Positions 1 through 64,000 of a stretch of DNA of 64,000 bases are shown one piece after another. The notes beneath the pieces were generated by a model that was not told where the DNA came from, ran no database searches, and was given only the letters and a program-made list of their open reading frames with translations. The stretch is from Arenicellales bacterium (GTDB lineage: Bacteria > Pseudomonadota > Gammaproteobacteria > Arenicellales > JAJDZL01), in the NCBI GenBank assembly GCA_965219265.1, contig OZ244730.1, positions 1,653,529 through 1,717,528 of the forward strand, written 5' to 3'. Made by a program: the position numbers and the translations under genes. The stretch's first letter is position 1. Every line of letters starts with the position of its first letter.

Positions 1-716
1 ATATTATGCCAAAAGTTCTGTAGTTATGACATAGAGTTTTGCCCATAGATTTGCCAGCAAATTGTAAGGTGTGCGAAAACTGGTGTTTATGCCCATGAAG
101 TTGCAATACTAGTTCGATTCGCACTAACCAACTTATCCGACGAATAAAATGTGCAAGATGGAGAGCACCTGACTTTCCTTCAGCATTTGGCATAACGGAC
201 ATAAAGAAAGAAATTCAATAGGTCTTTCACATACAAGTGGCACGGTTTGTGCACTCCAGTCGACGACAACCCAAGGCACTTAGTGGGATAGATTACTGAA
301 ACTCTGCGGATCTTCTTGTCAGCCTTGCGTTTAATTGTCAGTGAATGCCACACTGCAATCAGTCGCGTTCATAAGTAATGCGCGAAACTCGTTGGCACTC
401 GTTGTGTGCGTCGATTCAATTTTGGTTTTTAAATATGTGCGAATCGCATTGAAGCAAGAGCTCTTTAATCGAACTCCACTATTTACGATAGTTCTGCTAT
501 TGACACTTTCATCACCAACAATGAACGGATGTAAATAGTCAAGCAACCGTGGAGGCACCAGTGTGCCGAATTACGAAAACGCTCTTCAGGTATTGACCAA
601 AGTCAATATCCAATAATCTGCCCGGACTTAGGTCCCGGCATTCATCAATTCGTAGCGGGATTGCACTTCCCGTTGCGGGTGGTGCGATCTCCTGTAATCT
701 TTCTTGGAGGTTATCA

Positions 717-881
717 ATGGATTTTACGCACTACGATTCTGTTCAATTGTTAAAAGACGACGATCGATACTAGGAAAATTTAACGGCCTTGAACGAGGCT
801 AGGTTGTGGTACGATCCGGTCGAAGACGAATGGATCAGACCAGAGCCTCTTCTCGAAGGAGAGGAGGCTCACCTGCAGTAA
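717..881 (+). pseudogene. Small acidic ORF (54 codons) interrupted by in-frame TAG at 771-773
   Basis: GGAGG at 706-710, ATG 717; reads MDFTHYDSVQLLKDDDRY*ENLTALNEARLWYDPVEDEWIRPEPLLEGEEAHLQ; TAA 879-881; followed directly by a terminator. Confidence 0.4.
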
Positions 882-889
882 TTCGGAGC

Positions 890-916
890 GGAAGGGCTTT
901 GAGCCCTTCCTTTTTT
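890..916 (+). terminator. Rho-independent terminator
   Basis: ggaagggct-ttg-agcccttcc 9-bp perfect stem followed by T6. Confidence 0.75.
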
Positions 917-1162
917 GATGTCAGGAATATTGCGAAAACCAATTCCACTAGATCATGCAGACTGCTGGTGCCCATCGTAACCATGTTGTATGTAATTCTC
1001 TCTACTGCGGGACTCATTTTCTTTTTTCTTTGGCCTTGGCTCACACTACCGTTCACATTGCATCTTTGCGCCAAGACATATCATGTTTCGCTGCCGTTGT
1101 TAGATCGGTCCCAAGTCAACCTGAATTTCAACGACGAGCAGCTCTGAATTGACAAGTTCCCA

Positions 1163-1181
1163 ACAAATTTGACGTGCACCC
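1163..1181. repeat. 19-bp direct repeat, copy 1 (acaaatttgacgtgcaccc)
   Basis: 18/19 identical to 4549-4567; the pair brackets the SIR2-STAND gene. Confidence 0.7.
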
Positions 1182-1333
1182 GTAGATACATACAGTTTCA
1201 CCGTACCACCGCTGTTTTTAACCGGAAATGTTGTGTAAGTCAAAAATCCTCTAATTTTCATTACGATGCCCATCATAATGGATGTTTTCCGCCAGACGCT
1301 AGTTAAGACAAATTATTAATACAAATACACGCT

Positions 1334-4300
1334 ATGATAAAAAACATAATTTCTCCCTCTTCACTGCCAGACGCGCTTTTAGAATCAGTGCGTAATCAAC
1401 GCGTAATCCTATTTCTAGGTGCTGGTACCTCCATGGAATCCAAGGATCAAAACGGTAATTCCCCACCTTCCGGAAGTAAATTGCGAGATCTTATTGGAAC
1501 AAAATTTTTTGGCAAGTCACTACAAGAGTATGATCTCGCACTATTGTCAGAGATAGCCATACAAGAGCACAATGAAACTCTCGTTTTCCAATACATAAAG
1601 AGTATCCTTGAGCCATTTGAGCCATCGCCTGCTCATTTTCTTATTCCGACTTTCCGTTGGCGCGCTATCGCTACCACAAATTACGACGTCCTCATCGACA
1701 GCGCATATGCACGTTGTAATTATCGATTACAGACAATCGTTCCAATCGTCAAAGACACTGATCCAATAGAGGAGCTATTGCAACAGAAAACTGATCCTTT
1801 GCTGTTCCTGAAATTACATGGTTGCCTGAACCATTTATACGACCACGATATTCCGCTAGTTCTGTCAAATGAACACTACAGTAGGTACAACAAGCATAGG
1901 AAACATCTCTATAACCGTTTAAAGAGTTGGGCTCATGAAAGCACTTTCGTATTCTGTGGTTATAAACTGGCTGATCCTCATATTCGCAAGATAATATACG
2001 ATCTTGAAGAAGATGGTGTAAAACGACCAGCGTGGTATCTTGTTGCCCCAAATATTGCTGACTATGAATCAAAGTTCTGGGCAAGCCTTAATGTACACGT
2101 TATTGACGCTACATTCGGTAGTTTCATGGCTTCACTCAATTCCAATATCCCGATTGCTGGTCGTAAACTGGTTGTTGCTCAGGAGACTCAGTCCGACCCG
2201 ATTCGTTCACACTTTATTATTAATGAGGAACTACCTAAAAGTTTAAAGTCAGCCCTTGTAAACGACCTCGTTCATGTCCATTCGAGTATGGAGATAGAAC
2301 CACAGATACCGAAGAGGTTTTATCAGGGATTAGACACTGGCTGGGGCGCCATTGTTCAACACCTAGATATCGATCGTAAACCTGTGGCTGATCTGCTTCT
2401 TGACGCTGTAATTGATCCACATACGACCAGAATACCACAACTGTTTGTTTTTACCGGTCCAGCTGGAAGTGGAAAGACAATTGCTCTAAAACGTGCAGCT
2501 TGGGAAGCCGCTACGTCATTCGGTGTCATCGCATTATGGTTAACTGAAAGTGGTGCACTTTCCGACGAAATACTATCTGAATTACACAGACTAACTGGTG
2601 AACGTATTTTTATCTTTGTCGATAGACTTTCTCTCCGTGTAGACTCAGTTGAACGAATTCTTCAGAGCGCAAAGCAAAAAAAACTGCCACTCACCATAGT
2701 TGGTGCGGAAAGGCTCAATGAATGGAACGTCTACTGTGAATATCTGCAACAAAATTGGCAGCCTACAGAACTGCCGATATTCAACCTTTCAGTTCCAGAT
2801 ATTAAAGTACTTCTAGATTTATTGACCCGTCACAATGCTCTGGGCTTACTTGCGGACAAACCGCGTGAAGAACAGATCAAAGCGTTTGAACAAAGAGCTG
2901 AGCGACAACTGCTGGTCGCCCTCCATGAGGCAACCCTCGGAAAACAGTTTGAAGAAATCGTTTATGACGAGTACCGCCGAGTTGTCCCCGAACAAGCTCG
3001 CCAACTTTACCTTGATATATGCACCATGCACCAACACAATGTTTCCGCGCGGGCTGGAACAATTTCACGAATATCTGGTATTCGATTTGCTGAATACAAA
3101 TCGAAATTTTTCGCACCTCTCGAAAAAATAGTTCTATTTTCGAAAAATCCCTATACGGGAGACGTTCACTACAGAGCGCGGCACACACGTGTAGCTCAAC
3201 TTGTATTCCAACAAGCCTGTACCAACGACCATGAGCGAGCGGATCAACTAATCCGGATCGTTTCCTCGTTGGACATTGGCTACAGCGTTGATCAGAAGGT
3301 TTTAAAAGAAATCACACGCGGTCATCGACTTGCTGAAGATATCAAAGCTGTTGATTTTGGTCGCGAAATTTATCGTGCCGCATTGGAAACCGCCCCCGAA
3401 AACCCTTTTCTCTTGCAACAATGGGCTATTTTTGAGCTGAATCACCCTGAAGGTGAAATTAAAGAAGCAGATAGACTTGCCCGGGAAGCAGCTAACCGAG
3501 ACCAAAACTCCAATTCTATCAAGCATACACTCGCAGTAGTCTGCCGCAGGTTTGCAAATAAATCCGCTTCTCCTGTGGCAAAGGAACAATATCGCCGTGT
3601 TGCACATGAGTATCTTAACCAAATGAATGTAAAAAATGATCCATATGTGCAAAATCTCAAGTCCGGCATAGCAATTGACGAACTTCGTGACCTGGCTAAC
3701 AACCTTGATGAACATCCAACAGATGCTGATCTCTCCTATTTTCATGACAAGGTAAATAAAACTGAATCTACACTTAGTCACGCTTGTCAGTTACACCCCG
3801 ACAATGCTGAGCTACTCAACGAAGAGGCTCGCTTGAGCCAATTGCTCAGTCAAGATCAACGTGCCGTGAGAGCATTGGAACGATCTTGGCAAGCCGGGGC
3901 CCGTAGTTCTACCGTTGCTGTCCGACTTGTCCAACACTACGTAAATGAAAACAATAATCAAAAAGCTGAGGAAGTGCTCCAGTCTGCCCTAACCCGTAAC
4001 CCCGATGACAAACTTGTTCATTTGGAAATGGCAAAACATTTAATTCGTTCAGAGCCTGATCATGCGGAAGTTATTAACCAGCACTTCGCGCGTAGCTACG
4101 CACCTAATGATGATAATTTTGAGGCGCGTCACCTGCATGCTCAGTACTTGTTTTTCACTGGCAAACCTGAAGACGCCCAAACACTATTTTCAATGATCGA
4201 TCGGATTGCGCCAGTGCCTTTTCGTCGACGAGCAGCTTCCGAGGACAGCATCGTATCTAACAAATTGGGGCGTTACCAAGGCACGATAGTCACGCTGAAA

Positions 4301-4471
4301 GCAACAATGGCATTCATTCGTTGCTCGTCCTATCCTGCTGACATCTTCGCTCATGCAAACGATACTGAAAATAATGTTTGGAGATCGCTACAAAATGGTG
4401 ATGGAATCACTTTCAAACTTCGTTTTAATCGCTCGGGCCCCGTGGCATTGCAAATTGAACTCCAAAACTAA
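1334..4471 (+). CDS. SIR2-like NADase - STAND NTPase - TPR - cold-shock(OB) domain protein (Avs5-like antiphage architecture)
   Basis: SIR2-like motifs FLGAGTS, TTNYD, KLHG, GYxLAD; Walker A GPAGSGKT, Walker B IFVD; helical TPR-like region; C-terminal GTIVTLK..AFI..DIFAH..L..GD.I.F...GPVA matches a cold-shock fold pattern. Confidence 0.85.
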   Translation: MIKNIISPSSLPDALLESVRNQRVILFLGAGTSMESKDQNGNSPPSGSKLRDLIGTKFFGKSLQEYDLALLSEIAIQEHNETLVFQYIKSILEPFEPSPAHFLIPTFRWRAIATTNYDVLIDSAYARCNYRLQTIVPIVKDTDPIEELLQQKTDPLLFLKLHGCLNHLYDHDIPLVLSNEHYSRYNKHRKHLYNRLKSWAHESTFVFCGYKLADPHIRKIIYDLEEDGVKRPAWYLVAPNIADYESKFWASLNVHVIDATFGSFMASLNSNIPIAGRKLVVAQETQSDPIRSHFIINEELPKSLKSALVNDLVHVHSSMEIEPQIPKRFYQGLDTGWGAIVQHLDIDRKPVADLLLDAVIDPHTTRIPQLFVFTGPAGSGKTIALKRAAWEAATSFGVIALWLTESGALSDEILSELHRLTGERIFIFVDRLSLRVDSVERILQSAKQKKLPLTIVGAERLNEWNVYCEYLQQNWQPTELPIFNLSVPDIKVLLDLLTRHNALGLLADKPREEQIKAFEQRAERQLLVALHEATLGKQFEEIVYDEYRRVVPEQARQLYLDICTMHQHNVSARAGTISRISGIRFAEYKSKFFAPLEKIVLFSKNPYTGDVHYRARHTRVAQLVFQQACTNDHERADQLIRIVSSLDIGYSVDQKVLKEITRGHRLAEDIKAVDFGREIYRAALETAPENPFLLQQWAIFELNHPEGEIKEADRLAREAANRDQNSNSIKHTLAVVCRRFANKSASPVAKEQYRRVAHEYLNQMNVKNDPYVQNLKSGIAIDELRDLANNLDEHPTDADLSYFHDKVNKTESTLSHACQLHPDNAELLNEEARLSQLLSQDQRAVRALERSWQAGARSSTVAVRLVQHYVNENNNQKAEEVLQSALTRNPDDKLVHLEMAKHLIRSEPDHAEVINQHFARSYAPNDDNFEARHLHAQYLFFTGKPEDAQTLFSMIDRIAPVPFRRRAASEDSIVSNKLGRYQGTIVTLKATMAFIRCSSYPADIFAHANDTENNVWRSLQNGDGITFKLRFNRSGPVALQIELQN

Positions 4472-4548
4472 CGTCGCTTTGATTAATAAGAACCGTTTCT
4501 ATGAACTACATCAAGAACGTGTGAATTCTATACGATAGGACAATAATC

Positions 4549-4567
4549 ACAAATTTGTCGTGCACCC
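4549..4567. repeat. 19-bp direct repeat, copy 2 (acaaatttgtcgtgcaccc)
   Basis: 18/19 identical to 1163-1181. Confidence 0.7.
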
Positions 4568-5255
4568 TTAATGAGACTAAACATTGACACTAGGGCAGAT
4601 TGTAGAATAAAGTAAATATTGCTATAAATTTCGATTTTTTCTACCAGTTCTCTCTGTGCTGCAGCCTGTTGATTAAAAATCATCAGGCTTAAAGTTCAAC
4701 TCCCCTCGCCGACGCTTTAGCCCAGCCGTCATTCTCAACAGCTATCGTGAAAGAATCAATTGTTCCGCGCAAACTGAATTGCGCTAGCGTGCATCCACCA
4801 ACTACAGAATTTCCCGCAACGACTTGTACCAGTAGAAACTTTCGGAAAACAGTGATATTTCCGCTTAAATGATGTAGCGTTTTCATTATCTGAAATCCCA
4901 GAACTGAAAAGTTTGAACAGTGTGATTGTGACCGAGCTCATTGCTCGTAGCTGAATCCAATAATGACTGGAGAGCATTGAGTCGTTATTTTTATACTAGC
5001 CAAACTCAGCTATTTTTCAGATTTTAATAAATTGGAAATTCTGTTTGGAAGCCGAATAGAATATGCACTAGAGTAACTGACTATAATCAATTGGTATGGG
5101 GTTGGAATCACTGACAGCCCGCCAATTTTCAAATCAGCAAGTCTGAATCGATCGACCTATCTGTAACCTGCGCCGATTCCCAAATTTCCCTTGTGGGTCC
5201 AAACATAAACTCCAACTCTTGCTCAATACCAGTGTCTATCAATTCGTGATTTATC

Positions 5256-5753
<498 letters not shown>

Positions 5754-6098
5754 AGTATGTCTAATCGATCGAGAATATTATTTATAACGCTCTTCAATAA
5801 AAATTATCTCTCGTCTTACATCAATCGTTTGGGTAGTTTTCAATTGTCAATCTGAAAAATACCTCGTGATCTCTTTAGTGGATTTGTCAGAAACTGTCTC
5901 GTCAGCCTTCCAGATGCAGCAAGATTTAATCCGCAGACACTTAATCTGCATAGGGTAGTTCTCATGTGCAAATTTGTTGTGAAATATACGCATAAGACTA
6001 CATGATATTTTATTTCGATGCGCTCCTCAATGCCCTTCGGACACTAAGGAGCGAGTATCATACACATGTGAACCTACACAGGTACAGGAATAGATTAC

Positions 6099-7184
6099 GT
6101 GAGTTTGTATCAATTCCAAGACGCGTCTGGTGTGCTGCTCGATGCTCATTTCGAAGTACGGAACGGCAAGCTGTTCTTGCTGTCTCGAGGCGGTACCAAA
6201 GGCGCCGCAAACGCACGGAATACCCAATATGGCCCGGCATTGCGTATTCTTCTTGAACGAATCAATCAATCAGCTCTGAGTCTGGCCGGTGCGTGGGTCG
6301 ATAGTAGTCGAGTTCAACATTTAACGATGGGGGAAAGACGGATATTGTCGCCTGAAGAAACTGATGTTCCACCGACAAAGTTGTTCACATTATTATCAAG
6401 AAGAATGGCGAAAGTAGGACGTGACCCAAGAAGCCTTAGTCTCGGAAATTCCAACAAAAAACTCCGTTTCATTTTTACGGGAGGTGTATCAGATGAACAA
6501 ATTATCAGAATAGTTGGTTTAGGAGACTTTGGCGATAATTCAAACGGTCGTGGAAGGCTTTTAGCAGCAACTTTGAAGAAAGTTTCTGAAGATCATATCT
6601 GGCGTGCAATTCAACAGCTTCGCTCCGGATCGGTGAAGCATGTATTCGGTGAATTCACTGAATACGATGTTGTGGACCAAGATGTTGGAAAGCGCTGGCC
6701 GCCCAAAGCTATTTTCGGCTTGGCAGCAACCGAGGCTTTAGGGTTTGAGGTTAAACCGGAGCACTTTGAAAATGGCGTACGAACGATCTGCCACAAGAGC
6801 ATCATTCATGCTGGATTCCGCATCGTTAAAAAGAATCAGACTATCCAGTCGAAACAATTGCCGCTGAGTAGCGAAGAAAGAGAATGGGTGGAGGGACAAC
6901 CAAAAATGAAGCAGCATCTGCAGCGGGAACGGGGGGCAGGCATCTCACTGGAGAAAAAAGTGCAGTTCAAGCGTGAACATGGCAGACTGTATTGTGAAGA
7001 TTGTGGATTGGACCCAGTCAAAACCTATGGAGTTCAATTTGGCGAAGCCTGCATCGAAGTGCATCATGTAGTTCCTTTGGCAAAACTGCCACCAGGCTAC
7101 CGCACTAAACTAAGTGATTTAAAATGCCTGTGTGCAAATTGTCATAGGATCGAGCATCGCAGACTTGGAAAAGCCGAACTGTAA
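6099..7184 (+). CDS. McrA-like HNH endonuclease (unknown N-domain + ScoMcrA-head-like domain + HNH)
   Basis: C-terminal CEDC...IEVHH...CLCANCHRIEH; central HIWRAI..F...YD...RWPPKAIFGLA..GF resembles the ScoMcrA N-terminal head pattern. Confidence 0.8.
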   Translation: MSLYQFQDASGVLLDAHFEVRNGKLFLLSRGGTKGAANARNTQYGPALRILLERINQSALSLAGAWVDSSRVQHLTMGERRILSPEETDVPPTKLFTLLSRRMAKVGRDPRSLSLGNSNKKLRFIFTGGVSDEQIIRIVGLGDFGDNSNGRGRLLAATLKKVSEDHIWRAIQQLRSGSVKHVFGEFTEYDVVDQDVGKRWPPKAIFGLAATEALGFEVKPEHFENGVRTICHKSIIHAGFRIVKKNQTIQSKQLPLSSEEREWVEGQPKMKQHLQRERGAGISLEKKVQFKREHGRLYCEDCGLDPVKTYGVQFGEACIEVHHVVPLAKLPPGYRTKLSDLKCLCANCHRIEHRRLGKAEL

Positions 7185-7206
7185 GGCTTAGGTAGTGTAA
7201 AGGCGT

Positions 7207-8735
7207 TTAAGAATTGTCAGGAATATTTTCCAGCACATTTTTCACGATATCGGCAATTTGAAAAGCCAGATACGGAGGCACTGCATTTCCGACTTGATGA
7301 TATTGTGCAGTCCGAGGACCTTCAAATTTGAAATTGTCCGGGAAAGCCTGGAGACGTGCCGCTTCTCTTACACTCAAACTTCTGCATTGAGCAGGATCAT
7401 AGTGGATGAAGTAATGACCGTCCTTTGAAATGTGTGACGTGATGGTAGTACTGATTTTTGATTTTAGCTGTACTCGAAAACGATCTGAAAACATGTTCCC
7501 TGCGCAGGCTTGCCTCGCATTTTTGTGATCAGGTAGGAGTACTTCGGAGAAACACCATAAATGGAGGCATATGATGCAGCGAAAAGATACCTGTGTAGAT
7601 CACTTTCCATATGAGATCTTGATTCATGGGAAATCGTTCCTTTCAATCGAGGATCGTAGTACAACTTCTGCAAAACGCCCGGCGGGTTGTATGCCTTAGA
7701 TGAAATGTTAAATTCGCTTCGCTCAATCGATTTTAAAGTTGCCTGTATATCTGCCTTGATCTCCGGTGAGCCCCAACGGTTTTTTGGGAACCACGAGGAA
7801 CAATCAGCGGAAGCAATGGCATGTTTCCACAGTTCTAGGGAGTCTTTTACACGCGAAACGCCACTTCGAATTTTCGGCATGTTACCGATTACGTTTTCAA
7901 CCGTAGGCGATATCTGTAAATGATTATTCAGACAGCTGGGTCGAACATACAAATCCGATCGAACCCCGAGAATGAAAATTCTATGACGTGCTTGGGGAAC
8001 CCCGTAGTCTTCAGTACGTACTAGATAGGCTACCGCATCTTGGTGCGCACCTTTGTCCGATGTCTGCGACAACGAATACAGGCGATAGGTAAGATCACTG
8101 GTACATCTGCCGCCCGTTTTTCCTGGATTGGATAGATCTTCAATCACCCTGTCCATCAGAAGCCGACCATTTACACGTGCAAACAGCATGCCTTTTACAT
8201 TTTCCATAACAAAGACCGGAGGCCTGTGATCCACGATTGTTTCAAGGTACTCGTGATAGAGTAGGTACCTTTTATCCTTGTCCAGCGAATAGTCTTCATT
8301 CTTTGCCATTCTAGAGCGCCCGGCGAGTGAGTATGCTTGGCATGGTGGTCCGCCGATAAGTGCCCATTTTTTCTCGCCGCTCAGTCGCTATTTGATCAGT
8401 TTTCTAATTTGCAACCGACGGTCTTTACCAAGGGATATTCTTAAAACTGCATTTTCCGCCCGTTTCCAGATTTCCTGATGCTTGCAAATTAATTCTTCTT
8501 TCGAAATGGAACCGTCCAGATAATCGTAGTAGTCGTCGGGTATGTCTTCCGGCCTGAAGCTGTTGAAAAAGTGCCGGAGCACGAGTGTCTGGTGTGCGTA
8601 TTTGTTTTCTTCGAATGCCGCAATCAATTTGAAAGATGGTTTGCGCCCCATGAAGAATCCAGAGAAGCCTTCCCCAAAACCTCCTGGCCCTGCAAAAAGA
8701 TCAATTAATGGATATCGAATGTCAGTATTTTTCAT
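7207..8735 (-). pseudogene. DNA (cytosine-5) methyltransferase with in-frame TAG (8388-8390) and a frameshift (~7541)
   Basis: Motifs DLFAGPGG, GGPPCQ (in frame just past the TAG), [32 protein letters not shown] are spread over three ORF pieces. Confidence 0.9.
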
Positions 8736-8874
8736 ATCGAAGCAATTACAAATTGTTTTCCATCCGCGTTACCGTAGGTCTTCATGCAGCGAAACAATTT
8801 AGTTCTAGGTGAAAGTATCAATCCAACGGCCTTATAATCAAAATATTGCCATTTACGCCTTAGTGTTTTCTTAA

Positions 8875-10949
8875 CCCATCTTTTCCATTTTACCGTTGAA
8901 AAACGCTGATTTGGGGCAATTTACCGCTACCCCAAAATCCTACCGTGTTGTTTTTATTTGATTCTGATTTCTTTTTGTCGCCAAAACCCCGTTGTAGTGT
9001 CCTAATTATTAATATTTATGTTGACATTCATCAGTCCCACACTATAATCAACTTCATGTTCATCCGCAAAATCAAAACCCGAACCCAAAACGGAACCGAC
9101 TACTTCGCGTTTCGCCTGGTCGAGTCCGTTCGCATCGGTGACAAGGTGCGACAGCGCACCTTGCTCAACCTCGGTTCCGACTTCAGCTTGCCGCGTGAAC
9201 AATGGAACGAACTGATCGCCGCCATCGAAGCGCAGCGTTCCACCAATTTGCAACTGCTGTCATTCCCCGAACCTATCGCCCGGCTGGCGGAGCGTATCGA
9301 TGCGCAGCTGTCGCCGAGCAAACCTGCACAAAAGGCACAGCACCATGGTGTTGATCTGAAATCCATGCACCACCGACAACTGCGCAGCATCGGTGGTGAA
9401 ACCGTTGCATTGCATGCGTTGCAACAGTTAAAGTTCGAAGAACTGCTCGCATCGTTGGGGATCCAGGAAAAACGACGCAAACTGGCCATTGCCCAGGTGG
9501 TGGCACGCATGGTGCATCCATCAAGCGAACGCGAATCGTTTCGCTGGCTGTGTGATGACAGCGCGTTATGCGAGCTGCTGGGTCTTTCCATGTCACAGCT
9601 CAAGCTCGGTGCGCTGTATCGTTCAGCCGATGTCATGTACCGTCACCGCGAAGCCATTGAAAGGGTCATGTATCAGCGTCAGTGTGAACTGTTCAAACAC
9701 ACTTCGAGCGTGATGCTGTATGACCTGACCAACACCTACTTCAGCGGGCAGGCACATCTGTCGCCGGGACAGTTCGGACGTTCAAAACAAAAGCGTCATG
9801 ACTGTCCGCTGGTGACGCTGGGCCTGTGTCTGGATGAAAGCGGATTGGTTCGTCGCTGTGAGGTATTGCCGGGCAATGTGTCGGAACCGACGACACTGGC
9901 GAGGGCGGTTGAACGTCTCGGAGCCGGTGGTGGGTCACTGACGGTCGTGATGGATGCGGGTCTGTGCACCGAGGCGAATCTGAAGTGGCTGGATGAAGCC
10001 GGACATGACTGGGTGGCTGTGGTTCGGAAACGAGCCCGGATGCCGGACACAGACGCGGATGTGGAAACGGTGAACAGCAGCCGAGAGCGAATCCGGATCT
10101 GGCGTTTGGATGAAGACGAAAAAGGTCAGGTACAGCTGTGTGTGCATAGTGCGGCAAGACAAAAGACCGAGCGTTCAATGCTGAGCCGGGCGCGCCAGCG
10201 TTTCGAGGACGATCTGAAATACTTGAATGAAGGACTTGGCATTCGCGGACGCTTGAAGCGCCATGATCGGGTGGTGGAGAAGATCGGTCGGCTGCGTAAG
10301 CGTCACAAGCGCGTCAGCGCTCAGTATGACATTGTGGTGAAAGCGGACGACAAGGCACGCAATGCCATTGCCGTGAGTTGGACTTGCAATCACAAACACC
10401 AGGTGCGAGATGATCATGCCGATTCGTATTTACTTCGCACCTCGCTCAGTGACTGGGATGATGAACGCATTGTTCGTCTATATTGGACCTTGAGCGAAGT
10501 GGAGGCGACATTCCGCACTCTGAAGTCGGAGTTGGGGATGCGTCCTATATATCATCACAACAAATCACGGGTGGCGGCGCATCTGTTCATCTCGGTTGTG
10601 GCTTATCAGGCGGTGCATTATTTACGACTGATGCTGCGAGGCAATGGTGTGCGCTCAAGTTGGAATACGGTTCGCAACAAGCTGTCGACCCTGCATCGGC
10701 TGACGACGGTGATGGATGAAGCCAATGGTCAGCAGATCCGTGTTCGTCAGAACAGTGATGCCAGTGCTGAGCAACGTCGGCTGCTATCGGCGATGAAAGT
10801 GGAACTGAATCGGGACCAGCGCATTGAGTGTTGGCCCCGTGAGGAGTTAAGTGTTACAAAAGTAGTGACCTAACGCCTGGTGGCAAAAAATCAAGTAATT
10901 GAAAATAAAAGAATATTCTTGTCACAATTTAAAAAATGGCAAAGATGGG
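8875..10949 (+). mobile_element. IS1634-family insertion sequence (2075 bp)
   Basis: 17-bp terminal IR (cccatcttttccatttt / aaaatggcaaagatggg, 16/17); TTAA on both sides (8871-8874, 10950-10953); GC-richer than flanks. Confidence 0.9.
9056..10873 (+). CDS. IS1634-family DDE transposase
   Basis: MFIRK...RLVESVRIGDKVRQRTLLNLG; YDLTNTYF, VVMDAG, EATFRTLKSELGMRPIYHH motifs. Confidence 0.9.
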   Translation: MFIRKIKTRTQNGTDYFAFRLVESVRIGDKVRQRTLLNLGSDFSLPREQWNELIAAIEAQRSTNLQLLSFPEPIARLAERIDAQLSPSKPAQKAQHHGVDLKSMHHRQLRSIGGETVALHALQQLKFEELLASLGIQEKRRKLAIAQVVARMVHPSSERESFRWLCDDSALCELLGLSMSQLKLGALYRSADVMYRHREAIERVMYQRQCELFKHTSSVMLYDLTNTYFSGQAHLSPGQFGRSKQKRHDCPLVTLGLCLDESGLVRRCEVLPGNVSEPTTLARAVERLGAGGGSLTVVMDAGLCTEANLKWLDEAGHDWVAVVRKRARMPDTDADVETVNSSRERIRIWRLDEDEKGQVQLCVHSAARQKTERSMLSRARQRFEDDLKYLNEGLGIRGRLKRHDRVVEKIGRLRKRHKRVSAQYDIVVKADDKARNAIAVSWTCNHKHQVRDDHADSYLLRTSLSDWDDERIVRLYWTLSEVEATFRTLKSELGMRPIYHHNKSRVAAHLFISVVAYQAVHYLRLMLRGNGVRSSWNTVRNKLSTLHRLTTVMDEANGQQIRVRQNSDASAEQRRLLSAMKVELNRDQRIECWPREELSVTKVVT

Positions 10950-11148
10950 TTAATAAAACTATATAGGTTTATTCCTCACTTTACCGAATTTGAAGTAAGA
11001 GCGATTCTAATACAACAAAGCGAACAATCCTGATAACCAAGCACGGTTCAACTTGTGTATAAGCGTGAAGTACAGACATCCACTTGATGTCAAGGAATCT
11101 TGGTATCTTGCGTATATCCGACTATTATGTTTTGTCCCTACAATGACA

Positions 11149-12444
11149 TTAATTCTTTCGAATCTCGATGATGCCTGGACGTGCGGAGTAGCTATGTATG
11201 TGGTAGATTAATTGGTTGAGCAGTTGTTCACGTAGCCGAAAAATGGGTAGTTGCTTCTTGGCAACGCGCTCGGTTAACGAAATCTGGAACCGGGAATTTA
11301 CATGCAAAAAATAATTATTATGATCTAATCTAAAGCAAGGGCTTTTCCAGACTGCTTTTTTCGAACTACCGGGTTTAGACCCGTCTTCAGTCAATAATAG
11401 ACCGAGATAGTAGGGTAACAGTCCAGGTCCAATTTGCGCATGATCACATGCAGCGGGCGCATATACCAAAACCCATTGAAAATTTACTCCTGCATTTGGT
11501 TCGATTCCTTTGTGATGGAATTGCTTGATTGCAGCTTCTTGCATCTCAAGATCGATTCTCTTCCGGAAGAATTTCCCTGAATACTGCGGCGGTAATTTAA
11601 TTACGATTCCCGGTTCGCAGGCGTAAGTATTGGGTTCTAAAGAAAGATCAATATGAAGGAGTTGATTTAGTTCTGCAATTTGGTTAGCGCAAAGTTCTTC
11701 CGAATTGTCTTCTACTTGGAACGCGGAATTCCAAACTTCACTGTCTTCCTCTGAACGCAAATTTGCGATACGATCAGCCAAGATTGGCAACAGAGCTTCG
11801 TTCACTGCTCGGAATTTGTCACCACTGACATTATCAAAGCCGACAGCTCCAACAGCCATTCTAGATAGAAGGGTGGATACAGTATCATTCAAATTCTCGT
11901 TCCCGCGCGCTAGGTCCAAAATAGACGAAACGGTCTCACCTGCAGCACCCGCCACTTTCCGTTCCCAGTTCAGTAGTGCGCTGATCTCACGTTGATCCTC
12001 AAAAATTTTCTTTACCTTATTTACAAGCTGTTGCGAGTTTTCCAATTGACCATTTTTGATGAATTCTTCCTTATCCATACACTCGATTTTCAGTGGTTTC
12101 GGTACATTTTTTAGACGATCATTTAAATACCCGTTTAGATTTGCAGCTTCATCGGAATATCTACTCCACAATATGATCAAATATGGGCCAGCAGGTTTCA
12201 TTTGATTAATCAGCACGGCGATGGAATTAAAGTTTTGCTTGTGATTATCTGTAGGGTGACCGGCTACTAGATGAAGATCGGTGAAGATGATTCTGACATG
12301 TCGGCATTCTGGGATTACCTCTAAAGTTTCCTGACTAAAGTGGATAGGATGACAATACCAACCATTTCTTCTGAAAGCATCAATCAAGCTTTCGAGATGT
12401 TTAAGCTCGTTGTCGACTGCGATAACGCGAGGTTCCGGAAACAT
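11149..12444 (-). CDS. Receiver (REC) domain protein with uncharacterised C-terminal region
   Basis: VIAVDNE, IFTDLHL (putative phospho-Asp), IILWS, MDK; start overlaps upstream stop (TGATG). Confidence 0.75.
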   Translation of the reverse strand: MFPEPRVIAVDNELKHLESLIDAFRRNGWYCHPIHFSQETLEVIPECRHVRIIFTDLHLVAGHPTDNHKQNFNSIAVLINQMKPAGPYLIILWSRYSDEAANLNGYLNDRLKNVPKPLKIECMDKEEFIKNGQLENSQQLVNKVKKIFEDQREISALLNWERKVAGAAGETVSSILDLARGNENLNDTVSTLLSRMAVGAVGFDNVSGDKFRAVNEALLPILADRIANLRSEEDSEVWNSAFQVEDNSEELCANQIAELNQLLHIDLSLEPNTYACEPGIVIKLPPQYSGKFFRKRIDLEMQEAAIKQFHHKGIEPNAGVNFQWVLVYAPAACDHAQIGPGLLPYYLGLLLTEDGSKPGSSKKAVWKSPCFRLDHNNYFLHVNSRFQISLTERVAKKQLPIFRLREQLLNQLIYHIHSYSARPGIIEIRKN

Positions 12445-14570
12445 CAGTCCATTCTCTCGAAGATCATCGCAATGACCGCTCCATCGAACTCTTCGGGTAT
12501 TTTAATTTCCTTTGGCGATGGAAAGGCAATTTGTCCACCGTTGAGTTGCATGACTAGATTCGCATAAAACAAACCTAATCCCATGCCTTCGGTCTTCCTC
12601 GTAAAGAATGGTCGCACGAGGGTCGCGGGATCATCTCCTCTGAAACCGGTTCCATTGTCGGCAACTACAATAGACGGGCCAACATCGAATTCATCGGAAA
12701 GGCCAATGTAAATTTTCCTGTCAGACGGACTTTTTGTTACATCAGTTTCCGAATGTCTCACCCTGAGCCAATAAATTGAATTGTCCAGAAGATTGTTCAA
12801 TGCTCCCGAAACTAGGTTAAATGCGAATCTGGACTTAATACCGTCGTTATTCTGTTGCGCAAAATTGTTGGTAACATTGATATTGTGCCATCGAAAACGC
12901 AGTTCACTGAACTTGCATGCAGTATTAGCAAGCCTACTTAAGCTGTGCACTTTCTTGCTGTCCCTTTTCAGCAGTATGGCAAAACCATCTAGAAGTTCTG
13001 TTAGGTCACGAGCCTGCCGCGCAGCGTTTTCCATGTCAATTCCGTCCAAAATGGATTTATAGAGAAATCTCACGCCTCTTTCCACTTCATGAAACACGAC
13101 CGCCAAATTCAAGCCTGAAATTCCAGCCGAAAGTAGTATTTCCTGCATACTGTAGTAGTTGTTTTCGATTTTTTTCAAGTGTACTTCGAATTCATCCCTT
13201 ATTCTCCGTTTATCGAGTTCACGTCGCATCTCCTCAAGAGGCTTCTCGAATCTGTCTGTTTCTGGATCGGAAGGTTTTCTGGTAACTATTCTAATTCGCT
13301 CCTTGTCGATGTTGCGTTCTGGTTCAAATGTTCCGAGGACGGAACGAACAATCGCCCGAAACCGATGATAGGAATCGTTTTCTACGAAACCTTCCCGACT
13401 GGTTTTTTCGATTAGACCTGTGGAATGTTGCAGGGAAAGATTTACAGCTCCCAATACGAGATTACGGCTCACGCGAAATGTAGGCCTATTGACTCGTTGA
13501 AGGTCAAGCCCGAGCCAGTCATCGCCCGGTTCGCCATAATCGTAAACACGAATACCGTCTCGATAGACTCGAATGCCTCCGTTTTTGTCCAAGTAATTTC
13601 TTACATTAGCGAAATTTGGCAAAAACTGTCGAAGTGGTGTATCCCGATCGTAAGCATAAAAAACTCCCGAGACAGGCCCAACACCTTCAAATTCCGGTTG
13701 CTTCGCGATAGTCTTCTCGGTTGTCCAAGAAGCTCCTTTTTTTTCGAATAGCTGGAGCGGTTCCGCAGATTTGTTTGTCGACCTTGGTTCCAGATTCAGT
13801 CCCGGAACTTGGCGGAAATCGTACTTCCAGTCGAATTTGCCGTTGTCATCGACATTGAACGAGAATTTCCAGATGGCGTTTCTAAGAATTTCGGAAACAT
13901 CTGGTAGGTCGGAAATCCACTCTTCTTTACCGGAGACAAGCAATTTAGCCTGAAATTCGCTTTGTTGTTCAAATGGCGAGCATATGGAAGTAATTTGAGT
14001 GTAAAGACGTCGTATTTCCCCTCGTGTCCAGTTTGCGCGCAGTTGACGAATTTCAATCCGCGTGCCAGTATTGTCGCCGGTAAAAGTTTCGGGAACACCC
14101 ACGTGAATGGTGACCGGGAAACTATCGAGATAGGGCTGTTCAATCAATTCACGCCAATCTATTTCGACTGAACATTCATCACTGTCGCTGGCTCGCGTCA
14201 CGAGCTTGATTAGATTTCCGAGTTTGTGTACTGCAAACCGTCCCAGTCCTTTTTCACCGAGTGGAAGGCGATTGTGCAATGGTGACCTACGATTGTCTCT
14301 GCGTTGTTGCAGACGGTGATCATTCCCGGGTTCAAGCCACACCTCCCGTATTTCATCGGGTGTCATCCCGTGACCGTCGTCCGTAACAGTGATGCTGGAT
14401 TCTTCTGCATTATCGAGCGAAAAGTGAACGATTGCGTCATTCGCATCAGCATCATATGAATTTTTTACCAATTCAAATATCGCGAGTCTGGCATTACCAA
14501 TCAATTCATCGCCGAGTAGTTGAAGCAACCTTGCTCTTGGACGAAACGGTTGACTTATTTTAGAAGACAT
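12444..14570 (-). CDS. GHKL (MORC/MutL-like) ATPase fused to a histidine kinase module
   Basis: N-terminal ELVKNSYDADA, DDGHGM, GEKGLGRFA; C-terminal H-box FHEVE, N-box NNLLDNS, DNGTGF, PFFTRK, GMGLGL. Confidence 0.85.
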   Translation of the reverse strand: MSSKISQPFRPRARLLQLLGDELIGNARLAIFELVKNSYDADANDAIVHFSLDNAEESSITVTDDGHGMTPDEIREVWLEPGNDHRLQQRRDNRRSPLHNRLPLGEKGLGRFAVHKLGNLIKLVTRASDSDECSVEIDWRELIEQPYLDSFPVTIHVGVPETFTGDNTGTRIEIRQLRANWTRGEIRRLYTQITSICSPFEQQSEFQAKLLVSGKEEWISDLPDVSEILRNAIWKFSFNVDDNGKFDWKYDFRQVPGLNLEPRSTNKSAEPLQLFEKKGASWTTEKTIAKQPEFEGVGPVSGVFYAYDRDTPLRQFLPNFANVRNYLDKNGGIRVYRDGIRVYDYGEPGDDWLGLDLQRVNRPTFRVSRNLVLGAVNLSLQHSTGLIEKTSREGFVENDSYHRFRAIVRSVLGTFEPERNIDKERIRIVTRKPSDPETDRFEKPLEEMRRELDKRRIRDEFEVHLKKIENNYYSMQEILLSAGISGLNLAVVFHEVERGVRFLYKSILDGIDMENAARQARDLTELLDGFAILLKRDSKKVHSLSRLANTACKFSELRFRWHNINVTNNFAQQNNDGIKSRFAFNLVSGALNNLLDNSIYWLRVRHSETDVTKSPSDRKIYIGLSDEFDVGPSIVVADNGTGFRGDDPATLVRPFFTRKTEGMGLGLFYANLVMQLNGGQIAFPSPKEIKIPEEFDGAVIAMIFERMD

Positions 14571-14602
14571 GTTTTTGCAAATGGCTATCCAATTTTTAAT
14601 CA

Positions 14603-14692
14603 GGGAGCGTTACCGCGCATCGAATGATAGCGAATCAATTGGGTGTTGTCGAATCCAATGTGAAGAATTGGCTGCAGGCTGAAAAGGCTTGA
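14603..14692 (+). pseudogene. Possible HTH regulator remnant
   Basis: Short frame reads ..MIANQLGVVESNVKNWLQAEKA*, an HTH-like pattern, between the divergent kinase and vsr genes. Confidence 0.25.
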
Positions 14693-14895
14693 CGCTTGAC
14701 TAAATGAACAATGGTGATCGATTCAGACTGGTTGAACGCCGAAGATTCAGCGATCAGCCGTTGAACCAGACAAGATATTCCTCCAATAATCCATTATTAT
14801 AAATCGATATGACATGAACTAGTGATATCAGTAAGAGTTAAGCGTTTCGATAAGGAATACGTACGAGAGACGTTACTTTGAGGATAGTTGTAACT

Positions 14896-15342
14896 ATGGC
14901 GGACACGGTTTCAAAAGAGGTGCGATCCAGAATGATGGCGGCGATACATGGACGCGACACAATTCCGGAATTGTTCGTGCGCTCAAGACTGTTTCAGGAA
15001 GGATTTCGTTTCCGTTTGCACAGACGAGACCTCCCCGGTACCCCGGATATCGTACTTCCACAATATCGAACGGTAGTATTTGTTAATGGATGTTTCTGGC
15101 ACGGTCACGACTGCCCCGAAGGGCGTGTCGTCCCCAAGACACGAACCGAATTCTGGAAGGCAAAGCTGACCGGCAATGTTGCTCGGGATCGAACTAACCA
15201 GAGTAAACTTGAATTATTAAATTGGAAAGTATTTGTGATTTGGACCTGTCAGTTCGAATCCGATACCGAAAGAGTCTTGGACGATCTTAGAGAACAAAGA
15301 TTACCGGCAGGACAGGGCAATCAAGGGCGACAGAATCCGTAA
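14896..15342 (+). CDS. vsr: Very short patch repair endonuclease
   Basis: MADTVSKEVRSRMM, DLPGTPDIV, GCFWHGH, WTCQ motifs. Confidence 0.95.
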   Translation: MADTVSKEVRSRMMAAIHGRDTIPELFVRSRLFQEGFRFRLHRRDLPGTPDIVLPQYRTVVFVNGCFWHGHDCPEGRVVPKTRTEFWKAKLTGNVARDRTNQSKLELLNWKVFVIWTCQFESDTERVLDDLREQRLPAGQGNQGRQNP

Positions 15343-15411
15343 CAACGGCAAGCACAAGAACCAAAGTAAATTGTGGAACAAAGAAAGGAAGACCACCGTC
15401 GCTGGATGCGG

Positions 15412-15800
15412 AGAAGCTTGCAAGCCAGCGAGGGTTCTTTCCTTGATGAGGTTACGCTCAAACTCCGCCAAACGCCGAACAGATGAAAGATCAACTTACC
15501 GCTACTTGATGCAGTATCAATCGATTCGTGTAGGCTTTTCAACTGAACTCCCTAGGATTCCAGCAACGTCACGGTCTCGGTTAGATCTCGCAGTGATCTA
15601 CTGAGGCGATCCAGTCTCCATACCACCAAGGTGTCTCCAGGTCGAGCGAAATTAAGTGCCTGATTGAGATTCGGTCGAGTATTGACAATCCCGCTAACCT
15701 GGTCCTGAAAAACCCGTTCGCATCCTGCTTCTTCCAGCGCATCTATTTGCAATGTTAGACTCTGATCCCCGGTGGAGACACGGGCATAGCCGATCAGCAT
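15412..15800 (-). pseudogene. Serine resolvase/invertase with in-frame TAG (15552-15554), frameshift (~15478) and lost HTH
   Basis: MLIGYARVSTGDQ..WRLDRLSRS..LES*GVQLKSLHESIDTASSSGKLIFHLFG then AEFERNLIKERTLAGL in another frame. Confidence 0.85.
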
Positions 15801-15817
15801 AACAGGACATCCGGAAA

Positions 15818-15880
15818 GTAAAGAAACTCGTTAACCATAGCGAGTATCTTTACATAGAATTCTTTACCGAGTGTCTTTAC
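15818..15880. promoter_or_regulatory. res-like site upstream of resolvase pseudogene
   Basis: gtaaagaaactcg-N10-cgagtatctttac inverted pair (12/13) plus third copy cgagtgtctttac at 15868-15880. Confidence 0.6.
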
Positions 15881-16222
15881 TATAAATCAGGCGAAAACCG
15901 ATCAATTCTGTGGATCAGGGAGACAGTAAATTAAATGCCCGTTTTATTTACCAGACTGCTAGTCATCAGCGAAACAGTATCTTTGGATTGTGGACAAATT
16001 GCCACCTAATATAGAGGTGGCGCCAACTACCGGGGCATTGGACCGGGATCCATCGTCGCAGAGTTTCGGGTGTCCCAGTCTAAATCTTTAAGGACTTTTT
16101 CAATGTAACTGTACGTGCGAAATTCGCTATTATCTGCCACCGGCGGAATTCAAAATTTTACAATAGACATTCTCTCGCATTAAGTTTATCAATAGTGACA
16201 CACGTTTTTTTAGGAGGTTGAA

Positions 16223-16444
16223 ATGAAATGCCCAGTTTGCGATGGTGCGGCTCAGGACATTACGGAGCCTAGCTTTGACGGCAAAAGTGTCAAATGCGAT
16301 GAATGTGGGCGTTACAATTTCACGGGAACAGCGATGCCTCGCTTTGAGAAGTTATCGCAAGAGGAACGAAAGGATGCTCTCCGCAAGGCCAAACGGTTCG
16401 CGAAAACTAGACAACGGCCAGTAATCGACAGTCGCTGCTTTTAG
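16223..16444 (+). CDS. Small zinc-ribbon protein (73 aa)
   Basis: CPVC...CDEC; strong AGGAGG RBS before ATG. Confidence 0.7.
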   Translation: MKCPVCDGAAQDITEPSFDGKSVKCDECGRYNFTGTAMPRFEKLSQEERKDALRKAKRFAKTRQRPVIDSRCF

Positions 16445-16508
16445 GCCATGCCCATCGCTGGAATATTTTCCATTGGTACAACAATTACCTGTTCCATAGA
16501 CTAGAGAA

Positions 16509-17045
16509 TTGAAGCGTATAACAATCATTCTAATTCTCATTCCATCATTGTTTCTCGCCACATCCTTAAAATCGGAGGAAGTGACCAGACCAAATCGCTT
16601 CGAGCTCTGGAACGACTGCAAACCAGTGGGTTTGGCAATAATCATGCCTTCACCTCAGGAAATAGACAAATTATTACCTGAGCCTGCGAGGAGCAATATC
16701 CGGCTGGAGCGAGTGGAGGTCTATGCCGCCGTACTCAGTAGACTTCAGGCCGCTAGTCTCTACAGTGCTGAACCTCTAACCTCAGTTTTTTCGGCTCTAA
16801 TTATGTCCGTAAGTGTAATTGGTGAATCATTTGAAATAGAAACCAAATACAAGAAAAGGTTGATCGACCCGGAATCCGGTGAATCAGGTATGGTTGATAC
16901 TTGGAAGTTGCGCGATATTACCTTTCTGGTGCCCAGAAAACACGGTAGAGATTCAGGATATATTCTGTACTGGATTTCGGAGCACACGGACAAGTTTATC
17001 GATGAGTACCTGCGCGTAAATGCGGATGCGTGCATACATCGCTAA
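16509..17045 (+). CDS. Hypothetical exported protein
   Basis: N-terminal MKR + hydrophobic signal-like segment; 178-aa open frame. Confidence 0.6.
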   Translation: MKRITIILILIPSLFLATSLKSEEVTRPNRFELWNDCKPVGLAIIMPSPQEIDKLLPEPARSNIRLERVEVYAAVLSRLQAASLYSAEPLTSVFSALIMSVSVIGESFEIETKYKKRLIDPESGESGMVDTWKLRDITFLVPRKHGRDSGYILYWISEHTDKFIDEYLRVNADACIHR

Positions 17046-17208
17046 ATTGATTGGCAGGTCAAGTATATAAATCCCCTGAAAAACCTAATGGCCATCGGAC
17101 CCTTTAAAATCGTTTGGTTACTGCTTTGAAGGAAAAAATCAATACAGGATACCTTGTATCAATTGCCAATTAAAAACCTCCATTTTATTTCCAATAGATA
17201 ACTAAATT

Positions 17209-20200
17209 ATGTATCGAGGCGGCATCGCCAATAAACTGGGAAACTTGTATGAGCAAGAGTGGGCAGTGCGCAACCTTCTCGAAGTTATTGCAGGCCGTGC
17301 AAACTCAATACGATACGAGGGTATTACGGAAGAATTTACCGGGTTCGAATTCGCGCTCCATCTACAGCACAACGTCGAGTGGCATCAGACAAAAGTTAAC
17401 GCTCCGAATGGAAATTGGACGTTAACCTCTCTAAAAAAAACAGGTGTGATGGATGCATTTAAATCCCGTTTGTCGGCAGATTTAACCGCGAAGTGCGTGT
17501 TTGTTTCTCAAGACCCATCCAATCAAATGCGGGAGCTCTGCAAAAATGTCGAAATCTCGAACAATTTGGATGAGTTCAAGAAGGCATTGTCCCAAAAGGA
17601 CACAGATACATTGAAAAATCTAACAGTCATTTGGAGTACTGATGAGAGTACTGCATACAAATGGTTGCGACGTTGTAAGTTCCGGACGGAATCTCGGGAA
17701 TCGATCATCGAATTCATCGACATGTTCGGTAAGCATTTACTACAAGGCAACGCTAACGTATTCGAAACCTTTTCAATTTATCTGCTCACAAACCTAAATG
17801 CAAGTATCACGACCGAAACCGTAAGAGAATGGGTCACCGAACATAGTCCTTTTAGGCTTCCGCCTTCTCTTGACACAACGCTTCATCAAAAAATTGATGA
17901 TGCCAACCAACAATATCTTTCAAGTTATATGCCCTTTGGCTTCGGGGGACAACAGATCCAAAGACCTGAATCCCAGTACGTTGCTGATGAAATTCTTTCT
18001 GCAAATGGGCCGTCCTTGATCATTCTGACAGGAGTTGCTGGCAGCGGAAAGTCAGGAATCGTTAGAGAAATTATGGTTGAATTGAAAAACCGAAATGTTC
18101 CTCACCTTGCATTCAGGATTGATCGTTACCTTTCCTACGCAACAAGAAACCAAATTGGCCGGGATCTTTTAGAGTGTGACCAAAGTCCAGTCAGTGCCTT
18201 GGAAACTCTGGCAAAAAACAAAACATCCGTCCTGATCATTGACCAAATTGATGTAGTGAGCGAAACATCCGGACGAACAGGTGCCGTCAAGGATGTCTTA
18301 TTAGAGCTTGTCCGGGAAGCTGAACACTATGGCGATGTCAGATGTCTTTTAGTCTGTCGCAGTTTCGATCTAGAAAATGATCCGCAATACCGAATTCTCG
18401 AAAAGATGGATAGGGCTAAGCAGGTACAAGTTCCACACCTGTCTTGGAAAAGCGATGTCGCGCCTATTCTTGAAAATACTGGAGTTGTGATAGACAGATT
18501 AAACGAAAGCCAACGAAAATTACTGACACTTCCAGTCAATCTTTCCGTCTTTCTCAAAATTGACGAGTCTAACTTGGATTTCACTACCACCACAGATTTA
18601 TTGCAAGAACTGCTAGACAAGAAAATCCGTGATCTTCAAGCGAACCGCAATGTCGCATGGAATACTATGAAACCATTGTCCGCTATGGCAGATTGGATGA
18701 GCGAACACCAAGAACTGAGTTGCCCAGACTTTGTTTTGAATGAATATGACCAATCAAAAGAATGGTTAGCTTCAGAAGGCTTGATTATTGTTGAGCAAAA
18801 CAAACTGGCATTCTTTCATGAAAGTTTTTTCGATTTCATCTTTGCGCGAACTTTCGCAAATTCAACCCAAAACATCTCCGACTTCCTTACTACGACGGAG
18901 CAGCATCTCTTTCGACGCACTCAAGTGAGGCAAATCCTAACCTTAATGCGGGATACCGGTGGACCCCGTTACTCGGAAGCTCTGACTAGCATTTTGACTA
19001 CTCCCAACATTCGGTTCCACATAAAACTCGCCGTTGCACAGTGGTTAGCCACGCTCGACAACGTCACGGTGGAGGAACTAAGAGTTATACAGATGCTTGA
19101 CGATGACGGTGCGGAGTTTCCAGTCCTAATGCGAAATGCAATCTTCACATCGGAGTCTTGGTTCGATCTTCTGAACGACATTGGAGAACTTTTCAACATG
19201 CTTGAGAAATTGGAGAAACCACGACGCCGTCAATTGCTTGTGTGGTTGAGCAGGATCATCGGCAAACACCCACTATTTGTGGCGGAACTCCTGAAAAACT
19301 GGTGGGACAGCAATCCCGCACGACGAGATGAAATAATCGAGTGGTTCGACTTCGTGTCCCCAATTCCTGTAGATCAAGTGTTGACTGCTCTGTTATACGA
19401 CGTAGTGCGTTCTGCGCCTGAAAATTTCCTATCTCGCATCAAATGGAACAAGATAGTAGCACATGTACTTGACCTGTGCGTGGTGAATCCCGAAGCATCC
19501 TCGAAAATCTTGCAGTTGCTGTTAGCGGAATGGTTCAAGCGTAATCCTGGCGAACATTTGTTCACACACGACGGAATGGGAGAAATCGATTTATTGGATC
19601 TTGATCGCTTAGCAGAAAAGGCACCACCGGTCTTCTTAAATTGCATGATTCCAGCACTTGTAAATTCCATCCAAATTGCTGTGAGCGATAGTAGCCCCAG
19701 TTCACAATTCCATGTTCTTTACAGAACTAGTACCGGAAGGGGCCCCAATAAACTCTTTTCCCTTTTTCGTGATGCGTTGCAGACTCTCGCTAAAACGTTA
19801 CCCCAAGAAGCTGAATCGTATCTGGGCCAACTCGACCCGAAGCTTCATGAAGCGTTGCTACATCTGCATCTGGAAACGATTCAGACGAATCCAACCGCTT
19901 TGGGATATCGTTTTGCGGCATTGCTCAACGAGCGGTATCTTTTTTCAGCTGGGCTGGAACAGGTCGAATGGTTGTCGTTTGCTGAAACAGCGCGAAAGGT
20001 TGTCGAAGCGGGATGCCTGTCCATCCAGACCGTTGAGAAACGGATATTTCGTCATCAACCAGAGATTGAGTCAGCACGGGGTATACTACATGACATAAAA
20101 AAGAAAGGAGAGACAAACTCCATTTGGGAAAGGCGTGATGTTGTAGTTAGATTGTCGAATTCTGGGCGTGTTCAATGGTATGTGCTAAGGTCAATCGGAC

Positions 20201-21756
20201 ACAACCTTCTTTCACCATCCGGCAAGAAAAGATTGTTGGAGTTAGAACGAAAATTTCACGCCGAGGTTGTTCCGGTCCCACATACTTACGAAGCCAAACG
20301 GGTTGGTTCACCGATTCCGACTCCCGTTGCCCGTAGAATGACAGACAGTCAATGGTATTCCGCTATTAATAAACATGTGGAAAGTAATTCGACATCATTT
20401 CTCGTAGACGGGAAAGTTGTCGGTGGAGCATTGCAATTAGCGCAAGAGTTGGACGAACTTACCGCATCCGATCCAAACCGGTTTGCGCAATTTTTTCTGG
20501 GATTACCCGAGATCTCCAATCCAGCATACGGTCGGTCTTTGCTTCAAGGGCTGACTCGTGCTGAACATCTGGACGAGATTGCAGTGATTTCGGTTCTTTG
20601 CAAGGCTCATGAAAATCCAAATCGACCATTCGGACTGCAAATTGTCCGACTTCTTGAGCGCCATCCAGTTTATGCGCGAGACAGCAATGTTTTTGCGGTA
20701 TTGCTTTGGTACGCAGAACACGGCGATGCAAATGAGACAATATTTGCCAGCGACAGAGAACAACTAGGATCGTTGCCCTCAATTGATGAACTTAGTCGTG
20801 CCAGCAGTTCTCTGATTAGCAACGGGATAAACTCGGCCCGCGGAGTCGCTTGGATTAGCTTAGGGCGGTTGGTTCAAAACAATCCGCAACGTGTCGCAGA
20901 TATCTGGAATCTTCTTGAGCGCCGGGCGTATGAAGAGACCTACCCCTGGGTGCGGGCTATGATGGTTTATACACTGTCTGCACTCTACAGTCTCGATCTG
21001 ACTCGGTTCAGCAAGTGTCTTCACCTTCTCACAAAAGCTATTTCTGGTGAACGGGACGAAGTCTCTTCCTTAGCACCGTTAACAACTGATTACGGCATCC
21101 GTCTTTACCATCACATCGAGCGCGACTTCCCGAGCATGGCGTTGGAATTGATGGGGAGAATGATTGGCTCGGAGGACAGGAGAATTCATTTGATAGGGTC
21201 ATGGTGGACGCTAGCCGAAAGGTTGCGGCAGGGCAACTCAAAGAACAATTTCCCGCTGATTGAGCAAGAGTCACCTGCCCATTCTAAACTTTGGGCGTCA
21301 ATTCTTTGCGAGTTTGTTGCAAGTACCGAATTCAGGAATCTAGCAACTTCAGAGCTTGAAAGGCTATTTTTTCATGAATCCTCCGAGGTAAGAAAGGAGG
21401 CTGGAAATGTATTCTCGCACTTTCCAAACGACGAATTTCCTTCCTTTAAGGATTTGGCGAGAAAATTCGTACGTTCTCCTGCATTCAAGGACTCCACTTA
21501 TTCATTTTTTACGGTGTTGACAAAGACAACCTGCGATGTCTCCGAACTTGTCATTGAGGCAGTTGAAATTGTTGTTTACAAATGGAAAAACTACGGGTTG
21601 ATTTCCGCCCTTAACATACAGAATATTCTAAAAAGGGAATATGTTAACACTGAAAGTCTGCCAGAGCTTCGCACTAAAGTTCTAAATCTATTTGATTACA
21701 TGGCTGAAAATAGTGTGATTGGAGTGGATGATGTCATGGGGATGGATGATCGATAG
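17209..21756 (+). CDS. PD-(D/E)xK-like nuclease - STAND NTPase - helical repeat protein (Avs-like antiphage sensor)
   Basis: N-terminal GGIANKLGNLYE..W, FEF..WHQTK; Walker A GVAGSGKS; Walker B LIIDQID; FFHESFFDF STAND motif; long helical C-terminus. Confidence 0.8.
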   Translation: MYRGGIANKLGNLYEQEWAVRNLLEVIAGRANSIRYEGITEEFTGFEFALHLQHNVEWHQTKVNAPNGNWTLTSLKKTGVMDAFKSRLSADLTAKCVFVSQDPSNQMRELCKNVEISNNLDEFKKALSQKDTDTLKNLTVIWSTDESTAYKWLRRCKFRTESRESIIEFIDMFGKHLLQGNANVFETFSIYLLTNLNASITTETVREWVTEHSPFRLPPSLDTTLHQKIDDANQQYLSSYMPFGFGGQQIQRPESQYVADEILSANGPSLIILTGVAGSGKSGIVREIMVELKNRNVPHLAFRIDRYLSYATRNQIGRDLLECDQSPVSALETLAKNKTSVLIIDQIDVVSETSGRTGAVKDVLLELVREAEHYGDVRCLLVCRSFDLENDPQYRILEKMDRAKQVQVPHLSWKSDVAPILENTGVVIDRLNESQRKLLTLPVNLSVFLKIDESNLDFTTTTDLLQELLDKKIRDLQANRNVAWNTMKPLSAMADWMSEHQELSCPDFVLNEYDQSKEWLASEGLIIVEQNKLAFFHESFFDFIFARTFANSTQNISDFLTTTEQHLFRRTQVRQILTLMRDTGGPRYSEALTSILTTPNIRFHIKLAVAQWLATLDNVTVEELRVIQMLDDDGAEFPVLMRNAIFTSESWFDLLNDIGELFNMLEKLEKPRRRQLLVWLSRIIGKHPLFVAELLKNWWDSNPARRDEIIEWFDFVSPIPVDQVLTALLYDVVRSAPENFLSRIKWNKIVAHVLDLCVVNPEASSKILQLLLAEWFKRNPGEHLFTHDGMGEIDLLDLDRLAEKAPPVFLNCMIPALVNSIQIAVSDSSPSSQFHVLYRTSTGRGPNKLFSLFRDALQTLAKTLPQEAESYLGQLDPKLHEALLHLHLETIQTNPTALGYRFAALLNERYLFSAGLEQVEWLSFAETARKVVEAGCLSIQTVEKRIFRHQPEIESARGILHDIKKKGETNSIWERRDVVVRLSNSGRVQWYVLRSIGHNLLSPSGKKRLLELERKFHAEVVPVPHTYEAKRVGSPIPTPVARRMTDSQWYSAINKHVESNSTSFLVDGKVVGGALQLAQELDELTASDPNRFAQFFLGLPEISNPAYGRSLLQGLTRAEHLDEIAVISVLCKAHENPNRPFGLQIVRLLERHPVYARDSNVFAVLLWYAEHGDANETIFASDREQLGSLPSIDELSRASSSLISNGINSARGVAWISLGRLVQNNPQRVADIWNLLERRAYEETYPWVRAMMVYTLSALYSLDLTRFSKCLHLLTKAISGERDEVSSLAPLTTDYGIRLYHHIERDFPSMALELMGRMIGSEDRRIHLIGSWWTLAERLRQGNSKNNFPLIEQESPAHSKLWASILCEFVASTEFRNLATSELERLFFHESSEVRKEAGNVFSHFPNDEFPSFKDLARKFVRSPAFKDSTYSFFTVLTKTTCDVSELVIEAVEIVVYKWKNYGLISALNIQNILKREYVNTESLPELRTKVLNLFDYMAENSVIGVDDVMGMDDR

Positions 21757-21825
21757 TCTGATTCTACTTACTCCTCAAAAAACTAAACGCATGAAGCAAG
21801 CCAATAGTACTGGAAATTCAATCGG

Positions 21826-21911
21826 AAATGTTGCGGAATAGATTATGTTGCGAGTATTAGTTATCGCGCTGAAATCAAATTGATAGTTTTTGAAACTCGC
21901 AACATAATTTT
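21826..21911. repeat. Outer RIT left inverted repeat (86 bp)
   Basis: 83/86 identical to reverse complement of 28606-28691; contains ttatgttgcg motifs. Confidence 0.9.
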
Positions 21912-21961
21912 CATCATCAGGTGTGCGACCATGATGGATTTAACCCGATGGGGAGTCTATC

Positions 21962-23212
21962 ATGTTCGAAACAATTTTTTCGCGTCCTTGCACGATTGCG
22001 ATTCATCAAGCGGCACCTTTGTATGAAGAAAGATGCCGATATCTGTTACGCCATGCACAAAGTGGCGCAACTGCGGATACGTTGCGCGCAATAGCGCATG
22101 ACCAACTGAGCCTGATCAATCATCTGAATCTGCAAGCGAACCAAAGAATCAGTGTTCGCCAGATCGAGGATGCTGCCAGCGATTGGCTGAATGGATTTGT
22201 ACAGCGTTTCGGCCACGAACCTTCGCTCAAAAGAAGGAAACGATTTATCCATTGCGCACGCAACTGGCTGCGTTTTATTGGGTGGTTAAGCGAGTCGAGA
22301 TTGTCTCGTCATCGTTATGAAGCCGAAGTTTCCATGTTCAACACATTCGCACAACAGCAATGTGGCCTTTCTGACGCATACGTCAACTCTATTTGCAATG
22401 TTGCCGATCGGTTTTTTGAGTGGCTGGAGCAACATGGTCTGAGTCTGGATGAGCTGCGTCTGAGCGACATCGATGAGGCATTGGTGAGCGACCGGATCTT
22501 TGGTCAATGCAGTCGTAACACAACCAAAACACAGATCAATTGCCTGGGCAGGTTCCTTCGCTATGCAGAACAACAACGCTGGTGCGTGGCAGGGTTGGCC
22601 GACGGCATCAAGCCGCCACGGATGTTCCCGAATGAGACGATTCCAATGGGGTTGGGCCGAGATGAGGTGTTGAAATTGCTGGCCACGACCGAAAGCGATC
22701 GTGCGATCGACAAACGTGATCGGGCAATATTAATGGTGTTGAGCACTTATGGGTTGAGATCCAGCGAGGTGTGTGGTTTGACACTTGATGACCTGAGCTG
22801 GACCGATGAGCTTTTGACGGTCCGTCGCTGCAAGAGCGGACAAATCCACATTTATCCATTGTCACAAGCGGTCGGGGAGGCAATTGTCAGGTATCTTCGC
22901 GAGGTCCGTCCTTTGGTTCGACAACGGACATTGTTCCTGACGATGAATGCACGGCGCGGCCCGATCACCAGGCAAGGCGTTTATATGATGGTCGTTGGAC
23001 GGTTGAAAAAAATTGGCATCGCTGGCAAAGGCAAGGATCCGCATGCACTGCGTCACGCAGCGGCTCAACATCTGCTTGAGCACAATCAATCGATGAAAGT
23101 GATCGCAGACTATCTCGGACACCGTAATGTAGACTCGGCTTCGGTCTATGCCAAGATTAATCTGAACCAATTGCGAGAGGTTGGCGATGTCAGCCTGGAG
23201 GGGTTGATATGA
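21962..23212 (+). CDS. ritA: Tyrosine recombinase RitA (outer)
   Basis: GLRSSEV, HALRH, LGHRNVDSASVYA; GGGGAG RBS. Confidence 0.9.
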   Translation: MFETIFSRPCTIAIHQAAPLYEERCRYLLRHAQSGATADTLRAIAHDQLSLINHLNLQANQRISVRQIEDAASDWLNGFVQRFGHEPSLKRRKRFIHCARNWLRFIGWLSESRLSRHRYEAEVSMFNTFAQQQCGLSDAYVNSICNVADRFFEWLEQHGLSLDELRLSDIDEALVSDRIFGQCSRNTTKTQINCLGRFLRYAEQQRWCVAGLADGIKPPRMFPNETIPMGLGRDEVLKLLATTESDRAIDKRDRAILMVLSTYGLRSSEVCGLTLDDLSWTDELLTVRRCKSGQIHIYPLSQAVGEAIVRYLREVRPLVRQRTLFLTMNARRGPITRQGVYMMVVGRLKKIGIAGKGKDPHALRHAAAQHLLEHNQSMKVIADYLGHRNVDSASVYAKINLNQLREVGDVSLEGLI

Positions 23213-23957
23213 AACTTCACCAGGCAATCGAGCGCTACATCGCATGGCGACGCATTCACGGTGCGAAGTTCAAAGCCGGCGCACAGCATCTGCGACAGTT
23301 CTCAAATTCGGTCGAGCGGGATATCGACTGCAAGGCAGTTTCCCAGAGCGAAGTTTGCAGATTTCTTGCGGGAAACCGACCGCTGACCAAAACGCGGTCC
23401 CATCGTTACAGCGCACTGCGAGGGTTTTATCGCTATGCTATCGCTCGAGGCTACACCACGCTGTCGCCTTTGCCCGACCCGGATCAGGAACCGAGACCAC
23501 CGCAATCAAAATTGCCTCATGTTTTCAGCCCTGATCAACTGCAGCGCATGTTTGGCACGATCGATCAGTGTCACAGCCGTCGCTCCAAACTCGATGCATT
23601 CACGTTCCGCACCTTGCTGCTATTGCTTTGTGGCAGTGGGTTGCGCATCGGTGAGGCTCTTCAACTCACGCTGACCGACATCAATCTGCAAAACACGGTC
23701 TTGACAGTGAGAGACAGTAAATTCTACAAAAGCCGGCTGGTGCCAATTGGACCTCAACTGAATGCGCTGCTCAGTGCATATGCCAAACAACGTGTGAAGC
23801 GAACGCTGTCGAACGGAAAAAATTCAACTTTTCTAGCCTATATCGATGGCTCGGCGTTAACCTATAAAACAGTTGATATGGCTTTTTCCAAATTGAGAGA
23901 CGCCGTGCCACTGTGTGTAATCGACCGCTTTCATCAGCGCCCAACCTTGCACAGTTT

Positions 23958-23993
23958 TCGTCATTATCTCGGGTACATTTTTATCTCGGGTAA
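23958..23993. repeat. Inner RIT left inverted repeat incl. core tcgtca (36 bp)
   Basis: Perfect reverse complement of 27354-27389; two ttatctcggg motifs. Confidence 0.95.
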
Positions 23994-24082
23994 ATTAGAT
24001 ACTGCATTGTTTTTCAGATAGATAGCACGTCTTTACACGACATAATCGAAGCTTCTTTTTTACATCAAATCAGGAGTTCGAT

Positions 24083-25327
24083 ATGAAGTATTTCACAGAC
24101 GATCAACATGTTGTACACCAAAGCTGGCTCATCGGTCCATTGGCTGGCTGGCTTGTTTCATTTGCGAAATGGCTGTGTGCAAAGGGTTATGCGGCCCGCA
24201 CAATCGATGAGAAGGTACGGCTGATTTCCGGATTCAGCCTGTGGCTGAAAGAAGAGGCAATCGAAGTGGCTGACATCACACTGAACCATCTCAATCAATA
24301 CCTGCAGTATCGGCGGCAACGCCGGACCTCAAATAGAAGAGGCGAAAAACGCACACTTGAGCAATGCATGGCTTTTCTACAGCAGAAAGGCCAGATTCTC
24401 TCCGCTGCGCTGCCTGAAGAGCCGAAGACTTCGGTCGAATTGCGCATGCAGTCCTATGAAGGCTATTTGCGACATGTTCGTGGCCTGGCACCGACGACGA
24501 TTGCATCATATCTGACATTTGTCAGAAGTTTTCTGCAGCATTGTTTCGCCTCAGAGAACGTTACCCTTTCGCGTCTGTCGTCTCAAGATGTTGTGGAATT
24601 TGTTCAACAGCAGGCACCGCGGCTGCATCCCAAAAGAGCAAAGCAAATGTCCACTGCACTGAGATCATTTCTTCGGTATGCCTGTTACCTTGGAGAGACG
24701 GGCTTGGAATTAGTCGGCGCAGTCCCTTCATCGGCCAACTGGCAGATGCTCAGCATCCCGCGAGGGATCTGTACGGAGCAGGCCGAAAAACTGCTGGCCA
24801 GCATTCATCGCGATACCGCTGCAGGCCGACGCGACTATGCCATTGTGATGCTGTTTGCACGGCTGGGACTTCGGGTGAGCGAGGTTCAGCGGCTCCGTTT
24901 CGATGACATTGACTGGGTCAACGGGACCTTGCGGCTGCAAACAAAAGGCAAAAAGTGCAGAACTGTACCACTGACTGAGGAGCTTGGCGAAGCGATTGTC
25001 GATTACCTGTGTCACGGGCGCCCGAAGTGTGCGAGCCGTCATGTGTTTGTGCGCGCGCAAGCTCCGGTTGAGGAATTCCGCAACGTTTCCAGCATATGCG
25101 CAATCATTGGTCGTGCGATCGCACGTGGCGGCATTGTCGCACCGACAAATGGGACGCACCAGTTCCGTCACGGGTTAGCCATACAGATGCTGCGCAGAAA
25201 ACTGTCGCTGGAACAGATCGGCGATGTTCTGGGGCACTCCCACCCCGACACGACCCGAATCTACGCCAAGGTCGATTTGGAAGCTTTGCGTTCACTGGCC
25301 CTTCCTTGGCCGGGAGGCGTCGAATGA
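24083..25327 (+). CDS. ritA: Tyrosine recombinase RitA (inner)
   Basis: GLRVSEV, HQFRH, LGHSHPDTTRIYA; AGGAG RBS. Confidence 0.9.
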   Translation: MKYFTDDQHVVHQSWLIGPLAGWLVSFAKWLCAKGYAARTIDEKVRLISGFSLWLKEEAIEVADITLNHLNQYLQYRRQRRTSNRRGEKRTLEQCMAFLQQKGQILSAALPEEPKTSVELRMQSYEGYLRHVRGLAPTTIASYLTFVRSFLQHCFASENVTLSRLSSQDVVEFVQQQAPRLHPKRAKQMSTALRSFLRYACYLGETGLELVGAVPSSANWQMLSIPRGICTEQAEKLLASIHRDTAAGRRDYAIVMLFARLGLRVSEVQRLRFDDIDWVNGTLRLQTKGKKCRTVPLTEELGEAIVDYLCHGRPKCASRHVFVRAQAPVEEFRNVSSICAIIGRAIARGGIVAPTNGTHQFRHGLAIQMLRRKLSLEQIGDVLGHSHPDTTRIYAKVDLEALRSLALPWPGGVE

Positions 25328-26274
25328 ATACACTTCGCGAAGCCATCCACGAATATATTGAAATGCGCCGTCATCTTGGATTCAAACTGAAGCAGGATTG
25401 TCGCCTGCTGCATCAGTTTGCCAGTTTCATGGAACAGCACGAGAAGCCGTTCATCACAGTTGAGCTGGCGGTGCGTTGGGCTCAGCAGCCCCACGATGCG
25501 CAGCTGGCATGGTGGGCGAAACGATTGAGCGTTGTGCGCGTGTTTGCGCGCCATCGCAAGGCGACCGATCCGCGCACTGAAATTCCGCCTTGTGAGCTGC
25601 TGGCAGTTCAACCCAAGCGGGCAAAGTCCTATCTGTATTCAGATCAACAGATCTGCGACCTGCTGCAAGCGGCCCGGAAGATGCCCTGCTCGTATGAACA
25701 GACTTCTTTGCGTCCATGGATTTATCATTGCCTTTTCGGTCTGCTTGCCGTCTCTGGAATGAGGGTGGGAGAGGTGTGTAATCTTGAGGTTCGAGATGTC
25801 GATCTTGACGCGGCAGTTTTAACGATACGCAACGCCAAATTCGGCCGCGACCGTCTGATTGCGCTGCACCGTTCAACCTGCGATGTCATTGCCGATTACA
25901 TCGCTCGACGCGAGCGCCACTGGCGAGGTCGCTGCGTGTCGTCCTATCTATTTGTTTCGAGCCGTGGAAACAGAATCGATCCTTCTGACATCAACCGCAC
26001 ATTCCACAAACTGTCACGGCAGATTGGACTTCGCGGCGAAACCGACGGTCACTGTCGCAGGCCGCGCGTCCATGACTTGAGGCATTCATTCGCGACAAAA
26101 GTTTTAGCGCTGGGGTATCGGAACCATGAGAATCCAGAATGGACTGTGCCGATTCTATCAACTTGGCTCGGTCATGTGAAGATTGCAGATACGCAATGGT
26201 ATCTGCAAGCCTCGCCGCAGCTCCTGGATGAAGCCATGCGCCGGCTCGAAACTCGATGGGAGAACCAGTCATGA
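25324..26274 (+). CDS. ritB: Tyrosine recombinase RitB (inner)
   Basis: MNTLREAI start at ATGA overlap; GMRVGEV, HDLRH, LGHVKIADTQWYL. Confidence 0.9.
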   Translation: MNTLREAIHEYIEMRRHLGFKLKQDCRLLHQFASFMEQHEKPFITVELAVRWAQQPHDAQLAWWAKRLSVVRVFARHRKATDPRTEIPPCELLAVQPKRAKSYLYSDQQICDLLQAARKMPCSYEQTSLRPWIYHCLFGLLAVSGMRVGEVCNLEVRDVDLDAAVLTIRNAKFGRDRLIALHRSTCDVIADYIARRERHWRGRCVSSYLFVSSRGNRIDPSDINRTFHKLSRQIGLRGETDGHCRRPRVHDLRHSFATKVLALGYRNHENPEWTVPILSTWLGHVKIADTQWYLQASPQLLDEAMRRLETRWENQS

Positions 26275-27293
26275 CCTGCTCAACTAGTCTTGCTCCGATT
26301 CTTGAGCGGTTTTTCATTCAGCGTCTGACCAATCAGCGCCAGGCGAGCCCGCACACGATCAAATCGTACAGCGATACCTTTCGCCTCCTGCTGGGATTTG
26401 TTGAGCGGCGTCTTCAACTGGAACCGTCGAAACTTCAATTTGAGCACATTGACGCGAGGATCGTTACGGATTTCCTTGAGGAATTGGAAACGCTGCGCAA
26501 GAACAGCGTGCGCAGCCGCAACCAGCGGCTTGCGGCGATTCATTCTTTTTTTCGTTATGCCGCCTTTGAACTGCCGATGCATGCGCAGCAGATCCAAAGC
26601 GTGCTTGCGATTCCGAGTAAACGCTGCACGCGCAAGCAGATCAGTTTTCTCAGCCGTCAGGAGGTCGATGCGCTGCTGGCCGCACCGAATGCGAAAACCT
26701 GGTCTGGGCGCCGTGATCACGCGTTCATTCTCACTGCTGTGCAAACCGGCTTTCGGCTCAGCGAAATGACGGCGCTGAGGCGCAGCGACTTGGTCGATTC
26801 GGGTGGTTATAACCTGTGCGTTGTCGGCAAAGGACGAAAGGAACGTCGCACGCCTTTGGCTAAAGCGACCCGAAAAGTACTGAACAAATGGATTCAGGAA
26901 CCGCCGCGTGGTACGCAAGGCATTCTCTTTCCCAGCGCAAAAGGAAATCGCTTGGGTGTCGACGCAGTGCAAGATCTGTTGAATAAGCATCGCAAGACCG
27001 CCTCATATCAGTGTCCATCACTGGCTGACAAGCGAGTATCCGTACATCTGCTGAGACATACAGCAGCCATGGAACTTCTTCAGGCAGGAATCGACCGGTC
27101 TGTGATCGCACTTTGGTTGGGACACGAGCGTCTCGAAACCACCCAAATTTATATTGAGGCAACGCTCGCGATGAAAGAGCAGGCACTGGCCAAGACATCG
27201 CCGCGAGAAGGAAATGGGCAACGATACCAACCGCCTGACAGACTGATGACTTTTCTGAGCAATCTCGGGAGGCCTGCGGATTATCTCGGGTAA
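26271..27293 (+). CDS. ritC: Tyrosine recombinase RitC (inner)
   Basis: GFRLSEM, GKGRK, HLLRH, LGHERLETTQIYI; ATGA overlap. Confidence 0.9.
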   Translation: MTCSTSLAPILERFFIQRLTNQRQASPHTIKSYSDTFRLLLGFVERRLQLEPSKLQFEHIDARIVTDFLEELETLRKNSVRSRNQRLAAIHSFFRYAAFELPMHAQQIQSVLAIPSKRCTRKQISFLSRQEVDALLAAPNAKTWSGRRDHAFILTAVQTGFRLSEMTALRRSDLVDSGGYNLCVVGKGRKERRTPLAKATRKVLNKWIQEPPRGTQGILFPSAKGNRLGVDAVQDLLNKHRKTASYQCPSLADKRVSVHLLRHTAAMELLQAGIDRSVIALWLGHERLETTQIYIEATLAMKEQALAKTSPREGNGQRYQPPDRLMTFLSNLGRPADYLG

Positions 27294-27353
27294 TTTCAAC
27301 GCAAGGGGCAGATGTTCTGCATGAAATCTGCCCTTTAGCGTACTCGCAAACCG

Positions 27354-27415
27354 TTACCCGAGATAAAAATGTACCCGAGATAATGACGATTATCTCGTTA
27401 ACGAGATAATCGTCA
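27354..27415. repeat. Inner RIT right IR plus perfect 32-bp palindrome (27384-27415)
   Basis: tgacgattatctcgttaacgagataatcgtca is its own reverse complement. Confidence 0.95.
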
Positions 27416-27603
27416 CACATTTGCGGTTCATCGGCTAACCGACTGGTATCGCCAAGGTGCTGACGTTCAACGTCTGTTGCCGCTGCTGTCAAACTATCTC
27501 GGACACAGCAGTCTGCAAAGTACGCAGATTTATTTGTCCGTGACACCGCAGTTGCTACAGCACACTTCGGTGCTGTTCAACCAATACGTAAACGGAGATC
27601 ATC

Positions 27604-28599
27604 ATGAATAAGCTACCCATGTTAAGTCCTTGGTTGCGGCGGTTTTTTACTGAACACATCAGCACCGAACGCAATTTAGCGGTGAATACCCGCAAAAGTT
27701 ATCGCGACACCTTCGTGATGCTGTTGCCCTACATAGCCACCCATTCCCGAAAATCGGTGGAACGGCTGTTAATTAGCGATATCACAGCACAGCGTGTGCT
27801 GGGGTTTCTCAATCACATCGAAACCGAGCGCGGCTGCACCGCGCAAACTCGCAACCAGCGCTTGAGCGCCATACGGGTGTTTACTCGCTACGTATGCAGC
27901 CGCAATCCCGCCTGTGTCGAGTGGGCCGGCAGCCTGCGTGCCATTGTCAACAAAAAGACCCGACCTGGACAGGTTTCGTGGCTGACCAAAGATCAAATCG
28001 AGTCGATCTTGGAGGTGCCCAATACCCGAAAATTCAGAGGCCGAGTCGAGTACGCACTGCTGCTGTTTCTCTATAACACAGGCGCTCGTGTGTCGGAGGC
28101 TATCGGATTGAGCGTCAGCAACCTTCAATTCGGCCAAAATAACGGGCGCCACGCCCTGGCCACCATCATGGGCAAAGGCGGCAAACTGCGCCAATGTCCG
28201 CTTTGGCCACGTACCGAAAAGGCGCTTCTTGAGTTGGTTGACAATAAACTCGACAGCGCCCCGGTGTTTGTAAGTCAACTGGGACAATCCTACACCCGTT
28301 TTGGAGTCTATCGGTTAGTGCAACGGTGCGCTGCCGCAGTTCCTGAACTGTCACAGCGGAACATCACACCGCATGTGATGCGACACAGTTGCGCCTGCCA
28401 TTTGCTTCGCGCCGGTGTCGACCTTAACACCATCCGATCATGGCTCGGTCACGTAAGTCTTGATACCACCAATATCTATGTCGCCATTGACCTGGATATG
28501 AAAGTTGATGCGATGCGAATTTGTGATACTGTGGAGATAAAATCGCCACCAAGCTGGAAGCAGGACACCAAGACAATGGCCTTCCTTAATTCACTGTGA
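27604..28599 (+). CDS. ritC: Tyrosine recombinase RitC (outer)
   Basis: GARVSEA, GKGGK, HVMRH, LGHVSLDTTNIYV. Confidence 0.9.
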   Translation: MNKLPMLSPWLRRFFTEHISTERNLAVNTRKSYRDTFVMLLPYIATHSRKSVERLLISDITAQRVLGFLNHIETERGCTAQTRNQRLSAIRVFTRYVCSRNPACVEWAGSLRAIVNKKTRPGQVSWLTKDQIESILEVPNTRKFRGRVEYALLLFLYNTGARVSEAIGLSVSNLQFGQNNGRHALATIMGKGGKLRQCPLWPRTEKALLELVDNKLDSAPVFVSQLGQSYTRFGVYRLVQRCAAAVPELSQRNITPHVMRHSCACHLLRAGVDLNTIRSWLGHVSLDTTNIYVAIDLDMKVDAMRICDTVEIKSPPSWKQDTKTMAFLNSL

Positions 28600-28605
28600 G
28601 TGTGA

Positions 28606-28719
28606 AAAATTATGTTGCGAGATTCAAAAACTATCAATTTGATTTCAGCGCGATAACGAATACTCGCAACATAATCAATTCCGCAACATTTTCGATTTTA
28701 TGTTGCATGCAACATAAAA
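28606..28719. repeat. Outer RIT right IR (28606-28691) plus perfect 24-bp palindrome (28696-28719)
   Basis: ttttatgttgcatgcaacataaaa palindrome follows the IR. Confidence 0.9.
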
Positions 28720-28765
28720 CCGGCAGTGACAATATGATGCGCCAGATGTTTACAAAACAATCCAA

Positions 28766-29845
28766 CTATTTATTGGAACTGTCCTTGCGAATGATTCGTG
28801 AGTACTCGAGAGCTCGTTCTCGTTGACTGGCATCACCTCGCACCAGAATTTCAACAATCAGATGCTTGGTTTCGGCCCATTCTTTCATTTCGACATAGAC
28901 TCGCACTAAATCCAGAAGGGTTTGGACATTTCCAAATTCTGATATCGGACCCAAAGTATCCCCAATCAGGTTTGCCTCCACTTCAAAGGGTTTTTTAGGC
29001 TCCGGATATTTATCTACCGGGTACTTCTCGGGAAACATAATGCGGCCAATCTGTGCTGCATGGCGGCCAATCTCTGATTCTTTGTCCAACCCTTCCGAGA
29101 AAATTACTGAAACCAGAGACTGATAGGCTTCGGGTTCATTACTGGCGGCTCGACAAGCAAGCAGATACATTGTTAATCCAGTGTGTTCCGGTCGTCGCTT
29201 GCGTTCTGCCATCAGTGCCTGTTCTACTTCTTCCAGCATGCCAGCCTTCAGTTTGCCAATCATTGTTCGAGGAACGCTCGGCTGCCTTGCTTTCTCGGCA
29301 TTCTTTGCGACAGCCTCATGATACGCTTTAGTGTTCGCTGCAGGTTTGGTACCCTGTATAGATTTTGTCTTGTGTTTTTTTCTCGATCTGGTCAATCGAA
29401 TACACAAGCCATAGCCAACTGAAACAACAAAAATAGAGCCGGACGTGAACAATACTAGAAGGAGTATCCATAAAGATCGTCCAACCTGATCACTCTGGTA
29501 GCGTTGCACTACCCACGCCCATTGCTCTGCAATGCTGTCACCCTGAACTTGAGAGATTTCGTTGCAAATCACACCGAAGAAGTTGACTGCTGCCGTCTCG
29601 GTTTCATTGAGACCACTTTTCGCAAGATTCGCAATTTGAGCAACTGTCGTCCTTGCAGTCGTCAATAACTCAGCCCAGGAACTCTCCGGCGCACTGGAAG
29701 AAGAAGACTGATTTGACTCAGATACAGCAACCGAAACGCCACTGTCGTCTTCCGAGGCTGCCAATTCAGGCTGAAAATTGACTAGAAAGATTACCGACAA
29801 TACCCAGAATATTCGGGTTAGCGACGGATTGCTTTTATTCTTCAA
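28766..29845 (-). CDS. Membrane protein with FimV/HubP-like C-terminal domain
   Basis: TM segments; C-terminal TLLDLVRVYVEM..E...LIVEIL.RGD.SQRERA resembles FimV C-terminus; lies directly after asd as fimV typically does. Confidence 0.6.
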   Translation of the reverse strand: MKNKSNPSLTRIFWVLSVIFLVNFQPELAASEDDSGVSVAVSESNQSSSSSAPESSWAELLTTARTTVAQIANLAKSGLNETETAAVNFFGVICNEISQVQGDSIAEQWAWVVQRYQSDQVGRSLWILLLVLFTSGSIFVVSVGYGLCIRLTRSRKKHKTKSIQGTKPAANTKAYHEAVAKNAEKARQPSVPRTMIGKLKAGMLEEVEQALMAERKRRPEHTGLTMYLLACRAASNEPEAYQSLVSVIFSEGLDKESEIGRHAAQIGRIMFPEKYPVDKYPEPKKPFEVEANLIGDTLGPISEFGNVQTLLDLVRVYVEMKEWAETKHLIVEILVRGDASQRERALEYSRIIRKDSSNK

Positions 29846-30858
29846 TTTTCTCCAAAAATCAGATATTCGGCAATTTGAATGCTGTTTAATGCACCCCCCT
29901 TCCTCAAATTATCCGAAACAACCCACATGTTCAGCCCACGATCATGAGAGATATCTTCTCGGATACGCCCGACAAAAACGTCATCCTTATTTGCAGCATC
30001 TGTAACAGCAGTCGGATATTGCAGTTCTTCCGGGTTATCGACTACTGTAACTCCTTTTGTAGCCTTTAGCAGTTCACGCGCCTGTGAAGCGCTCAATTTT
30101 TCTTTTGTTTCAATATGCACCGCTTCCGAGTGGCCGAAAAACACTGGAATTCTAACGGTTGTCGGATTCACTCGAATTGAGTCGTCGTTCAATATTTTGT
30201 GGGTCTCCCACACCATTTTCATCTCCTCTTTGGTGTAACCATTTTCCTGGAATACATCGATATGAGGAATGGCATTAAATGCAATCTGTCTAGGGCTTAC
30301 TGAAACTTCAGCATCGCGGCCGCTCAGTAGCGCTGCTGATTGTGTAGCGAGTTCATTTACGGCAGATCTTCCAGCACCGGATACAGACTGGTAAGTACAC
30401 ACATTGATTCTGTCAATGCCCACGGCATCATAAATCGGCTTGAGTGCTACGATCATCTGGATAGTCGAACAATTGGGATTCGCAATCAATCGATTGTGGT
30501 CTTGTAGCGCTTCACCGTTGACTTCAGGAATAATCAATGGAATATCAGGATCATAACGAAATCGCGAGGTATTGTCGATGACTGTGCATCCTTGCTCTGC
30601 TGCTTTGGGAGCATAAACATCTGAGACACTCGCACCTGCCGAAAACAATCCATATTGAACACGCGAAAAATCAAATTCCGACAGAAGTCCGATTTCCACG
30701 GACTCGCCATTAAATTGCAATGTGGTACCGGCTGAACGTTCGCTTCCCAAAGGATAAATGTTGCGGATGGGAAATTTCCGTTCCTCCAGAATTGACATCA
30801 TGGCTTCGCCAATCATTCCAGACGCGCCGACTACAGCAACGTCATACCTACCGTTCAT
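29842..30858 (-). CDS. asd: Aspartate-semialdehyde dehydrogenase
   Basis: VGASGMIG, ANPNCST, TYQSVSGAG, DNLRKGGA. Confidence 0.97.
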   Translation of the reverse strand: MNGRYDVAVVGASGMIGEAMMSILEERKFPIRNIYPLGSERSAGTTLQFNGESVEIGLLSEFDFSRVQYGLFSAGASVSDVYAPKAAEQGCTVIDNTSRFRYDPDIPLIIPEVNGEALQDHNRLIANPNCSTIQMIVALKPIYDAVGIDRINVCTYQSVSGAGRSAVNELATQSAALLSGRDAEVSVSPRQIAFNAIPHIDVFQENGYTKEEMKMVWETHKILNDDSIRVNPTTVRIPVFFGHSEAVHIETKEKLSASQARELLKATKGVTVVDNPEELQYPTAVTDAANKDDVFVGRIREDISHDRGLNMWVVSDNLRKGGALNSIQIAEYLIFGEN

Positions 30859-30889
30859 GATCAATTTCCTACTGATAAATTCAATTTCG

Positions 30890-31978
30890 TCAGTTCAACA
30901 TTTGCTGAAGCTCATTGAGAACTTCGGTTCCCATTTGCTCGGTTCCAACAGCAACAGCACCTGTAAAGTATATATCGGGTGTGCGCATGCCTTTATCAAT
31001 GACATTCTCCACTGCCCGTTCCACTTTGCCTGCCAGCTCATCCATTTCCAGAGTGTAGCGAAGCAGCATCGCCAGTGACAAAATTGTAGCCAGGGGATTT
31101 GCTTTGTCCTGGCCGGCAATGTCTGGTGCTGTTCCGTGCACCGGTTCATATAGTCCTTTGCGATCTTTGTCCAGCGAGGCCGATGGCAGCATTCCAATGG
31201 AACCGGTTAACATGGCGGATATATCCGACAGAATGTCTCCGAACATGTTGGTTGTCACAATTACGTCGAACTGCTTCGGATACCGCACCAGTTGCATGGC
31301 AGCATTGTCGACCAGCATGTGACTCAGTTCAACATCAGGATAAGATTCTCCGACCTCTGTTACGACTTGTCTCCAAAATTCTGTTGTTTCAAGCACATTC
31401 GCCTTGTCAATTGAACAGACCTGACTCTTGCGTTGGCGGGCGATCTGGAAAGCTACGTGTGCAATTCTAGTAATTTCGTCTTCCTCGTACACCAGCGTAT
31501 TGATGCCCCGTCGCTTGCCTGAACTCATGGTTTCAACGCCGCGCGGCTGGCCAAAGTAAATTCCGCCTGTCAGTTCGCGAATGATCATGATGTCAAGTCC
31601 TGTCACAATTTCATCTTTCAGCGAAGAAGACGATGCCAATGATGGAAACATGATCGCCGGCCGAAGATTCGCAAACAGACCCATTTCACGGCGAAATCTC
31701 AACAAAGCGGTCTCTGGTCTAAGCTCACGCGGAAGCGTATCCCATTTGCTGCCTCCGGCAGCACCAAACAATATGGCGTCGCTCTCTTTTGCCAGAGACA
31801 AAGTGTTTTCCGGCAATGGATTGCCTGTTTTGTCATAGGCAGCACCACCCAAGTCGCTATACTCCCATGTTACGTTCAGGCCAGCCGATTCTCGCAACAG
31901 CTCTAGAATGCGAGTTGCTTGCGTCACAATTTCAGGACCGATGCCATCTCCCGGAATTATTAATAGCTTTGTTGTCAT
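30890..31978 (-). CDS. leuB: 3-isopropylmalate dehydrogenase
   Basis: [45 protein letters not shown]. Confidence 0.97.
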
Positions 31979-32095
31979 ACAATACTTTCCAAATTAGTGT
32001 GAATTAAAAATGCGTTATATTATGGTGCTGTAAACAGTAAATTGGATTGTCCAATTTTACATGTGTTTCACAGTTAAAAATTCATTCGTGATGAA

Positions 32096-32536
32096 ATGGC
32101 AACGAGCAAATCTGCAAAAAATGGGGAACTACCCGCCACTTTCCGTCAACTCGCGATAACTTTGTCCAACGGCATCGGTAGTCATCAGATTCCGGTTGTT
32201 GAAGATGCAATGCACCCCGCCGCACTGATCACATCAGACGCCATTCATTACGAACTCGTAAAAAAAATATTTCGCACAATTTATCGAGCGAATCATTGTT
32301 ACCACCTCAATGCATCAATTGATTTTGTAAAAACATTCGATGCACTTGGAAGAATTCAGGAAGAACTACTGAATTCGCGCAATTCCGATATTGATCAAGT
32401 TAATCTGCTACATCAGATTGGCACTTTGTCAGTTGAATTCTTTCGCGAGCGAAACTCCTATCCGTCGATAAAAAGTTCCGCACAACCCAGCACTGAAACG
32501 AATACCGAGAAAGTTACGACAACTAATTTCGGCTGA
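32096..32536 (+). CDS. Hypothetical protein
   Basis: 146-aa ORF filling the gap between leuB and aroC, with no competing long frame. Confidence 0.55.
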   Translation: MATSKSAKNGELPATFRQLAITLSNGIGSHQIPVVEDAMHPAALITSDAIHYELVKKIFRTIYRANHCYHLNASIDFVKTFDALGRIQEELLNSRNSDIDQVNLLHQIGTLSVEFFRERNSYPSIKSSAQPSTETNTEKVTTTNFG

Positions 32537-32659
32537 TTTAAATCTGTTTGCCCTGCAGATTCTGTCAAACTGCCAAGTCAGACTTTGCATGAATGCTGAC
32601 TTCAGAATTATTGATCCTAGGCGAACTCAGGTTTAGTTTCGAACGGTGCGATAACTCCT

Positions 32660-33823
32660 TCAATCTTCACCGGATGCTTCAAAAGTCGCACTGTCGCTTA
32701 AGTGGGCTGACTTTTTCGCATCACTGCCAGCGATACCTGGAATTTCCGGTGCATCTGGTATTACATCGGCATACTGTGCACGGTGAAGAAGCGCCATATC
32801 GACTAGTACCAGTGCCAGCATCGCTTCAACGATCGGAGTGGCTCGAAGCCCTACACACGGGTCATGTCGACCAGTGACAGAAATCTCCACCTCTTCACTA
32901 TCGCGGTTTACCGTTGTACCGGGTACAACGATGCTGGAGGTCGGTTTGAATGCAACTTTTGCCATGACCGGTTGGCCAGTCGAAATTCCGCCAGCTACTC
33001 CACCGGAGTTGTTCGATTGGAATCCATCAGAAGTCATCTCATCTCGATATTCAGAACCCTTCATTGCAACACTGGTAAATCCAGCTCCGATTTCCACTCC
33101 CTTGACGGCATTTATGCCCATCATCGCACTGGCAATTTCCGCATCAAGGCGTGAATACAGCGGTTCTCCCCACCCGCTTGGGACACCATTTGCTTCAACT
33201 GAAACGCAAGCGCCCACAGAATCACCGGCTCTTCTGACTTCATCAATATACTGTTCCAGATCTTCGACCTGATCCATACACGGCCAGAAAAACGGGTTGC
33301 GCTCCACATCTTCCCATCGGCACATCCTCGGATGAATTCCGCCGATCTGGGAAACATAGCCGCGGATCGTCGTTCCGAATCGCTCGCTCAAATACTTCTT
33401 GGCAATCGCTCCGGCAGCGACGCGCATGGCTGTTTCTCTTGCTGAGGAACGGCCACCTCCGCGGTAGTCGCGGATTCCGTACTTTCGCGCATATGTGTAG
33501 TCCGCATGGCCTGGTCGAAATCGATCCGCAATTTTCGAATAATCGCGAGATCGTTGCTCAGTATTGCGAATGAGCATGCCGATGGGCGCACCGGTGGTCT
33601 TGCCTTCGAATATGCCTGACAGCAACTCAATCTGATCAGACTCTCGGCGTTGGGTGGTGAAGCGGGAGCTTCCGGGTTTTCTTCGATCCAGATCTAGCTG
33701 GATGTCCGCTTCAGACAGATTCATGCCGGGAGGGCAACCATCAACGACACAACCAATCGCTGTCCCGTGACTCTCGCCGAATGTCGTGAGAGTGAAAATT
33801 TTTCCAAAAGTATTACCCGACAT
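32660..33823 (-). CDS. aroC: Chorismate synthase
   Basis: GESHG, RPGHAD, RSSARET, GRHDPC. Confidence 0.97.
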
Positions 33824-34136
33824 CGACGCAGTTCTCCTTTACTCCATTGCGACAGGCAGCGTCAACCAATTCTATCAATAAAAAAAACGGAATGATGGGG
33901 CGCAGCTGTCTAGCTCTTTGCATGAAATCCAAGCCTCGACCGTCTGAAAATTCAGATTCTCCTTCGAGTCGATTTTGCAGTGACTGTAACGATTTGGCCA
34001 TATTGCGAAACTCTTCTGCGTAATCGTACAGTTCGTCTTCGAGATCTTCTTCCACACAGATGGACAGCTCTTCAAACTCAAAAACTGCCTGATCAATTGC
34101 GTTCGTTAATTCGCTTACACTCTTTAATGGTTGCAT
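33813..34136 (-). CDS. Hypothetical acidic protein
   Basis: 107-aa ORF overlapping the aroC start, co-oriented. Confidence 0.6.
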
Positions 34137-34150
34137 TTACGAAGAAGGCA

Positions 34151-34570
34151 CTAGTGTCTTGTCATTCGTCAAGTGTCGGATCAAGGCATTTCAGTTTGAT
34201 ACGCGCATCATCGGATGTGAATTGCCAGCCAACTTTTGCCTCCAATCCGTCTCTTTGTGACTGCCACGCAGCAACTTGCCGACTCATGGTGACCGTTGCA
34301 TCGATTCTCCGATTCCGGCGCAGCCGTGCCATGACTCGAATTTCAACCTCCGCAACATTGAGCCAACTGCCGTCCATAGATATGGTTTCGCAGCTAAACT
34401 TTACATCTCCGCAAAAATTCAAGCGAAGTTCGGGGGCGCTGTTTAGAGTTGAACAAGGCGAAGTAGTTTGACGTCGCTATCATCGGAATTCTTCCGACTC
34501 TCACATCGGCCTGTCGCTGGATCATTGAGACGCAGCTAGCCAGAAGTGAGTGCCGCCACGAAGTACTGGT
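34151..34570 (-). mobile_element. Degraded IS630-family remnant (3' part)
   Basis: GSWLNVAEVE..W..QRD...W.FT..DARIKLK C-terminal transposase motifs; ends ..GACACTAG typical of IS630 ends; upstream part has stops. Confidence 0.75.
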
Positions 34571-34635
34571 GACTCAATCGATTCGATTGCGAATCCTCAG
34601 CTGGCAAGAGATACGGTCTGGATCAGAATTCTTAT

Positions 34636-34863
34636 TCAATGTCGCTGTAGATTGTTCTGAATCTGCTCGACTTGTTTACGACTCATTCCGGTATATTGAC
34701 AAATCTTACTGATTTCCATCCCATCGCGAATCAAATTTTCGGCGAATTTTTCCGAAGCTCTTTTCTCTCCCTCTTTCACGCCTTCTTTCAGCCCTTGTTC
34801 CATGCCTTGTTCCATGCCTTGTTCCAAGCTCTCATTTTTAATTTCGTCAAAATAAGATAACAT
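34636..34863 (-). CDS. Putative internally initiated small protein (RpnS-like, 75 aa)
   Basis: In-frame ATG at 34863 preceded by AGAGGA with 8-nt spacer, just before the EQG repeats. Confidence 0.55.
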   Translation of the reverse strand: MLSYFDEIKNESLEQGMEQGMEQGLKEGVKEGEKRASEKFAENLIRDGMEISKICQYTGMSRKQVEQIQNNLQRH

Positions 34864-35646
34864 TGATCGTTTCCTCTTCGGTAGTGTTTGCTCTTCAATG
34901 CGAGCTATGGTTTCGTAGCTAATGCGCTTGCTATGTGTCAAGTGGGACTGCAGATAGTTTACCACCATTGGCAGCAGCCGATTCCGTTTTTCATCGCTCA
35001 AACCTTTTGCCAGTCGAAACACCTTTTCGAACGTTCGCTCATCGGCATCCCACACCTTCGACAGCGCGTAAAGCACCACCTCAGAATCCATGCCAGCGGC
35101 GCGTCTTTGTGCAATGACCTCATGCAAATTCACCATCTTGCACCTGAAATTCAAAAAATACCCGCCCCATTCACGTTGCAGGTGATCGGAAACCGGCTGC
35201 AAGCTCTGTTGGAACTCCAAGGGTCCCGACCAATTGGGCTTTTTACCGTTGTAGATGATCATCGGCAGGACCCGGCATTGTTTGCCTTCTCGTAAATACA
35301 GCGACGTCTGATAGCCCAGCAGTTGCATCAGCGCGTTGGAGTCCGAGACGCTTTTGTGCTCCAGCAAAAAAATGAACTTGGTGGAGGAGTTGTCCTCCTT
35401 GGTGTGGACCGAAAAGATCAAGTCGGCGAACTTCTCGCGCCCGGCTTGATCGATCACAGAACTGGAATCCATATTCAGGGTCGGCCAGTTGAACTCGTTG
35501 TTGGTGGCCTCGTCAAAGACGATTTCGAACAGCTCCCGGCTCAAGTCGTCCACCCCGTCCTCACGATGATAGGTGAACTTGAATAGATTATCGTGAGTCG
35601 GTTCGATAGAACGGTCTGGGGGTGATTGGGATGTGGGCTTGGCCAT
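34636..35646 (-). CDS. Rpn family PD-(D/E)xK nuclease (YhgA-like)
   Basis: HDNLFK, ADLIFSV, LEHKS, PMIIYNG; C-terminal EQGMEQG repeats and TGMS motif. Confidence 0.9.
   Translation of the reverse strand: MAKPTSQSPPDRSIEPTHDNLFKFTYHREDGVDDLSRELFEIVFDEATNNEFNWPTLNMDSSSVIDQAGREKFADLIFSVHTKEDNSSTKFIFLLEHKSVSDSNALMQLLGYQTSLYLREGKQCRVLPMIIYNGKKPNWSGPLEFQQSLQPVSDHLQREWGGYFLNFRCKMVNLHEVIAQRRAAGMDSEVVLYALSKVWDADERTFEKVFRLAKGLSDEKRNRLLPMVVNYLQSHLTHSKRISYETIARIEEQTLPKRKRSMLSYFDEIKNESLEQGMEQGMEQGLKEGVKEGEKRASEKFAENLIRDGMEISKICQYTGMSRKQVEQIQNNLQRH
34793..34828. repeat. 12-bp coding tandem repeat (EQGM) x3
   Basis: ccttgttccatg units in the rpn 3' region. Confidence 0.8.
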
Positions 35647-36036
35647 GGTTGCCACTCCGGGTGTACGTTGCACATGTTGATCAAGTGTCTCGAACCGCTT
35701 CGCGATTCGAACGACTCGAACCTTATCTGAACTCGTCGACCGCACAGGCCGTGCGGGTCGGGGTTGCGAATTCTCGGGCTAACTTAACTCATTCGCATGA
35801 AAAGTCAAGCGAATAATGAAAATTGCTCGTGATGAGTTTTTTTGTGCCCGTACTTCCATACCGCTGCGCGGATCCAACAATGTCCAGTAGACTTCAAACA
35901 GTTCCTGAACTCTATTGGCTGGAGACAAAATAATTCCCGATATGAATTTGGAAACTGATCGCAGTGATTGATTCGGAGAACTTCGCCTTTTGAGGGTGTT
36001 GTGAGGATTTGACTGCTGGGTGCAGGCATCACCCTC

Positions 36037-36528
36037 TCAATTCACTCTGCCAAGGCTTGCTTTCGTTATTTTCAATCCCGCCCGCACCGTCTCGCAAGGA
36101 AACTTGTTGATATAGTCGAACTCAACCGCACGCTGTACCAACAGCCACAACGCCCATTGTGAATATGCACTGCTGCTGAGCGCAACCATGAGGGCTTCAA
36201 TTTCACCGGCCGCCTTGCGCTCGTAAAAACACTGCTTGCCCTGCTGACCGCCGAGCGCTATTTCACCCGCCCCACCTTGGCGGCGAATCTGCAGCACACC
36301 GGCTATGGTTTCATCAAACCTTGGCGGTTCATTGATTTCACCCGCGGAGCTGTTCAGCTAAATCAACGCATTGAGCGCTTCCTGTGATGAATGCGAACCG
36401 TTCCCTACAATCTCTCCATGCTGATTGCGTTCCAATTTCCGTCGTGCTGCCACGTAGCGTTTGTTCTTTTGTAAATCCTCGTTGTTCAATCTGGCAACAA
36501 CGAGAATCGATTGGAATTGATACAACAT
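36037..36528 (-). pseudogene. Possible degraded gene with in-frame TAG at 36358-36360
   Basis: ATG 36528 lies 18 bp after dcd; the frame is open for 163 codons except one TAG; no family recognised. Confidence 0.3.
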
Positions 36529-36546
36529 TACATAGTTGACATGACA

Positions 36547-37113
36547 CTAGGTTACCGGCAAAGTGACTCCGACCTGACCTTGGTATTTGCCGTTCCGATC
36601 TTTGTATGAAGTCTCGCAGTGCTGAGAAGACTCGAAGAAAACAACTTGAGCTACACCTTCATTGGCATAAATCTTTGCCGGCAAGGGCGTTGTATTCGAA
36701 AACTCCAACGTCGCATGCCCTTCCCACTCCGGCTCAAACGGCGTTACGTTTACGATAATGCCGCATCGAGCATAGGTCGACTTACCCAAACACACTGTAA
36801 GAACAGAACGCGGAATCCTGAAGTATTCCACCGTTCTTGCAAGCGCGAATGAATTCGGCGGTATGATGCAGACATCGCCGGTATAGTCAACAAAACTATC
36901 TTCCGCAAAGTCTTTCGGATCGACGATAGCCGTATTGATATTGGTGAAGATCTTGAACTCAGCCGAACAGCGAATGTCATATCCATAACTTGAAGTGCCA
37001 TAGGATATGACGCGTTCACCGTCAACGCGGCTGACTTGTTCGGCGATAAATGGATCAATCATTCCATGTTGCGTCGCCATTTCTCGAATCCATCGATCAG
37101 GCTTGATGGACAA
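36547..37113 (-). CDS. dcd: dCTP deaminase
   Basis: [26 protein letters not shown]. Confidence 0.97.
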
Positions 37114-37128
37114 TTCGAACCTCCAAGT

Positions 37129-38220
37129 TCAAGTATTTTGAATTACGATTGACGGAAAATCACTCGTGAAGTCTTTTTTACGCCTTGAAAGTCGGGCTGC
37201 GGTAGTGCGAGCAATTTTTCGATAAATTTGAGCAATGTCGCCATCCGGGTCATTGACGACAGTCGGACGGCCGTTGTCCGCATCGCTGCGTATTCTTGTA
37301 TCAAGCGGAATCCCGCCTAAGTAACTGACATCATACTCCTGAGCCATACGCTGACCACCACCCTCGCCGAATATGTGCTCCTGATGTCCACACTGGCTAC
37401 AGATGTGCATGCTCATATTTTCCACCACTCCGAGCACTTCGATTTCCACTTTCTCAAACATGCGATATGCCTTGCGGGCGTCCAGCAGTGCAATATCCTG
37501 CGGTGTGGTAACGATCACTGCACCGCTGACGGGCACTCTTTGAGCCAGCGTGAGCTGAATGTCTCCTGTGCCGGGCGGTAGATCAATCACCAGATAGTCG
37601 AGTTCGTTCCAGGTAGTTTGGTTCAAAAGCTGATCCAGAGCTTGAGTGACCATGGGGCCTCTCCAGATCATGGGAGTTTCCTCTTCGATCAGAAAGCCGA
37701 TTGACATGGTTTGCAGGTGGTAGCTGTAAACCGGCTGCATTGACTTTCCGTCCTTGGACTGAGGTTTACCGCGAACCCCCAGCATTCGAGGCTGACTTGG
37801 GCCGTAAATGTCCGCATCCAAAATACCCACCTGCGCGCCTTCAGCCGATAATGCAAGAGCTAGATTTGCAGATACAGTCGATTTGCCGACTCCGCCTTTG
37901 CCGGAAGCAACGGCAATCATGTTTTTGACACCGGGTATCGGTGTGACTCCTTTCTGCACAGAATGCGAAGAAACTTTGGTATTCATGTCAACCAGAACTT
38001 CTGAAACGCCGTCCACTGCCGCCAGTCTGCCTTCGATGTCGGCTTTCAACTCCGGCAACCAGCTCTTCGCTGGATACCCCAGTTCCACATTGACCCGAAC
38101 AGTACTGTTGTCAATGGATATATTCTTGATTTTTCGATCTGCCGTCAAGGATGAATTCGTATGCGGATCCTGAATCTGCGACAGGAAGGATTCAATATCG
38201 GATTTCGTTACAGTTGTCAT
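37129..38220 (-). CDS. apbC: Fe-S cluster carrier ApbC/Mrp
   Basis: SGKGGVGKS, DADIYGPS, DLPPGTGD, ENMS..C..CG. Confidence 0.95.
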   Translation of the reverse strand: MTTVTKSDIESFLSQIQDPHTNSSLTADRKIKNISIDNSTVRVNVELGYPAKSWLPELKADIEGRLAAVDGVSEVLVDMNTKVSSHSVQKGVTPIPGVKNMIAVASGKGGVGKSTVSANLALALSAEGAQVGILDADIYGPSQPRMLGVRGKPQSKDGKSMQPVYSYHLQTMSIGFLIEEETPMIWRGPMVTQALDQLLNQTTWNELDYLVIDLPPGTGDIQLTLAQRVPVSGAVIVTTPQDIALLDARKAYRMFEKVEIEVLGVVENMSMHICSQCGHQEHIFGEGGGQRMAQEYDVSYLGGIPLDTRIRSDADNGRPTVVNDPDGDIAQIYRKIARTTAARLSRRKKDFTSDFPSIVIQNT

Positions 38221-38492
38221 AAAATATTAATTTTGTTTGCAAATATTCGACATCACAGAATGAACCTTGACCACATTCTCACGCCAAGTTCAACCGAAAA
38301 GATTATAAAATTGAATTTGCATGCACCTGCTGCATAACTCAACTTAGTATAAGGCTGGTGACTTTATTGTAACATACCGCCTGCGGGCAACGTGCTGATT
38401 GTCACTAGTTCCGCGGGGATATTAGCCCTCATAACCGCCATATTCTTTAACCGTCTTCCGCCTTATACAGCACTGATTTGAGCTACGTCAAC

Positions 38493-40481
38493 ATGCAGAG
38501 AAAAATTCTGGCTACCAGCGCCTTGCCCTACGCCAACGGACCGATTCACCTCGGCCACATGGTGGAATACATTCAGACCGATATCTGGGTGCGGTTTCAA
38601 CGAATGATGGGCAATCAGTGTTATTTTGTATGCGCTGACGATGCTCACGGCACTCCAATCATGTTGCGTGCTAGAAGCGAGAACATCTCTCCGGAGCAAT
38701 TAATCCAGCATTACAAAAAGGAACATGAAAAAGACTTTGCCGATTTCAACATAGGATTCGACAACTATCACTCTACTCACTCGCAAGAAAATCGAGAGCT
38801 GGCCGAATACATTTACCTTCAACTGAAAAAAGGCGGACATATTCATCGAAAAACAATCTCTCAAGCCTACGATGCCAAGGAGAATCTCTTTCTTCCAGAT
38901 CGATTCGTCCGAGGTGAATGCCCGCGCTGTGGCGCAACAGACCAGTACGGGGATAGTTGTGAACGTTGCGGCGCCACTTATTCACCTTCCGATTTGAAGA
39001 ATCCTGTATCGGTTCTGTCGGGTCTCCCGCCAGAACTGCGGGAATCAGAACACCTGTTTGTACGTCTGAGCGACTTTACCGATATGCTGCAAGAGTGGGT
39101 GTCCAGCGAACTGGCTCAAACCGAAGCCAAGAACAAACTGAAGGAGTGGTTTGATGCGGGGCTGACAGATTGGGACATTTCACGCGATGCACCATATTTC
39201 GGATTTGAAATTCCTGAAGAAGTAGACAAATACTTTTATGTCTGGCTGGATGCACCCATTGGCTACATTGCCAGTTTCAAGAATCTGTGCGAGCGCGAAA
39301 ATATTGATTTTGACGCCTACTGGAAAGACGACTCGCAAACCGAGGTCTACAATTTCATTGGCAAGGATATCCTGTATTTTCACACTCTGTTCTGGCCAGC
39401 AATGCTGCACGGAGCCGGATTTCGCAAGCCGACAGATGTTTTCACGCATGGATTTCTCACGGTCAACGGCAAGAAAATGTCGAAATCACGCGGCACTTTC
39501 ATCATGGCCCGTACCTACCTGGATCACCTTGACCCGGAATATTTGCGCTACTACTACGCAGTCAAACTCAATGAGCGAATTGAAGATCTGGATCTGAATC
39601 TGGAAGATTTCATTCAACGAATTAATTCAGATCTGGTCGGCAAAGTTGTCAACATCGCCAGTCGTTGCTCCAAATTCATAACCGGAAAATTTGCTGGCAG
39701 GCTGAGCTCAGAACTTGACAATCCCGAGCTTTACAAGGAGCTAACAGCAGCCAGCAAGATCATTGCCGACGCTTATGAAGGGCGATCTTTCAGCCGCGCC
39801 ATGAGAGAGATCATGGCTCTTGCCGATAAAGCCAATCAGTACGTCAATGACGAACAGCCCTGGGTTATCTCGAAAGATCCGTCTGCACGAGACAAACTGC
39901 ACAATGTTTGTACGCAAGGGATTAATATGTTTCGTGTTCTGATCTACTATCTGTCGCCAGTAGTTCCGCAACTTGCCGAACGCACAGCGGAATTTCTGAA
40001 CGACCCGATTGACCTTTGGAAACGTATTGATGAGCCTTTGCTGGATCACGAAATTTCCGGATTCGTGCATCTGTTGCAAAGAATCCAGAAAAAGGACGTG
40101 GATGCGATGTCCGAGGCTGCCATGGAACCAGATATTGAAACTCCGGCTGAGAAAAACGATGAGATTTCCATTGAAGATTTCGCCAAAATCGACATGCGCA
40201 CCGCTCGCATACTTGAGGCCGAAGATGTTGAAGAATCAAACAAGCTGATCAGGCTAAAGGTGGACCTGGGTACGGAAACCAGACAAGTATTCGCAGGGAT
40301 TAAAGGCTTTTACGAGCCCGAAGCGCTTATTGGACGAAAAATAGTGATCGTAGCCAATCTGGCACCTAGGAAAATGAAATTTGGTAATTCCGAGGGCATG
40401 ATTCTGGCGGCTGGCGATGACGAAGGTTTGTGGTTAATCGACCCGGGAGATGAAGTTGAGCTCGGGCAACGAGTCAACTAG
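38493..40481 (+). CDS. metG: Methionine--tRNA ligase
   Basis: [11 protein letters not shown], zinc knuckle, KMSKS, C-terminal tRNA-binding domain. Confidence 0.98.
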
Positions 40482-40483
40482 GT

Positions 40484-41146
40484 TTGAGCATGCATGGCAC
40501 CCGCACTGTATCGGTTGGGGAGATAGATCAATGTTTGCCTCAGACGCAGTGCACGATGTGCGGATTTCCGAGATGCCTGGATTATGCCGAGGCGCTTTGC
40601 CGCGATGAAACCGACATCAATCGCTGTCCTCCTGGTGGCGATTCGACGATACACGCGCTAGCCGAAATACTAGACAGGACGATAAAGCCGCTCGCGGACG
40701 ACTGTGAATCGTTTTCGGGTCGACAAGTTGCAAGAATTCAGGAAGAAAACTGCATTGGCTGTACGCTCTGTATCGCACCGTGCCCTGTGGATGCGATTAT
40801 TGGTGCATCAAAGTTCATGCACAGCGTACTGGCCGAAGAGTGTACCGGATGCAGGCTATGTGTTGAGTATTGTCCGGTCGATTGCATTGAATTGATTGAC
40901 TGGAGCGGTGAAATCTCTGGAAGTTTCTGGCAAGAATTTCGAGATGATGAAATTTCACGATGGCGAGACCTGACTGAGCGTCGCCAACAACGCTACACTT
41001 GTAATATCGAGAAACCGGGTTTCATTCCAGAATCCGAAGATATGAAAATGCAGATTCGAAGTGCAGTGAATCGAGAACGTTCCAAAAGATGGAAGAAATT
41101 CAGACGCTCCGCAAGCAAATCCAAATCGCTGGGGTCAGCAACATGA
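40484..41146 (+). CDS. rnfB: RnfB/RsxB-like Fe-S protein
   Basis: LPQTQC..CG..C, CPPGG, two CxxCxxCxxxCP clusters. Confidence 0.85.
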   Translation: MSMHGTRTVSVGEIDQCLPQTQCTMCGFPRCLDYAEALCRDETDINRCPPGGDSTIHALAEILDRTIKPLADDCESFSGRQVARIQEENCIGCTLCIAPCPVDAIIGASKFMHSVLAEECTGCRLCVEYCPVDCIELIDWSGEISGSFWQEFRDDEISRWRDLTERRQQRYTCNIEKPGFIPESEDMKMQIRSAVNRERSKRWKKFRRSASKSKSLGSAT

Positions 41147-41790
41147 ATGCATCCAAGCGCCGTGAAATATTTACGCGGTTTCTCGAAGCAAATCCAGACC
41201 CTAGAACCGAACTGCATTACAAAAATACATTTGAACTGCTGATTGCAGTCGTTCTGTCTGCTCAATCTACAGACAAAGCTGTAAATGCAGCAACCGTTCA
41301 TTTGTTTGAGAAAGCACCCGACCCACGCTCCATGCTTGAACTCGGACTTCCGAGAGTGAAGGATCTCATCAAAACAATCGGTCTATATAACAACAAAGCC
41401 AAAAATCTGATTGAGATTAGCAGACTGTTGCTGGAGAAACATGACGGTGAAGTGCCGGATAGCCGCAAAGCGTTGACTGCGCTGCCAGGAGTCGGCCGCA
41501 AAACCGCCAATGTAATTTTGAATACAGCTTTTGGGCAACCAACCATGGCAGTTGACACCCATATTTTCAGAATTTCCAATCGTATTCCAATCGCACCGGG
41601 TAAAAACGTCGAAGAAGTGGAAAATAATCTTTTGAAAACCATTCCTAAAGAATTTCTGATCGACGCTCACCATTGGTTGATTCTGCATGGACGATACACC
41701 TGTACTGCCCGCAAGCCTCTGTGTGACTCGTGCATCATTTACGACTTGTGTGAGTATCCAGGCCGTAAACTCAGTAATTTGGGTCAATAA
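41143..41790 (+). CDS. nth: Endonuclease III
   Basis: LSAQSTD, LPGVGRKTANV, VDTH, CxxxxxxCxxCxxxxxC. Confidence 0.97.
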   Translation: MNASKRREIFTRFLEANPDPRTELHYKNTFELLIAVVLSAQSTDKAVNAATVHLFEKAPDPRSMLELGLPRVKDLIKTIGLYNNKAKNLIEISRLLLEKHDGEVPDSRKALTALPGVGRKTANVILNTAFGQPTMAVDTHIFRISNRIPIAPGKNVEEVENNLLKTIPKEFLIDAHHWLILHGRYTCTARKPLCDSCIIYDLCEYPGRKLSNLGQ

Positions 41791-41798
41791 GCCTCGAC

Positions 41799-42236
41799 AT
41801 GCCTGACGATTCCGAACAAAGACAGTTTTTCTTTGATGTTTGGGAGAAATCCCAAAAAAATCAAAAATTGAATAGTATTGAAAGACAGGTTCAGAAGATT
41901 ATCGAAATGCATCCAGAAGTGCACAGCGTATTGTCACATCCGGAAATATTTTCCACACATGAATTTGACCAGAACGAACCGGACCCGTTCGCTCATCTGG
42001 GTTTTCATTCCATCGTTATCGAAATGATCGGCGATGACTCGCCACAAGGCATTCGATCGATCTATGATCAGTGGATTGCTCGTACAGACAACAAACACCA
42101 TGTTCAGCACCAACTCATGTCGACTGTGTTTGACTGGTTGATTGAATCTGCCCGCAATGATATAGATTCAACTGATAATATTGAACTGCTTAACAAAATT
42201 GAGAATCAATATTTATCCGACATCTCCAACGATTGA
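41799..42236 (+). CDS. DUF1841-like protein
   Basis: RQFFFDVW.K...MHPE.H...DPF.HLG.H pattern. Confidence 0.65.
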   Translation: MPDDSEQRQFFFDVWEKSQKNQKLNSIERQVQKIIEMHPEVHSVLSHPEIFSTHEFDQNEPDPFAHLGFHSIVIEMIGDDSPQGIRSIYDQWIARTDNKHHVQHQLMSTVFDWLIESARNDIDSTDNIELLNKIENQYLSDISND

Positions 42237-42267
42237 CCTGCGTAGATTGGAATTCAATTTATCGTTT

Positions 42268-42295
42268 GGAACATTTGTAGTTTGAGGATGTCATA
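42268..42295 (+). promoter_or_regulatory. Possible ECF-sigma promoter of the RiPP cluster
   Basis: GGAAC-N17-GTCA about 60 bp upstream of the precursor gene. Confidence 0.25.
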
Positions 42296-42354
42296 GCAAG
42301 TTGTAATAATAATTTAATTTTACAGATTTTCGCTCAATATCAAGGAGTAATTAC

Positions 42355-42615
42355 ATGGATTTTCAAAAAACACTTATCTCTGCTGCAATTTCCGGTGCAC
42401 TGGCACTAGGGACTCTATCCCTTTCCAGCACCGTAAACGCTGAAGAAAAGGAAAGATGTTACGGTGTTGCCAAAGCTGGCCATAACGACTGTCAGACTGC
42501 AAACAGTTCATGTGCCGGTACATCCACTGTGGATAACCAAGGTGATGCGTTTGTCGCACTTCCAAAAGGAGTGTGCGATAAACTCGCCGGCGGAACCATG
42601 GAGCCGCAATCATAA
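42355..42615 (+). CDS. DUF2282 signal-peptide RiPP precursor (BufA1-like)
   Basis: Signal peptide; ERCYGVAKAGHNDC...CAG...PKGVCDKLAGG with four Cys; AAGGAG RBS. Confidence 0.9.
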   Translation: MDFQKTLISAAISGALALGTLSLSSTVNAEEKERCYGVAKAGHNDCQTANSSCAGTSTVDNQGDAFVALPKGVCDKLAGGTMEPQS

Positions 42616-42649
42616 TTGTTACAAAATTTTTAACAAATATGTAACAAAA

Positions 42650-43501
42650 ATGTCCACGAACCCGATTCCAGCAAACGCGATTGGAATCGGGTTGCGTGGC
42701 GAACACTATCAGGAAGTATCAACTGGTTCCCCAAAGGTAGACTGGTTTGAGGTACATAGCGAAAACTACTTCGGTCAGGGAGGCATCGCACATACCTGTC
42801 TGTCGAAGGTTCGCGACAGCTATCCGCTAAGCTTCCACGGTGTCGGTTTGTCGATCGGTTCGACAGACTCTCTCAATCAAGTCCATCTCGCTAGGCTCAA
42901 AGAGCTCATAGATCAATATCAGCCAGCTCTTGTCTCTGAACACCTGTCATGGAGTTCTGTCGAAGGCATCTATCTGCATGATCTTTTGCCATTGCCGATG
43001 ACGAGTGAAGTAATTCAACATCTTGTAAATCGAATACAACAGATTCAAGAATACTTGGGGCAGCGGATACTGGTTGAAAATGCATCAAGCTATCTTGAAT
43101 TCACACATTCGCATATGCCGGAGTGGGAATTTATCAGTGAGATTGCGCGACAAAGCGGATGCGGCTTGCTGCTTGACATCAATAATGTTTTCGTAAACGC
43201 CTGCAACCACAATTTTGATCCATTCGAGTATATTTCTGGAGTTTCGCCCGAACTGGTGGGTGAAATGCATGTCGCAGGACATACCGTAAAAAAGCTTTCA
43301 AACGGTGAAATACGTATCGATTCGCATGACCAAAGAGTTTGCGATGAAGTCTGGGACTTGTACAAGTTTGCAATTCAGCGCTATCGTCATGCACCGACTC
43401 TGATCGAATGGGACAAAAATCTGCCCGATTTTTCGGTGCTGCTTGATGAAGCCAAGATTGCCCGATCCCATCAAATCGAGTTTCGCCATGCAACTGCGTG
43501 A
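42650..43501 (+). CDS. DUF692 multinuclear non-heme iron oxidase (BufB/MbnB family)
   Basis: GIGLR..H, EVHSENY, HGVGLS, SEHL, LVEN, LLDINNVFV, E.HVAGH, IEWD. Confidence 0.93.
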   Translation: MSTNPIPANAIGIGLRGEHYQEVSTGSPKVDWFEVHSENYFGQGGIAHTCLSKVRDSYPLSFHGVGLSIGSTDSLNQVHLARLKELIDQYQPALVSEHLSWSSVEGIYLHDLLPLPMTSEVIQHLVNRIQQIQEYLGQRILVENASSYLEFTHSHMPEWEFISEIARQSGCGLLLDINNVFVNACNHNFDPFEYISGVSPELVGEMHVAGHTVKKLSNGEIRIDSHDQRVCDEVWDLYKFAIQRYRHAPTLIEWDKNLPDFSVLLDEAKIARSHQIEFRHATA

Positions 43502-44261
43502 ACTACAGCAGCAGTTTGCTCAAGAAGTTCTGTTCAGCACTGCTACAGATTTGCGAGAGACCATTCAACCGCACGGGATTGAGCCACATCGCCGACTTCA
43601 GATTTACAAAAACAATATCGACTCCACACTTGCAGAGTCCTTGCAGAACGTATTTCCAGTTACATGTGCGATTGTGGGAGAGGAGTTCTTCAAATTTGCA
43701 GCCCGCAAGTATTTGGCTGAAAACCCGCCCACATCAGGCAACCTGCACGACTACGGCAAGCGTTTTCCTGAATTCATTGGGGCGATGAAAGAACTAGCTG
43801 AAATGGCCTATGTAGCTGATGTCGCTAGAATAGACTGGGCATGCCATGCGGCATTTCATTCCGCCGCAACAGCGCCGGTTCAACTGAATGTTCTGACTCA
43901 GTTCGCTTCAGAAGATCATGAGCGCTTAGTGCTTGTTCTGCATCCATCGGTAACCGCTATTTCGTCATCTTTTCCGATTTTCGATATCTGGAACTTTACC
44001 GGGCAACGCTCCGGTGAAGGAGAAGTTCCTGATATTTATTCAGGTGGCCAATCGGTGGTCATATTGCGCAACGACGATGAAACGAAAGTAATTCATATTG
44101 ATGATGGATTGAATTTCTTCATCAACCAGATTGAACAACAAAATACGCTTGGAGTGATAATTCCAAGTTTACTGGAAGCAAAACCAGACTACAATTTACA
44201 GTCTGGACTGCATAGAATATTTGAAATTGGTGCAATTGCAAAAGTTACTGTAATTAGGTAG
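43488..44261 (+). CDS. DUF2063 partner protein (BufC-like)
   Basis: LQQQFA, RLQIYKNN, FP....VGEEFF, YG..FP.F, D.ARIDWA. Confidence 0.9.
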   Translation: MQLRELQQQFAQEVLFSTATDLRETIQPHGIEPHRRLQIYKNNIDSTLAESLQNVFPVTCAIVGEEFFKFAARKYLAENPPTSGNLHDYGKRFPEFIGAMKELAEMAYVADVARIDWACHAAFHSAATAPVQLNVLTQFASEDHERLVLVLHPSVTAISSSFPIFDIWNFTGQRSGEGEVPDIYSGGQSVVILRNDDETKVIHIDDGLNFFINQIEQQNTLGVIIPSLLEAKPDYNLQSGLHRIFEIGAIAKVTVIR

Positions 44262-44302
44262 TGATTCTCCGCAACATAAACAAAAAGGAATCAGTTTGAA
44301 CT

Positions 44303-44770
44303 ATGTTTAAAGACTCAGCCATTGGAAAATACTGTCATCAAATTTTGTGCGTGCTTGAATGCGGCACACCAATTGCCGATTTACTGTTGAGACTTTGGGT
44401 GGCAAACGTATTTTGGAAATCAGGTCTGACCAAAATCGCCAATATCGATTCAACCATGTACTTGTTCGAGTACGAGTATGTTGTTCCCATCATACCTTTT
44501 GAATTAGCGGCGTATATGGCAATTGCGGTTGAACTGACTCTTCCGGTCCTGCTCGTATTCGGACTCGCAGGAAGGGTGGCAGCAGGCATATTGTTCCTCT
44601 TTAATATCGTTGCTGTAATCTCTTATCCAACTTTGAATCCCGCGGGAATTGTGCAACACCAGGTATGGGGAATTATGCTTCTGGTACTTCTGCTTCGCGG
44701 TCCTGGAAAGATTTCGATTGATCATTTCATTCGAAAGCGGTTTATGAATACAACGGGCAAACTTTGTTGA
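44303..44770 (+). CDS. DoxX family membrane protein (BufD-like)
   Basis: LRLWVA.VFWKSG..K, ELTLPVLLVFGL.GR, GPGKISID. Confidence 0.9.
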   Translation: MFKDSAIGKYCHQILCVLECGTPIADLLLRLWVANVFWKSGLTKIANIDSTMYLFEYEYVVPIIPFELAAYMAIAVELTLPVLLVFGLAGRVAAGILFLFNIVAVISYPTLNPAGIVQHQVWGIMLLVLLLRGPGKISIDHFIRKRFMNTTGKLC

Positions 44771-44777
44771 TTCACTT

Positions 44778-45800
44778 ATGAAATCCATGCCGTCAATCCT
44801 GACGGAAGCGCACTATCCAAAAAATGGAAACGGCGCATCACAGTCAAACTTCAATTTCTATTCCACTCTTCTCAGAAATGGATTCCAGGAGCTGAGAAGA
44901 TCTCAGATTCGCGATGTCCAAGTGAATGTCGGCAAGCTTTGCAATCAAGCTTGCAATCACTGCCATGTCGATGCAGGTCCGAAAAGAACCGAAATCATGA
45001 CCTGGGACACCATGCAGAGAATCATTGAATGGTGCACGGTCCATTCAATCGAAACCATTGACATCACCGGCGGCGCGCCGGAACTCAATCCGAATTTTCG
45101 ACGCTTTGTTGAAGCGTTTGTAAGCAATCAGTCAAAAGTTCTGTCGCGGTGCAATTTGACAGTGCTGTTGGAACCGGGACAGGAAGATCTCGCGGAATGG
45201 TATGCGGCTCATGGCGTCGCTCTGATCTGCTCCTTACCCTGTTATACAAAAGAAAATCTTGAATCCCAGCGCGGGAAAGGCGTGTTTGAGCAAAGCATTC
45301 TCGCATTGCAGCGATTGAACGAATTAGGATACGGTGTTAACCCTGATCTTCCTTTGGATCTCGTCTACAATCCAGCTGGAGCTTTCCTGCCTCCATCACA
45401 GCGGGACCTGGAAGCAACTTACAAGCTGCGTCTTGCCGAAGATTTTAAGATCCAGTTCAACAGTCTTTATACGATCACCAATTTACCGATCAGTCGCTTT
45501 CGACACTTCCTCGAAAGGAATGGTGAATATGATTCCTACTTGAATTTACTTTCAGAAAACTTCAATCCCGACACTGTTGCAGGCCTGATGTGCAGACACA
45601 TCATCAGCGTTGACTGGCTGGGCCGAATTTTTGATTGCGATTTCAATCAAATGCTAAATATTCATGCGGGATGGAAAAAGCCGAGATATTTGTGGGAAAC
45701 TCGGGCAGGCGATATTGCAAATGAAGCCATTGCAGTTGATTCACACTGTTTCGGTTGTACAGCCGGTGCAGGAAGCAGTTGCACCGGGGTGCTCACTTAA
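44778..45800 (+). CDS. arsS: ArsS-like radical SAM protein (DUF3641 C-terminus)
   Basis: CNQACNHCH, DITGGAPE, CDFNQM, HCFGCTAGAGSSC. Confidence 0.85.
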   Translation: MKSMPSILTEAHYPKNGNGASQSNFNFYSTLLRNGFQELRRSQIRDVQVNVGKLCNQACNHCHVDAGPKRTEIMTWDTMQRIIEWCTVHSIETIDITGGAPELNPNFRRFVEAFVSNQSKVLSRCNLTVLLEPGQEDLAEWYAAHGVALICSLPCYTKENLESQRGKGVFEQSILALQRLNELGYGVNPDLPLDLVYNPAGAFLPPSQRDLEATYKLRLAEDFKIQFNSLYTITNLPISRFRHFLERNGEYDSYLNLLSENFNPDTVAGLMCRHIISVDWLGRIFDCDFNQMLNIHAGWKKPRYLWETRAGDIANEAIAVDSHCFGCTAGAGSSCTGVLT

Positions 45801-46103
45801 CTTTCAAAAATTCCCTATGTTGCCGCCGCACTTATAGCCGAGTGGCACAATTGCGGTCGTTCCCCGGAATTTTCTTTCCCGATACAGACGACTTTCTTTC
45901 TGATAGTCGGGTTAATATGCTCAAACCGCTTGACGGGTGTAATTGAAAGACTACAGCAATTGCATCACCGTGAAGAGGTTGTGTTGGACGAAATGGACAA
46001 ACGCTTACCAAGCAGAGGAACAGATTGTGGAACAGGTTCTCAAGCTGAGCGAAATCCTTGGTCGATACTGGGCTCAGAGCAAGAACTGCCAGGTGATATG
46101 TGA

Positions 46104-47363
46104 TTAAAAATTGTACGTCAGGGCCAGTGCGACGTAACTGTCATTTCGTGAGCCATAGACAATTTTATCTTTTTTATCGGCTTCGAGGAATTCAACCCAC
46201 TCAACATCCAACTCCCATTGATCCGACAGCCGCCGATCAAATTCAATAGTCAGAGTGCTTGTATCAAGTTCTGTGTCTTTCACGGCTGCAACGGTAATTG
46301 CTGTATTCTGCACGTCATTGAACATGAATCTCCCAGCAAGAAAAAAATCATTATTCAAATCATCCGTCGAATTCGCTCCTCGTTCATCTTTGTTCCACTC
46401 ACCCAACAGCGTCAAATCGACAGCTGAATCAAATATCGAATAAAACGTATATTCTCCACCGAGGATATACGCAGCGTAATCATTTTCCCTGCCGATCAAG
46501 TCACGGCCACCGGTTCGGCGAATGGCTTCAAGTTTAAACAGCCAGGAACCTGCGACCATCAAAGCATCCAAGCCGAATTGCTGAATTTGCTCATAGTACG
46601 GAATCAGAATATCCTCATCGTGGCTGCTCGGACTCAGATTAGGTTCACGGCTCGTGCCATCGAATACGCTTACTCCAATATCGGCAGACCCGATTGAATG
46701 ACTGTAGCGGGCAGCCCAATCCACATGTTTCTGTTCTGCTCCATTCTCGTATGTTGCCAGCTTGTTGTCCACAACTAATTGCGACCGAAGGCGTCCGCCA
46801 CGACCCGGAAATGTGCGCAATCTATGATGCGGCATACCAAAAATTTCCGCCACACCCCAATCTCCCGAAAAAGTGAGATGCGCCATGAGCTGACCCAATT
46901 TAATCTCATCATACGGATGTTCGACAAGATCCGTCTGATTGACAATATCGACCAAGTGATTGGATTCGGCTACACCCCAGAACACCCGATCTATACCAAG
47001 ACGCAACTCCCATTCACTGGCCTCTCCCGCCTCTCCAAACAAAAGAAAATACGCTTCGCGCAAATCACCATGCGATCGATTGCTGTCTGCACTGTCAATG
47101 CGGAAGAACGGCACGAGATTGAAACTCCAGCCACTGCCCTGCGCACTCTCGAAATAAACCTCCGGTTCCATGACGATGCTGCCGGTACTGCGATTTTGGT
47201 CGGGATCTAGAGCAGGTTCGGTAAACGATCGGCTTTCAATACCGATGCGCCCGGAAAACTCGAATTCAGAACCGGAATCAGCACTAGCGCAATATCCGAA
47301 GCCCGCAACTGAAATCCAGACTGCGCCGATTACAGCGCATCGCGGGACGATGCGACTCAGCAT
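46104..47363 (-). CDS. Outer membrane beta-barrel protein
   Basis: Signal peptide, beta-rich sequence, C-terminal YNF; TGATG coupling to upstream gene. Confidence 0.75.
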   Translation of the reverse strand: MLSRIVPRCAVIGAVWISVAGFGYCASADSGSEFEFSGRIGIESRSFTEPALDPDQNRSTGSIVMEPEVYFESAQGSGWSFNLVPFFRIDSADSNRSHGDLREAYFLLFGEAGEASEWELRLGIDRVFWGVAESNHLVDIVNQTDLVEHPYDEIKLGQLMAHLTFSGDWGVAEIFGMPHHRLRTFPGRGGRLRSQLVVDNKLATYENGAEQKHVDWAARYSHSIGSADIGVSVFDGTSREPNLSPSSHDEDILIPYYEQIQQFGLDALMVAGSWLFKLEAIRRTGGRDLIGRENDYAAYILGGEYTFYSIFDSAVDLTLLGEWNKDERGANSTDDLNNDFFLAGRFMFNDVQNTAITVAAVKDTELDTSTLTIEFDRRLSDQWELDVEWVEFLEADKKDKIVYGSRNDSYVALALTYNF

Positions 47364-48190
47364 CAACGCACTCGTCTCAATCCGGTCTTTGTGAAATCTT
47401 TGTCATCGAGGTCCGTTCGAAACTGGTAATCAACCCAGTTCAGAACAGTGCTTTTCCCAGACAAGTGATTCACCATGGACATTTTTGCTGCGCGCCAATA
47501 CTGATCCAAATATTGATCATAGTCATCCAACATGAGAGTTTTCAGATGTGCATCCTTTCGATCGTAATACTCTACTTTCCACGTCCGAAGCGTGTCACGG
47601 TCTTGCCAGATCAATTGTCGACGGTAACCCGATTTCTTGTCCGTGGGGGTGCGTTCAGTAACGGTACACGTCAACTCACCGCAAGGCTCGTCACGCAAAT
47701 ACCGATAGGTAAACTTCTCCACTTCTTGAGGTGACATGTCTTCATAGGCAAATTCGCTACCCATGAAAGAGCCGGATCGATTGGACGTACTGATCCTCTT
47801 TACCCGTTTCAGAGCAGGCAAATAGAGCCATTGATCATCTGCCGATTCCCTGTGAGCATGAATCAGAAAAGCTGTTCCCTTGACATCTCGAGGCTCATCA
47901 AACACAAACAGGCTCTTGTCGCCATCCTCAGCAACCTCAAGAACTTTTACCCTAAGCTGGCGTTTGCTTTGCTGCCCTTGCTTATTACGCAAAATCATGA
48001 CTTGTTGAGCTGTAAAGTTACCAAAGCCTCTTTCGAGTGAACGGGCGTCCTGGGCAATCTTCAAACCGATTTCCTCCGCAGTAGCGCTTTGTGAATATGC
48101 AGGGGTCAGCGCATCAGACCAAATCCAAGCAGTGAAACAAAGCACAAAAATCAGAAGTGGCATTCGCGCTTTGCGGCAAACAAGAATCAT
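47363..48190 (-). CDS. Outer membrane lipoprotein-sorting (LolA-like) protein
   Basis: KSLFVFDEP.DVKGT..L, DDQWLYLPALKRVKRI, FMGSEFAYED. Confidence 0.85.
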   Translation of the reverse strand: MILVCRKARMPLLIFVLCFTAWIWSDALTPAYSQSATAEEIGLKIAQDARSLERGFGNFTAQQVMILRNKQGQQSKRQLRVKVLEVAEDGDKSLFVFDEPRDVKGTAFLIHAHRESADDQWLYLPALKRVKRISTSNRSGSFMGSEFAYEDMSPQEVEKFTYRYLRDEPCGELTCTVTERTPTDKKSGYRRQLIWQDRDTLRTWKVEYYDRKDAHLKTLMLDDYDQYLDQYWRAAKMSMVNHLSGKSTVLNWVDYQFRTDLDDKDFTKTGLRRVR

Positions 48191-50469
48191 GACTTTCTCC
48201 GGTCAATGGCAATCAACAGAGGTGGTAGCAGCAGAAAATCGGCAGCGAGCGCAAAAACTATCGTAATGCTGACCAGAATTCCGAGTGCCCAACTAAGCTC
48301 GAAGCCTGATGCGGCAAAAACTAGAAATCCTGCCGCCAAGACCGCCGTTGTAGTAAACAACGCACGACCTACGGTTCGAAAGGCGGATCGTACAGCATCC
48401 GAAGCGTGTTTCCCTTCGCGACGGGCTTTCAGATATTTGGTCAGAAAATGAATCGTATCATCAACCACAATTCCGAATGCGATGGCAGTCACCACCGAAG
48501 CGGCCATGCCTATAGTGCCGACCAGATATCCCCACAAACCGAAACTCATAGCCGCTGGAATAAAATTGGGCACGAGACTGACAAGACCAATTCGGACGCT
48601 CTTGAATACCAGAATCAAGATCAAAGAAATTAAAGCCATTGCGGTTATTGTGCCACGCAACATACTGGTTATGTTCTGTATTGAAAGGTGGGCAAAAATT
48701 ATGCTGACACCCGTTGCCTCAGTCGCCAAGTCCGGTGAATTGGCAAGAAGCCAAGCCTGCGCGCGCTGATCGAGTTCGCGCTGTCCCTTGGACGAAACAT
48801 TTCGAATTACAACGGTCATGCGCGTTGCAGATTTCGCAATATCAATTCGGTCATTGAGGTCACTGCCAAACGGCAGGGAAAGCTCGTATAGCAACAAATA
48901 CTGCGCAGCAAGCTCCGGGTTGTCAGGTATTTGATAAAATGTCGGATCGTCGCCATGCATGTTTTTATTCAGACGTTTCATAATGTCCGGAAATGCTTGG
49001 ACATAGGTTACTTCAGGTTGCCCGCGGTACCATTCGGCGAAAGCATCAACCTCACGCAAATATTCGGGGTTAGTAATGCCACCTTCGCGCCCTGCGCTCA
49101 GTGAATATTCCAACGACTCCATACCGGTAAGATTTTCAATGATGAAATCTGTATCGCGTCGAAATTTATAGCGTTCATCAAAAGATTTTGTCCAGTTATC
49201 GCTCAATTCGTTGCGGGGAATTCCTGTGATCAAAACAATTGCAAACAGGGTGACAAACCAAAGCAGGAAATTACGTCTTGCAATAACGAATTCAGCGAAG
49301 CGCTCAAGGAACGCAGGTTGTTCAGATTGCACCAGGCGTACACGCAATGGCAAAATAGAAAGCAATGCTGGAAGCAGAGTCATGGAATAGACAAAGGTGC
49401 ATAACACACCAAATGCCACAAAATTGCCTAACACGTGGAAAGGTGGAGAATCCGAGGCATTTAGACTGAGAAATCCAATCGCAGTCGTCAGCGAAGTTAG
49501 AAATACTGGATAGGCATTGAGCCGAATTGATTCAGCAATGGCTGCATGCTTGTCCAAACCCTGATTCATACTCGATAAAGTAGTCGTCACAATATGCACA
49601 GAATGTGCAACTGCGATCACCATCGCAATTATCGGGATGCCTGAGTTTGTAGGACTCAACACCTCTCCGGCCCAGCCAATCAGTCCCATCGTGGAATTGA
49701 TGACAAACATGATTATGATGACAATGGCCACTGTGCCGAAAATTGATCGCAAAAGAAAAATTGTGGCTAGTACGATAATCAGAAATACAATGGGCGCAAG
49801 TGTCTGAAGATCTTCTTTCGTGGTATCGGAAAATGCACGATTCATGACAACATCGCCAGTCAAATAAAAATCCATATCTGAATGTTTCGCACTGGCTTCA
49901 GTGATGAGTCGATCTAGATAATCGGTAATCTCAACTACTCCAACATCATGATTTTCAGGCAGAATGAAAGTGATTGCTACACCACCCACATGCCCGTCGC
50001 GAGAAACAAGACGCCCAACAATATCAATCGCGTCAAGTGCAACTGCTTCGATTTGAGCCAAATCGGCATCGCTCAACGAAAGCGCGTCTTCAACTAGCGG
50101 AGCAACAGTCAAATCGTCTTCGAACGACTCGCTATGGGAATAGTTGGTCAGGGAATCAACCCGACTGGAGTAAGGCGCCAGCCATGCGGATTCTGTAAGA
50201 TCTTCGATCGCGTCAAGAGCTTCGCGGGTAAATACCGAGCCGTTTTGAGGCGCAACGGCAATCAACGCCCGGTCAGAGGCAGTATATGTATCCTCTAAGG
50301 AGTTGAACGCGAGAAGTTGGGGATTGTCATCTGTAAACAGGATGCGATAATCATTCGTCACAGTGACGAATCTGGCACCCGCTGCCAATGCCAGCATGAT
50401 CAGAACCATAACCGCAACGACCAGCCAACGCCACCGCAAAACAGAGGCGGTGTAATTTTCCAATTTCAT
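48187..50469 (-). CDS. MMPL/RND family transporter
   Basis: Duplicated TM blocks; TTAIGFLSL, GIVVDDTIHF motifs. Confidence 0.9.
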   Translation of the reverse strand: MKLENYTASVLRWRWLVVAVMVLIMLALAAGARFVTVTNDYRILFTDDNPQLLAFNSLEDTYTASDRALIAVAPQNGSVFTREALDAIEDLTESAWLAPYSSRVDSLTNYSHSESFEDDLTVAPLVEDALSLSDADLAQIEAVALDAIDIVGRLVSRDGHVGGVAITFILPENHDVGVVEITDYLDRLITEASAKHSDMDFYLTGDVVMNRAFSDTTKEDLQTLAPIVFLIIVLATIFLLRSIFGTVAIVIIIMFVINSTMGLIGWAGEVLSPTNSGIPIIAMVIAVAHSVHIVTTTLSSMNQGLDKHAAIAESIRLNAYPVFLTSLTTAIGFLSLNASDSPPFHVLGNFVAFGVLCTFVYSMTLLPALLSILPLRVRLVQSEQPAFLERFAEFVIARRNFLLWFVTLFAIVLITGIPRNELSDNWTKSFDERYKFRRDTDFIIENLTGMESLEYSLSAGREGGITNPEYLREVDAFAEWYRGQPEVTYVQAFPDIMKRLNKNMHGDDPTFYQIPDNPELAAQYLLLYELSLPFGSDLNDRIDIAKSATRMTVVIRNVSSKGQRELDQRAQAWLLANSPDLATEATGVSIIFAHLSIQNITSMLRGTITAMALISLILILVFKSVRIGLVSLVPNFIPAAMSFGLWGYLVGTIGMAASVVTAIAFGIVVDDTIHFLTKYLKARREGKHASDAVRSAFRTVGRALFTTTAVLAAGFLVFAASGFELSWALGILVSITIVFALAADFLLLPPLLIAIDRRKS

Positions 50470-50631
50470 AAATGCTGTCTCCTTAGCGATGACAGACTTG
50501 AAGCAACTAATGACTCACGAAATTGAATGCACGGTACCATCAATCATTCGCAGATGATCCCGATTTGCCTGGATTGACCCCCACTAACTTGCTGGATTAC
50601 TGGATTGAGGCCATCACAGCGCCTGCTCCGT

Positions 50632-51795
50632 TCACCAGTCGGCAGACTTGTGGGTATGTACGTGATCAGGCATCCTGTAACTCAACCCATGCTCGTCATA
50701 CACAGAAATTTGCAGAAGCTGGGTAAAGTTTTCAGATCTGGTAATCTGCGAGTCATTTAGCATGTGCCGTAGGTGTTGTTTCATCCGGTAAAAAAACAGT
50801 GTTCCAAAGGTAGAGGTTTTTGGAAACTCAAAATCATTAGCGAGTTTGTTTCCTATAAGCGCCCGTGAAAGCTTATACGCCAAGGCAGTTAATCTTTTCT
50901 CTTCAAGTGGATTGTCAATATCTGCAACTACTGGAATGGATCGTATCAGCATATTCGCCACTGCTATCGAATCCGCATCCGGCGGCGGTTCGCACATATA
51001 GCCAATCTTGTACGTCTGCTCTGCTTCGGCAGCGTTGGTATAGAGAATGGATTCAGGGATACCCATAAGATAACCGGCATAGCGCCAAACGGCGAGAACG
51101 CTCGTCTTTTCTTCCTCGTTGTATTTCGCTCCCACAGCAAGCGAGTACTCCAACAGCCGCTTGGAAAAGACGGAGATAGCAAAGCCCACGTGAGCCGAAC
51201 TTACAGGCGAACCCCAAACTTCGAAATTCCAATCTTCAGAGTCTTCCAGCAAGACTCTTATTCGACTATGAACAAAACGGATGCGGGTGGACAACTTCCA
51301 TCCATCACCATCCCTACGTAAACCGTTTGGAAAGAATATATCCATCATATGACGATTATTCTGCTGCAGGCGTCTTTTGGTAGAGCCCACTCGGCCGGTT
51401 ATATTGAAAGATTTTGCGATGAGCGTAGAAAATCCTTCCACCAGCACTCCAGTAACGAATGCAACCAGCATGAGGTCTACGTTTGCGAAAAATGCAGTTA
51501 CCCCCGGACGAAAGGCATCATGGTCAAGCCAAGGTGGAGGTTCACTAATCGTATCAAAAAAGTCGCGTAAATCTTTTGGAGCTTGACGTAGCTTTGCTTC
51601 ATCCTGCTCTATGCCAGCCCCAATGAAACGATGCAATTTTTCCACTGGCAACGACGCCAGCTCCCTCATTATTGGATCAAGATCAGCATCGCCCATAGTA
51701 ATATGCCTAGCATAATTATCAGCTAGAGCCTGATCATACTGCCGGGCTTTTATATAACCTTCGGTGTATGCTGAGGGAACAGCAATCTTGGTCAT
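50632..51795 (-). CDS. Oxygenase MpaB/rubber-oxygenase-like (DUF2236) protein
   Basis: TRIRFVHSRIR, W...WG.PVS, WRYAGYLMGIP motifs. Confidence 0.75.
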   Translation of the reverse strand: MTKIAVPSAYTEGYIKARQYDQALADNYARHITMGDADLDPIMRELASLPVEKLHRFIGAGIEQDEAKLRQAPKDLRDFFDTISEPPPWLDHDAFRPGVTAFFANVDLMLVAFVTGVLVEGFSTLIAKSFNITGRVGSTKRRLQQNNRHMMDIFFPNGLRRDGDGWKLSTRIRFVHSRIRVLLEDSEDWNFEVWGSPVSSAHVGFAISVFSKRLLEYSLAVGAKYNEEEKTSVLAVWRYAGYLMGIPESILYTNAAEAEQTYKIGYMCEPPPDADSIAVANMLIRSIPVVADIDNPLEEKRLTALAYKLSRALIGNKLANDFEFPKTSTFGTLFFYRMKQHLRHMLNDSQITRSENFTQLLQISVYDEHGLSYRMPDHVHTHKSADW

Positions 51796-52411
51796 ATTAA
51801 CTCCCGAGTTTCCCGCTCAAATCGAATTAGCAATAACAATAAAAGCCGCACTTTTTCCATATCAAAAATAGTTTGATGAACCATTGTAAATGATGAAGTT
51901 AATTAGTTAATATTCGCAACTAAATGTTTGGATTGACATTATACTAACATTGACTAATATTCAACTAAAAACTCGGTAACCCTTTTCAAGGGTCATTTCA
52001 AAGTTGGAGCAACAACTTTTTCATATTTCTGAATTTTCAAAATCACATCACTCCCGAGAGTTTTTAAGGGAATTTTGAAATTACGCTCAGGACGTTTGCA
52101 GTGTGGCAATGACGGCTGATCGGAGGGGCGGCGATTGATCGTCTTGGAGGGCTTGCCGAGCCCGTTCAGCCACTCAGTAACGAATTGAGAATTGCACGCA
52201 ATGTTGAGTATGGCTTGGGCGCAAATTACCGGCGTGCTTGCGGTAGATGTTTAAAATTGTTGATTGATGAACAAGATGGATTTTAATGAAAGTGATATCC
52301 AATCTGACACTCGTAGTGACAGTCTCGTGGTTCTGAATTTGAGTGAAAATTTTTGAAAATAAAATATTCTTGCAATTGGTGATATTCAGCTAAACATTTG
52401 TATTTGAATGT

Positions 52412-53149
52412 CTATTCGACCATTCGTTGGCGGGCCGTTTCAAACGTCACCACTCCCACTGCTACCGACACATTGATACTCTGAATTCCACCCAGCATTG
52501 GAATACTTCCCAGTACGTCGCATTTCTTCCTCGTCTCTTTTCTCAATCCTGTTTCTTCCGTACCGAAAACGAGCGCACATGGTTCAGACAAATCCATCGC
52601 ATAAATGGAATTCTCTGCTGCCAATTCCAGTCCGATCACCCATAATCCAGCGGCTTTCAGCAAATCCAAGGTCCGCGCAAGATTGGAAACTCGAAGTATC
52701 GGTGTAATTTCAGCCGCACCAGCCGCAGTTCGAGAAACCGTTGCGTTTACTTGGCAACCTCGATTTCGAGGCAGAATGATGCCTCCCGCACCTGCGGCGT
52801 GAGCGCTCCGAATGCACGCTCCAAGGTTTCGCGGATCCAGAATACCATCCAGAACAACAATCAATGACGAATCTGGCAAAGAAGAAAGCCAATTCTGAAC
52901 GTTCGGAGATTTCATCCTCTTTCCGTCCTGACAAATGACAATTACACTCTGATGTCTGTTGCCTCCCGCACGTTCGTTCATGGCGTCGTTAGAAGCACGA
53001 TGAACTGGAATGCCGTGACTGTTCGCCAGCCGTTCGATTTCCTGCAACCTGCTGTCGTTTCTACTTTCACTCAAATACACGCATTCAACTTCCTGCAGCC
53101 GGTGCTGCAGCACTGTCTTTGCAACATGAACTCCAAAAAACTTGCGCAT
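52412..53149 (-). CDS. rlmB: 23S rRNA Gm2251 methyltransferase
   Basis: LDGILDPRNLGACIRSA, VFGTEETG, IPM.G.IQSINVSVA. Confidence 0.93.
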   Translation of the reverse strand: MRKFFGVHVAKTVLQHRLQEVECVYLSESRNDSRLQEIERLANSHGIPVHRASNDAMNERAGGNRHQSVIVICQDGKRMKSPNVQNWLSSLPDSSLIVVLDGILDPRNLGACIRSAHAAGAGGIILPRNRGCQVNATVSRTAAGAAEITPILRVSNLARTLDLLKAAGLWVIGLELAAENSIYAMDLSEPCALVFGTEETGLRKETRKKCDVLGSIPMLGGIQSINVSVAVGVVTFETARQRMVE

Positions 53150-53151
53150 GG

Positions 53152-55137
53152 CTAGTTTCTTTTAAATTTACGTTTCCGCCTGTTGATCTTCTGCTCGCGT
53201 ACTAACTCAAAATCAACAAAACCAAATTCAGCATCGGCTTTGCATACCCGAACTCGTACTGACATTCCGATCGTGTAGGTCTTTCCAGTGGATGATCCAT
53301 AGAGCGCTCTACTGTCTTTTACAAATTCGTAATATTCTGATCCCAATTGTGAAATCGGAATCATGCCGTCAACAAACGGAGAGGATAGTTGAACAAATAT
53401 TCCGAATGACCGAATGTCCACAATGACACCGTCATAGGTGCAGTCAATTTTTGTTTTCATGAATTCTGCTTTGAGCCATTTTTCGGACTCCCTGGAACAA
53501 GCCTCAGCTCGTCTCTCCAGATAGGAACACTGTCGTGCGACTGTATTCAAATTTGAAGAATTCTTTGAACCATTCAGGACATTTTTGATTAGTCGGTGGA
53601 CAATCAAGTCGGGGTATCGACGAATAGGTGAAGTAAAGTGAGTGTAACTAGGGAAATTCAATGCGAAATGAGGGCTCTTCTTCTCTGAATAAATTGCAGT
53701 TGCCAAACTACGTAGCAAGTGCATTTGAAGCGCACCAAAGGCTTTAGGGTAGTTGCCAATCACCTCCATTATCTTCTGATAATCACCGACCGTAGCGGTT
53801 TCGTGCACTGGCAGACTGGCACCAAAGGAAGCCAGTATTCCGTTCAGTTCCATCCGGTCTTTTGGATCTGGTTGATCATGCACTCGAAACATTGCTGCTT
53901 TCGGGTAGTGTTGGTTAATGAACTTGGCAGCACACACATTCGCCGCTAGCATGGCCTCTTCAATCAAACTATGTGCGGGAACACTCTGAGACTTTTCCAC
54001 TGCTTCGACGTTCCCCGAATTATCAAATTTCAGCTGCATTGCCGGAACGTCGAACTCCAAAGTTGCGCGTTTTTTGCGTGCTTTCAACAATGCATCATGT
54101 ACTTCAAAGAGGCACAGGAGACTCGGTGAAACGGCTTTCGGCAAACGCTGTTGAATCCGACCTCGTTCAACTTCAAAGTAGTTCAGCCTAGCATGGGATT
54201 TAATCACTGCCTCAAAAAACAGATAAGACCCTATCTCGCCGTCAGCACTTACTCTCATCTCGCACACGATTGCCAAACGATCTTTTTCGGGAATCAAGGA
54301 GCATAGGTCGCTCGATAGTTTCTCCGGCAACATTGGCACCGACATAGTCGGTAGATAAATTGATGTTCCTCGCGCGTACGCCGCATGATCAATTTCTGAG
54401 CTTTCATTAACGTAGTGCGATACATCTGCGATTGCGACCAGCAACCGAAATTCACCTGCTTCGGTTCTTTCACAAAATACGGCATCATCGTGATCTTTTG
54501 CAGTAGCTGGGTCAATCGTAACAAACGGCAGTTGCCTTAAGTCTCCACGAGATTTGGAGATGGCATTGGCTCGTAGTACCGAAAGCATTTTTACCTCAGC
54601 GCTGACTTCACTCGACCAAACACCTCGAATTCCAAAACGGCTTAGTGCGACAGCGTTTGCAATCTCGCATGTGCTCTCAAGCAATCGATCGATTCGCACT
54701 AAACGCCATGCTGCTTCCGATGCCGCTGTGGCTACCTGCCTGCTAATTGTGACCAGAAGGTATTGACGATGACTCGCTTTCAGATCGAAGTCTCGAATTT
54801 CTATTCTAGAGCTTAGCGAGAGTCCAACAGGAACGAGTGCAACTGGTCCAACTCCCTTACCGCCTTTTTTGACAACTCGTGCCACAATCTGGTAGTCAGC
54901 AATTGGATCAACGTTATGAATTACACAGAACAGTTTCTGATGTCGGCTGGGACGCATTAACTCGAGTTCAACACGATCTCCCGGCAAATAGTCCCGATGT
55001 TGACCAATTTTCGGTAAATAAGTTCTGCCATCTTCAGTTCTGACTCGCACATTTCGATGGTTTACAAATTCAACTGTTGCAGCGGTAAATTCGGACTTGG
55101 AATGTTTGCGGGATTTGCGTTGATGCTTTCTGCTCAT
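53152..55137 (-). CDS. rnr: Ribonuclease R (RNB + S1)
   Basis: TIDPATAKDHDDA, HFTSPIRRYPDL, C-terminal S1; adjacent to rlmB. Confidence 0.9.
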   Translation of the reverse strand: MSRKHQRKSRKHSKSEFTAATVEFVNHRNVRVRTEDGRTYLPKIGQHRDYLPGDRVELELMRPSRHQKLFCVIHNVDPIADYQIVARVVKKGGKGVGPVALVPVGLSLSSRIEIRDFDLKASHRQYLLVTISRQVATAASEAAWRLVRIDRLLESTCEIANAVALSRFGIRGVWSSEVSAEVKMLSVLRANAISKSRGDLRQLPFVTIDPATAKDHDDAVFCERTEAGEFRLLVAIADVSHYVNESSEIDHAAYARGTSIYLPTMSVPMLPEKLSSDLCSLIPEKDRLAIVCEMRVSADGEIGSYLFFEAVIKSHARLNYFEVERGRIQQRLPKAVSPSLLCLFEVHDALLKARKKRATLEFDVPAMQLKFDNSGNVEAVEKSQSVPAHSLIEEAMLAANVCAAKFINQHYPKAAMFRVHDQPDPKDRMELNGILASFGASLPVHETATVGDYQKIMEVIGNYPKAFGALQMHLLRSLATAIYSEKKSPHFALNFPSYTHFTSPIRRYPDLIVHRLIKNVLNGSKNSSNLNTVARQCSYLERRAEACSRESEKWLKAEFMKTKIDCTYDGVIVDIRSFGIFVQLSSPFVDGMIPISQLGSEYYEFVKDSRALYGSSTGKTYTIGMSVRVRVCKADAEFGFVDFELVREQKINRRKRKFKRN

Positions 55138-55208
55138 AATGGACGCATGATCGGCGAAATTGGACGCCTGGGAGTTGATTTCCGGGATTGATCTAGAGTG
55201 AATTGTGA

Positions 55209-55952
55209 CTATTGATCGAATTCAATCGGATCAATGCAGTCACTTTGAGTGTAGTTGGGATTGTTGACGCGCGTTGAAATTGGATACGCCTTGAGCCTGT
55301 CGTCTTTATAGGTTTTTGTCATCTGGTACGCGGTTTCAAGATCACTGCAGAGCCATTGGCCTCTGAGTTCTGGATCAATGATGACTGGCATTCGTCTGTT
55401 TGAATTGTGAATTGTGGCCATTAGTGAATTCGCTTCAGTAGTAACAATCGTGCAAGATTCATATTTTGTGCCATCCTCAGTTTTACCTCTTTCCCACAAC
55501 CCTGCAAAACTCATGATCTCCTGTTCCTTGTGCTGAATATGCCAAGGTTGTTTGGTTCTTTGCTGGGAGACAACCTGCCATTCATAAAATCCGGTTGCGG
55601 GAACCAAACATCTCCTCCCATATCTCCAAGCATTTCTATAACTGACAAGTTCTCGCATGTTTTCCGAACGTGCATTCGCCATTGAATACTTTTTCGGCAC
55701 CTCACCCTTGGACCAAGCCGGAATCAGCGGCCATATTGCTGAACGCAGAACCAGACGTTTGTCGTCTTCAAGCCGGACAATCGGAATTTTTGTCAGTAAA
55801 GTCTCATCCGCCGAATCGACCGCCGTACTGCGGGAAGTCGGGCTGATGTTGTATCGAGGCTTGAACGGAGCAAGTGTCGAATCGTTTTCCAAGATATTGA
55901 ATGTCGTCAACAGTGCATCGACATCAGTTAGAATATTAAACCGACCACACAT
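55209..55952 (-). CDS. SOS response-associated peptidase (SRAP/YedK)
   Basis: MCGRF N-terminus, NARSE, GFYEW, H..RMP. Confidence 0.92.
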   Translation of the reverse strand: MCGRFNILTDVDALLTTFNILENDSTLAPFKPRYNISPTSRSTAVDSADETLLTKIPIVRLEDDKRLVLRSAIWPLIPAWSKGEVPKKYSMANARSENMRELVSYRNAWRYGRRCLVPATGFYEWQVVSQQRTKQPWHIQHKEQEIMSFAGLWERGKTEDGTKYESCTIVTTEANSLMATIHNSNRRMPVIIDPELRGQWLCSDLETAYQMTKTYKDDRLKAYPISTRVNNPNYTQSDCIDPIEFDQ

Positions 55953-56015
55953 TTAAGTTCCGTTCACTTCATAAAGTCCATCTACTGTTTCATTGAGGCA
56001 GGTGGGTGTAAATCC

Positions 56016-56092
56016 TGGCGCGCCCGGAGGGATTCGAACCCCCGACTCCCAGATTCGTAGTCTGGTACTCTATCCAGCTGAGCTACGGGCGC
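56016..56092 (-). tRNA. tRNA-Arg(ACG)
   Basis: GCGCCCGTAGCTCAGCTGGATAGAG..ccagactACGaatctgg..GGTTCGAATCC..CCA. Confidence 0.97.
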
Positions 56093-56140
56093 TTTTCAAT
56101 GAGTCTTTCGTAAAGTTACATAAACTTGACGATTGACGTA

Positions 56141-56231
<91 letters not shown>

Positions 56232-56275
56232 AAGGGAGATATCTAAACAACTTACCTTTACAGAAATACAAACTT

Positions 56276-56473
56276 TCAGCGATTCGGTGTCGACTCTTCT
56301 TCATCAAATTCTTCGTTCTTCATGCGTTGGTAAATTTCTTCACGATGTACGGATACATGTCTAGGCGCATCGACGCCAATGCGAACCTGGTTTCCCTTGA
56401 TTCCTAGTACAGTAACCGTAATGTCTTCGTTAATTTTTACCGACTCACCAATCCTTCTTGTCAGTATTAACAC
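56276..56473 (-). CDS. csrA: Carbon storage regulator
   Basis: (M)[28 protein letters not shown]; GTG start. Confidence 0.97.
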
Positions 56474-56679
56474 AACTTTGTTTTCCTCCATCAGTGTTCA
56501 TATATTCATGAGTTCACGCTCTTCATAGGATTTATATGCGGCTACTTCATTCCGATGTCAAACGCACTTGCTGACGCTACATTTTGTTAGACTCAAACCA
56601 GTCTAAAACGACTGTATTATAGGTATGGTTTAACTGAATTGGCTGATAATCGTCCTGACACAAGACGGCTTTATCTGCA

Positions 56680-57942
56680 TCAAGATTCAAGTTCCCGCTG
56701 TGGTGCGTTTTCGCGCAAGGGGGAAGCGTCACCGCTCAATCCAAACGCTTGATGGAGCGCTCTGACTCCGAGTTCTACATATTTCTCATCCACTATGACA
56801 GATATTTTTATCTCGGATGTAGAAATCATCTGAATATTGATTCCTTCAGCCGCCAACGTTGAAAACATTGTGGTGGCAATCCCGGTGTGAGAACGCATCC
56901 CTACCCCAACCAGAGATATTTTCGCAATATTGTCTGCTGCAACAATGTCCTCGGCACCGATTTCCGGCATGATGCTTTGGATTAATTTTAGACTGTTTTG
57001 AAATTCGCTACGATCGACGGTGAACGTCAAATCAGTATTGTTATCACTTCCAACATTCTGGATGATCATGTCGACGTTTATATGAGCATCGGCAATTGGG
57101 CCAAAGACCTTGGATGCTATTCCCGGTCGATCCGGCACATCCCGAATTGTCAATTTCGCTTCATTGATGTTGTAAGCAATCCCAGTGATTTTGGGTTGTT
57201 CCATAGTTGATTCCTCCGAGGTAATCAATGTACCCGGCGTATCGTGAAAAGATGACTGTACACGCACCGGAACTCCAAATTTATGTGCGAACTCCATCGC
57301 CCGGTTCTGCATTACCTTGGCACCGAGACTGGACAGTTCCAGCATTTCCTCGGCTGTAATTCGCTCCAGAACCCGGGCCTCCGGCACAACACGCGGGTCT
57401 GCAGTCATAACACCGTCGACATCTGTATAAATGCGACATTCCTGTGCATTCAGCGCTGCTGCCAGTGCCACAGCGGTTGTATCCGAACCGCCTCGGCCAA
57501 GTGTAGTAATCTCTCCATTTGCAGTGATGCCCTGAAATCCCGCTACGACTACGACCAATCCCTTTCCGAGCTCGCGAAGAATGCGCTCCGCCTCAATGCT
57601 CTGAACCCGCGCCTTGCCGTGCATTTCATTTGTAATGATGGGAATCTGGCTTCCAGTGTAGGACTTTGCCGGACAACCATCTCGATTCAACAACATGCTC
57701 AGCAATGCAATTGACTGTTGCTCACCAGTCGACATCAGCATGTCCAATTCTCGAAGTGTCGGATTGCCGTCAATCTGTTTTGCCAATTCAATGAGGCGGT
57801 TGGTTTCCCCTGCCATTGCCGACAGCACTACGACTACATCGTAGCCTTCCGCTTTGGTTCGCTGTACCCGCTTCGCGACACTGTTGACCCGCTCAATACT
57901 GCCAACCGACGACCCACCGAATTTTTCTACGACCAGTGCCAC
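56680..57942 (-). CDS. lysC: Aspartate kinase
   Basis: KFGGSSV, TLGRGGSDTTA, YTDVDG, two ACT domains. Confidence 0.96.
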   Translation of the reverse strand: MALVVEKFGGSSVGSIERVNSVAKRVQRTKAEGYDVVVVLSAMAGETNRLIELAKQIDGNPTLRELDMLMSTGEQQSIALLSMLLNRDGCPAKSYTGSQIPIITNEMHGKARVQSIEAERILRELGKGLVVVVAGFQGITANGEITTLGRGGSDTTAVALAAALNAQECRIYTDVDGVMTADPRVVPEARVLERITAEEMLELSSLGAKVMQNRAMEFAHKFGVPVRVQSSFHDTPGTLITSEESTMEQPKITGIAYNINEAKLTIRDVPDRPGIASKVFGPIADAHINVDMIIQNVGSDNNTDLTFTVDRSEFQNSLKLIQSIMPEIGAEDIVAADNIAKISLVGVGMRSHTGIATTMFSTLAAEGINIQMISTSEIKISVIVDEKYVELGVRALHQAFGLSGDASPLRENAPQRELES

Positions 57943-58016
57943 AATCAACTATCGAACACGAAATAATTCATCAATGCTACGAATATAGAATGTTGTTGTT
58001 ATCAGACCAATGCGAT

Positions 58017-60605
58017 TCAAGCGATCGCTTCGGCGACAGCGTCGAGCGCAATATCGATTTTTTCCCCTTCGGTACCACCGCCTTGGGCCATTTGCGGTTT
58101 GCCACCGCCATTTCCCCCGACCAAAGGAGAGATCTTGCTGATAATCTTACCAGCGTGCAAACGATCAACCAGGTCGTCGGATACGGAGCACAACAGAGTC
58201 GCTTTGCCATTATTGACAGACCCCAATACGACGACTCCAGATTCAACTTTCTGCTGCATGCGAGCCATGATCTTGCGCAAATCTTTGACATCAATTCCGT
58301 CGTGTCTGGAGACCAGCACCTGCACGTCTCCGACAGACTTAATTGGTATATCTGCTACTCCATTGCCACCGGTTGCCAGCTGAGTTTTCAGGTCGGAAAT
58401 CTGCCTATCCATAGCACGATTGGCCTGAATCATCTGTTCGACTTTCTCCTGAACATCGCCTACTCCGGTATGCAGAGTTCTGGCCACTTGGGAAAGAAGC
58501 TGAGAGTCAGCCTGCATTCGCTGTACTGCATCCATTCCTGTCAACGCTTCAATTCGACGTATTCCGGAAGCAATGCTCGACTCCTGGATGATTCTGAACA
58601 AGCCGATGTCACCGGTTCGCTCCACATGAGTACCTCCACATAGTTCCATAGAATTTGGTCCCATTTCGATGACTCGGACTTCCGAATCATATTTCTCTCC
58701 GAAGAGCGCTGCCGCTCCCTGTGCTTTCGCTTCTTCCAGTTCCATCCATGAACTGGATACCTGTGAGTTGGCGCGAATTTCGTCATTGACTTGTGATTCG
58801 ATTTGCAGAATTTCCTGACTGCTAAGTGCTCCATCATGGGAAAAATCAAACCTCAGGCGATCTGGCGCCACCAACGAACCTTTCTGTTGAACATGCGGCC
58901 CAAGAACATTTTTCAACGCAGCGTGAAGCAGATGAGTCGCTGAATGATTTTTCATCGTGGACTCGCGTTTTCCTGTATTTACTTGTGCCCAAACTTCATT
59001 CCCAGATGCAAATTCTCCGGCTGCTACGTGTCCAATATGCCCGATGACTTTATTCGAGAGATATTGCGTATCTTCTACGATAAACTCGCTTCCGTTGGCA
59101 CGGATAATTCCCGTATCTCCAACCTGACCGCCGCTTTCTGCGTAGAATGGTGTCGCCCCGAGCACTAAAACGGCTTTCTGATCTTGCTTAACGGATTGTG
59201 CCTGAGAGTCTTCAATCAATATCGCTACTATTTCGCTATCCTGTTCAAGCGTACGATAGCCACTGAATTCAACTTCTACATTTACGGTTGTAGCAGAAGC
59301 CGCAACAGCATCAAACCTGCTCGCGGATTTTGCTCTTTCACGCTGTTCCTGCATGGAACGCTCGAATCCCTCCATATCAACGGTCATATCTCGTTCCCGC
59401 AGAAAATCAGTGGTAAGATCCACTGGAAATCCGTACGTATCGTACAGGCGAAAGGCAATTTCACCAGGTAGTACATCACCTGACAGCGAACTCAATTCTC
59501 GATCCAGCATCTTCAGGCCTTGATCCAAAGTTTTTGAGAATCTTTCACCTTCTCTCAGTAAAACCCCTTCAACCTTGCTCTGCGCATGCTGAAGTTCAGG
59601 ATAGGCTTCACCCATCTGTTCAACCACAACTCCGGTCAACTTGTGGAAGAAAGGCTCTTTGCAGCCGAGTTGATAACCATGCCGTATGGCTCGGCGAATG
59701 ATTCTGCGAAGCACATAGCCGCGATTTTCATTGGAAGGCGTAACCCCATCGGTAATCAAGAATGCCGCAGACCGAATATGGTCCGAAATCACTCGCAAAG
59801 ATTTGCTATCTCGTTCCTGCGTCCCTACGGTCTGAGCAGCAGCTTCAATCAGAGCGCGAAACAGATCTATATCGTAGTTGCTGTACACCTTTTGCATCAC
59901 TGTCGCAATTCTTTCCAGTCCCATTCCCGTATCAACTGAAGGTTTTGGCAGCGGTTCCATGGTGCCGTCAGAGAATCGTTCGAATTGCATAAACACGAGA
60001 TTCCACAATTCTACGTATCGGTCGCCATCCTGTTCTGGGGTACCCGGAGGTCCGCCTTCAATTTCAGGCCCGTGATCGTAAAAAATCTCAGAGCACGGTC
60101 CACAGGGGCCAGTATCGCCCATCGACCAGAAATTATCCGAAGTAGCGATCCGTGCAAATCTTTCTGATGGAATTCCGATCTCATTCAACCAGACATCCGC
60201 CGACTCGTCATCTTCTGAATACACCGTTACCCATAGCCGATCTTCCGGCAGGGAGATTTCGCGCGTTAGCAAATTCCAGGCATAGTGAATCGCCTCGCGC
60301 TTGAAATAATCACCAAAACTGAAATTACCCAACATCTCAAAGAAAGTATGATGCCGAGCGGTATATCCGACATTTTCCAGATCGTTATGCTTCCCGCCCG
60401 CACGAACGCATCTCTGCGAAGTAACGGCACGATTGTACGGACGCTTGTCGGTTCCCAAGAAAACATCCTTGAATTGCACCATGCCGGAATTTGTAAAGTG
60501 CAAAGTGGGATCATTTCCTGGCACCAAAGGACTGCTGGGCACAACTTCATGCCCTCGTTCGCGAAAGTACTCTAGAAAGAGTCTTCTCAATTCTATGGTT
60601 TTCAT
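58017..60605 (-). CDS. alaS: Alanine--tRNA ligase
   Basis: FTNSGM.QFK, HHTFFEMLGNF, DTGMGLER, ELCGGTH, GGGK..MAQGG. Confidence 0.98.
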   Translation of the reverse strand: MKTIELRRLFLEYFRERGHEVVPSSPLVPGNDPTLHFTNSGMVQFKDVFLGTDKRPYNRAVTSQRCVRAGGKHNDLENVGYTARHHTFFEMLGNFSFGDYFKREAIHYAWNLLTREISLPEDRLWVTVYSEDDESADVWLNEIGIPSERFARIATSDNFWSMGDTGPCGPCSEIFYDHGPEIEGGPPGTPEQDGDRYVELWNLVFMQFERFSDGTMEPLPKPSVDTGMGLERIATVMQKVYSNYDIDLFRALIEAAAQTVGTQERDSKSLRVISDHIRSAAFLITDGVTPSNENRGYVLRRIIRRAIRHGYQLGCKEPFFHKLTGVVVEQMGEAYPELQHAQSKVEGVLLREGERFSKTLDQGLKMLDRELSSLSGDVLPGEIAFRLYDTYGFPVDLTTDFLRERDMTVDMEGFERSMQEQRERAKSASRFDAVAASATTVNVEVEFSGYRTLEQDSEIVAILIEDSQAQSVKQDQKAVLVLGATPFYAESGGQVGDTGIIRANGSEFIVEDTQYLSNKVIGHIGHVAAGEFASGNEVWAQVNTGKRESTMKNHSATHLLHAALKNVLGPHVQQKGSLVAPDRLRFDFSHDGALSSQEILQIESQVNDEIRANSQVSSSWMELEEAKAQGAAALFGEKYDSEVRVIEMGPNSMELCGGTHVERTGDIGLFRIIQESSIASGIRRIEALTGMDAVQRMQADSQLLSQVARTLHTGVGDVQEKVEQMIQANRAMDRQISDLKTQLATGGNGVADIPIKSVGDVQVLVSRHDGIDVKDLRKIMARMQQKVESGVVVLGSVNNGKATLLCSVSDDLVDRLHAGKIISKISPLVGGNGGGKPQMAQGGGTEGEKIDIALDAVAEAIA

Positions 60606-60617
60606 GGTTTCAGCTTG

Positions 60618-61079
60618 CTAAGCCTGTGGGGTATCCGAGTATCTTCCAATCGCCTCGTGAATCTGAGAGGAAGTAAATCCTCTGCTTCTTAAAAAGTTTG
60701 CCCGTTTTGCCCATTCTTTGAAATTCTCAATGGGTCGATTGTGATATTTACGATCCGCTACATTTACGATTTGTTCGTGCCATTGCTCATCATTTTGATT
60801 TAAGTGATTCGCAATAACTTCCGAGGCAACACCAAGATGACTCAACTCTGCCTCAATTCTCACTGGCCCATATCCTCGCGTTCTGCGAACTCGAATCAGA
60901 TTTTCCGTAAATCTCTCGTCATTGACCATATTTCTTTCTTGCAGGTCATCCACAACCTGCTCTGCCACTTCAAGACTCGAACCTCTGCTGACAAGTTTCT
61001 GCACGAGTTCGTTTCGGCAATATTCGCGCCGAACGAGAAATCTGGCTGCCTGTTCCTGTGTTTCCTTGAAATTTCTCAT
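60618..61079 (-). CDS. recX: Regulatory protein RecX
   Basis: L.RREY...EL..KL, NDERF, RG.G..RI..EL, FLRSRGF; downstream of recA. Confidence 0.93.
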   Translation of the reverse strand: MRNFKETQEQAARFLVRREYCRNELVQKLVSRGSSLEVAEQVVDDLQERNMVNDERFTENLIRVRRTRGYGPVRIEAELSHLGVASEVIANHLNQNDEQWHEQIVNVADRKYHNRPIENFKEWAKRANFLRSRGFTSSQIHEAIGRYSDTPQA

Positions 61080-61093
61080 ACCCTGCTAGGGGT

Positions 61094-62110
61094 TCACTCA
61101 GCTGACACTTCCGCTTGCTTGTCGATGGTTAATTTGTTTCGGATCTGGGATTCAATCTGATCTGCAATTTCTTGATTATCCATTAAAAACATTCGTGCAT
61201 TATCCCGCCCTTGACCAATGCGAATGTCGCCATAACTGTACCATGCACCGGCACGCTCGACAATTTTGTGTTCTACACCTAAATCAATCAATTCACCTTC
61301 TTTTGAAATGCCCTGACTGAATATCATGTCGAACTCGCATTGCTTGAATGGAGGTGCAACCTTATTCTTGACAAGCTTTACACGAGTCTGATTGCCGATA
61401 ATTTCATCACCTTTCTTGATCGCTCCAATTCTCCGAATATCAACCCTCACAGATGCATAAAACTTCAGTGCATTTCCACCCGTCGTTACTTCCGGACTGC
61501 CGTAAATCTGACCAATCTTCATGCGAATCTGGTTAATGAATATCACCAGTGTTTTGGATTTGCTAATGCTGCCGGTCAGTTTTCGCAGGGCTTGAGACAT
61601 CAGCCGAGCATGCAGCCCCATGAACGAATCTCCCATTTCTCCGTCCAGCTCAGCTCGCGGTGTCAGGGCGGCAACTGAGTCCACAACGACAACATCGATC
61701 GCTGCGGATTTGACGAGTTGATCAGCAATTTCCAGCGCTTCTTCGCCGGTGGTCGGCTGAGAGACGAGCAGATCATCCACATTCACTCCGAGTGTGGCTG
61801 CGTGGGATGTATTCAAAGCGTGTTCTGCATCAATGAAGGCCGCAGTACCGCCAAGTTTTTGTGCCTGTGCAACAACCGATAGAGTCAGGGTAGTCTTACC
61901 GGATGCCTCAGGTCCATAAATCTCAACTACTCGTCCACGCGGCAGTCCACCTACTCCGAGAATAATATCCAGCCCCAAAGAACCGGTTGGTATTACTTCG
62001 ATGGTTCGATCTACTTCCTCGTCACCCAATCTCATAATCGAACCCTGGCCAAATTGCCGTCGAATTTGACCTAACGTAGCCTGTAAAATTTTTTTCTTGC
62101 TTTCTTCCAT
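61094..62110 (-). CDS. recA: Recombinase A
   Basis: [33 protein letters not shown]. Confidence 0.99.
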
Positions 62111-62315
62111 TTGTTGTACCTGGCAAACTTAATTCATAGATTATCCACCGGAACGCCGGTTAAGACGAACCTGTCCTGCATGTTCATAGTCATTCGAATC
62201 GGATCGGCAACTATGGTAATAATTGCTCCCAACTCAGGAACAATCGATATGCGATCCAATGTAATCAGAGAAGTTAGAAAATGGCAAGAGAAAATTGAGA
62301 ATCTGCTGAAATGAA

Positions 62316-63047
62316 TTAATTCGAACTCAATCCAACTCGAGAAAGCAATTCATCCGCAGGCACATATCCGCCGATCATTGTGCCGTCATCCAGCACCAAG
62401 GTCGGCGTACCATTGATTCCGGCTTGCACACCCTGACGGTACTGGTCGGCGATGGGATTCGTACAACTTGCAGCAGGTAGTTTCACTCCATTTTTCGCAT
62501 CTGTCATTGCTTTTTGCTGATCATCGGAACACCACACATTGACAATTTTGTTATAGCTTTCAGATTCCACTCCCGCTCTTGGAAATGCCATGTATCGCAC
62601 TTCCATGCCGGCAGCAGTTAGTTGAGGCACCTCCTGATGAAATCGCCTGCAGTAACCACAATCAATATCTGTAAACACCGTGACATGACGCTTGGGGTCG
62701 GCGGCGGCAAAAACAACCATGTTACTCGGCGGTGTGCTGTTTACTACTGCGTAAACGGCCTGCTCGGTCTTTTTGTCGCTCAAACTCGCACCACTGCGCA
62801 CGTCAATGGCATCGCCAATGATTAGATACCCGTCTTTCTCGAAAACATAGTAGATTTGATTGCTGATCGAGGCTTCATAAACACCCGAAATTGGCGACTC
62901 GATAACTGAATTCAGAGGCAAATTTTGCGGAAGTATTGAAGTGAGCGCGTCATATACTCGATCCAATGCCTCATCCGAAACAGCATTCGTAGAAATGATG
63001 GCGGCCACGGCCATGCCCAATACCACAAATTTAAACTTCATACTCAC
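62316..63047 (-). CDS. dsbC: Thiol:disulfide isomerase DsbC
   Basis: Signal peptide, FTDIDCGYC, GINGTP. Confidence 0.92.
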   Translation of the reverse strand: MSMKFKFVVLGMAVAAIISTNAVSDEALDRVYDALTSILPQNLPLNSVIESPISGVYEASISNQIYYVFEKDGYLIIGDAIDVRSGASLSDKKTEQAVYAVVNSTPPSNMVVFAAADPKRHVTVFTDIDCGYCRRFHQEVPQLTAAGMEVRYMAFPRAGVESESYNKIVNVWCSDDQQKAMTDAKNGVKLPAASCTNPIADQYRQGVQAGINGTPTLVLDDGTMIGGYVPADELLSRVGLSSN

Positions 63048-63122
63048 CCCAATTTACTAGATTTAGTTATCACTACTACGTATGATTACCGCAATCGGAA
63101 AATGTTCTCAATTTCCTTCCCG

Positions 63123-63509
63123 CTAATCAATCTTTTCGACTTCCGCTCCGGACTCTTTCCAGGCGTCAAATCCGCCACCAATATGACAAACACTCTGTAA
63201 TCCCATTCTTTGAGCAGTCTGGGTTGCCAAAGCCGACCGCCAGCCCGATTTGCAATAAAAGACGAACTTATTTTCTTCGGAAAACACATTCTTGAAATAA
63301 GGGCTTTCCGGATCAATCCAGAACTCCAGCATACCGCGCGGCATATGGTAAGTTCCTGGAATTTTTCCTTCGTGCTTGAGTTCTCGAATATCCCGTAAAT
63401 CTACAAATTGCACATTGTCTTTCTCATGCAAATCAACGGCTTCTTCAACCGTGAGCGTTTCGATTTCCGACATTGCTTGATCAAGCAGCTGTTTGTATCC
63501 AATTTTCAT
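63123..63509 (-). CDS. Rhodanese-like domain protein
   Basis: D.RD..E...G.IPG, RGMLEF, YCKSGWRS, GGF.AW. Confidence 0.9.
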   Translation of the reverse strand: MKIGYKQLLDQAMSEIETLTVEEAVDLHEKDNVQFVDLRDIRELKHEGKIPGTYHMPRGMLEFWIDPESPYFKNVFSEENKFVFYCKSGWRSALATQTAQRMGLQSVCHIGGGFDAWKESGAEVEKID

Positions 63510-63620
63510 ATCACTGCCACTGCCAAAATTACAGATTCAGGTTGCTGCTATTGTAATTTCTGGACATTAAATTCATCTATCTTTCGTTAATAGATGAGGC
63601 AATTCAATAGCATCAATAGT

Positions 63621-63845
63621 TTACCGATTATCCGGTCCACTCGGTGGTGGTTCGTTGAATTCGCGGCCTTCTGACTGTGCATGTTCACGCCGCATATTCC
63701 ACGCGCGCCACTGACTTCGTTCCTGTTCCATTCCCCGTTCCATTCCCCTCTCCATTCCCCTCTCCATTCCCCTTTCCATTCCGATAGCGATTCCTTTCTC
63801 TTTCTGCGACCTCTTTAACCACTGTTCAAACGCGTCCGATAACAT
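63621..63845 (-). CDS. Stand-alone RpnS-like small protein (74 aa) with GMER repeats
   Basis: GGAGG + 8 nt + ATG; MLSDAFEQW..(GMER)4GMEQ..EPPP; in-frame TAA at 63924-63926 excludes a long upstream frame. Confidence 0.6.
   Translation of the reverse strand: MLSDAFEQWLKRSQKEKGIAIGMERGMERGMERGMERGMEQERSQWRAWNMRREHAQSEGREFNEPPPSGPDNR
63723..63782. repeat. 12-bp coding tandem repeat x5 (GMER)
   Basis: ccattcccctct-type units. Confidence 0.85.
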
Positions 63846-64000
63846 TCTGTAAGCCTCCGTAAAAAAATTCGATGTTGTTGGCGTGGGACAAGTTCCCCCG
63901 AATACTACCAAGTCAAGATGTATTTAGGTTCCTGCAATCCAGCAAACTACACAGCGCTTCGCCTCGTATAAAACAGTTTGCGCAACGCTACGAAACATCG

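Follow-up and report, generated by a model that had tools for sequence, protein, structure and literature searches.

A one-sided palindromic module in RIT elements and a proposed joined-end model for their movement

Recombinase-in-trio (RIT) elements, known since 2009, occur widely on bacterial chromosomes and plasmids; how do they move, and where does the mobile unit end? The question is raised here by two RITs, one inserted into the other, in a 64,000-nucleotide stretch of an Arenicellales bacterium genome (the window). An earlier note on this DNA had proposed that both share one asymmetric end grammar, predicting inversion as well as excision. We found that grammar at both elements (Table 1), where it looks functional, and across 79 loci in all. 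Target specificity, empty site and movement of RITs are listed as ‘not tested’ in a 2023 review (PMC10214605, Table 1).

A RIT is expected to have adjacent genes overlapping by 4–8 bp, with ritA of ~410, ritB of ~315 and ritC of ~330–345 aa. Each window element carries three co-directional tyrosine-recombinase genes, of 416, 316 (split) and 331 aa in the outer and 414, 316 and 340–345 aa in the inner element, with ATGA gene overlaps at 23209, 25324, 26271 and 27604. PF00589 was present in all six Rit proteins. The box II motifs read HALRH, HQFRH, HDLRH, HLLRH and HVMRH, with GH..Y downstream of each, and the inner Rit proteins all keep both H-x-x-R-H and GH..Y. The terminal inverted repeats are 100% complementary over 36-nt arms (inner) and 96% complementary over 92-nt arms (outer, 21820–21911 against 28606–28697). 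Inner RitA is 48–51% identical, over its full length, to the trios of pHG1, EbN1 plasmid 2 and pNGR234a, which are named RIT carriers (PMC3414803). Gene trio, catalytic motifs, RitA relationship and terminal repeats together mark both elements, on sequence grounds, as RITs. Described RITs (C. metallidurans CH34, C. necator pHG1, pNGR234a and Aromatoleum EbN1; PMC3414803, PMC2864759) have the same ATGA-overlapping co-directional trio of ~415, 316 and 335 aa, R-H-R-Y-type motifs, terminal inverted repeats and a habit of inserting into mobile-element genes, with 48–50% RitA identity for pHG1 and EbN1. Below, the gene trio ritABC is abbreviated T and the palindromic module M; c is a core of 6 bp, and the target flanks are X and Y.

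Table 1. Features of the outer and inner RITs, in window positions.
Feature	Position	Strand	Remarks
Outer flank-side core c1, aatcgg	21820-21825		predicted crossover spacer adjoining IRL, from comparison with loci L098 and L099
Outer IRL	21826-21911	+	motif AAATGTTGCG at offset 0, TTATGTTGCG at +17, inverted copy at 21895-21908
Outer ritA, 416 aa	21962-23212	+	PF00589; HALRH and GH..Y intact; 100% identical to RitA of L098 and L099
Outer ritB, 5' part	23209-23963	+	broken within the H-S-F-R-H codons
Inner core c1, tcgtca	23958-23963		t + Arg codon cgt + ca of the outer-ritB His codon
Inner IRL	23964-23993	+	two copies of motif TTATCTCGGGTA, offsets 0 and 17
Inner third motif copy, degenerate	24033-24046	-	offset ~74; 11/13 match, inverted
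Inner ritA, 414 aa	24083-25327	+	PF00589 and SAM-like domains; HQFRH and GH..Y intact
Inner ritB, 316 aa	25324-26274	+	ATGA overlap with ritA
Inner ritC, 340-345 aa	26256-27293	+	start at ATG 26256 or at the ATGA-overlap start 26271
Inner right-end third motif copy	27281-27293	+	perfect match; opposite orientation to the IRR copies; ritC stop at its end
Inner IRR	27354-27383	-	100% complementary to IRL
Inner internal core c2, tgacga	27384-27389		with IRR and left half of M, putative complete arm-6 bp-arm site (site beta)
Inner module M, ttatctcgtt/aacgagataa	27390-27409		perfect palindrome; end motif twice, back to back
Inner outer core c3, tcgtca	27410-27415		right limit of the mobile unit; single tcgtca at the L099 empty site
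Outer ritB, 3' part	27416-27607	+	
Outer ritC, 331 aa	27604-28599	+	
Outer IRR	28606-28691	-	
Outer internal core c2, tcgatt	28692-28697		
Outer module M, ttatgttgca/tgcaacataa	28698-28717		same M on the ritA side in L099
Outer outer core c3, aaccgg	28718-28723		

The window's outer copy is disabled by insertion of the inner element in ritB; joining the two parts of that gene gives a 316-aa RitB with HSFRH restored. Further motif copies that the earlier note had placed inside both inner ends proved real. The inner M with its cores forms a perfect 32-bp palindrome, and its sequence occurs twice genome-wide, once next to each of two inner copies, while the outer M was also found alone, at genome position 1865315–62.

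In a related genome, the outer RIT (locus L099) has an intact ritB with one tcgtca, which is the empty site of the inner RIT; this L099 copy is of the L type, with M on the ritA side. Because its ritB is intact and holds a single tcgtca, the outer direct core is the true edge of the mobile unit, as the earlier note had supposed. The second inner copy, in the same genome as the window, is 100% identical over 3428 bp, with its trio flipped relative to M when compared with the window copy and with M again on the His-codon side of its host ritB. Its cores read caggca, tgacga and tcgtca, and so do not represent a duplication. Related genome G401, examined for further empty sites, lacked all three sequences sought: third RIT, inner RIT and left flank of the window.

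Related loci were gathered by profile-based scans, which yielded a comparison set of ~160 related RIT copies, 114 of them loci with clear terminal repeats; the scored loci come from two RitA clades that are only 29% identical. A single-protein locus search with inner RitB returned no close relatives, and a 400-genome sample of the phylum contributed only eight other genomes. Many surveyed loci are in metagenome-assembled genomes, and finished isolate replicons also hold both arrangements of M, which lies on the ritA side in pNGR234a and on the ritC side in pHG1 and EbN1 plasmid 2. The M pattern was seen in 76 of the 114 related loci and in three scored copies from the window's own genome, making 79, with a common order of 6-bp core, IRL, ritABC, IRR, inverted core, ~20-bp motif palindrome (M) and core. 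A 20-mer palindromic at no fewer than 9 of 10 positions adjoined an IR end in 38% of the 114 related loci, compared with 1.1% of control windows 150–450 bp further out; the palindrome beside the IR end is not there by chance.

Motif copies at offsets 0(+), 17(+) and 74(−) from the tip recur in most of the 79 M-bearing loci. The 0/17/74 array was found in 33–38 of the 38 clade-O loci, and the right end of the inner clade has its third copy at 95–97(−) instead (34 of 41 clade-I loci). In the 79 loci the IRR tip, 6 bp and one M half make a dyad of Xer/dif-like type whose symmetry ends at the 6-bp spacer, most cores not being self-complementary. These loci thus carry what has the layout of an Xer/dif-like crossover site, two putative arms of ~10–11 bp about a 6-bp centre, and comparison of the related copies points to M as a conserved working part of RIT ends. 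The idea that the M halves match the subterminal rather than the terminal motif was dropped, the preference being slight and confined to the outer clade.

M lies on the ritC side (R) in 38 and on the ritA side (L) in 41 of the 79 loci (p = 0.82). Homologues in opposite orientation relative to the palindrome, which the earlier note's reading called for, therefore exist, the second inner copy and L099 among them. Targets with R-H codons are polar, and all 34 of them have M on the His side. Orientation was then judged in families of copies at least 95% identical with an asymmetric (imperfect) M, of which seven were informative. In five (L146–150, L102/108/111/169, L142–145, L047/048 and L056/062) M kept its orientation in the frame of the trio; such constancy means cyclic permutation, [IRL-T-IRR-c-M] against [M-c-IRL-T-IRR], and this in turn implies a joined-end (circular) intermediate that would open on either side of M. 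The trio was inverted against M in the other two, L019/L021 and L035/L036. Each of copies L146–150 interrupts its own copy of an IS66-type transposase gene, at identical codons, and L142–145 lie at one site in four copies of a ~1.4-kb repeat; equivalent sites in paralogous host genes are occupied in either orientation, and M flips with the trio in the same five families. It appears that arrangement differences mostly did not arise by in-place inversion. RIT lineages target the codons of conserved motifs in the recombinases and transposases of other mobile elements.

Recombination in place between c1 and c2, inverting ritABC about a fixed M as in a fim/Hin-type switch, is accordingly an unlikely main route. 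It would explain L019/L021 (one genome) and L035/L036, in which M is constant in the host frame and the trio flipped, as well as L115 versus L146, which show the same pattern at greater distance. The sites are inverted and 3.4 kb apart, a sterically easy arrangement, and the commonest core state is that with all three cores equal (26 of 79 loci), as repeated local exchange would yield. But c1 × c2 recombination cannot make M flip with the trio in the host frame, as it does in five of seven families, and L146–150 lie in separate IS66-type genes, each disrupted by its RIT, so that orientation was set at insertion. The inversion between left and inner cores that the earlier note predicted thus fits two families and fails for the five that are cyclically permuted.

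We consider it probable that the RIT mobile unit is IRL-ritABC-IRR-core-M, excised and integrated via a joined form with two mirror-image sites. M would be an integral, cis-acting part, offering two back-to-back recombinase-binding arms with the same motif as the IR tips; together with an IR tip and a 6-bp spacer it would create the arm-6 bp-arm crossover site. In the chromosome, IRR-c2-M (site beta) would be complete, X-c1-IRL and M-c3-Y would be the two junctions, and recombination of c1 with c3 would excise the unit and restore X-core-Y. In the joined, presumably circular form, mirror-image sites beta (IRR-c-M) and alpha (M-c-IRL) would lie around M, and either could recombine with a target, with flank X always joining the IR arm and flank Y the M arm. 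From such fixed joining it follows that M would always take the same side of a polar target and that the trio would enter in either orientation, at ~50:50. Two side reactions would be open to a resident beta: with c1 it would invert the trio against M, and with other targets in cis it would give M-less X-T-X' copies and solo Y'-c-M-c-Y palindromes. The pairs L019/021 and L035/036 need such an extra inversion of trio against M under this model. The circle, the binding of the motifs by Rit proteins, the order of strand exchange and the division of roles among the three Rit proteins are what the model would add to the observed arrangements.

Matching of cores would be unnecessary, since cores would be rewritten at each event as in Tn554, SEs and Tn916: the core beside the IR would be the target's, that beside M the donor's, and c2 an older record. 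In 42 of the 79 loci c1 equals c3, no donor–recipient pair being seen directly. The states of L108, L111 and L102, in that order, can be connected one step of this rule at a time, as can those of L145, L142 and L143. In many intact, multi-copy elements the three cores are unlike one another, and copies 99% identical to the outer RIT occupy other sites and have different cores; the earlier note's view of core drift as the mark of an older, immobilised element is unsupported. The cores look like rewritten crossover spacers and not decayed duplications; the transfer rule is consistent with the data without being uniquely required by them, as heteroduplex segregation fits too.

Variant forms also bear on the joined-end model. 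We found X-T-X' (M-less) copies at L192, L200, L054 and L074, a Y'-M-T-M-Y form at L065, and solo Y'-M-Y forms in the window's own genome and in EbN1 plasmid 2; all obey the rule that IR is joined to X and M to Y. Since M-less copies exist, some of them in named plasmids, certain reactions may do without M. The solo palindrome reciprocal to M-less L192 was not found in genome G403, whose six modules all adjoin RITs. IRR-core-M-core-IRL junctions in assemblies do not prove circles, because a de Bruijn graph holding both arrangements makes the same path. RIT DNA has been found to be exonuclease-protected, with circle junctions not found in paired reads (Nielsen et al. 2017, PMC5737581).

That work itself proposes hairpin intermediates, and its exonuclease-resistant RIT DNA without detectable circle junctions would suit a second alternative, in which M is a telomere-resolvase-like or hairpin site cut at its midpoint, with RITs moving as linear DNA that ends in hairpins. 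The perfect palindrome of the inner c2-M-c3, and a solo perfect palindrome of 48 bp, are what it would predict. We regard it as very unlikely: M is only 6–7/10 palindromic in multi-copy intact families, which stably inherit an asymmetry that templating would have perfected, c2 is often unlike the complement of c3, and cyclic permutation requires joined ends; the solo palindromes, for their part, are accounted for by recombination of beta with a second target.

Slimmer still is the chance that M is a regulatory hairpin, a terminator or operator that insulates or autoregulates the element and is no recombination site. A consensus scan does call c2-M-c3 a terminator-like stem beside the second inner copy, and promoter-like hexamers overlap motif copies; promoter scans gave weak matches only (9/12), too little to claim an orientation-dependent promoter. 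Against a regulatory role, the M halves copy the IR-tip motif exactly 6 bp from the tip, M switches trio side yet always joins the same target flank, and the solo and double-M variants follow recombination logic. A palindrome that is target-derived, fortuitous or an assembly artefact, for which nothing speaks beyond its place at the element's edge, is refuted by the empty ritB site, which lacks it, and by the enrichment, together with its presence in finished plasmids and its restriction, genome-wide, to RIT ends and one solo copy.

The joined-end model has counterparts in known systems. Rit proteins are Xer-like ‘simple’ tyrosine recombinases (PMC8138268). XerC/XerD dif, pdif (the dif modules of Acinetobacter plasmids) and CTX-phage attP share with RIT sites the arms of ~10–11 bp and 6-bp centre, and oppositely oriented sites likewise bracket movable or invertible segments; unlike these, RITs encode their own recombinases, their two sites share one back-to-back palindrome, and the target has no recognisable arms. 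Elements of the Tn554/SE type are, like RITs, multi-recombinase tyrosine transposons with site-specific targets and, in the joined form, imperfect inverted end motifs separated by a 6-bp spacer. They carry the target's 6 bp at one junction and a donor 6-bp ‘fingerprint’ at the other, with no true target duplication. Their gene set is two recombinases, one large and one ordinary, plus TnpC/Srap and, in SEs, Tfp, whereas the window RITs encode three ordinary-sized recombinases, with no fourth conserved gene between the IRs. Tn554/SE-type elements moreover use a single attS and one insertion orientation, and lack a palindromic module or second mirror-image site. A further trait of the Tn554/SE type is strand-biased attL × attR exchange, which gives a circular copy and leaves no empty site.

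Conjugative transposons of the Tn916 and CTnDOT type tolerate heterologous coupling or overlap sequences of 6–7 bp and take them from donor to new site via a circular intermediate, but rely on one integrase, with arm-binding sites and Xis, carry large conjugative cargo and have no palindromic third arm. Inverted recombination sites around a segment found in both orientations are familiar from fimS/FimBE, Hin/Gin and shufflons; RIT orientation differences, unlike those switches, are mostly cyclic permutations at integration, with no phase-variable output gene evident. We know of no tyrosine-recombinase transposon with a double mirror-image attachment site. We propose only tentatively, as a suggestion that may well fail, that RITs combine a joined-end intermediate, two mirror-image sites sharing one palindromic arm pair, and homology-independent strand exchange of the SE/Tn554 kind.

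If so, each copy would hold a two-step ledger, with the IR-side core that of the present target and the M-side core that of the previous site, and the inner core would date from before the latest change of site. The IRR-core-M resident in the chromosome would stay active, its inversions and deletions leaving M-less trios and solo palindromes, and the three recombinases would divide among them the IR arms, the M arms and the motif-less target arms. The architecture yields testable predictions about the crossover bases, the intermediate's junction, module polarity against random gene orientation, and mismatched flanking hexamers. For annotators, the true limits of a RIT would be IR + 6 bp + 20 bp on one side, and orphan palindromes and M-less trios could be explained as by-products. 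The accessible RIT literature gives only the trio and terminal inverted repeats. Neither the one-sided module M nor the set of three cores appears to be described in it, and the same holds for the 0/17/74 array, the two arrangements of M and its fixed polarity, although Ricker 2013 may already cover part.

As a minor observation, the inverted motif copy near the inner left end (24033–24046) shares bases with the −10 hexamer of a promoter-like site (24019–24046).

All six rit frames of the window matched PF00589, with ATGA overlaps between neighbouring genes, and every intact Rit protein kept H-x-x-R-H and GH..Y. The inner RIT was inserted exactly at the H-S-F-R-H codons of the outer ritB, whose joined halves give a 316-aa protein. 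Both are ordinary RIT members.

Genes and end features of the two nested RIT elements (window = G000:C1:1653529-1717528, G000 being the source genome)
Feature	Position in window	Pfam match
Outer ritA	21962-23212	PF00589
Outer ritB, split	23209-23963 plus 27416-27607	PF00589
Outer ritC	27604-28599	PF00589
Inner IRL (left terminal inverted repeat)	23964-93	
Inner promoter-like site	24019-24046	
Inner extra motif copy, inverted	24033-46	
Inner ritA	24083-25327	PF00589
Inner ritB	25324-26274	PF00589
Inner ritC, alternative starts	26256/26271-27293	PF00589
Inner extra motif copy, perfect	27281-93	
Inner IRR (right terminal inverted repeat)	27354-83	

The asymmetric end grammar that the earlier note had described was present in both elements. 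The inner RIT reads tcgtca, IRL ... IRR, tgacga, ttatctcgtt aacgagataa, tcgtca, and the outer RIT reads aatcgg, IRL ... IRR (92 nt, 96%), tcgatt, ttatgttgca tgcaacataa, aaccgg. We call the palindrome of about 20 bp M, and the 6-bp cores c1 (beside IRL), c2 (internal) and c3 (outermost). The two extra motif copies within the inner RIT are also real: one is inverted with an 11/13 match, and the other is perfect, its last bases forming the ritC stop. Upstream of the inner ritA, we saw a promoter-like TAGATA-16-CATAAT (9/12 match), also found at the locus holding a second copy of the inner RIT (L005, 4485-4512). The third, inverted motif copy shares bases with its −10 hexamer, and this may reflect autoregulation by a Rit protein.

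Profile-guided scans covered 79 loci of the inner RitA clade and 79 of the outer clade, many from metagenome-assembled genomes; RitA identity between the clades is only 29%. M, defined as an inverted pair of end motifs set 6 bp from an inverted repeat (IR) tip, was clear in 79 loci of the two clades (76 of the 158 scanned, plus the source genome's two inner copies and its outer copy). A palindrome of at least 9/10 abutted the IR end in 38% of 114 strong-IR loci, compared with 1.1% of control windows. Motif offsets from both tips were 0(+), 17(+) and 74(−) in most loci of both clades, except that at inner-clade right ends the third lay at 95-97(−) instead of 74(−). Among named classical RITs, M was beside ritA in pNGR234a and beside ritC in pHG1 and one EbN1 copy; both arrangements occur in finished replicons too. 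The accessible literature describes a RIT as a gene trio with terminal inverted repeats, and reports no test of target specificity, of the empty site or of movement (PMC10214605 Table 1; PMC3414803; PMC8138268). The end architecture is a conserved feature, apparently undescribed in that literature, and it makes RIT transposition directly testable.

Homologues in opposite orientation relative to the palindrome, whose absence the earlier note had named as counting against its model, were found: 38 loci had M beside ritC and 41 had it beside ritA (p = 0.82). One is in the source genome itself, where a second inner copy (genome 1853423-1856850; 100% identity over 3428 bp) occupies the H-S-F-R-H codons of a ritB that belongs to a third RIT, which lies on the opposite strand. 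Its layout is tgacga-palindrome-tcgtca-IRL...IRR-tgcctg, with the palindrome on the ritA side; both inner copies have the palindrome towards the His/C-terminal side of the host gene, and the trio is flipped between them. The hexamers flanking copy 2 are unequal (caggca versus tcgtca) and either would encode Arg-His, so there is no target duplication. When inner-clade loci were turned with M rightward, their flanks joined and the reading direction scored, the joined flanks read forward as tyrosine-recombinase box II (...H-x-x-R-H-x-x-A...) in 34 loci and backward in none. M therefore meets the same flank, Y, and the IR tip meets the other, X, while the trio faces either way at random. X and Y were just as constant in outer-clade families within IS66-type transposase genes.

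How the two arrangements arise was examined in families at least 95% identical that contain both, with the orientation of M read from imperfect palindromes. The earlier note had proposed recombination between the left core and the inner inverted core, which would invert the trio in place while M kept its host-frame orientation. This outcome was seen in L019/L021 (one genome), in L035/L036 and, at greater distance, between pairs such as L115 and L146. In five families, however (L146-150, L102/108/111/169, L142-145, L047/048 and L056/062), M kept its orientation with respect to the trio and was reversed with respect to the host. As read from sequence, these families are cyclic permutations, [IRL-trio-IRR-c-M] versus [M-c-IRL-trio-IRR], which is what a circular intermediate with joined ends, opening on either side of M, would leave behind. 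Both routes are thus evidenced, cyclic permutation apparently being the commoner; trio inversion stands as a minor route. In one genome (G403), all copies found of an IS66-type transposase gene were RIT-occupied and disrupted at codons ...HLPLYRQ/SQIY... (L146-L150, L191 and L192; compare L126 and L141), and in another (G402), a host repeat of about 1.4 kb was RIT-occupied in 4/4 copies. Such full occupancy favours independent homing insertions with orientation set at integration, at least in G403. That the intermediate is circular, that proteins bind, the order of strand exchange and what RitA, RitB and RitC each do are all things that we infer.

The related Arenicellales genome OZ244867.1 holds two outer-RIT copies with 100% identical RitA. 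In one of them (L099), ritB is uninterrupted with a single core (...cacagttt tcgtca cacatttg...); this delimits the inner mobile unit as everything from the IRL tip to the end of the palindrome, plus one core, which bears out the excision boundary predicted at the outer direct core. The L099 outer palindrome is on the ritA side, with cores ccgatt / aactgg / ccggtt, and the outer family has therefore moved and occurs in both arrangements. In the other copy (L098), ritC carries two further insertions (6863-8661; beyond 9281), one of about 1.8 kb after ...ctgttaattag and another after ...gcgacacagtt.

Core drift had been taken as a sign that the outer element is older and immobilised. We compared the triplet c1, c2' (the complement of c2) and c3 over 79 loci: all were equal in 26, only c1 = c3 in 16, only c2' = c3 in 11, only c1 = c2' in 9, and all differed in 17. 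Core variants swap among the three positions within families. Under the rule that we propose, the target would supply the new c1 and the donor's c1 would become the core next to M, with either the M-c-IRL (alpha) or the IRR-c-M (beta) site being used. The series L108 (M on the ritC side, R) to L111 (ritA side, L) to L102 (L), and L145 (L) to L142 (R) to L143 (L), each proceed by single steps under this rule, with the changes of arrangement placed where it demands. The cores of inner copy 2 (caggca, tcgtca, tcgtca) are those expected from a copy-1-like donor (tcgtca ×3) at a new site, and the documented core behaviour of SEs and Tn554 (PMC10214605) agrees with the rule; heteroduplex segregation would also fit the core patterns. 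Given this shuffling and the stepwise fit, unequal cores are normal, and the reading of core drift as age and immobility is rejected as unsupported. An earlier study noted 47-51-bp imperfect palindromes at RIT ends and exonuclease-protected RIT DNA without circle junctions, and suggested hairpins (PMC5737581). Hairpin-ended intermediates are improbable because asymmetric M is passed on stably and because a cyclic permutation cannot arise unless the ends are joined.

Several structural variants share one joining rule, IR with X and M with Y, and would be expected products of a resident beta site recombining with a second target in cis. Trios without M lie between two inverted X arms in L192 (G403), EbN1 L200, L054, L070, L074 and L078; L065 has M on both sides of the trio and two Y arms outside. 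L132 (4300-4365) has two identical M in tandem, 12 nt (two cores) apart, as CTGCAG-M-CTGCTG-GCCCAG-M-CTGCAG-IRL, and its sister L134 has one. Solo Y'-core-M-core-Y palindromes occur on EbN1 plasmid 2, about 1 kb from an M-less trio, and in the source genome; the predicted reciprocal solo palindrome was looked for in G403 and not found there. The source-genome example is a perfect 48-bp palindrome (C1:1865315-1865362; L005 16315-16362) with the outer RIT's module and no trio, tgtcagtt-ccgatt-ttatgttgca/tgcaacataa-aatcgg-aactgaca; both flanks resemble the tip of an IS21-type terminal repeat, and an IS21-family element (IstA/IstB, L005 13561-15882) is about 430 bp away. In L058 (5897-5935), an IRR without its last 6 nt and core adjoins an intact IRL of that element type (...caggaagggt/ctatctaccc...); tandem duplication, deletion and misassembly are all possible explanations.

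RIT lineages appear to use conserved motifs in the enzymes of other mobile elements as homing targets and to inactivate them. The inner clade targets Arg-His codons of other tyrosine-recombinase genes, and outer-clade relatives are inserted in IS66 transposase genes, as likewise reported for CH34 ritA1B1C1 (PMC2864759). The third RIT (C1:1852100-1859014, minus strand; L005 3100-10014), outside the window and about 66% identical in nucleotides to the outer RIT, lies in an IS4-type (DDE_Tnp_1 + DUF4372) transposase gene at ...RWQVELF/FKWIKQ...; its ends follow the same grammar, but with an inner spacer of 5 nt, not 6. The outer RIT itself and the tip of an IS21-type terminal repeat are 8 bp apart, and the target of the outer RIT family resembles the IS21-type end TGTCAnTnCCGGTTTAAATnCCCC (window 21790-21825 and 28718-28740; L099 4320-4345 and 7777-7830). 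In the window, only a short orphan IS21-type end seems to be present, directly following the stop codon of a NACHT-domain gene of 1515 aa (17209-21756).

Follow-up and report, generated by a model that had tools for sequence, protein, structure and literature searches.

How does one transposable element come to lie within the catalytic codons of another element's recombinase, and was it placed there by chance? The question is raised by a RIT element found inside the ritB gene of a second RIT in the window (the whole 64,000-nucleotide stretch of DNA that was analysed). To our knowledge, nobody has shown since 2009 how RITs move or where to. Comparison with relatives makes it highly probable that the inner RIT transposon is active, or was so until very recently, and that it is site-specific for the H-x-[LFIVM]-R-H codons of other tyrosine recombinases.

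The inner RIT is complete and occupies positions 23964-27415 of the window (3452 bp, ~3.45 kb). It starts with TTATCTCGGG directly after TCGTCA (23958-23963) of outer ritB. At its right end, ...CGAGATAA is followed by a second TCGTCA (27410-27415), and the host restarts with C ACA TTT GCG at 27416. The element comprises the following features:

23964-23993, plus strand: left inverted repeat containing a pair of 12-bp direct repeats, TTATCTCGGGTA, spaced 17 bp (repeat families D5 and I2)
24083-25327, plus strand: inner ritA, 414 aa, HQFRH...LGH...IY (PF00589 and SAM-like domains; member of the large ~412-aa family)
25324-26274, plus strand: inner ritB, 316 aa, HDLRH...LGH...WY, ATGA overlap with ritA (gene call in L001)
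26271-27293, plus strand: inner ritC, 340 aa, HLLRH...LGH...IY, ATGA overlap with ritB (gene call)
27281-27296, plus strand: a further directly oriented copy, the fifth, of the 12-bp repeat, lying within the ritC 3′ end (family D5; shared by the two genome copies) and perhaps serving as an accessory binding site
27354-27383, plus strand: right inverted repeat (pair I2, 100% complementary)
27384-27389, plus strand: internal 6-mer TGACGA, the reverse complement of TCGTCA
27390-27409, strandless: 20-nt palindrome TTATCTCG-TTAA-CGAGATAA, mimicking the left and right repeat tips (pair I9; with a counterpart in relatives, always on the host-3′ side)
27410-27415, plus strand: Y6, the element-carried right-hand 6-mer TCGTCA (the same Y6 is found at copy 2, where the native 6-mer is CAGGCA)

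This layout has the hallmarks of a RIT. Three intact, adjacent and co-directional PF00589 genes (414, 316 and 340 aa) encode tyrosine recombinases of distinct subfamilies, with ritA the longest, and their frames are joined by short overlaps (4-8 bp in RITs), here ATGA at 25324-25327 and 26271-26274. The R...HxxR...H/W...Y residues are present, by sequence, in all three proteins, and the Pfam matches span profile positions 2-169 of 172. The inner RitA, RitB and RitC are only ~24-30% identical to each other, and each has its nearest match in the corresponding outer RIT gene; in relatives, a RitA of ~412 aa is always followed by genes of ~314 and ~332 aa. The size (~3.4-3.5 kb), the inverted repeats and a palindrome beside ritC also agree. 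That the unit is mobile is indicated by 100% identical copies in two hosts within the genome and by a third host in a metagenome locus (L002).

The terminal inverted repeats are perfect over 36 nt, or 30 nt without the 6-mers. The earlier note had missed TGACGA and the 20-nt palindrome, together TTATCTCGTTAACGAGATAA (27384-27409), which separate the right inverted repeat from the second TCGTCA; a perfect 32-nt palindrome results when the flanking 6-mers are counted in. Judging by its layout (right repeat tip, 6 bp, palindrome arm), TGACGA is the spacer of a second, opposite core site. The palindrome is not a fresh copy of the repeat tips: it differs from them in several relatives (for example, TTATGTCG versus TTATCTCG in the e3 element) and is thus a conserved part of the element. 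Neither is it a target sequence, being absent from empty sites.

The interrupted host is itself a RIT, with the following features:

21820-21911, plus strand: left end, with 6-mer AATCGG (21820-21825) followed by the left inverted repeat, in which ATGTTGCG occurs twice (92 nt, with 96% complementarity to 28606-28697)
21962-23212, plus strand: outer ritA, 416 aa, intact, HALRH...LGH...Y (PF00589, E=3.7e-30)
23209-23963, plus strand: 5′ part of outer ritB, 252 codons and CA of the His codon (restored frame; PF00589 profile positions 3-146 of 172 only)
23958-23963, plus strand: X6, the target 6-mer TCGTCA (T of TTT, CGT for Arg, CA of His), native host sequence (empty sites in L113-L116 read TTTTCGTCACAC) and presumed crossover region
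27416-27611, plus strand: 3′ part of outer ritB (C ACA TTT GCG ... stop), encoding His-III and the catalytic Tyr (restored frame)
27604-28599, plus strand: outer ritC, 331 aa, intact (PF00589, E=2.3e-29)
28606-28723, plus strand: right end, with the inverted repeat to 28691, 6-mer TCGATT (28692-28697), palindrome TTATGTTGCATGCAACATAA (28698-28717) and 6-mer AACCGG (28718-28723), as read from the sequence

The layout of this right end matches that of the inner RIT. At the left junction outer ritB reads ...CTT GCA CAG TTT TCG TCA, so that the inner RIT indeed follows cac-agt-ttt-cgt-ca, as had been described; the called open reading frame of the 5′ part continues into the inner repeat, to 24021. 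The earlier note had also stated that removal of the inner element gives a 951-nt frame. Taking out 3452 bp joins 23209-23963 to 27416-27611 in exactly such a frame (316 aa, HSFRH...LGH...QIY), and the product aligns colinearly with inner RitB across the junction. The predicted empty site exists in nature: four metagenome contigs (L113-L116) carry the uninterrupted outer RIT at 99.2-99.6% nucleotide identity, and all read CTTGCACAGTTTTCGTCACACATTTGCGG. The related contigs belong to ENA metagenome assemblies (samples ERZ25069191, LUOR22-1 series).

A second inner RIT, 100% identical to the first, is located 176 kb away, at the same codon of another RIT, which shares only 67% DNA identity, and 48% identity of the RitB protein, with the first host. 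The genome has no outer-type RITs but these two, and in each the identical codon is interrupted, the rest of the element being fully intact. The second of them interrupts an IS4-family transposase gene inside its Y-R-E-K signature. A transposase gene spanning the insertion site of the window's own outer RIT was considered as well and rejected, as no open reading frame was restored there, in contrast to the site of the second outer RIT.

The insertion strips His-III and the catalytic Tyr from outer RitB, and precise excision would restore the gene, with CACAGTTTTCGTCACACA and CACAGCTTC[AGG/..]CACACT as predicted restored ritB alleles. Could the nesting then be functional, with the inner RIT acting as a reversible switch or domesticated regulator of outer RitB by insertion, excision or inversion? 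The intactness of both outer RITs would fit such a role, as would the coexistence in related samples of occupied and empty alleles that are >99% identical, and the architecture appears invertible. Moreover, excision with either 6-mer gives an intact frame in the 44 complete events of the survey described below (protein unchanged in 38, 1-2 residues beside the motif differing in the other 6). However, the empty alleles may simply be ancestral, inversion of the interior leaves ritB broken, and the fact that many unrelated hosts are treated alike is in keeping with selfish hyperparasitism and no regulatory role. On the available sequences we consider a switch unlikely.

We surveyed relatives of the inner RIT at 79 named genome loci and at metagenome loci, which yielded 76 elements with usable flanks. 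H-x-x-R-H codons adjoin 62 of these elements (RitA of ~412 aa, many phyla), corresponding to 58 unique junctions against ~0.08 expected (P ~1e-160). The frequency of the 14-nt coding motif is so low (2.7e-4 per position in the genome, 5.4e-4 in the surveyed loci) that the placement is not by chance. Each of the 58 unique junctions splits the same His codon after its second base, and in 44/44 complete events the fused flanks again encode ...H-x-x-R-H-[STA]-x-A... in frame. Target conservation is confined to the first and second codon positions. The regular expression used for the motif has seven positions fixed and two more restricted, which makes the target logo partly circular at those positions; it has no bearing on T at -7 or on GC at +8/+9. 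Copy 2 at the same codon and these junctions bear out the proposal that the inner RIT uses a recombinase motif as its target. The copies do not sit in unrelated targets with only a random hexamer in common; it is the codon motif that is shared, and not the hexamer.

Each of the 39 host fragments that are 90 aa or longer matches PF00589, and their mutual identity is only ~17-25%. These hosts are tyrosine recombinases, in agreement with the suggested parasitism of other mobile elements. The e2 element (59% RitA identity) lies directly after CGN-CA of H-x-x-R-H codons at 8/9 places in six distinct host genes, which are RitA-, RitB- and RitC-like. The same DNA motif is also hit in non-recombinase genes, for example in an IS91 Y2 transposase (FHRIRH). 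About 14 of the 76 elements are without the motif, some being located at near-motifs (AAC ATT CGG CA, CTT CGT GA, TTA AGC CA). As to the extent of the group, 550 relatives of one RIT clade were counted in one-genome-per-species data, alongside >3000 protein clusters. A single RitA protein used as query of genome contigs returned no relative, while the family alignment used as query did; the inner palindrome had no exact match among JGI metagenome contigs.

At least ten other H-x-x-R-H sites in the genome are vacant, including those of xerC/xerD-like genes, of outer ritA and ritC and of the element's own genes. The motif is therefore not sufficient: either the inner RIT is choosier, or selection purges such insertions. 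The latter could be taken further, by assuming low-specificity insertion (for example, at any CGNCA) with only the insertions in dispensable mobile-element genes persisting. The vacant sites would be expected in that case, some insertions do lie outside recombinase genes, and hosts are nearly always other mobile elements. Selection may set the gene, but not the nucleotide: 58 junctions lie at the same point of a His codon in hosts ~20% identical, polarity is fixed, and no insertion was seen elsewhere within those dispensable genes. Survivorship as the source of the pattern is quite improbable.

Insertions are polar with respect to the host gene. The palindrome was found on the host 5′ side in 0/62 cases and always on the 3′ side, while the trio is oriented either way relative to the host (32:24). 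Palindrome-less insertions exist (L003, L014) and some elements lie between two 5′ gene parts; these cases are counted against the model presented here. All three 6-mers end in CA in 43/44 events and reassort freely. The internal 6-mer ends so when reverse-complemented (42 with G at the third position), like target 6-mers, the lone exception being the e2 element (GAGCTA).

The two flanking 6-mers proved to be of different origin. At copy 2 the left 6-mer is CAGGCA and the right one is TCGTCA, identical to the left flank of copy 1. A natural empty site of the copy 2 host is available (L117) and contains only CAGGCA; since CAGGCA is native there, the right-hand TCGTCA of copy 2 was imported by the element. 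Thus, the left 6-mer (N-CGN-CA) is the native target, and the right one is imported and has the same form. The imported 6-mer is identified directly in this one event (copy 2 versus L117); for e2, taking the right 6-mer as the imported one is the more parsimonious reading of the sequences. The donor for copy 2 would have been the insertion in the outer RIT's ritB or an identical one of that type.

TCGTCA had been taken for a duplication, which would correspond to staggered-cut transposition with a 6-bp target-site duplication. The window copy, with TCGTCA on both sides, invites this interpretation, and X6 equals Y6 in 19/44 complete events. The claim fails, since X6 differs from Y6 in the other 25/44 and copy 2 has CAGGCA and TCGTCA where the empty site has CAGGCA alone. 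In addition, the element encodes only tyrosine recombinases, which make no fill-in duplications. A target-site duplication is accordingly very improbable. The string cgagataa-tcgtca-ttatctcg, put forward as diagnostic of a circle, is already present in the chromosome at copy 2 and therefore cannot prove one. An artefact, through misassembly or homologous recombination between related rit genes, could appeal to the truncated genes in the RIT 'mazes' known from pHG1 and other plasmids (PMC2864759) and to rearranged flanks at some loci (L024, L028), but is hardly credible for a genome in a single 3.18-Mb contig, with junctions that recur in an independent metagenome assembly (L001) and lie at inverted-repeat tips outside homologous gene segments, and with exact empty sites.

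We propose that the inner RIT clade (RitA ~412 aa) integrates by tyrosine-recombinase site-specific recombination. The target would be a degenerate polar site, 5′-CAY NNN NTN (CGN/AGR) CA|Y, encoding the box II motif H-x-[LFIVM]-R-H, and other RITs, IS91-associated integrases and similar genes would be the usual victims. The junction position is exact and the polarity fixed, with the palindrome host-3′. The 6-mer would serve as the crossover (overlap) region. The element would exit as a circle whose joint consists of right repeat, 6 bp, palindrome, 6 bp and left repeat, a single long palindrome that contains two core sites in mirror image. Either the choice of core site, or inversion between the left junction and the internal site, may account for the trio lying either way round. 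The donor's left flank is the likely source of the joint 6-mer, in the manner of Tn554 and SE elements. This 6-mer would always encode x-Arg-Hi and so keep homology with the next H-x-x-R-H target, a kind of 'target memory'.

A broader reading, slightly less likely than not, is that RIT lineages in general are 'hunters' of other mobile elements, each clade homing into the best conserved and catalytically constrained codons of their recombinases or transposases. The 6-bp overlap, copied from the previous victim, would be a target memory that is inherited, and the joint with its palindromic double core would permit either orientation. If true, the genome would present a three-level food chain, in which the Y-R-E-K codons of an IS4-family transposase are cut by an outer-type RIT and its ritB is cut at H-x-x-R-H by the inner RIT.

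RIT elements are widespread, and their target is now defined with precision and polarity as the box II Arg-His codons, with a 6-mer as the presumed crossover, together with evidence of donor-flank transfer and of a two-faced palindromic joint. The question of RIT movement thereby becomes approachable by simple plasmid-to-plasmid assays. The site choice is a clear case of hyperparasitism among mobile elements, rival recombinases being disabled where mutation costs them activity. Other RITs, IS91-type elements and islands that bear integrases may spread less as a result. Nested RITs probably underlie many of the genes annotated as 'truncated integrase' and many rit 'mazes' (e.g. that of pHG1).

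The element agrees with RITs as described (Van Houdt et al. 2009/2012, PMC3414803; Janssen et al. 2010, PMC2864759) in the A-B-C trio of distinct subfamilies, the ATGA overlaps, the size of ~3.4-3.5 kb, the ~30-bp terminal inverted repeats and the occurrence of identical copies within a genome. Those descriptions give no target site; they record single insertions in radC, an IS66 tnpA and a Tn6049 transposase, as well as rit genes arranged in an unexplained 'maze' on pHG1 (PMC2864759). Target specificity and movement of RITs are called 'not tested' in PMC10214605, according to which RIT transposition has never been reproduced in the laboratory. A full-text literature search, whose reach did not extend to Ricker et al. 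2013 (Plasmid 70:226), returned no account of RITs targeting recombinase genes. Beyond those descriptions, the clade-wide H-x-x-R-H codon target, the polarity and the behaviour of the 6-mers are defined here.

Like the inner RIT, Tn554, SE and GInt elements use several tyrosine recombinases and are site-specific without true target duplication. The 6-bp donor-flank rule described for SE and Tn554 (PMC10214605) has its counterpart in the 6-bp donor-flank sequence carried along here without target duplication (copy 2; 25/44 events). The gene sets differ: Tn554 has TnpA/TnpB/TnpC, SE has IntA/Tfp/IntB/Srap and GInt has GinABCD, and the RitABC trio occurs in none of them. In place of tnpA, tnpB and tnpC the inner RIT has three tyrosine recombinase genes and no further open reading frame in 3.45 kb; it carries rit genes only, with no counterpart of Tfp/GinC or Srap/GinD and no cargo. 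Tn554 is not known to carry terminal inverted repeats, and its insertions at att554 in radC all have one orientation. RITs, unlike Tn554, have inverted repeats and a junction palindrome, an interior that lies either way, and other targets.

Homing endonuclease genes, inteins and group II introns offer an analogy only: they also occupy active-site codons, a target that is hard to mutate. In contrast to them, the chemistry of the inner RIT is tyrosine recombination, no splicing rescues the victim, and the victims are recombinases of mobile elements. Tn7-like and IS elements likewise use other mobile DNA as a safe haven, sparing the host chromosome and producing nested elements as seen here. Those elements, however, are guided by structures or proteins (replication forks, attTn7) or duplicate their target, whereas the inner RIT reads a short coding motif of its own enzyme family.

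Six consecutive tyrosine-recombinase genes were found in the window by ORF listing and Pfam, and a repeat search revealed inverted repeats nested as two pairs, with an outer RIT around an inner RIT.

Features of the nested RITs in the window
21962-28599, plus strand: the six tyrosine-recombinase genes
21820-21911 and 28606-28697: inverted repeat pair of the outer RIT, 92 nt, 96%
23958-23993 and 27354-27389: inverted repeat pair of the inner RIT, 36 nt, 100%
23209-23963 and 27416-27611, plus strand: the two parts of outer ritB

In outer ritB, the second gene of its trio, the Pfam integrase profile match ends at position 146 of 172. The gene reads CAC AGT TTT CGT CA up to the left junction, where the inner repeat TTATCTCGGG... 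begins directly; at the right junction, outer ritB resumes with C ACA TTT GCG after ...CGAGATAA TCGTCA. Rejoining the two parts yields a 951-nt frame for 316 aa with HSFRH...LGH...QIY, and the restored protein aligns colinearly with inner RitB through the join. The earlier note had described the split ritB and its restored frame, and our reading of the junctions and of the rejoined frame agrees with it in every detail. The 3452-bp insert carries ritA, ritB and ritC (414, 316 and 340 aa) with ATGA gene overlaps, and HxxRH, LGH and the C-terminal Tyr are kept in all three proteins; the inner element is in every structural respect a RIT. A gene for a 1515-aa NACHT/STAND ATPase (17209-21756) ends 64 bp before the left end of the outer RIT, and the surroundings of the RIT pair look like a defence and mobile-element island.

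The right end of the inner RIT has an order that had been overlooked: the right repeat is followed by TGACGA, the reverse complement of TCGTCA, then by a 20-nt palindrome (TTATCTCG-TTAA-CGAGATAA) whose halves mimic the first 8 bases of both repeat tips, and then by TCGTCA. The end of the outer RIT is built alike (right repeat, TCGATT, TTATGTTGCATGCAACATAA, AACCGG). A palindrome beside ritC was mentioned, uninterpreted, by Van Houdt et al. 2012 (PMC3414803).

The window sits in a single 3.18-Mb contig (C1), and BLAST of the insert against the genome revealed a second, 100% identical copy at C1:1853397-1856850. Its host is a different outer-type RIT (67% DNA and 44-60% protein identity to the outer RIT of the window), interrupted at the homologous codon: CAC AGC TTC AGG CA, then the element, then C ACT TTT GCT. 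A search of the genome identified only these two RITs of the outer type, both occupied, along with two single xer-like genes as the other tyrosine-recombinase matches; a later motif scan flagged a handful of additional candidate integrase genes. Copy 2, unlike copy 1, has its trio inverted with respect to the host gene, yet in both copies TGACGA, the palindrome and TCGTCA are found on that gene's 3′ side. The flanking 6-mers of copy 2 are CAGGCA on the left and TCGTCA on the right, with no hexamer duplication.

Natural empty sites were found for both hosts. A protein search identified an intact 316-aa protein with 98% identity to restored outer RitB, and in four fetched loci (L113-L116) the whole outer RIT is uninterrupted at 99.2-99.6% nucleotide identity; the empty site there is CTTGCACAGTTTTCGTCACACATTTGCGG, exactly as predicted, with one TCGTCA. 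L117 contains an intact relative of the copy 2 host (99% protein, 94% nucleotide identity) with the site CTGCACAGCTTCAGGCACACTTTTGC. Thus, the left 6-mer of copy 2 is the target's own, while the right one was imported by the element. The imported TCGTCA is the native left-flank 6-mer of copy 1, and from its sequence the probable donor of copy 2 is an insertion of the copy-1 type. The interpretation of TCGTCA as a target duplication has to be abandoned, since copy 2 is flanked by CAGGCA and TCGTCA with CAGGCA native in L117, and since the left and right flanking 6-mers (X6 and Y6) differ in 25/44 events of the survey described below. The junction string cgagataa-tcgtca-ttatctcg, proposed as a test for the circle, is already chromosomal at copy 2.

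The inner RitA family is very large (proteins of ~412 aa; more than 3000 clusters at E<1e-30). For a related element with 59% RitA identity, e2, nine genomic places were fetched; in eight of them (six distinct host genes, RitA-, RitB- and RitC-like) it comes right after CGN-CA of H-x-x-R-H codons, and the ninth (L005) has the palindrome on the left and a right flank without the motif. L014 has a RIT whose ritB is interrupted by a second RIT from the same clade, and further relatives are inserted in IS91-associated integrases. We retrieved 79 loci from named genomes by family alignment, spanning Bryobacterales, Paracoccaceae, Arenicellales, Paraburkholderia, Caballeronia, Cupriavidus, Ralstonia, Methylomicrobium, Acidobacteriota and others. 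A script located inverted-repeat pairs 3380-3450 bp apart, and their flanks were then read.

Target survey in the retrieved loci
Elements with usable flanks: 76
Elements abutting CAY-N6-(CGN/AGR)-CA: 62
Unique motif junctions: 58
Motif frequency per position in these loci: 5.4e-4
Chance expectation of motif flanks: ~0.08
Binomial P: ~1e-160

As an informal control, a looser run supplied 11-mer repeat pairs that had arisen by chance, and the motif was rare among them. All host fragments of at least 90 aa (39/39) match the Pfam integrase family, being mutually only ~17-25% identical, and joining the flanks brings ...H-x-x-R-H-[S/T/A]-x-A... back in frame in 44/44 unique two-flank events. Information in the target logo is confined to the first two codon positions, and the search pattern did not include T at -7 or GC at +8/+9. 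The same DNA motif occurs in a few non-recombinase targets (FHRIRH of an IS91 Y2 transposase, AAC ATT CGG CA at the end of a PIN gene, and TTA AGC CA), indicating that recognition takes place at the DNA level. The earlier note's proposal of a conserved recombinase motif as target therefore holds clade-wide, with 62/76 elements abutting it, and parasitism of other mobile elements is likewise supported across the clade, the hosts including other RITs and IS91-associated integrases.

Among the complete events, every combination of equality was found between X6, Y6 and the internal 6-mer, which lies between the right repeat and the palindrome. In 43/44 events CA forms the end of X6, of Y6 and of the reverse-complemented internal 6-mer, the sole exception being the e2 internal 6-mer GAGCTA, and G occupies the third position in 42. 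Identical e2 copies have few Y6 values, which match X6 of other copies and again appear consistent with import from a donor. The palindrome was never found beside the 5′ part of the host gene (0/62), and the trio takes both orientations relative to that gene (32 vs 24).

In the simplest reading of these sequences, the element would form a circle whose joint (right repeat, 6-mer, palindrome, 6-mer, left repeat) is one long palindrome, predicted to be perfect and 92 bp long for the inner RIT. Such a joint would carry two mirror-image core sites, each consisting of two inverted arms around a 6-bp spacer, and integration via either of them would place the palindrome on the 3′ side, with the orientation of the trio set by the site used. 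The outcome would be the same if the segment between the left junction and the internal site inverted once the element had integrated, and this fits the orientation data equally well. We infer that the 6-mer serves as the overlap region, that circles form and that the internal site is used.

Several arrangements depart from the common one. L003:697-4111 and the outer element in L014 (6875-13730) have no internal 6-mer and palindrome; the former is a variant of the inner RIT (92.6% identical) with the host site and 6-mers of copy 2 in opposite orientation. In L024, L069, L085, L088, L089 and L093, elements without a palindrome lie between the 5′ parts of two different recombinase genes, both of which break off at H-x-x-R-H codons; such arrangements resemble the outcome of an inversion or recombination involving two targets or two element copies. 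Together, the two groups point to further recombination among the sites. In L032 and L033 (8040-8200 in both), a short RIT-like unit without genes interrupts the ritC of another RIT. This unit has TAATGCCGAG at its tips, contains the palindrome TAATGCCGAGCTCGGCATTA and two 11-bp repeats with a spacing of 17 bp, and may be a non-autonomous (MITE-like) RIT derivative. Contigs of 3404-3427 bp starting and ending exactly at RIT repeat tips are common in assemblies (for example L019, L060, L066, L078, L106); we rejected them as evidence for circles, since assemblers usually leave such contigs when they collapse a multi-copy repeat.

A transposase gene of the IS4 family (DUF4372 and DDE_Tnp_1) hosts the second outer-type RIT (C1:1852091-1858990), which splits the Y-R-E-K signature between its E and K (...LYRSRWQVELFF/KWIKQHL...). 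The rejoined flanks form an open frame of 421 codons (388 aa when counted from the first ATG) matching the whole DDE_Tnp_1 profile, and a 94%-identical RIT occupies the same spot of a related transposase (L117:1392-4840). The nesting is three-level: IS, then RIT, then RIT. At C1:~1865306-1865353, with no rit genes nearby, a solo outer-RIT palindrome TTATGTTGCATGCAACATAA is embedded in a longer, perfect palindrome of 48 nt (GTCAGTT-CCGATT-palindrome-AATCGG-AACTGAC). This could be the footprint left by an outer-type RIT, but also a landing pad or the product of a hairpin. The same heptamer, AACTGAC or CAGTGAC, comes after the flanking 6-mer of the outer RIT (AATCGG/AACCGG) in each of four distinct genomic contexts.

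Positions of the shared heptamer
Window 28718-28735
L113:3575-3620
L114:3575-3620 and 7030-7080
L115:40-85

This leaves two readings: the outer-type RIT selects a specific target sequence of its own, or its mobile unit extends beyond the palindrome.

The motif alone is insufficient for insertion: this genome has 185 loose matches, and ~10 H-x-x-R-H sites in its recombinase genes, including the element's own and the xer-like genes, are unoccupied. Selection against xer-gene insertions and a narrower preference of this element are both plausible. Excision with either 6-mer leaves an intact frame, the protein being unchanged in 38/44 events and differing by one or two residues in 6, and both outer RITs are otherwise intact. 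A reversible off-switch, as the inner RIT had been interpreted, is thus possible in principle; selfish hyperparasitism, however, explains the data.

Listed RIT insertions include radC, IS66 tnpA and the Tn6049 transposase, along with a 'maze' of rit genes on pHG1 (PMC3414803, PMC2864759); we found no definition of a RIT target in these two papers. A 2023 review lists target specificity, empty site and movement of RITs as not tested, and states that RIT transposition has not been reproduced (PMC10214605). The target site, its polarity, the 6-mer transfer and the proposed double-core joint are new for a known kind of element. This genome contributes an identical pair of copies, one in each orientation, that fills both of the hosts available there, a native 6-mer identified directly from natural empty sites, and three-level nesting at Y-R-E-K codons. 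Although its gene content excludes membership in the Tn554 and SE families, the inner RIT resembles both in its 6-bp behaviour.
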